Of a stretch of 64,000 nucleotides of DNA, positions 1 to 64,000 are shown piece by piece. A model generated the notes under the pieces. The model ran no database searches. It worked only from the letters and a program-made list of their open reading frames with translations, and was not told where the DNA came from. The DNA is taken from contig OX597817.1 in assembly GCA_951406725.2 (NCBI GenBank), forward strand, positions 137,082,001-137,146,000. Reading direction: 5' to 3'. Positions within the stretch are counted from its first letter, which is position 1. Every line of letters starts with the position of its first letter. This stretch comes from Octopus vulgaris (Eukaryota). The translations under genes were made by a program, and so were the position numbers.

Positions 1-28411: not shown

Positions 28412-28617
28412 ACTCTTTTACTCTTATCTGGTTCAGTCATTTGACTGCGGCCATGCTGGAGCACCGCCTTTAGGGGAACATATTGACCCCAGGACTTAGA
28501 GCGTAGTCCTTATTCAATCGTTCTCTTTTGTCGAACCGCTATGTTACGGGGACGTAAACACACCAGCATTGGTTGTGAAGCGATGGTGGGGGATAAACAC
28601 AGACACACATACACACA

Positions 28618-28654
<37 letters not shown>

Positions 28655-28815
28655 GACGGGCTTCTTTCAGTTTCCGTCTACTAAATCCACCCACAAGACT
28701 TTGGTCGGCCTGAGACTATAGCAGAAGGCACAAGCCCAAGGTGCTACGCAGTGGGACTGAACCCGGAACAATGTAGTTGGTAAGCAAGCTTCTTACCACA
28801 CAGCCAATCCTGCGC
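28412..28815 (-). mobile_element. SINE family A, near full length
   Basis: Reverse complement of the family A head, core and tail. Confidence 0.85.
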
Positions 28816-29952
28816 GTGTGTGTGTGCGTGTGTCTGTCTGTCTGTCTGTATGTATGAATATAGGTGTGTGTGTGTGTATACAGTATGATTTATGTATATA
28901 TTTATGTGTGTATGTGTGTGTGTTCCTTAGAGTTGGCATAGAGAAATAAACTTCCTAGATCTATTATCAATCTTCCTAAACGTTCTCAGTCAAATCTTCA
29001 AGACGAAGTGGTGCTAGCGCGTGTTGCAGCTTCTCTATTAGGGTCAGGACCAATGTCATTAACAAGAACTTTAATTTTGAACTGTAGAGTCATATGTCAT
29101 TTGTCAGATATTTATGACATTTTTTATGACTGAAGTATATTGGCGATGGCTTCATTTTAATACTAAACTGTGTAACCGCTATTGCTTCACCATTGATCAT
29201 ACGTTTTCTACTATATTCTCTACAGTGTAGATATGTTGCTCACAAATACTTTCCTATTTAGTTTTATGTAAGAAGTGCTGAGTATCATAATTAGTCCTTG
29301 TATATTAATGGTAATTAGGCGGAAGAATATATTGTTTGTACGACCAACATCATACGAGAGTGTGCTGGAATGTTCCTGGTTTTGTGTAAAAGAAAATACA
29401 GGAGGATCAGTTAATTATGAGTTTATTTAACATATTCCTCATTTCAGATTTACACACTTATTGCAGCGGTCCTTCAGTTTTTCTAAACCCTGTAAAAATA
29501 ACTCGGAAGGTTGGGCCTCCAGCCAGGCTTTTCGTGACGTCCTTAAAGACAGGACATTTTCAGCACCCACCCCGCTCGTATTTAAAGTCGCATCATTTAC
29601 AAAATGAAATTTACAAATCCTATTCACCATTAGCAACTTGTTCGTGGTCGACATTTTTGGGATTATTTTAAATTCAAGTGATTTTGTAGTGTTTTAGGAT
29701 TAGTGTTAATTAACGGGAAACACTAATCAACATTTAATAACAATATTTATCTTTGTATGCATAGTATGTAAGTATGTATGTATGTATGTATGTATCTATC
29801 TATATATATATGTATATGTATTTCAGGGTATTGCAGGGAAAATTAAATACTGAAAAATAAACCCCATAAAATAACGCATTTGGCCAAATTTTGACATACA
29901 ACAGTTTAACATAATAGGAACGATGTGTGTGTGTGTGTGTGTGTGTGTGTAT

Positions 29953-30021
<69 letters not shown>

Positions 30022-30539
30022 TCTTTATGTGCTCTCGCGTGTGTCTGTGCGCGTGTTTTTGTATATGTTGATAGCGGATTTGTTATTGGCTGAACTGGGC
30101 CTGTGGTTATACAAGGGATTACACTAGAGTTTCCGTTTCTATATGCATTTGCATGCGATTGCTTGTATGAGCGCGTATAAAATGTATGCGAGGGAGGAGA
30201 AGTTATGGCCAGTTTTTTTCCGTGTGTGTGTGTGTGTGCTTGCTTTCCACTTTGCGCTCCAGCTATAAAGCAAGCCTATTGCCTGTCATGCAACTGATGT
30301 GATGTTTAGCGATTAAGAACGAGGTGCAGGTGAGGGGTTATCGATAATGTTAGGAGGAGGTGAAGGAAGAGAGAGAGAGAAGAAGAGGAGGAGAAAGAGG
30401 AAGAAGAAGAGGAAGATAAGACGCCGTAGCAATATAGTAGAAGAAGAGGAAGAAGAAGCAAAGAAGAAGAAGAAGAAGAAGAAGAAGAAGAAGAAGAAGA
30501 AGAAGAAGAAGAAGAAGAAGAAGGATGATGATGATGATA

Positions 30540-30752
30540 ATCCTTTCTATTGAAGGCACAAGGTCTGAAATATTTGAGGGGAGGGGACTAGTCGATTACA
30601 TCGACCCCCAGTACTGGTACTTAATTTATCGACCCCGAAAGGATGAAAGGCAAAGTGGGCCCTAGCGGCCTTTGAACTTGGAACGTAAGGAAGGACGAAA
30701 TACCGCTAAGCCTTTTGCTTGGCATACCAACGATTTTGCCAGCTCGCCACCT
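30540..30752 (-). mobile_element. SINE family B, near full length, next to (TAA)n
   Basis: Minus strand GGTGGCGAGCTGGCAAAATCGTTGG...GTTCAAA...GCCTTTCATCCTTTCGGGGTCGATAAATTAAGTACCAG...CTTGTGCCTTCAATAGAAAGG. Confidence 0.8.
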
Positions 30753-30753
30753 C

Positions 30754-30805
<52 letters not shown>

Positions 30806-30940
30806 GTACAACACTAAGTACAAAACCAAATATATGGCACCCTAGGCATAACACCAACACGAACTTCCAACTTGTTGTCTCTTGAGGTCTCTGGGTGAGA
30901 CTTGGAGCCAGCTTGTGCAAATTTAAAGCAAAAGTCAAAC

Positions 30941-30998
<58 letters not shown>

Positions 30999-31667
30999 AG
31001 AAGAAGAAAAAGCTGTTGATGCTGATGATGACTATGGTGATGATGTTGATGATGTTGATGTTGCTAATGATTTTAATGATGACATGAGCATAAAATTAGA
31101 TGAATAGTTTCATACCGTAGTTACTCCCGCTCATCGCCATTGCGATCTTCAACCGAAGTGAAGCTCGATTGATGGGGTGTGGTGGTGGTGGGGGGAGAAA
31201 TCAGTTTAAAGAAATAGTAGTCATTGAATACTCGCATCCTGTTTTGTTAACAAACTAAAATATTTGAATACATACATACATACATGCAAACATACGTATG
31301 TGCATATATGTATGTATACATGCATGTTTACTTATAAACTTGCATGCATACGTATATAGATACATGCACGCGGACATAGATATAAGCTTGCATGCCAACA
31401 CACATAAATACACACTTGGTGGTTGTCTACTCCTTATGCAGTGTTTGACCACCTCCTATACCTAAACCTTAGCACCATCACGGCACCTGATGTGGCTTTT
31501 TAAACCAGACAAAGTTCTGAAAAGACACCCACATAGATTGCATATCCGATTTGGACCATCAAGAGCTGCAGATAAGTTCTGATCTTTGGGGATCTTAAAA
31601 TGTTTGTAAATATGCATATATCCGTTTTTTTTCTATTCTTATATGTATGTATATGTATATTTTTACG

Positions 31668-31702
<35 letters not shown>

Positions 31703-32018
31703 TTAAACCTTTATTCATATTTTTAAATTGCATATCTTTTACTTTTTTATACTTATATATATTATTTATATTTAATTCTTATTTATATTTGCAAACACGA
31801 GTGGTGTATGAAAAGTTTTGAGCCTTCAGGGCCTTTGAGCCTTGAAGTCTTGTACCTTCATCAGCAGTCTTGAGTGTTTTTTTCGTATCAGCAGCACTAG
31901 TGAGGACTCGTCATAACGCACAAAGTAAAAAAAAAAAGACTCTACCACAGAAGAGTAGACCAGGTGAGAGAGAAAGAGAGAGTGTGTGATGGCTTTACTT
32001 GAGGTACTGGTAGGAGTT

Positions 32019-32063
<45 letters not shown>

Positions 32064-32072
32064 TAGATAGAC

Positions 32073-32128
<56 letters not shown>

Positions 32129-32145
32129 GAATGGATGGATAGATA

Positions 32146-32735
32146 TGTTTCTTTATTAGCCACACCGGGCTGAACACAGAGGGGACAAATTACAAAGTAG
32201 AGCTTTTCTTTTTGGGGAGAAAAAAATTTTTTTATAAAAAAATAAATAAAAGGGGGGGGGGTAGGTTTTCGATCAAAAGGGGTCGTAAAAAAACGATCAA
32301 TAGGGATCGTGTATCACAGAAATGTCATGATGCAAAGTGTAAAGGGGGAAGCAGATAAGGTTTATCCGAGGAAAGAAAAGCCTACGGTAATCTCGGTCAA
32401 TGACGTCACATGTTAACACATTTATTTGCAAGTAAGTAACTCTCTGTTTTAAATTTTTCCGGGTTCATAGGATTATGCTCAAGGTGGCTTCGTCATTCAT
32501 AGGTGCCATCCTTGCTACGTTCACCCATCTTTTTTTGAAACATTCGCTAGACAAAACTTGCCTCTCTACTCTCACCCTACTTTTCAAGTGATACTTGAAG
32601 AAGTTGATTAGAGATTGACCAAAGAGGAAAATGTTAGTCTCCAATCCTTTCAGCCGCGTCCACCAGATACATTCTTTCGCCATAGCCACAAAAATGATGA
32701 AAATAGCTCTTCCTTCCCGTTGGAAGGAAGAGCTA
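32146..32735 (-). mobile_element. Tx1/L1-like LINE 3' end (ORF2 C-terminus + 3'UTR)
   Basis: VAMAKECIWWTRLKGL...LINFFKYHLKSRVRVERQVLSSECFKKRW resembles the Tx1-type C-terminal K..IW..R...F...W pattern; UTR ends AATAAAGAAA next to (TATC)n. Confidence 0.65.
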
Positions 32736-33865
32736 TTTTCATCATGATTTTCATATGATGGGAGGAACGGATTGATGTTGTCAGGGTGTAATGTTGAAGA
32801 GAGTAACACAAGTGGAAGAGGCAGGAGAAAAGGTGCCGGAGCAGATTCTCAAAGCATCATGTTCAAGAATCTGACCAGAGGAGAGCGCAACGACAAAAGA
32901 TTTCGGGAGAGTGAGTGAAGTTTGTAAGAGAGCAATCGCTCGCTCGTCCGAGCTCAAGCATTATGATTCAAAAGGAAGAGAAAGAAAGTATGGTGGTGTA
33001 TGGTTGGATTCAGACTGCATACGCCAGGTGGCGTGATATGGTGGCTAGGAGAGATGATGAGATAACGAAAGGTTATAAGACAGGTGTACAATTGGAAATA
33101 AGTTGGGGGAAATGATCTTATGAAGCACTGCATATCGCCAGTCGATACGGCCCTCATATTTCAATGTACGGAAATCATATGTTATCACAATAATCACAGG
33201 ATGAAAAACAAAATACTAATATAGCTCTACTATAAAATATTTATAAATAAGCATTGACTCTTTTGACGCCTGTGTCGAGAAAAGAAGTCGTTGGAAAGTA
33301 AGGATCTCTCTGAATAAAAAAAATAAATAAAGATATAATTCAGTCGAGAATTTATTCTGAAGTGTTGGAATATTCCTGCAAAGATGAGAACTCGATAAAA
33401 CACGATTGTTTATAATTTGTAACAAGTGAAACATTGGTGACATTCCGCCATAATGCCGGTATGAAGCTCACATTGACATGAGCAACCGCACTCATATATA
33501 TTCCTCGACCCTCTCTCTCTTTCTCTTTCTCTCCCTCTCTCACCACCATTTTCTTTTCTTACGCTTTCTCTCTTTTTTACACACATATACATACAGCCAC
33601 AGACACAAACACTTGGTAGTTGAATACCAACATAGGAACCTTAACATGACGTACACCAATGAAATAAAATGAGTCGAAATGTGTAAGCAGCAAAGACACC
33701 CCGTGATCATTTATGCAAAACTGAAGCGATTAAATATGAAGTTGAAATCGTCGTGTGTGTGTGTGTGTGTAGGATTGAAGTTTGATTTAAACAACGATAC
33801 TTCAAATATGTTTCTTCCTCCAGAAATACAGAAATAAGAAATAAAACAAAACTTAACCAAATATA

Positions 33866-34753
33866 CGAGTCCGATCAATAAGTATCCGGACTGTTGCCAT
33901 AGTAACGAAACTAAAGTATGCAGAAAGAAGCTGCTTGATACAGATGGACTTTAAACTCTGCTGTGCATGTGTACTAAGTTTTAACGTTCTAGCTTGCTTC
34001 CGCTGTTTACAGCAGTTCTTGGAAGAAAGGTGTGTATCGTGTGATCGTTGCATTGACCATGACAGAGAAAGTTGTCATGGCGATACCTGCTCAGAGGCCA
34101 ACGCAAAGTTGCAGAAAGTGTATGGAGAGGAGTGTATGAGCCACATACAAGTGTACGAGGGGTTCAGAAATTTCCAAGATGGTCGAAAAAATGTCGATAT
34201 TGACGAACTTTCTGGGAGGCCTGCAACCAGCAGACCTGAGAAAAACTTTGCAGATGTGCGTGAAGCTGTGGGAGGAAATCGTCGAACTACAATCCATGAG
34301 TTATCAAAGGATGTGCAGATTAGTTACGGTTCAGTTCAGTCCATTATCAACAAAAGATTTGGGTATGAGATGCGTGTCTGCAAAATTTGTGCCGAAACTT
34401 TCAACTAATCAAAAAAAAAAAAAGAAACCCAAAAAACACTCTTTGATTGTATCGAGAACGATGAAAACATTTTGAAAATTTTGCGGAGGCCTCTAAGCAG
34501 GTATCGCTTAGCTTTTGGCAAAATATGAAGCAGATTCTCCGCTCAACTTTCTCTGTCATGGTCAATGTGTCGATCACATCCTACACGCTTTCCTTCCAAG
34601 CACTGCTGTAAACAATGGAAGTGAGCTAGAAGGTTAAAACTTAGCGGAAATGCACAGCAGAGATGAAGGTCAAACTGTACCAAGCGGCTTCACTCTGCAT
34701 GCTTTAGCTTCGTTATTATGGCGACAGCCCGGATACTTATTGATCAGAGCACG
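33866..34753 (+). mobile_element. Non-autonomous Tc1/mariner derivative with long inverted arms and a truncated transposase HTH region
   Basis: TA|CGAGTCCGATCAATAAGTATCCGGACTG...CAGCCCGGATACTTATTGATCAGAGCACG|TA; internal KLQKVYGEECMS..QVYE...FQDGR...SGRP...RRTTIHELS mariner N-terminus; no DDD domain. Confidence 0.88.
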
Positions 34754-36164
34754 TATGAAGAGTTTGAAGGAAAATGCAACTGATTTCTGCATAGTGTATG
34801 CAGCTCATACAGAAATGTTGCTAAAGTTACAGCTTATGAATAACTGACAAGAACCTAACATTCTGCAACCTGTTTAAATATCAGATAAGAAAATATCGAC
34901 AAGCACCTTCTGAAACATTGAAGGATTATACCAATATTTGATTGAAAGGATCGATAGCTCATTATTTAGCGAAACGATCATAGGTCCTTCCCTCATTAGC
35001 CTTGTCTATAAATCATATATATGTTAATTTTCCATTTTCATTTCCACGCAGCAGCATGGAACAATGTCAAACTATTTACCAATAACAATCATTCTCTCAA
35101 TTTCCTTCCCCACTTTCAACCCACCAAACGCAGTGATGGCATAAAAGCACTTTATATCATTACGTATTTTATTTACGTATTTCATTTCTCGTACTTTATT
35201 TTCACATCTTTAACTGAAATTTCCTTACTAAAATTCTATCTCTAAATCAACCCCTCCATTTCCCCCTTTAATTTAGTTATTTTTTGTTTTCACTATCCAG
35301 CAGAATAACACATCTTTAACTATAAAGAGATCCTCATTTAATCTAAAAGCCAACACTTCACACACTAAAATTATACAGGCCACTTATGATTTAGGAAAAG
35401 GTAGAGTTTATTGTCTTAAGGTAAGACGTGATGTATTATTAATAACGGACTATATGCATGCGCTTTCTATGCACGAGCACACACGGTATAACCATGAGTG
35501 TTCGATATATATATTGCACTATGTATCTATTACTCTGATTTTGCTCATGCAAACACCTGTAACTCATATACATATATATACGCATAGGGCCTAGCTCCCC
35601 TCTGACTCCTATATGCCTTAACAGCTGGACCATCTTTTGTTATGTGACCCCTATCTAGAAGACCTGTGAGTAGTGGTGATTGAGGTCTAAATCCCACTCC
35701 TCAGAAATTCTTGACCACGCGTGTTGATGCTTCCCTATCTGATACAGTTTAATGTCTTACCCGAGAATATGGATAAAAGTTAGAAAGAATTTACATTTTT
35801 ATAAAAATATGTAACTGGTTTCACTTACTTTAAAAGACGATGTAGTCATGCTGATACAACAGGAGACCTAAAATGACATGGAATCAATTCAATTAAATCC
35901 TTCATTATATCAGTTCTGGAAGATCAGATGTTCTTCCTATAAAAAATCACACGGTGCTGGTCCTTCGTTTCCTGTCAACGAAGAAAGAAAGAAAGAAAGA
36001 AAAAAGAACTTTGATAGTATCTTTATTCAAATAGCCCTCACTATGTAAGGAACTGAAGTCATTAAATTTTGGTTAGATTATTATGCAGATGAACTTCCTC
36101 ATTGCATAAAGAAATTAGAAGCACTAAAATGAAGTTAATTTCTGTAGAGCACTGACCAGTATCG

Positions 36165-36430
36165 TTATTTTTTTCTACTCTAGGCACAAGGCCTGAAATT
36201 TTCGGGGTGATTAACTAAAGGAAGCGACAAACTGGTGGAATCGTTAGCACGTAGAGCTAGCTTAGCGACATTTCTTCCGGCACGACGCCTTCAGTTCAAA
36301 CTCCGCCGACATCGACTTTTTATAATTTCGGGCTCATTGGAAGAAGCATCAGTCGAGTATTGTGGTCAGTGAAAACTACAACCCCTATCAACCAAAATTT
36401 CAGGGCTTGTGTCTATAGTAGAAAGGGTCA
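36165..36430. mobile_element. SINE family B degenerate copy plus an inverted tail fragment
   Basis: GTTAGCACG...CTTAGCGACATTTC...GTTCAAACTCCGCCGACATCGACTTT...CTTGTGTCTATAGTAGAAAGG followed by (CTT)n(ATT)n. Confidence 0.65.
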
Positions 36431-36438
36431 TTCTCCTT

Positions 36439-36511
<73 letters not shown>

Positions 36512-37542
36512 GCTGAAAAACTTCGCTATAGAGAAGCTCATCTAATTACTTAACTGTGCTAAGTTAATTGCTAGAAATTAAGCAGTTAATATTGAATCGG
36601 ATTTGTTAGTGTCCTTTTACACAATATTGTAGCAATTTTTTTGTGTGTGTTTTGTTAAGGTTGTCCTATATCTTGTTTATTTGTTGGTTATTATTGTCGT
36701 TACTACTAAAAGCTATTGTCGCCATCGTCGTCGACATAATCGAAGTCCCCGTCGTCATCGTCGTCGTCGACATAATCGAAGTCCCCGTCGTCACCGTCGT
36801 CATCATCGTTGCCGTCGTCATTGATGCTGTTGTTGTTGTTGTTGTTGATATTGTTGCTGTTGTCGTTGTTTGTCGCTGAATTTTGTTGAATTGCTTCTGT
36901 GAGATTCCAACAGAAATTCTGGATTACTTTTGTTTTAATTCAATCCTGCTTGAAAAAAAATATATTAAAGATGGCGACACCATTGATGCACTTAGAGTTG
37001 CATCTGCAGTTGCAGTTCTATTCTCTGAAAACAGAATCCAGTAAAAGAGAGAACGGATGGCGGTGGTGGTGGTGACGGCGCGATAAGGTTTCGATCTGCA
37101 ATTATCTCATTCTGCTGGAGATTACTTCATTGCGCAGCACATACGAGTCTAGTTTTCGTCTTTTTATATAATTTCACATTTGTGCGGCTTGGATTATACA
37201 CACACACATACATACATATATACATACATACATACATACATACATACATACATACATACATACATACATAAATACATGCGTATATTTATATATATATATA
37301 TCCATATATGTGTATATGTATATATGTTGATGTGTGTCTGTATTTATGTACACATATGGATGGATGTAAATATGAATTGTGTGTGTGTGTGTGTGTGTGT
37401 GCGTGTGTGAATGTTTACATTCTTATATTAATATTCTCAGGTATTTACATATATAAATGGATATAAATGTACAGATTCACACATACAGACACACAAACGC
37501 ACGCATATAGATACACACACAGCACACGCACGCACGTACAAA

Positions 37543-37603
<61 letters not shown>

Positions 37604-37772
37604 ATGTGCGTATGTATGCATGTATATATATATTTATATATATACATATATATATATACATACATACATATATATATATACATACATATATATATACATA
37701 CATATATATATATATATATACATATATACATATATATATACATATATACATACATATATATATATATACATA

Positions 37773-37806
<34 letters not shown>

Positions 37807-37841
37807 CATACATATATATATACATACATATATATACATAA

Positions 37842-37873
<32 letters not shown>

Positions 37874-37885
37874 CATATATATACA

Positions 37886-37969
<84 letters not shown>

Positions 37970-37981
37970 AAGAGAAAGAGA

Positions 37982-38012
<31 letters not shown>

Positions 38013-38297
38013 TGAGTGAGAGAAATGTTAGAGTGTATATGCTCATATCTAAAGGTTATAGAACAGGAAAGTAAGATGATAAATACGAAATGTTTAAAGT
38101 CTTCATCAAATCTACAGAGAGAGAAGGAAGTTATCTTCAGAGGAATTGATGGAAAAATAAGTTTTAATAGCAAAAGAAGTAACCAAGAAATATAATACAG
38201 CGCGCAGATCGAGAAGGGCACATTAATAAGCTTCATTATTACGTGTGTGCGTCGTGTGTATGTGTGTGTGTGTGTGTATAAGCGTGTGTGTGTGTGT

Positions 38298-38756
38298 AGG
38301 TGCAGGTGACTTGAAAGAAGTTTGTTTCCTAACCACAGGGTTCAGTCCCACTGCGTGGCACATTGAGCAAGTGGCTCTACTACTTTAGCCCCCGACAGAC
38401 CAAAGTCTCCGGAAACTAGAAGAAGCCTGTCGTGTATATATATAGATATATATATATATATGTATTCTTTTTTCTTTTCTTTTTATTTGTTTCAGTCATT
38501 TGACTGCGGCCATGATGGAGCACCGCCTTTAGTCGAGCAAAGCCTAGTAATTTACGGTTGTCAAGAGGTGTTGGGGGAAACAAACACAGAGACAAAAACA
38601 TATATATATATATTTCCGTCTACCAGATCCACTCACAAGGCTTTGGTCGGCCCAAGGCTATAGTAGAAGGCACTTGCCCAAGGTTCCGTGCAGTGGGACT
38701 GAACCCGAGACCATGTGGTTGGGAAGCTCCTTACCACAAAGTCGCTCCTGCGCCTA
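38298..38756. mobile_element. Two SINE family A pieces in opposite orientation
   Basis: 38298-38435 + (head/core) and 38470-38756 - (tail to head). Confidence 0.75.
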
Positions 38757-38789
38757 TATAGTTATATAGTTATATTTAGCATTAAAGTT

Positions 38790-39430
38790 TAGGCAGAAGA
38801 CTTTAAAGTGTATTATCCAAACCTTGCTTGGGTATGTCCCTTGTAGTGTGCCTTGAGAGGACGTTCACCACATACTGTTACCAGCCATTTGCCTATATCT
38901 TTGTTTACTGTTCCCAATGCACCAATTATTATAGGTACAACCTGTACTGTTCGCATGCTCCAAATCTTTCCTATTTCAAATTTTAAGGGACTGAATTTTC
39001 TTTGTTTTTCTACCCCTTTCATTACGACCCTGAAATTAAATGGGCATGATGGGTCGATAAGAAAGCACCTTCGCTTTTCCTTATCTATAATCGCTATATC
39101 TGGTCTATTATTTTCTAACTTCTTGTCTCTTTGAATAGGAAAGTCCCACAAAATCTTGCATATCTTTAACTCCAGTACTCTTCCGACTCGATGATTGTAC
39201 CATGTGATTCCAGCTTCAGCTCCTCATTTCTGGCACAGTTTCCAGTACAACCTGGTTGTACTTCCATTTTTTATATTGTTCCTGTGCCAACTTAGGGCAT
39301 TCTATCACAATGTGTGCTATTGTCTTTTTCTAGGTCCTACAGGTTCTACATTTTTCTGACACATTCTCTCCATATATATATATATTTCTCAAACTGTTTT
39401 TATCGCTTGATCTTGGGTTGCTACAATTAG
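38790..39430 (-). mobile_element. R4/Dong-like RLE non-LTR retrotransposon fragment
   Basis: KILWDFPIQRDKKLENNRPDIAIIDKEKRRCFLIDPSCP...EK...W...VVPIIIGALG is an RPD..D restriction-like endonuclease; upstream CCHC remnant (CRTC...TIAHIVIECP). Confidence 0.85.
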
Positions 39431-39489
39431 GTTTTCTTCTATTATTATTATTACAATTATTTCACTTTATTTCAGGTTTTGTTAGAGCT

Positions 39490-40200
39490 CCAGGAGTATT
39501 GCATGCGTAGTGGGCTTGCTACCTGCATTTCAGCTATCTCATACGTCCTTGATTATTCTGGCCGTACCAAGGAGGCAAACCTTTTGTAACAGTTCTACTG
39601 GGCACACTATTACAATTTTCTTTATATCCTCTCGATGCCTTCTGATACTGTCCCCCAAGGACCCAATAGCTTCTTCATTTTCCATAGCCGAGTTATTTCT
39701 ATCTTTTCACCTTCCTTCTTGACTATTCGTGGGTGAAAGGGTATCCAATATCAACTATACAGCATATATGATGCATCTTGTCCACCACCGCTAGGTCCGG
39801 TCTGTTATGTTTTAGCGCCTGATCTGTTTGGATTCGGAAATCCCAGAAGATTTTCCTAGTCTCCGACTTCGCCACTCTCTGCAGACTGTGTTCATACTAC
39901 GTCTTGCCTCTCTCTAGTTCCGACTTTTCGCACAGTTTCCAATGTAGCACTTTCACTACCTGTTCGTGTCACCACGACTTGTAGTAGTTTTGGGCACGTC
40001 TAGGGTATTCGTTCATGATATGGTCAATTGTTTCGTCCACTCACTTGCAGATGCGGCACATTGGAGACACTTGCTCATTCCTAAGGTTGACTCTCCAATT
40101 CGTGGCCAAATTGCGCTGCCAGTATAGTGCTCTCAGTCTCTTTTTATAGTGTCCCCTTCTTCAGCCAATCCCACCTATTTTTTCCTGCAACTTCTGTTGT
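39490..40200 (-). mobile_element. Second R4/Dong-like fragment (different subfamily)
   Basis: Minus strand gives MCRICK..DETIDHI..., KIFWDFRIQTDQALKHNRPDLAVVDK, LQKVCLLGTARIIKDV. Confidence 0.8.
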
Positions 40201-40319
40201 GGCTACATGGAATTGATTGTGTAGACCATTGTTGCGTAATTTTTCTTCGTGTCCTTTTCGCACTTCTTCCTTCGTTTTTCCTTTTTTCTCTGCTTTCAAT
40301 AATAATAATAATAATAATA

Positions 40320-41385
40320 ATTACTGAAATATAACTGAAAATTTGGCGAGAGGAAGTGGCGCAGGCAGCAGAGAAATACCTCCATATAATACAACACAAA
40401 CATTTAAATTGATAGAGTTTCCAAAGGATGTGAGCAGTACTTACCAGCACATTATTTTGGATTTCCTTGTGACATGGTTCTCCTGGGATGTTGTCAATAT
40501 GTTTCTGGCATTCCTTTTTTATCACACCCAGGGCACCTACAATAACAGGAATAATTTTTCCTTTAAGATTCCACACACGTTGTATTTCAATTCCACGCCC
40601 TTATATTCAATAAGTTGTCAAATTTCTTTATAGATATAATTTCATCAGTGGGAACACTCACATACATTATTCTGCAAGTATTTACCCCCTGTCCTTAATA
40701 ATTATGACTGCTCGATTAGCTTCGAGAGTTCTGTCAGCATTGATTGGAAAATTCATTCAACAACTGGCTCAGGATGATGTTCATACCAGTAAGCAGTGGT
40801 ACCGATTTTGTAGTGTTTACATACTTTCCAATGTAATACTGTTCTGCCCTATCGTGGTGATTTTTGTATTCGTTTGGAGCCATCACAAGACATCCGGAAA
40901 CGCGATAGTCTACTGTTTTGTCGAATGTATCGCAGAATTTGCATTTAGGGTCAGTACCACTTTAGAGAACGTTAACCTCGTAATTTCTAGTAAGCAAGCT
41001 TGATCTTGTGATCAAGTATGAATCCTGCAGTCTCTACTTTCAATCCTGAACTCCTCAGCCACTGATGGGTTGTTGATTGGTCTACATCAGCATTTTGGCT
41101 TCGGAGAATATATTGTCCATGCAGGGAACCCTGGCTCTACCGCTTCTCAATTTGTTTCTCTTCTTTTTTGCAGTCTACTTGACTCGTTTGGCTTGCTTTA
41201 TAGCAGATGTTTTAGGATCTAATTCGGGGTTTGATGCCAAATTCCCACTGGAATTTTCTAGCTTCCTTGACAATAGAATGCGACTTTTTGCTGCTTTCAT
41301 GTTCGCACACAAGTCGCAGCATCCAATCCTTTGTACTAGATAAATACCTGTTCATTCCTGTAGTAGGAGTCTTATAGCACAGTTC
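40320..41385 (-). mobile_element. Third R4/Dong-like fragment
   Basis: WNLKGKIIPVIVGALGVIKK...EIQNNVLVSTAHIL; upstream CRFC...TVDYRVSGC; (AAT)n on both sides. Confidence 0.75.
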
Positions 41386-41997
41386 TAATAATAATAATAA
41401 GTATTATTATTAATATTATAACGTTCATACTCAACACCTTTATTTATCGTCATTATGCTCTATAGACTGAAAGACATTTCTCTATGACTTCTAACTTCTA
41501 AATACACACAATTACTATATTTTAAAGTGCTCTGATCCTTTTAGCTTTCTATTTTCTCTCATCTGGTCTCTCTTTCACCTCCACCCCCTCTCTCTCTCTC
41601 TTTCCATTTCCTATCTAAAACTAAAATACCTGACTACACCAGCAATTACCGCCTTCATTATTCTTCAACTTTTGTTTATTGTCTTGGTTACAAAGCTACC
41701 GATCAAGACTCATGACGTGGTGAATTTAATGATCAATAAATAATCTATACAGATCAATAAACCACATGTAAAACACACAACGGTGATTCAATAATATTTG
41801 CTTCTCTTTAATACAACCACAATAACATTTATTGCTCTTTCTCTCTTCTTTCAGGTGTTTTCACCTCAAAGACTTCTAACATAGGTTCTTAGAACAGGTG
41901 CACTGCATGTCTCGCTCTCTGTAGGTAACATAGTTATACTGATAACTATATCTAAATACACCTACATTATGTATATACATATATGTATAGATATACG

Positions 41998-42076
<79 letters not shown>

Positions 42077-42125
42077 ATATATATATATATATATACATAC
42101 ATATGTATATATATTATACACACAC

Positions 42126-42225
<100 letters not shown>

Positions 42226-42541
42226 CGTTTATGTATTCGTTTTGTAAGATTCCTCATGTGAACTCGTGTGTTGAAACAGATATTGTTGTATTTCGGAATG
42301 GTCATATTGACAATTTAGCCAATGAAAGCACAGGCACTATATATGCGTGTGTTTTCATTGGCTAAATTGGCAACATGACCATCCCCAAATACAACAATAT
42401 ATATATAGATATATGATTAATCTAAATAATTTAGGAATACAAATTTCCAAATCAATCAGGTACAACACTTCAGCATTATATACATCTACATATCGTACCT
42501 TGGGGTTTTATTTATCATATATTTATATATTTATGTATAAA

Positions 42542-43034
42542 CTAGCAGTATCGCCCGGCGTTGCTCGGGTTTGTAAGGGAAATAACTATATAAGCATTTT
42601 TAGATGCCAATTCGGGCTTTCTTAGCCATTTTTGTTTTGGTGTCTTCAAGCCATGAAGTCGTTGTTCTAAAAGAACGCTGGTCTCCTTCACAACGCATTA
42701 CGACGTTGATTTCTTTACACTCCCTTCCCCACAGCTTCACGAGGGAGGGAAGGGGGAGAAGCAAACAGGTGCAGCTGTGAGCGTGGACGCCAACTCCGCC
42801 GCCATCGACACACGATGCATTTTATGCATTAAAATGGAATAAAAAATGATGTTAAATTATTTTTAAAATCGTAGACTCATCGTTGACGCGCGGTAATAGT
42901 CAGACGGGCTCGATATGAATCACGACTATAAGATACCCGAATTTGGTTAAACTGCACCGCAAAATGTGGGAGGAGTTAGGAATCTAAATCGAAGGGGACA
43001 GACACTCACACAACTAGAGTTTTATATATATAGA
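42542..43034 (-). mobile_element. Non-autonomous Helitron
   Basis: Minus strand A|TCTATATATAT...CCCGAGCAACGCCGGG (GC hairpin) CGATACTG-CTAG|T: 5' TC, subterminal hairpin, 3' CTAG, A/T target, no TSD. Confidence 0.8.
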
Positions 43035-43421
43035 TATACAAAGTATCTGATAAAAGTCAATATTAATTCAATTTTGGGGAATTAATCGGTATGCGGGTAT
43101 TCTATTTCAGATAAAACAAAAAATAACCTAATGAGTATATCTGAAAGTAATCTCATGGTAGCTGTTTGCACATCACGAAATAATACTTAAAGGATATAAC
43201 CACAATTTTGGTTATATCCTTTAAGCAACATGACCATCCCCAAATACAACAATATATATATATATATGATTAATCTAAATAATTTAGGAAAACAAATTTT
43301 TTTCGCGTTATGCAAACTGATACCATGAGTTTAGTGTAAGATATACTCATTAGGTTATTTTTTGTATTATCTGAAATAGAATACCCGCATATCGATTAAT
43401 TCCCCTCCAAATTGAATATAT

Positions 43422-43462
<41 letters not shown>

Positions 43463-43540
43463 ATATGCATGGTATCAGTTTGCATAACGCGAAAAAAATT
43501 TGTTTTCCTAAATTATTTAGATTAATCATATATCTATCTA

Positions 43541-43618
<78 letters not shown>

Positions 43619-43654
43619 AAATATGCATGTATATATACATACATGTTTGTGTGA

Positions 43655-43940
43655 AGGTGTGTGGGCCAGTGGTTAGGTGTTGCCCTCACAATTGCTAGAT
43701 AGAGGGTTCGATTCCCGGAGTGATGTTGCGTTCTTGGGTAAAACCCTTCATTTCACGTTGCTCTAGTCAACTTAACTGTAGATCTGTGACCCTGCAACGG
43801 TCAGGTCCCCCTCCCCATCAGAAAATTGTTGCACGGCTCGCCAAGCCAGCCGGGTGCCATCATTTGAAAGATAAAATCATGCAATGTGACCAGCGATGTA
43901 TAATAACATGGGTAAGGTTGGTCGATCAGGCAATCACGTA
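43655..43940 (+). mobile_element. tRNA-derived SINE-like element (fourth type), degenerate
   Basis: A-box-like TGGGCCAGTGGTTAGG and B-box GGTTCGATTCC. Confidence 0.5.
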
Positions 43941-44289
43941 ATCACACACACACACGCCGACATGCGCACACATACACACACATATGAATGTTTACATTAC
44001 AAGAACTGCTTCAATTCTTAATTTAATGTGTGTGTGTGTATTGTTGACGTCATAAACATTTATATACTTTTGAGAGAAAATGAGATAATACCTTTTTGGC
44101 AATGGATCTTGAACGACAAATAATAAGATGTAAATATTGGGTTGGAAGAGCTTTCGTCATTTTCTATCCAGAAGGGATTTTCAAAGTTCAAATGTCGCAA
44201 TGATCTTAGCCTTCCATCCTTTCAGGGTCGATGATATACAATAACAGAAAGGCAGCAATTTCGATCATCCCCACATGGTGAGACACCCC

Positions 44290-45240
44290 TGTCACCTTTC
44301 TTGACATTTCGGTCAACATTCATTACTCCACTCTCACCACCTCCATTCACTACAAGCCCACAGACACACACATACCTCAACTTCTCTTCCTCTCACCCTA
44401 AACACATCAAGCTTTCCACCCCCTATTCCCAATTCCTCCGTCTACGCAGGCTCTGTAGTGACGACCATGACTTTGAGACTCAGTCTCAACTCATGGCTAG
44501 CCACTTCATCCTACGTGGATATCCCCCCATTATCCACACCGCCCTTGCCAGAGCACGTTCCGTAGACCGTGCATCTGCTCTCTCCCCACGAACCAGCCCC
44601 GCCGTCTCCATCCTCCCATTTCTCCCCACCTACCACCCCACCACCCTACCTCTCCAAAGCACCATTTTCCGAGTCTTCCGGCGACTCCGGTTCGACCCTT
44701 CCACATCGAACATCTTCCCTAATCGACCCCTCCCCTCCTTCAAACGAGCCCACGACCTACTAGACTTCTTGGTCCATAGCTTCTTCCCTAACTCAACCTC
44801 CCAACCCGGCTCGTTCCTCTGCTTTCTTACCTCTCCAACACCACCCTCCTCACCGGCACCTATCATCGACCCTTTCACATCACCGACTCCTTCACCTGCA
44901 CTTCTACCAATATCATCTACTGCATCTCCTGCTCTCTCTGCCCTTCTCTATACATCGGGCAAACGAGACGCCGCTTGGCTGACCGGTTCGCGGAACACCT
45001 CCGAGACATCCGACTCAGCGATGACACCCCGGTCTCGCACCATTTCCGCTCTACTCGTCACTCTTTGCAAGACCTGTCCATGTTCGGATTGTTCTTGCAC
45101 AGGGGTCATGCGGACTCCCGTTTGCGCCGTGAACAAGGATTAATCTTCTCTCTTCGCTCCTTTGCACCACATGGGCTCAACTCTTCTCCCGTCACCTCCC
45201 TCCCACCCACGCCTACTTCCTCCCACCAACCTCTCCCCTC
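44290..45240 (+). mobile_element. Neptune-like Penelope fragment (RT thumb + GIY-YIG), frameshifted
   Basis: YLNFSSSHPKHIKLSTPYSQFLRLRRLCSD...RGYP; other frame FTCTSTNIIYCISCSLCPSLYIGQTRRRLADRFAEH...RREQGLIFSLRSFAPHGLN. Confidence 0.88.
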
Positions 45241-45274
45241 TTCACAAAGAAGATCGTCTCTTTGCAACTGCTCA

Positions 45275-47885
45275 GCTACCTGGTCGCAAGCCAAGCTGGG
45301 TATCACTCAGCAAATTATTTTATCAAAAGAATGCGATTAGTTTCCCTCTGACTATCCGTTCCATGACTTTGCTGATGTATGAAGTCAGAGAAAGGCCTAT
45401 AGTTTTTGGTATCTGCTCTGCTTCCCCCTTTATGGATTGGGCGTATTATTCCCTCCTTCAGCTTATTTGGCTGTTTGCCATTTGCAAGAAAGCTCTGGAA
45501 GGGTTTTTCCAGGGCATGCTTACACGATTTGAGGAGGATTCCTGGGAAAACATCAGGACCAGCAGTTGAGTTTGTATCTACTTCATCTATGGCTAGTAGA
45601 ATATCTTCTTTGCTAAAATCGATGAATTCCACCGTAACTGGTTATAGGTGAGGCGGCAAAGAAGTCCACTGGTTCGTTCACTTGTCTGTGTTCCAACGGG
45701 TTGGTAAAGACATTTTTGAACGGTCATTCAGTACCTCACTGTATCTCACTAATCCTAGATGGACTGCTTGTGAGGGAGCCATCCTCTTGGAAGAGGGGTC
45801 CTATCTTGCAGCATACTGATGCTGTTTCTTTGGCGTAATGAAAGAAGGTCTTTGGGTTTGACTGAATGTTTTAATAATCCAGGCTTTTTTGTCTGCTTTC
45901 TCCCTCACATAGGATTGTTGCAGCCTTTTATCAATCTCTATCAGTGTTGTTTTTAGGCGGGACCTTCCGCTAGTTTTGGGATGCTGGTTGAGTCGATTTG
46001 CAACCTTCGTCCGTCGTCTCATGAGGATCTTCCTCCCCACTGGAATCCTGCTCCTATTTGTTTTGGTCTTGTGATCTGGGACATATTTCTGGCATATGGC
46101 TTGCACAACAGACATGAAACATTCTAGTTTCATGTCAATGTCAGGTATGGAGAGACATTTCAGCCAGTCCTCCCTGAGGATATCTTTTTGGATCGATTTC
46201 CAGTCTGCTTTATAGAAGTTCAGACTGGAGAGATTTCGGGTGCTTCCTTTAGGCTGTATGGTTATTTTCGGCCCAAACATTGACAGCTCTATTATGTTGT
46301 CATCCGAGACTAATGTCGGCGTCACTTTCACATCAAGAATGATGTCCATATTGTTCCTGAAGCAGAGATCCAGAATGTTATTCGCTCTAGTCGGTCTGAG
46401 TACAACTTGCTCCATGAATAGGGCATTATTGAGGTTGAGCAGGGACTCCACCTGTGCTTGCTTGCAATAAGTCATTCCTGAGAGTATGAGACCTTCGGGC
46501 CATTTGATGTTGGGGAAGTTGAAATCACCCATAAGAAATATGATCACGTGATGTTCCAGTTGCATGAGGATTTCTTTAATTCTTGTGAGGCAATCTTCAA
46601 ACTTGCCTATGTGCTTTGGAGCATCCGGTGGGCAATATGTATTGCATATGACTATATTATGTTGTCTTATGTATACAATTAGAGTGTCACATATCGAATT
46701 TGAGTATGACAGTAAGACGTAGGGTGTGAGGTCGTGACGGATGTATACATAAACTTCACCATGGCTCATTTCCCTTCTGCCTGTTCGCTGTATGGCATAG
46801 TTTGGTACTTGTACTTCTGCATCCTCTATATCGGGGTTGAGATGAGTTTCCACGGGTGCTATGCATAGGGCTTGATTGCATGCAGCAAGGTCTCTCAGGA
46901 AGAAAGATTTGCTTATGTTATGATGCAACAGGCCCCAATATTTAGTAAAGATATTGGCCTGACGACTGTGCAAACGTTAGGGGAGGCCATCCCGTGTCTG
47001 TTGACTGTGGTGGTCTTGCGCAGCGGTGGGCAAGGTTTCTTGTTTACGCTTGGTGTAGCCAGGTCAGCTGCTGCACAATCTTTTGCGCCATGTACAAAAA
47101 AGACTGTTGCTCAGCTGCTGCGTTGTGCATAACATCTGAAGAGCGCACTTCTTTTGTGAATTTTTTCCTTGGAGATATTTGTTGTCTTTCCCCAGGGAAG
47201 TTTTTCTCCTTAAGGCCCCATTAGTTTTGGCGGGGTGTTGGGTGGGCAAATCGGGTTTTTTTGCCGTCTTCCCCATGCCAACATTTGCCTTGCAGTTAAC
47301 ATATGCAGGTTTTCGAGTGCCTTCAAATTTCTTCTTTCTTGTAGGGTTTTTGATGGTATTGGATCCTCCATGGGGTTTTCTGTTTTTTGTTGGTGGGTTG
47401 GGGTTTCGGTTTTGGATTTTTCACTTTTGCCTTTTCCTTTTTCTTTCTTTCCTTCTTTATGTTTGTGTTCTGTCCTTCCTTTTCTTGTGGTGGGAACTTT
47501 ATTCCTCTGGTTGTCCAATGGGGTGAGGGCTCTGTTCCTTTGTAGAATCACTGGCACAGAGGGGCTTCTAGTTATTGCTTCTTTGGCTCCCCTATCCTTT
47601 TCTCTCTGGTCGTTCAGAGGAGTGGGTGATCCATTCTTTTCAGGAACCACTGGATCAGAGAGACTTCGGGGTTTTGTTACCTTTTCATCTTCTCCATCAT
47701 TATCAGCCTTGCCACAATAGTTTTCGATTATGACATCCAGGGTGTCGATGTGGTCTGATAAGCATATAGGATCTGATGAATTCATTCTTCTTCCGCTCTA
47801 TCTGATCAATGTTTCTGTGAAAGCCATTGTTTTTCGGTGCAGCAGTGATGATGTTGTTTGGCGGATCGCCACTAGCAATCACCCC

Positions 47886-47887
<2 letters not shown>
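45275..47887 (-). mobile_element. CR1/L2-group LINE, 5' half (ORF1 remnant, APE endonuclease, start of RT)
   Basis: ETHL..DIEDAEVQVPNY...MGDFNFPNIKW...PTRANNILDL...SDDNII (APE); GPDVFPGILLK...PIHKGGSRADTKNYRP. Confidence 0.9.
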
Positions 47888-47945
<58 letters not shown>

Positions 47946-47958
<13 letters not shown>

Positions 47959-48491
47959 TAGAAGGTTTGGAGATGTACATGTATTATATATGAGATGAAA
48001 TGAGGTACTCAGAAATCTGGATGGCTTTATATTTACAGATATCTATTAGTATGTTGCATGTTTTTATAAATCTTATATCATATATTAGCGCTTTCGTCCA
48101 CTCAAGTGGAGTTGTCAAATTGAACTTTTGCAGGAATTTTGTCTCTTTTTATAGTATTATTGAGTGTGTAGGGGTGGGGAGAGATATAAGATAGTACAAG
48201 AGGGTGAGGAATGGGGAGAGAGAGTGAGAGAGAGAGATAGAGCGTGTGTGTGTGTGTGTATGTGTGTGTGTATGTGTGTGTGTGTGTATCTGAAAGAGGT
48301 GTTAAAGAAAAAGAGAAGGAAAGGAAGAAGGAGAGAAAGAAGAAAAAATTTGTTGATAGCTTTGCAACTGATCAGTCTTTCAATAGTAAATGATTCTTGG
48401 CTTTTAGAAATGGCAAATTCAGCTGGTTACTCCAAGGGGGGTAAAATGTCACTTTTCAAAAAATTGTCTGGATTTCTTTTTATCATTGTCT

Positions 48492-48524
<33 letters not shown>

Positions 48525-50388
48525 GTGTGTGTGTGTGTGTGTGTGTAAGTGCGCACGTGTGTGTGGGTGTCTGTGTATCTGAAAGAAGTGTCAAATGGAA
48601 AAGGGAATAAAAGGAAGGAGGAGGAGAGAAAGAAGAAAAAATGTGTTTACATTTTTGCAACTGGTCAGTCTTTCAATAGTAAATGATTCTTGGCTTTTAG
48701 AAATGGCACACCGTGCAGGTCAGTCTTTCAATAGTAAATTATTATTGGCTTTTAGAAATGGCAAACGCAGCTGGCCACTTCAAGGGGGGCAAAATGTCAC
48801 TTCTCAAAAAGTTGTCTGGATTTCTTTTTATCATTGTTTTGTGAGTGTGTGTGTGTGTGCGCGCACATGTGTGTGTGCGCGCACATGTGTGTGTGCGCGT
48901 GTGTATGTGGGTGCCTGTGTATCTGTAAGGGTGTCGATGGAGAAAGGAAGAAAGAAGAAAGAGAGGTGGAAGAAATAATTGTGTTGACAATTTATACCAC
49001 TGTTCAGTTCTTTCAAGCCAATGTTTGATTCCTGTGCTGATATGGGTTGGAGAATCTGGAGGAAAGAGTGATTTTTTATTTATGTATATGTACATATGTC
49101 TCGTACTGTGTGTGTGTGTATGTGTGTGTTTGCTTAATACAATTTACTTTACAAAATTGGTCCTTCATCTAGTACAAATTATTATAGAAATATTTTCAGC
49201 CATTCAATTTGGGGGAGAACTTTGTTATGAAGTATTTTTCCATATTTCTACTGAAGGAGGTGTCATTCTTTGGACATTTGTAGAAGGGAAAGATCTCAAA
49301 TTTTCCTTCTCACATGTATCTAGGTGTTTACTCAGTGGAATCTTTCGCAGTTCCTCCTGTCAGACATGTTGTCGGTGAATTCTGGTTCGTTGGCATAAAG
49401 AATTTTCAGTTTCACCTATATAATTCTTCCTGCATGTGGGGCAGGTTATGCAATACATTACGTTCTGCGTCTTGCAGTTCATGTCTGCATTTACTTTGAA
49501 TATCAGACCACTCTTAAATTTCAATTGTTTCCTTCTATATATTTGTAGGTGGGGTTACTGCAGATCCCACATCTACCATCTCCGCACTCTTTTACAAAGA
49601 ATTCGGTTTTAGTTTCTGATGAGAATTTCGCTCTTGTTAGTTGTTTCCTCAGGTTTTTGTCTTGTCGTTTACTGTTTTTTATGCAATATTTGTTTAATAT
49701 GTTTCCCATTTTGAGGCTTTGTAGGACTATTGGTAGGTTTTAATGTATGATTTGAAACATGTTGGTAAATCCAGGGTTGTGTGTTTATGAAAGGGATGAT
49801 GTTTTCTTTGCTTTTCGTTTTTGGAGTTCTGAGTTGTGGGATGTCCAGTTTAATTGCTCTTGAGATTCCATTTTTTATTAGTTTGAGTGGGTATTTTTGT
49901 TCTACTAGGAAGTTTTTAAGTTCATCTAGTCGTATTTGGCGTGCTTGTGAGTCGGTTACTATGCTGCATATGCATCTTGCCATACTATATGGGATGTTTC
50001 TTTTTATGTGGGATGGGTGACAGGAGTAGAAATTTAAATATTGGTGTGTGTCGGTTTTTTTGGTAGTGGATGCCTGTTGTGATGATGGAGTTGTGTATCT
50101 TGATGTTGATGTCTAGGAAGGGAAGTTCGTTGTGGCTGGTATATATCGTGAAGTTGATAGATGGGTGCAGTGTGTCGAGGATGTTGTGGAATGTTCGTAG
50201 ATCTTCTGATCTATTCCAAAAGATGAAGCAGTCATCGAGGTAGCGTTTCCACTTTTTCTTGATGTCTTCTCTGAAGTCGTGTTCGAAGACTTTCCCTATT
50301 TCATCGTATAGTCTGTTCTCAAAGAAACCCATTGCCAGGTTGGCATATGAAGGTGCGAATTTTATACCCATAGCCGTGCCCGTTATCA
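47946..50388 (-). mobile_element. Neptune-like Penelope element, 5'-truncated and frameshifted, with tandemly repeated 3'UTR
   Basis: GTAMGIKFAPSYANLAMG, WKRYLDDCF, LPFLDI, CGDGRCGIC, MNCKTQNVMYCITCPTC..Y.GET; ~300 bp UTR duplication at 48240-48960; 3' end at (TA)n. Confidence 0.88.
48082..48123 (-). ncRNA. Minimal hammerhead-like motif, U3-A8 variant
   Basis: Minus strand TTGACAA-CTCCAC-TTGA-GTGGAC-GAAA-GCGC-TA: stem II TCCAC/GTGGA, palindromic AGCGCT stem III; stem I weak. Confidence 0.55.
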
Positions 50389-51181
50389 GTTTTTAGTTCT
50401 ATGAGATTTGGTGTGGGTGTGGCTGTAAATTTGAGGTCTTTTAGTAGTAGGTTCATTTCATTTTCGTTCAGTTCTCTTTTAGATAGGTTTATTATTTTGG
50501 GGGTCTATGTGTTTTGTGTGTTCATTTGGAATTTTTGGTGTGATGGGTCTGGAGTATGGATTATCAGGGAGAGAATTATATTATCAATAATAATAACGGG
50601 TAAAATTAATTAATTAGTAATTAATAATTTTACCAAGCAGTGTACAGTATGTTAAAAGGACCATATACGGTAAACTTAAACATTACTTTATATAACTAGG
50701 GTTCAGCAAAAAAATAGTAAACTACAGATTCTTCTGTAGGAATTTGTTGCTCTATAAAACACGTGGGTAGACAAGAAAGATTATGAAGTCTCATTCGCAT
50801 GTTTTGAATTCGTTAGTACTGAATATCGAAGATGGTTTGTCTGAAATTACTCGGGTCAGATAGGTATGTTCGATTTTTAGTGCTCTCAAATTTAAAATTA
50901 CTGAAATCTTTGTGCTGATGACATGAATGTTGGAATAGGGATGGATTTCTAGCATCTCTATATCTAACTAACCCAGAAACGCGTCCACAAGTAATCGCAT
51001 GCCGGGTGAACTTTCGTTATTTTTCCCTCTATGCCTACGACAATTGTTTTTGAGTATACATTGTCTGGGAGATTCTTCTTATAGTAGAAGAAATAGCTAA
51101 ATTCTTTGGCTGTTATTTCTAAAAGTTCGGTATGTGGCAAAGCAAATTTTTTTTTGCTGAACCCTAATTATATAAAGTAAT

Positions 51182-51224
<43 letters not shown>

Positions 51225-51497
51225 AAATTTTGCCCATGTTGTGTGTGATATTATTTACGAGTGAATGACTTCACAAGTAGAAAAATAAGAGGGGGTAATT
51301 GGTTATCGGCATTACTGTAATTGCCGTGGGCAAGGGAGATAACTATTCAGCTTTCAGTAAGTGGAGGGGAATATATATGTACAGATAAAAAAAAGGTTTC
51401 TAAAATCTTCTTTAGTGAGGGGATTTATGTACAGTGATGTAATTGTGAATTGAAATATGTAAAAAGATAAAAGCTGATTTGCTCTTTATGTAGAGTG

Positions 51498-51545
<48 letters not shown>

Positions 51546-51694
51546 TAGTTGAATGAATTATCCTAGTATGGATAATTCGGTTAACCGATATACCCTGGTA
51601 GCAAATTCACGTCAGAAAACACGGTTGAAGCTACATGCCAAGAATGTCGAGAATAAATGAATTTTGTTAAATCGTCGTTCGACTCCATTCTTTC

Positions 51695-51784
<90 letters not shown>

Positions 51785-51788
<4 letters not shown>

Positions 51789-52430
51789 CAGAACCCCAGC
51801 GATGTTGCACACCTGCAGCAGGAGTTGGACTCAATCTACAGATGGGCTGAGGATAATAATATGCAGTTTAATGCTGAAAAATTCCAGGCCCTGCGCTACC
51901 AGCATCCAAAACTGAATATTAAACATACAGGATACACCGGTCCACAGGGAATTTCAATCCCACAGCCTAAGTCTGTGAGGGACCTGGGTATCGACATGAG
52001 TGATGATACCTCTTTCCAAGTGCACATTACCAGGATGGCGACAAAGTGCAGACGACTGGCTGAATGGATCCTAAGAACATTCAGAACCAGATATAAGGAA
52101 ACCATGATGGTCCTCTGACGGACATTCGTCCTCAGCCGCCTGGATTACTGCTCACAGCTATGGTCACCCATCAGTGTAAAATTAGCAGCGGACCTTGAAG
52201 CAATCCAGCGAAGCTTCACAAAGAAGATCGTATCTTTGGAACAGCTCAGCTACTGGGAAAGGTTGAAACAGCTAAGACTCTACTTCCTAGAGAGAAGACG
52301 GGAGAGATATGCAGTAATATATGTCTGGAAGATCCTGGAAGGAATTGTGCCAAATTTTGGCATTGTAAGCTACACCAATGCTAGAACTGGACGACACTGC
52401 ATAGTGCCAAAGATCCCAGCAATACCATCA
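51785..52430 (+). mobile_element. CR1/L2-group LINE RT C-terminal fragment between (TA)n tracts
   Basis: LQQELDSIYRWAEDNNMQFNAEKF...VRDLGI...YWERLKQLRLYFLERRRERYAVIYVWK. Confidence 0.9.
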
Positions 52431-52484
52431 TGCTTCATATATATATGTATATATATATATATTTATTATTTTTTAAAATTTCAT

Positions 52485-55400
52485 CTAGTTTCAGCTCACG
52501 AGCTGTGGCCATCCTGGGGCACCACCATTTGGTGTTGCTACATGATTTTACTTCACGAAAGCTTTTTAGCAATTGACATTTGTTGCATGAGAGAGTTTGA
52601 TGCAGCTGCCCTCATCTGAACCTCCTGCCGCGAAGTTGGTTCATCTGGAACACCTGACAGAAAGAGGTCCAGCATTATTTTGAAGACACCTACATCCATC
52701 CAAGCATGTCTCTCAGGTCCTTCGGGAGGATATTGAAGAGCTGTGGACATCTGAAGCCCAGGCTATTGCAGTATCTTGTCCTACATCTTGATGGCATATT
52801 TGGAGTCCTTGGCACTATGCAGTGACGCCCAGTTCTAGTATTTGTGTAACTCTCGATGCCAAAGTTTGGGACAAGTCCTTCCACGATCTTCCAAATGTAT
52901 ATTATGGCATATCTTTCTCGCCTACGCTCTAAGGAATAGAGTCTTAATCTCTCGAGTCTTTCCCAATAGCTTATATGCTGCACAGAGGCTATCTTATTCA
53001 TGTAGCTTCGTTGGATTGTCTCAAGTTCTGAGATTAATTTGACACTGGTTGGTGACCATAGCTGAGAGTAATAGTCAAAGTGGATTAGGACAAGTGTCCT
53101 CCAGAGGACCATCATGATTTCTTGATCGCTTGTTCTAAATGTTCTAAGAATCCATCCGGTCAACTGCATGTATTTCATTGCCAGTTTAGCAACATGCACA
53201 TGGAAGGATACATCATTACACATGTAAACGCCCAGGTCTCGCACTGATTGTGCCTCTGTGATTGCAATCCCTCCAGGTCCAGTGTATTTATTGGGTATTG
53301 CATTTAGTTTTGCATGCCGATAGCACAAAGCTTGAAACTTTTCAGCATTAAACTGCATGCTATTCTTTTCAGCCCACTTGTATATTTCATTCAGCTCATA
53401 TTGCAGGTGCATAATGTCTTAAAGGTTCTGTATTACCTGTGAAACTTTTGTATCATCTGCATAATTTGTGATCGTGTCTCTGTGTGTGGCTGAGGGCATG
53501 TCTGAGAGGGCCATTATGAACAGTAGTGGTTCCAAAACAGTGCCTTACGGAACACCGCTCACTATTTGTGTGTCATTGGAGGTGGCCCCATTGGCTATTA
53601 CCACCTGACTTCTATACATGGGAAAGTCATGAAGTCATTCTCCTAATTGTCAAACTATACCGAGATCACGCAGTTTGTGACATATTCCATGATCGACTTT
53701 ATCAAAGGCCTTTGCAAAGTCGAGATATATCACTTCCACATTTGAGTGGTTGAGCAGCTGTTTCAGCACCCAGTAATAGTGTTCTAAGACTTGAGTCAGG
53801 CAGCTTCTTCCTGGTCGGAAACCATGTTGGGTGTCAATCAGTAAATCATTTTCGTCAAAGAAGGTGTTTGGTTTTCTTTTGACTATTCGTTCCATGAACT
53901 TACTGATGTGCGAGGTCAGAGAGCTAGATCTGTAGCTTTTGGCCTCTGCTCTGCTACCTCCTTTATGAATAGGGCATATTATACCCACCTTCAGTTTGCC
54001 AGTTGCAAGGAAGCTCTGAAAGAAGGACTGCAGTGGTCTTGCTAGGACTCGCTTACATGCTTTTAGAAGGATTGTTGGGAATCCATCAGGGCCAGTAGCT
54101 GAGTTTGGGTTCATTTCATCTATAGCCCTTATTACATCGTTTTCCTTTATATTGATGTAATCGATCATCACTGCTTCTATTTTCATATATGCAGTGGTAA
54201 AAAAAAGTTGGATTGCTGTCTTGCAAGTGTCCTAGGTGTGGAGTGAAAATATTTTTGAATTGCTCATTTAGCACTTCACTTGTCCTCATTGGGTTTCCTG
54301 TGAGTGAACCATCTTTTTCAGTGCACTGAAGTTGTTTCTTTGACAAATTTGTAGAAAGCTCTGGGTTAGAGTTTATATTGTCTATAGCACAGGCTTCTTT
54401 ATCTGTTCTTTCTTTTTCATGGGAGAGTTGTAGATTTTTTTCAATCTCCAGTAGTTGTATTTTCGGGTGGGAATTTTCACTGTTTTCAATTTGTTTGTTT
54501 AGGCGATTCTCATAATAATTCTCCTCTCCCTGGGGATTTTGTTCTTGTGTACAGTGGCCTTTCTCTCTGGGACACATTTGTAGCATATGGCTTGCATTAC
54601 AGACATGAATTGTTGAAGTTTCATGTCGATGTCTGGTGAGGAGAGACATTTAGGCCAGTTTTGTTTGAGGATCTCTTTCTCAATTTGTTTCCAGTTTGCC
54701 TTATGGTAGTTCAAGCGGGAAAGATTTTGAGAGTTTCTTGTAGGTTGCATGTCCATGGTTTCCTTTGGTCCATACATGGTCAGCTCTACCATGTTGTGAT
54801 CCAGCATGTTACCTGCCATGGTTGGTTGGAGTACGATTTGTTCCATATACAAAGTGTCGATGAGGTTCACGAGGGACTTCACCTGTCCTTGTTCGCATCG
54901 TGCCACTCCCGGGAGAGAAAGGCCCTCGGGCCATCTGACACTGGACAGATTGAAGTCTTCCATAAGAAGTACAATTATGTGTTGTTCCAATGTAACTAGA
55001 ACTTCTATTTTTGTAAGGCTGTCTTCAAACTTGCCTACATGATTTGGAGCATCTGGAGGGCGATATGTAGCACATATAACTACATCGAGTTATCTTATAT
55101 GTACAATTAGTGTGTCACATACCGAATTTGAGTGTGACAAAAGGACCTGGGGTGTGAGGTCTTCGCGGATGTACATAGTAACTCCACCATGACTCCTTTC
55201 TTTCCTGTTGATCCGTAATATAACATATGTGGTATGTGTATTTGTGCATTTGCTATATCTAGTTTCAAGTGTGTTTCCGTAAGTGCTATGCATAAGGCTT
55301 TATTGCATGCAACAAGGTCTCTCAAGAAAGGGATTTTTGTCCTGTTACTAAGTGTTAACAGTTCTCTGATGTTCAGTAAGAGCACCCATATGATGTGTGT

Positions 55401-56190
55401 GTTGTTGCCAGTGATGCCCACCTTGGGTCTATTTGCTGTGGTGGTCTTGTGTATTGGGGATAGTCCCATCTGTGAGATTGATGTAGCCAGGTCAGCTGCT
55501 GTACAATCTTTTTGCTATGCACAAAAAAATGTTGTAGCACGCACTACACCTGCGTACCTCCGTTTCGGGGCACGTGGTGCGTAGTTCTTTCCTTTTGGCT
55601 GGTGGTTTCTGCCGTGTTTCATGTTTGTGTGGCGGGGTCTTTGGTGTGCAAAACGGCAGCTTGCATCTCCCTCTCTATGCCAGTTAGAATTTACACATTC
55701 GTCTGTGCTGTCTCTTTTTATCCTTTTTGTTATATGAGTAGTCAGGTTTGCTTCTTTCTTTGGCTGTGTCATTTTTTTCTTTTAGGTTTTGCCCCTTTTA
55801 GCTCTTTCACCTCCACGGGTTTTTGCTTTGATGGTGGTAGGGGCACTTGCACTTGGGTTTTCATTCCGAGCAGGTTTCTCGCTTGAATCTTTGTTTTCTT
55901 CAGTGTCTAACAAGTGGGGGGTGGTGACATCTTTCATATACATCCGTGCCTCCACCCTTGTCATCTTTGCTGTGTTTATTATCAAAGATGGAATCAAGAG
56001 TGCTGATGTTGGGTCGTATGAGAGCGTAGGAGCGTGTAAACTTCTGCTTCTTTCGTTCTATCTGTGCTAAACTTCTGGTGTAACCATTGCTCTTCAATGC
56101 AGCTGTGATTATATTGTTTGGGTTCTCGCATTCAGCACAGTACCAGGCTCTCAGGAGCGATGCCAATTCCATGCTCCTCCAGTTTCTGGA
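52485..56190 (-). mobile_element. CR1/L2-group LINE, near full length but degenerate (ORF1 remnant, APE, RT, 3' end)
   Basis: AWYCAEC and CRFAH ORF1 remnants; ETHL/DFN APE; QHGFRPGRSC, YLDFAKAFDKVDH, YADDTK, YWERL..YSLERRRERY; 3' terminus GCCCCAGGATGGCCACAGCTCGTGAGCTGAAAC. Confidence 0.92.
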
Positions 56191-56420
56191 TATTTTTATG
56201 AATATTACATTTATTTATTTTTTAAATTTAACGGTGTGATGGAGGGTAGGGAAGAAATACAGAAAGAAAGCGTTTATATATTTAGAAAGATTGAGAGGCT
56301 GATAGAAAAGAGGAAGATAGAGAGAGTGGAAGTATGTATTTATAATAGAGGTTGAGGGCCTGAGAGAAGAAAGACTGTGTGTTGGAGAGAAGTGAAAAAG
56401 TGCGTCTATACACACACACA

Positions 56421-56508
<88 letters not shown>

Positions 56509-57037
56509 TGTATGCATACAGCAATATATACTATATTTTGGAAGTTTGAGGGGCTGAGAGAAGGACGGTGCAATGGAGAAGAGAAAAAGAGAAAGAGAGA
56601 GAGAGAGTGTGTGTGTGTGTGTGTGTGTATGCATTTATAGAGACGAAACAGAGAGAGAAAAAGAGAAAAGAGGGGAAGAGAGATTCTCAGAGAAGAATTA
56701 TGGGATGATAGAGTGAAGTAAAGAGATAAAGAGAGAAGATGAGTGTCTATATCTTAAGAGATACGAAATAGTGAGAGAAAGAGAGAAACGAAAAAAGTGA
56801 GAGTGTGATGAAAAAAGATGGTGTGATGGAGTGAAGTAAAGAGACGGAGAGAGAGAGAGAGAGAAAGAGACAGAAAGAAGAGGGGGAGCGTCTACATATT
56901 TAGAGAAAAGCAATAGCGAAGAAAAGAGGGAAAGGGGAAATGACGGTGTGATGGAGAAGAGAGAGTAAAGTTATGCAAATTCTTGAAAAGGATTCAACTT
57001 GGATATCGAATAATAAAGGAATAAATAAATATATACC

Positions 57038-57076
<39 letters not shown>

Positions 57077-57123
57077 ATAGGATTAGCTCGTATACGAGTA
57101 GGTATATATTTGTAAAAAATTAA

Positions 57124-57933
57124 GCTAGAAGGATTTGCACCATAATATCAGACACAAACACCCGACACACACGTCTCCAGGAACTTAGAACCACACTCAC
57201 AAATAGAAACTATCCACAGCCCCTAATAGACAGTGCAATCCAACGGGTACTTAAATTAAGTATAGAAGACCTGAGACAAACAAAACCAAAAAAGAAAGAA
57301 CAATTAAAAACCCTTCCCTACATCTCTACACACAACCCACTCAACAATGAGGCCTTCAACACCATACTACAAAGCACAGCCCTACTAAAGGGAGACCCAA
57401 AGATGAACCGGATCCTCGAAACACACACCATCATTAAAAGTAAACGGCAACCAAAATCCTTGAAAAGGATTTTAACCCAAGCTACACTGCACTCAACATC
57501 AACCACAAAACCAGCAGTTAGAAAATGTGGAAGGCCCAACTGCGGAATCTGTGTCATCTTGAAAGAAGGATCAGAATTTATACTGGAACAAGGCCACCAG
57601 TTCACCATTAGAACAAACTTCACCTGCGCATCAGAAAACTTAATTTACGTCATAACATGCGCAGGCTGCAATAGGCAGTATATAGGCCATACAAAAAATA
57701 GCTTACGTAACAGGATGGCGGTGCATAAATCACAAATTAGAAACCCTGATTACCGCAAAATACCGGTCAGCGGACACATAGATAGATGTGCTGGAAATGT
57801 AAATCCGAAATTTACAACTAACCCGCTCTATAAATTCAGTGACAACGCAACCTTCACACAACGCCAAAATAAAGAACTATATTTCATAAAAAAATTTAGA
57901 CCAAGTTTAAACACCCTGGGCCAGGAATACTAA
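57124..57933 (+). CDS. C-terminal part of the Penelope-like ORF (thumb, Zn linker, GIY-YIG endonuclease)
   Basis: ARRICTIISD...NRNYP...CGRPNCGIC...FTCASENLIYVITCAGCNRQYIGHT...RNRMAVH...KELYFIKKFRPSLN; uninterrupted frame. Confidence 0.88.
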   Translation, partial: ARRICTIISDTNTRHTRLQELRTTLTNRNYPQPLIDSAIQRVLKLSIEDLRQTKPKKKEQLKTLPYISTHNPLNNEAFNTILQSTALLKGDPKMNRILETHTIIKSKRQPKSLKRILTQATLHSTSTTKPAVRKCGRPNCGICVILKEGSEFILEQGHQFTIRTNFTCASENLIYVITCAGCNRQYIGHTKNSLRNRMAVHKSQIRNPDYRKIPVSGHIDRCAGNVNPKFTTNPLYKFSDNATFTQRQNKELYFIKKFRPSLNTLGQEY

Positions 57934-58102
57934 AACAAAAGATAAGTCCTCCGAAAAGGAGAACCAAATTTCACCACGGCCGCTACTTCAAACAGACACT
58001 CACTCTGACGGAAATATGCATTAGTAAAAAAAGGAAAAAAATTCTTTCGTGCAAATCTGACCCTGATACATACGATACAGCTAAGGGTCAGACCCGATTC
58101 TG

Positions 58103-58473
58103 ATTGGTCAACAAGTTGATGACGTCTAGCTCTGCTAGAATGGACAGGATACAAACAGGGGACAGTCATTAGTCAGAATATTGATGACGTCCTTTTCTGC
58201 TTGAATAGTCACCTAACAAGTACAGACAGGGGGCAGATCTAATGTAGCTATAAGTCGTGATTGGGCAGAATCTGAATGACGTCCCGCTATGCTTGACTAA
58301 CGAAGCGACTGGTCAAGACAGGAAACAAACAAGAGGGAGTTATAATGCAGCGATTGGTCAAAATAATGATGACGTCCCGTTCCACTTGATTAAAGCCACC
58401 TAACGAAACGATTGGTCAAAACATTGATGACGTCACGCTACGCTAGATTGACCACCTAACAGGCATTATAAAA
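58103..58473 (+). promoter_or_regulatory. Pol II promoter-like array: 5x [inverted CCAAT - 12 bp - CRE-like TGACGT] plus TATA box
   Basis: ATTGG (one ATTAG) at 58103, 58168, 58260, 58353, 58411, each followed after 12 nt by TGACGT at 58120, 58185, 58277, 58370, 58428; TATAAAA at 58467. Confidence 0.75.
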
Positions 58474-58808
58474 CCGAGCATTTCACAAAAAATCACTAGA
58501 ACCACCCAGCGAACTTCCACCATGGGTCATCACAATTGCTTAAGGTAAAAATGAATTCCTCGCTCTTTCGGAAACATCAATCTTCTGTATTGACCGCTTT
58601 CCACCACTTTGATCTGTTTTTTGTATTGAATACGTATCGCCACCGTGGGCCACTGCATCGAACACTTTGAACATATACTTCAAACTATATATCAACTATA
58701 CATGAACTATATATCAACTATACATGAACTCTAAGATGTCTGACTCCGTTGTGTATTATAAATGAATTTCTTGTGTTTGACGGCATGAGCTGTCTCTTTT
58801 TATATATA

Positions 58809-58856
58809 ACTTTTTTTGATAAGGTTCATTTCAGGAACTGAAACATGTTATAATGT
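58809..58856 (+). ncRNA. Minimal hammerhead motif, U3-A8 variant, partly decayed
   Basis: TTGATAA(58816-22)-GGTTC-ATTTCAG-GAACT-GAAA-CATGTT; homologous to 26675-26722. Confidence 0.6.
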
Positions 58857-58911
58857 ATATATAAAAATTAAAAATTGTATAATACAGCAGCATTTTCGAA
58901 CTTCATTTTTT

Positions 58912-58952
<41 letters not shown>

Positions 58953-58999
58953 TTAGATATGTTTCGACCAAAGATTAGTCCAGGCCATGTCAAACGTAA

Positions 59000-59840
59000 T
59001 AGCACCATCTGATAGGATTATCTAAATCCTGTTTAAGTCAAGTTTTGTTTGTGGTCCATTCAAGTAGTGAGTTCATGTTGAGTGAGTTGTATCCAGGTAT
59101 GGGTTTAAAAGTGATGGGATCCTTTTCTTCTTTGATCTCTTTCGGGACAATGTTAAACAGGACAGGGACTGTTGAGGAAAAGAAATTATGTCGCAGTGTA
59201 CCTATATGCTGTGATCCTGAATTGGGTAGGGGACGTATGGCCCGTGGTCCCAGCCTTGGATGAACCTTGAAACTAATGTTCAGGTCATTTGGGCAAAGTT
59301 GGCGGTATATTCTCCACATCGTAAAATAATGTATCGCTCGCGGCGGCGCTGGAGAGAGTAGAGTTTCAATGCTTTAAGGCGGCCCCAGTAATAGAGATCA
59401 GTCATGCCTTCAATTCGTTTAGTGAGTGCCCTCTGGGGCGATTCAATCCTCGAGATGTTTTGTCTCGTATGAGGAGACCACAAAGGGCAGCAGTTTTCGA
59501 GGTATGGCCGTACAAAGGAGGAGAAAAATGGAATGATGACACCTAGTTCTCTGGACCGGAAGGTTCTTAAGATCCAGAAGCTCCTCCTACGCGCTATATC
59601 CACCTTATTGTTGATATGGGCACTCCAATTGAGATTGTTATCGACAATTACGCCCAGGTCTCTGATATTGTTAGAGGCTGTGAGCGGTTCTCCTGAAGGA
59701 AGAGAGTATGGCTGTTTTAGTATAGACTTTCTTCCAAAATGCATCAGCTAAAAAAATTTTCCCTCGTTCAGTTGCATTTTGTTTTTATCTGCCCATTGAC
59801 TCACACCATATAGATCAGACTGGTAGTTGAGTTCGGTCTT
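59000..59840 (-). mobile_element. CR1/L2-group LINE 3' fragment (second subfamily)
   Basis: IRDLGVIVDNNLNWSAHI...FVRPYLENCCPLWSP...YWGRLKALKLYSLQRRRERY. Confidence 0.88.
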
Positions 59841-59841
59841 C

Positions 59842-59946
<105 letters not shown>

Positions 59947-59992
59947 TATGTATGTATGTACGTATGTGTGTATGTATGTGTGTGTGTATATA

Positions 59993-60388
59993 CTTGTCCC
60001 AAAGTTTGGCATCGAGAGTTACACAAGTACTAGAACTGGGCTCCACTGCATAGTGCCAAAGACTCAAAATTTGCCATCAAGATATTGGACATGATACTGC
60101 AATAGCCTGGCCTTCAGAGGACCACAGCTCTTCAATATCCTCCCGAAGGGTCTGAGAGACCTGCATGGGGTGGATGTAGGTGTCTTCAAAATAAAGCTGG
60201 ACTTTTTACTGTTAAGGGTCCCAGATTACCCAATCTCGCGGTAGGAAGGGCAGATGAGAGCAGCGGCATCAAACTCTCTCATGCACCAAATGCCAATTCA
60301 TAAAAGGCATTCGTGAAGTAAAATTATGTAGCAACACCAAATGGCGGTGCCCCAGCATGGCCACAACTCGTGTGCTGAAACTGGATAA
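59993..60388 (+). mobile_element. CR1/L2-group LINE 3' end
   Basis: LVPKFGIESYTSTRTGLHCIVP...; ends GGCGGTGCCCCAGCATGGCCACAACTCGTGTGCTGAAAC. Confidence 0.85.
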
Positions 60389-60437
60389 TATATATATATG
60401 TATGTATATGTTTTTTTCTCTTTGTCTTTTGTTTTTT

Positions 60438-63022
60438 GTAGTTTCAGCTCAGAGCTGTGGCTATGCTGAAGCACCGCCGTTTTCCTACACTGTTATTACT
60501 GAGATCCTCATCTAATATGTTTAGAATGGAATTTGTTGCAGCTACCCTAATTTGCACCACTTGCCGTGAGGTAGGTTCATCTGGGACTCTCGACAGGAAG
60601 AGGTCCAGCCTATATTTAAAGAGGCCTACATCTACTTTGTGCAGGTTCCTCAGACTCTTTGGGAGACTATTAAAAAGCTGTGGGCTTCTGAAACCTAGGC
60701 TGTTGCAGCAACTAGTCCCGAAGCGCGATGGCATTGTTGGAATCTTTGGCACTATGCAGTGTTGTTCCATTCTGGCATTGGTGTAGCTTTCAATGCCAAA
60801 ATTTGGCACAATTCCTTCTAGGATCTTCCAGATATATATTACTGCATACCTCTCCCGTCTTCTCTCCAGGGAGTAGAGTCTTAGCTGTTTCAGCCTTTCC
60901 CAGTAGCTGAACAGTTGAAAAGAGGCGATCTTCTTTGTGAAACTTCGCTGGATTGCTTCAAGGTCCGTTCTTACTTTTACACTGTTGGGTGACCTTAGCT
61001 GGGAGAATGAATGTCCTCCATAGGACCATCATAGTTTCCTTATCTCTGGCTCTGAATGTTCTCGGGAGCCAGCCAGCCATTCGTCTGCACTTTGTCGCCG
61101 TCCTGGTGATGTGCACTTGGAAAGAGGTATCATCACTCATGTCGATACCCAGGTCCTTCACTGATTTAGGCTCTGAGATTGAAATTCCTCGTGGACCGGT
61201 GTACCCTGTAACTTTCATATTCAGTTTTGGATGCTGGTAGCGCAGGGCATGAACTTTTTCAGCATTAAACTGCATGTTATCCTCAGCCCATCTGTAATTT
61301 GAGCCCAACTCCCGCTGCAGATGTGCAACATCGCTGAGGTTCTGTATTTTCTGCGAGACTTTCGTGTCGTCTGCGTAGCTTGCAAAGGTAACTATCTGAG
61401 TAGTTAAGGGCATATCTGAGAGGACCACTATAAAAAGTAGAGGTCCCAAGAGAGTGCCCTGTGGAACAGTGCTCACTATTTGTGTGCTCATAGAAGTGGC
61501 TCCATTAGCCACTACTGCCTGACTTCTATCTTTCAGAATGTCATGTAACCACTATGCAAGTTTTCCAGCTATGCCAAGATCACGCAAAATCAAGGTATAT
61601 TACGTCCACATTTGATTTGTTGAGTAACTGCCTCAACACCAGTCATAATGTTGTAAGAGCTGGGTCAGGCAGCTCCTACCTGGTCGAAAACCATGCTGAG
61701 CATCACTCAGCAAGTTATTTTCTTCAAGGAATGCGATTAGTTTTCCTCTGACTATCCGTTCCATGACTTTTCTGATGTGTGAAGTCAGAGAGATAGGTCT
61801 ATAGATTTTGGCATCTACTCTGCTTCCCCCTTTATGGATTGGGCGTATTATTCCCTCCTTCAGATTGCTTGACAGTCTGCTATTTGCAAGAAAGCTCTGG
61901 ATGAGAATCTGGAGGGGCTTTTCCAGGGCATGCTTACACGATTTGAGGAGGATTGCTGGGAAACCATCAGGACCAGCAGCTGAGTTTGCGTCCACTTTCT
62001 CTATGGCTAGTAGTATATCTTCTTCGCTCATGTCGACGTATTCCATCATAACTGCCTCGCTGGTTATTGGTGAGGCGGCAAAGAAGTCCACTGGTTCGTT
62101 CACTTGTCTGTGTTCAAACGGGGTGGTAAAGACACTTTTGAACTGGTCATTCAGTACCTCACTGATGCTGGTTTGACTGTCTGTGAGGGAGCCATCCTTT
62201 TGGAAGAGGGGTCCTATCTTGCAGCATACTGATGCTGTTTCTTTGGCGTAATGAAAGGTTTTTGGCTTTGACTTAATGTTGTTCATAATCCAGTTTTCTT
62301 TGTCTGCTTTCTCCCTCACATAGGTTTTTTGCAGGTTTTTTTAAATCTCTATCAGTGTGGTTTATAGGCGGGACGTTTCGCTACTTTTGGGATATTAGTG
62401 GAAGCGATTTGCCTATGTGGTTTGGAGCATCCGGTGGGCAATATGTATTGCATATGACTATATTGTGTTGTCTTATGTATACAATTAGAGTGTCACATAC
62501 CGAATTTGAGTATGACAGTAAGACGTAGGGTGTGAGGTCGTGACGGATGTATACAGAAACTTCACCATGGCTCATTTCCCTTCTGTCTGTTCGCTGTATG
62601 TCATAGTTTGGTACTTGTACTTCTGCATCCTCTATATCAGGGTTGAGGTGTGTTTCCACGAGTGCTATGCATAGGGCTTGATTGCATGCAGTAAGATCTC
62701 TCAGGAAGAAAGATTTGCTTAGGTTATGATGCAACAGGCCCCAATATTTAGTAAAGATATTAGCCTGACGACTGTGCAGGCGTTAGGGGCGGCCATCCCC
62801 TGTCTGTTGACTGTGGTGGCCTTGCGCAGTGACGAGCAAGGTTCCTTGTTTGCGCTTGGTGTAGCCAGGTCAGCTGCTGCACAATCTTTTGTGCCATGTA
62901 CAAAAAAGACTGTTGCTCAGCTGCTGCCTTGCGCATAATCACTGAGAGCGCACGTCTTTTCTAGACTTTTTTCCTTGGGGACGATTTTTGTCTTTTTTCA
63001 GGGAAGTTTTTCTCCTTAAGGC
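60438..63022 (-). mobile_element. CR1/L2-group LINE with internal deletions
   Basis: APE N-terminus, GPDGFPAILLK, YRPISLTSH, QHGFRPGRSCLTQLL, VPQGTLLGPLLF, YADDTK, 3' end; closely similar to 45275-47220 and 51785-52430. Confidence 0.92.
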
Positions 63023-63592
63023 TTCATGAAAAATGCATTAAATACTACAAAACGTACACGTAGGACAGACACAGAAGGACCCTAATTCTACTTCATTTAT
63101 CGACCAAAAATACTAATACTCAGTTTGGTACCTTTAACGATAAGAATGAGAAATTCGTATATCGGCGGTACCCACAAGATTTGCGCAGAATTAGGGCTCG
63201 AGCAAACAAGAAAAAGTGAAGGGAGATCAAATTGTAGGAAGATAGTAAGATTCGAGCAGTCCGTTGAAGGTGTATAAAAACCAACTTTCAGGGAAAATAA
63301 TTGTTTATTGACACAGAAGGTTGTAAGTTTTCCCGTATCAAAGTTCGATAAGTTGAAAAAATTGTTTTATAGCTTAGGGTTAGTAGTAGGAGTTGCTGTA
63401 TATGCGAATAGAAATCAATATTAGAGAATTATGTAGATAAAATCTAGTCTAGCAGAACCTCCGAAGTAGTTATTACCCAAACGTGGGGTAATCCGATAGC
63501 AACTCATCAGGCTAAAAATACCTTTATCAAAAGGAGTTAATATTATCATCTAGGGATCCCACATTGACTCGCAAGAGACTCCCTAATTCTGG

Positions 63593-63663
<71 letters not shown>

Positions 63664-64000
63664 ATTAAGAAAGAGAGAGCAAATTTCAAAGGTCAGTGTT
63701 CATATTCACTCAATTTCAATTTGTTGGAATTCTCCACAATATACATAGGCCCATTCATATACGCAAGATATAGTAAAAATTCATAAGAATTTATAAATAT
63801 ATAAATATATCAAAATATAAATACATAAATGTACTTGCGATGTTGAATGTCCGTATTAAAATCAATGAGGAGGTTAGATGAGAAAGTTAGTATAAAATGA
63901 TTTTAAGAGGAATCCTGAATAAGTGCAAAGTCTGACGGCCGTTTCGGGAAGATATAGGTTGGTATGGGCGAGCTAACTCCAACCATAACAATCATCAATA

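Follow-up and report, generated by a model that had tools for sequence, protein, structure and literature searches.

A likely promoter with CRE units in the 3' pseudo-LTR of a truncated Neptune-type Penelope-like element from Octopus vulgaris

Introduction

Does the 3' pseudo-LTR (pLTR) of a Penelope-like retroelement (PLE) in octopus DNA carry a promoter, and do the evenly spaced CCAAT and CRE motifs within it form one composite binding site? These questions are raised by a stretch of 64,000 nt from Octopus vulgaris (assembly GCA_951406725.2, contig OX597817.1, positions 137,082,001 to 137,146,000, forward strand), hereafter the window, in which the first-pass annotation had read a pLTR as a compact expression cassette. 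In D. virilis Penelope, the only PLE promoter dissected in the literature searched, the promoter lies in the 3' pLTR and was shown by test to serve the next tandem copy; this internal promoter lacks a TATA box but has a DPE, and the 5' UTR contains an intron of 75 nt whose donor stands 46 nt after the start (PMC2377424).

The element and its copies

The window contains, at 57072-58915, a 5'-truncated copy of a multicopy Neptune-type PLE with the following parts:

57072-57102 (-): probable family tail of about 31 nt, its family origin inferred from loose ends of contigs
57103-57122 (-; inverted repeat to 57130): inverted copy of the element's 3' terminus, 28 nt, 89% identity
57123-57933 (+): 5'-truncated open reading frame (ORF) with RT thumb, CX4CX2C linker and GIY-YIG endonuclease (EN) with CCHH residues
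57934-58915 (+): 3' pLTR, 982 nt, bounded by the ORF stop and the (TA)n target, with coverage in four of four runs

The ORF matches the GIY-YIG domain at E 6e-7 and has 41 RT/EN protein relatives with identities of up to 57%; the RT itself is seen in these relatives, only its thumb being left in the window. The linker (C135-X4-C140-X2-C143) is invariant in 22 sequences and is a trait common to Neptune and Nematis. The element is flanked by (TA)n runs, the 3' one at 58916-58948, and contig loose ends behind 57119 (run X2) and 57124 (run X19) run on as reverse-complemented 3' ends. The traits of EN+ PLEs found here are thus a C-terminal GIY-YIG domain behind the RT, a hammerhead motif in the pLTR, and an inverted terminus with an inferred tail. 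The anatomy is that of Neptune/Nematis (PMC8557442), and on anatomy and linker the Neptune assignment is a likely one. Naiad/Chlamys elements, which have an N-terminal endonuclease and lack a canonical hammerhead, were rejected, as the EN is C-terminal here and a hammerhead core is present.

At least half of the element's words were present in 20 of the 24 runs listed. Four public runs (X1, X2, X4 and X19) were compared in detail as assembled contigs, which drop rare forms and whose RNA nature is presumed only. Family contigs with zero mismatches over 644-697 aligned nt occur in X1, X2 and X19, and contigs extend upstream of 57123 in all four; judged by sequence, the family is young and multicopy and the window copy truncated.

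Other PLE remains also lie in the window. A related 3' end at 26664-26775 (+) has its own U3-A8 hammerhead with a G-C closing pair and a longer loop II and ends in (TA)n; its terminus resembles one X2 loose end. A second, decayed Neptune-type element lies at about 47958-50500 (-). Its long pLTR is internally duplicated and contains no CRE, a U3-A8 hammerhead is found near 48110, and the RT start is closely preceded by AT-rich sequence that ends in CAG; upstream of this element is a MITE-like insertion of about 560 nt (about 50650-51220) with terminal inverted repeats of about 35 nt. PLE-like RT/EN ORFs at 7861-10397 stand between long inverted repeats (5700-12000), and a third PLE fragment at 44235-45340 (+), with thumb and GIY-YIG similarity, is cut on its 3' side by a LINE.

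The CCAAT/CRE array

Five modules lie in the pLTR:

58102-58126 (+): module 1, GATTGG-N12-TGACGTC
58167-58191 (+): module 2, ATTAG (broken CCAAT)-N12-TGACGTC
58259-58283 (+): module 3, which with G at 58275, as in the runs, gives GATGACGTC like the other four modules
58352-58376 (+): module 4
58410-58435 (+): module 5, with full TGACGTCA

The five modules described by the first-pass annotation are present, as ATT[AG]G-N12-TGACGT at 58103, 58168, 58260, 58353 and 58411, and so is the perfect CRE of the last (TGACGTCA at 58428). The claim of five ATTGG boxes held for four modules and failed for module 2, which reads ATTAG. The array comprises one full CRE and four half-sites, with CCAAT in four of five modules. 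Position 58275 is G in the entire depth of X19, X2 and X4 and in one third of that of X1, which extends GATGACGTC to all five. We take the CCAAT boxes to follow the NF-Y consensus and the GA flanks of the CREs to be of ATF type.

The five CRE half-sites compare with 0.42 expected (none of 2000 dinucleotide shuffles of the pLTR reached five), and ATTGG-12-TGACGT occurs four times versus 0.0005 in shuffles (0/2000), in a test that does not allow for unit duplication; CCAAT alone, at 4 versus 2.33, was matched by 404 of the 2000 shuffles and is not significant. A single unit of 41 nt, copied without gaps, underlies all the modules, which are 68-80% identical to module 1 and start 65, 92, 93 and 58 nt apart. 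Pairwise identity among them is 70/70 (100%) for TGACGTC and 52/60 (87%) for GATTGG, versus 32/60 for the central six spacer bases and 40/80 for the eight bases after the CRE; because the identity of the two sites is far above the roughly 50% of the intervening bases, the letters of both CRE and CCAAT box are likely under selection. The earlier description of the spacers as divergent fits these intervening bases but not the spacer ends, where TCA-N6-TGA is complete in three of five modules and the TCA start is kept in four. A further block, CTWGANT, stands 8 nt past the CRE with 56/70 pairwise identity, at a position as fixed as the CCAAT-CRE gap. Three contig joints (58142-58395, 58227-58299, 58257-58352) and one loose end (58423) fall among the modules, which suggests that the number of array units varies between copies, with mis-placement among similar units possible.

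Core promoter, candidate intron and hammerhead

Downstream of the array are:

58467-58497 (+): TATAAAA and Inr-like TCACT, predicted start near 58495
58522-58550 (+): ATG in Kozak context opening a reading frame of 23 nt (phase 2), then a candidate donor
58816-58849 (+): minimal U3-A8 hammerhead with TTGATAA, stem II GGTTC/GAACT, GAAA and palindromic ACATGT
58829-58835 (+): best internal acceptor-like site, TTTCAG/G (58834/35), a candidate within hammerhead loop II
58895-58915 (+): T-rich terminus running into (TA)n, TTCATTTTTTACAA

The TATAAAA at 58467, CCACCATGG with its Kozak ATG at 58522 (MGHHNCLR), and the donor-like AAG/GTAAAA at 58544/45 were each confirmed in the sequence. Measured from 58495, the last CCAAT is predicted to lie at -82, the CRE at -63 and the TATA box at -28. 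RCCATGG would occur within 100 nt of a TATA box with a chance of about 0.004 under local composition, and the candidate donor, 50 nt past the predicted start, is the top-scoring of the 41 GT sites in the pLTR; the Inr label for TCACT at 58495 and the weights used in scoring donors and acceptors are assumptions of ours. The frame after MGHHNCLR runs into TAA inside GT/AA, so an unspliced RNA would carry an 8-codon uORF.

We suggest, leaning towards this reading rather than holding it firmly, that 58100-58500 is a promoter in the 3' pLTR of a truncated PLE, with five CRE units, four of them with CCAAT, and a TATA/Inr core. bZIP factors and NF-Y would bind the array and activate the start near 58495, and the promoter would drive the RNA of the next copy in tandem; the 12-nt gap would have been fixed mainly by unit duplication, while selection kept the letters of the sites. 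Because only host DNA follows the lone window copy, its promoter is likely without cargo.

The view of the pLTR as a promoter-plus-intron cassette survived in part. Its promoter anatomy was borne out, and the general idea agrees with published PLEs (PMC2377424, PMC8557442), but neither the terminal acceptor nor the use of the donor was. The terminal sequence TTCATTTTTTACAA lacks an AG and the tail lacks a YAG, and we rejected the terminus as an acceptor; it is a T-rich/TA end like that of tandem relatives, and it recurs inverted at 57103-57130 and in the related 3' end at about 26.7 kb. In the contigs of the four runs 58544 takes part in no joint, to 58835 or elsewhere, and is not among the loose ends listed, a listing that leaves out 49 others. 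In two presumed RNA runs, X2 (58446-58901) and X4 (58393-58884), contigs that begin upstream of the predicted start cross the donor unspliced. Splicing to 58834/35 would yield a 9-codon uORF and remove half of the ribozyme. A 5' intron beginning at 58545, its acceptor elsewhere than at the element end, is plausible, and we judge the chances for and against it to be about equal.

The core and stem II of the hammerhead are present at 58816 as proposed, in the minimal U3-A8 variant described in PMC4209133. An Rfam scan at the gathering threshold gave no match; a G-U pair closes stem II, stem I is weak, and the folds do not stand out clearly from those of shuffles (z -1.77 to 0.04). Minimal PLE hammerheads are reported to cleave poorly or to need the element's protein (PMC4209133, PMC11167929).

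Related elements

Seventy-eight metagenome loci were chosen on protein alone; 43 had a match reaching the EN end, and after three with less than 150 nt were dropped, 40 entered the 3'-region test. The eight closest proteins come without DNA context and so stand outside the 3'-region counts; one genome-contig locus (L079) entered only the tree and the ORF1/donor scan. A quick tree places the window's group as sister to 17 rows (SH-aLRT 80). TGACGT/ACGTCA precedes the hammerhead in 10 of the 11 sister-clade loci with 3' DNA versus 4 of the clade's 24 remaining loci; the Fisher test on these counts ignores relatedness, and the pooled CRE excess (45 versus 2.6 over 23 loci) overstates independence, L001/L023 and L013/L025 being duplicate families. 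A loose hammerhead pattern misplaced the 3'-region boundary in L005, L006 and L010.

In the sister-clade 3' regions TGACGT/ACGTCA is the top hexamer, many of the sites being non-palindromic half-sites, and CCAAT occurs once in 1889 nt. The CRE-like sites of relatives cluster just upstream of the hammerhead, and in nine sister-clade loci the last CRE stands 25-52 nt before it, which leaves no room for TATA box, exon and intron in these pLTRs. Tandem relatives are ordered as CRE cluster, hammerhead, T-rich/TA end, stem-loop, and ORF1 with an ATG 136-152 nt after the hammerhead, and they have no counterpart of the window's extra stretch of about 380 nt with TATA, ATG and donor. Since the sister-clade pLTRs lack this room and ORF1 has its own ATG, the window layout is not conserved. 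The CRE multimer, by comparison of these loci, was likely inherited from an ancestor common with the sister clade; the CCAAT box, among relatives with DNA, is seen only in the window's family. As a post hoc lead, 10 of the 12 spacer bases in L038 agree with those of module 4.

Further features of the relatives bear on PLE organization more broadly. A T6 slippery site precedes the RT in 17 of 28 loci with 5' context, where the upstream ORF1 overlaps the RT frame, and a -1 frameshift at T6 between the two is likely on this pattern. Where complete, the upstream ORF is about 400 aa long (L002, L007, L009, L011, L013, L016, L027, L034, L043, L045, L047, L054, L060); that of L009 has no Pfam match. 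Directly behind the pLTR end, and some 60 nt ahead of the ORF1 ATG, L001, L002, L009, L010 and L013 have a conserved stem with CTTGTAC-like and GTACAAG-like arms, which may correspond to the internal RT-initiation stem-loop of PMC11167929. In the more distant L067, L068 and L073 the RT frame starts directly after TTTCAG, which suggests an intron before the RT. In L010 (1226-1510) one short pLTR contains 11 or more CRE-like sites, between which a presumably YY1-like GACGCCATTTT is repeated. A repeat flanking L023 (about 2500-2560) has TGACGT, CCAAT, ACGTCA, ATTGG and TGACGTCA within 60 nt, which shows that other repeats of invertebrates also combine CRE with CCAAT, at other spacings. Viral contigs contained no relative, and the composite patterns gave one chance match there, inside a phage gene, and otherwise none.

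Alternative explanations

The equal spacing had been taken to imply a stereospecific NF-Y + CREB/ATF site, an implication that our data leave unsupported: the modules are diverged duplicates of one unit, so that equal spacing is largely inherited, a second block is equally fixed, and ATTGG with TGACGT at any spacing of 0-30 is absent from all 40 relatives' 3' regions (at least 150 nt after the ORF), a set in which the closest families are without DNA. Over whole loci, six ATTGG/TGACGT matches occur among the 78, at spacings 4, 8, 11, 11, 11 and 14 and none at 12. Even so, NF-Y and an ATF/CREB dimer might bind cooperatively in a fixed geometry, the 12-nt gap being required in a signal-responsive multimerised enhancer; this is compatible with the promoter reading, and we hold it to be rather unlikely but deserving of weight. 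In its favour, five modules stay ungapped although their intervening bases have diverged by about 50%, and no spacer indel is among those listed in the four runs, versus two between modules. Unit duplication explains the equal spacing as well. Zero indels in the free central spacer bases would nonetheless have a chance of 0.19-0.58 at assumed indel:substitution ratios of 0.05-0.15, the CCAAT box of module 2 is lost, and four of five CREs are half-sites. Adjacent CREs in L033, L034 and L038 have the same 17-nt offset as CCAAT to CRE in the window, a likeness noticed post hoc. Human CCAAT boxes tend to lie around -80, with bZIP or E-box sites on their 5' side at 10-12 bp (PMC3730095, PMC7793273, PMC4889920); the CREs here stand on the same side of CCAAT and at a similar distance (PMC3730095, PMC7793273), the distance convention being unmatched, yet human ATF2/3/4 peaks mostly avoid NF-Y-bound sites (PMC7793273). 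Improbable, in our estimate, is that the TGACGT repeats are not bZIP sites at all but another signal of the element, such as DPE-like RGACGTGY, palindromes for RNA pairing, or endonuclease recognition. D. virilis Penelope does use RGACGTGY as a downstream promoter element (PMC2377424), and the clusters adjoin the hammerhead in relatives; but GACGT is preceded by T, not R, the sites are found in either orientation, and the half-site persists where the palindrome often does not; those in the window, moreover, are flanked by ATF-like GA and located upstream of the TATA box.

The promoter might also work with no mini-exon or intron. On this account, suggested by how the sister families are laid out, the CRE array would act on the TA-rich end of the pLTR, some 65 nt ahead of ORF1, and the TATA, ATG and GT of 58467-58550 would be incidental or yield just a uORF. 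A TATA-like stretch does stand 61-70 nt before the ORF1 ATG in four of five tandem relatives, whose ORF1 has its own start codon, and the contigs are unspliced. MGHH-like starts occur in none of 66 homologous proteins, a weak test as these are mostly unspliced gene calls, and in none of 25 proteins found by an ORF1 profile search. A diverged subfamily, moreover, can be aligned as far as 58475, just past the TATA box, but not over 58476-58547. Set against this are the textbook TATA-Inr-CCAAT distances, the complete Kozak sequence and the top donor among 41 GT sites, all within 80 nt, as well as the retention of introns by PLEs, in which spliced and unspliced RNA coexist (PMC2377424). On balance we find this account unlikely, if only a little more so than a required 12-nt geometry.

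The host gene

The element had been described as sense-oriented inside a transporter gene. One coding exon of such a gene was found 37 kb upstream of it:

19873-20113 (+): SLC6/SNF transporter gene, first coding exon, with donor G/GTGAGT (phase 1)

The orientation agrees, both being on the same strand, but no downstream exon was found: none of 300 of 450 candidate ORFs scanned (211/223 on +, 89/227 on -) is a further SNF exon, in a scan that left out ORFs below 36 aa and those inside TE intervals. A location inside the SLC6 gene is plausible on this evidence. That the window copy supplies a start exon for SLC6 exons further downstream, giving a shortened transporter, is in our view highly improbable: D. 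virilis pLTRs have been proposed to drive downstream host exons (PMC2377424) and the strands match, but no exon to be driven was seen in the ORFs scanned, and the mini-exon ends in phase 2 while the SLC6 intron is in phase 1, which means a frameshift if the next exon is canonical. No effect on the host transporter is indicated.

Known systems and significance

Promoter, intron, hammerhead, tail, and TATA/Inr in pLTRs are already known (PMC2377424, PMC8557442, PMC4209133, PMC3846280), and what we describe is a variation in the regulation of an established element class and does not amount to a new system. D. virilis Penelope shares the 3' pLTR promoter, a donor about 46-50 nt past the start and an intron near the hammerhead (PMC2377424, PMC4209133), whereas the window's promoter elements are of the upstream type, place an ATG before the donor, and are known from sequence only. 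Neptune and Nematis EN+ PLEs share the C-terminal GIY-YIG, the CX2-5CxxC linker, the pLTR hammerhead, 5' truncation, an inverted terminal copy, a tail of 30-40 nt and a microsatellite target, and the relatives have ORF1 and the T6 slippery site before the RT as well; the window's element differs in its long pLTR (982 nt) with a five-unit CCAAT/CRE array and an upstream TATA box, such an array being absent from the sections of PMC8557442 used here. Adineta vaga Pen2a has a putative TATA and TCACT Inr in its pLTR, an inverted pLTR and a 31-bp tail, but differs in its 218-bp pLTR and in belonging to the Penelope/Poseidon group, and the sections used report no upstream enhancer array (PMC3846280). 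Tandem imperfect CRE units upstream of a core promoter are found in the 21-bp TREs of HTLV-1, bound by CREB (PMC3651266), and tandem CCAAT units in ERV-9/LTR12 (PMC3730095); both belong to unrelated element classes, and the analogy is functional only. Among the papers searched, none deals with CRE or CCAAT arrays in PLE pLTRs, though Repbase may annotate this family, and a 2026 retrozyme preprint, in the part searched, mentions neither promoter, CRE nor CCAAT.

A broader reading, which we offer as a long shot, is that the Neptune-type lineage kept ATF/CREB multimers across families of only about 43-57% protein identity, tying retrotransposition to host cAMP or stress signalling, and that in the window's family an ancestral CRE-CRE pair 17 nt apart became an NF-Y-CRE composite, joined to a U3-like enhancer, a TATA box, and an intron spliced into hammerhead loop II that would remove the ribozyme from the mRNA. 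If true, many young copies would spread promoters that respond to signals across the genome of the host. A promoter of the upstream type whose CRE multimers are common to related families would name host factors that switch PLEs on, and shared multimers would allow a direct test of PLE activity against cAMP/stress signalling.
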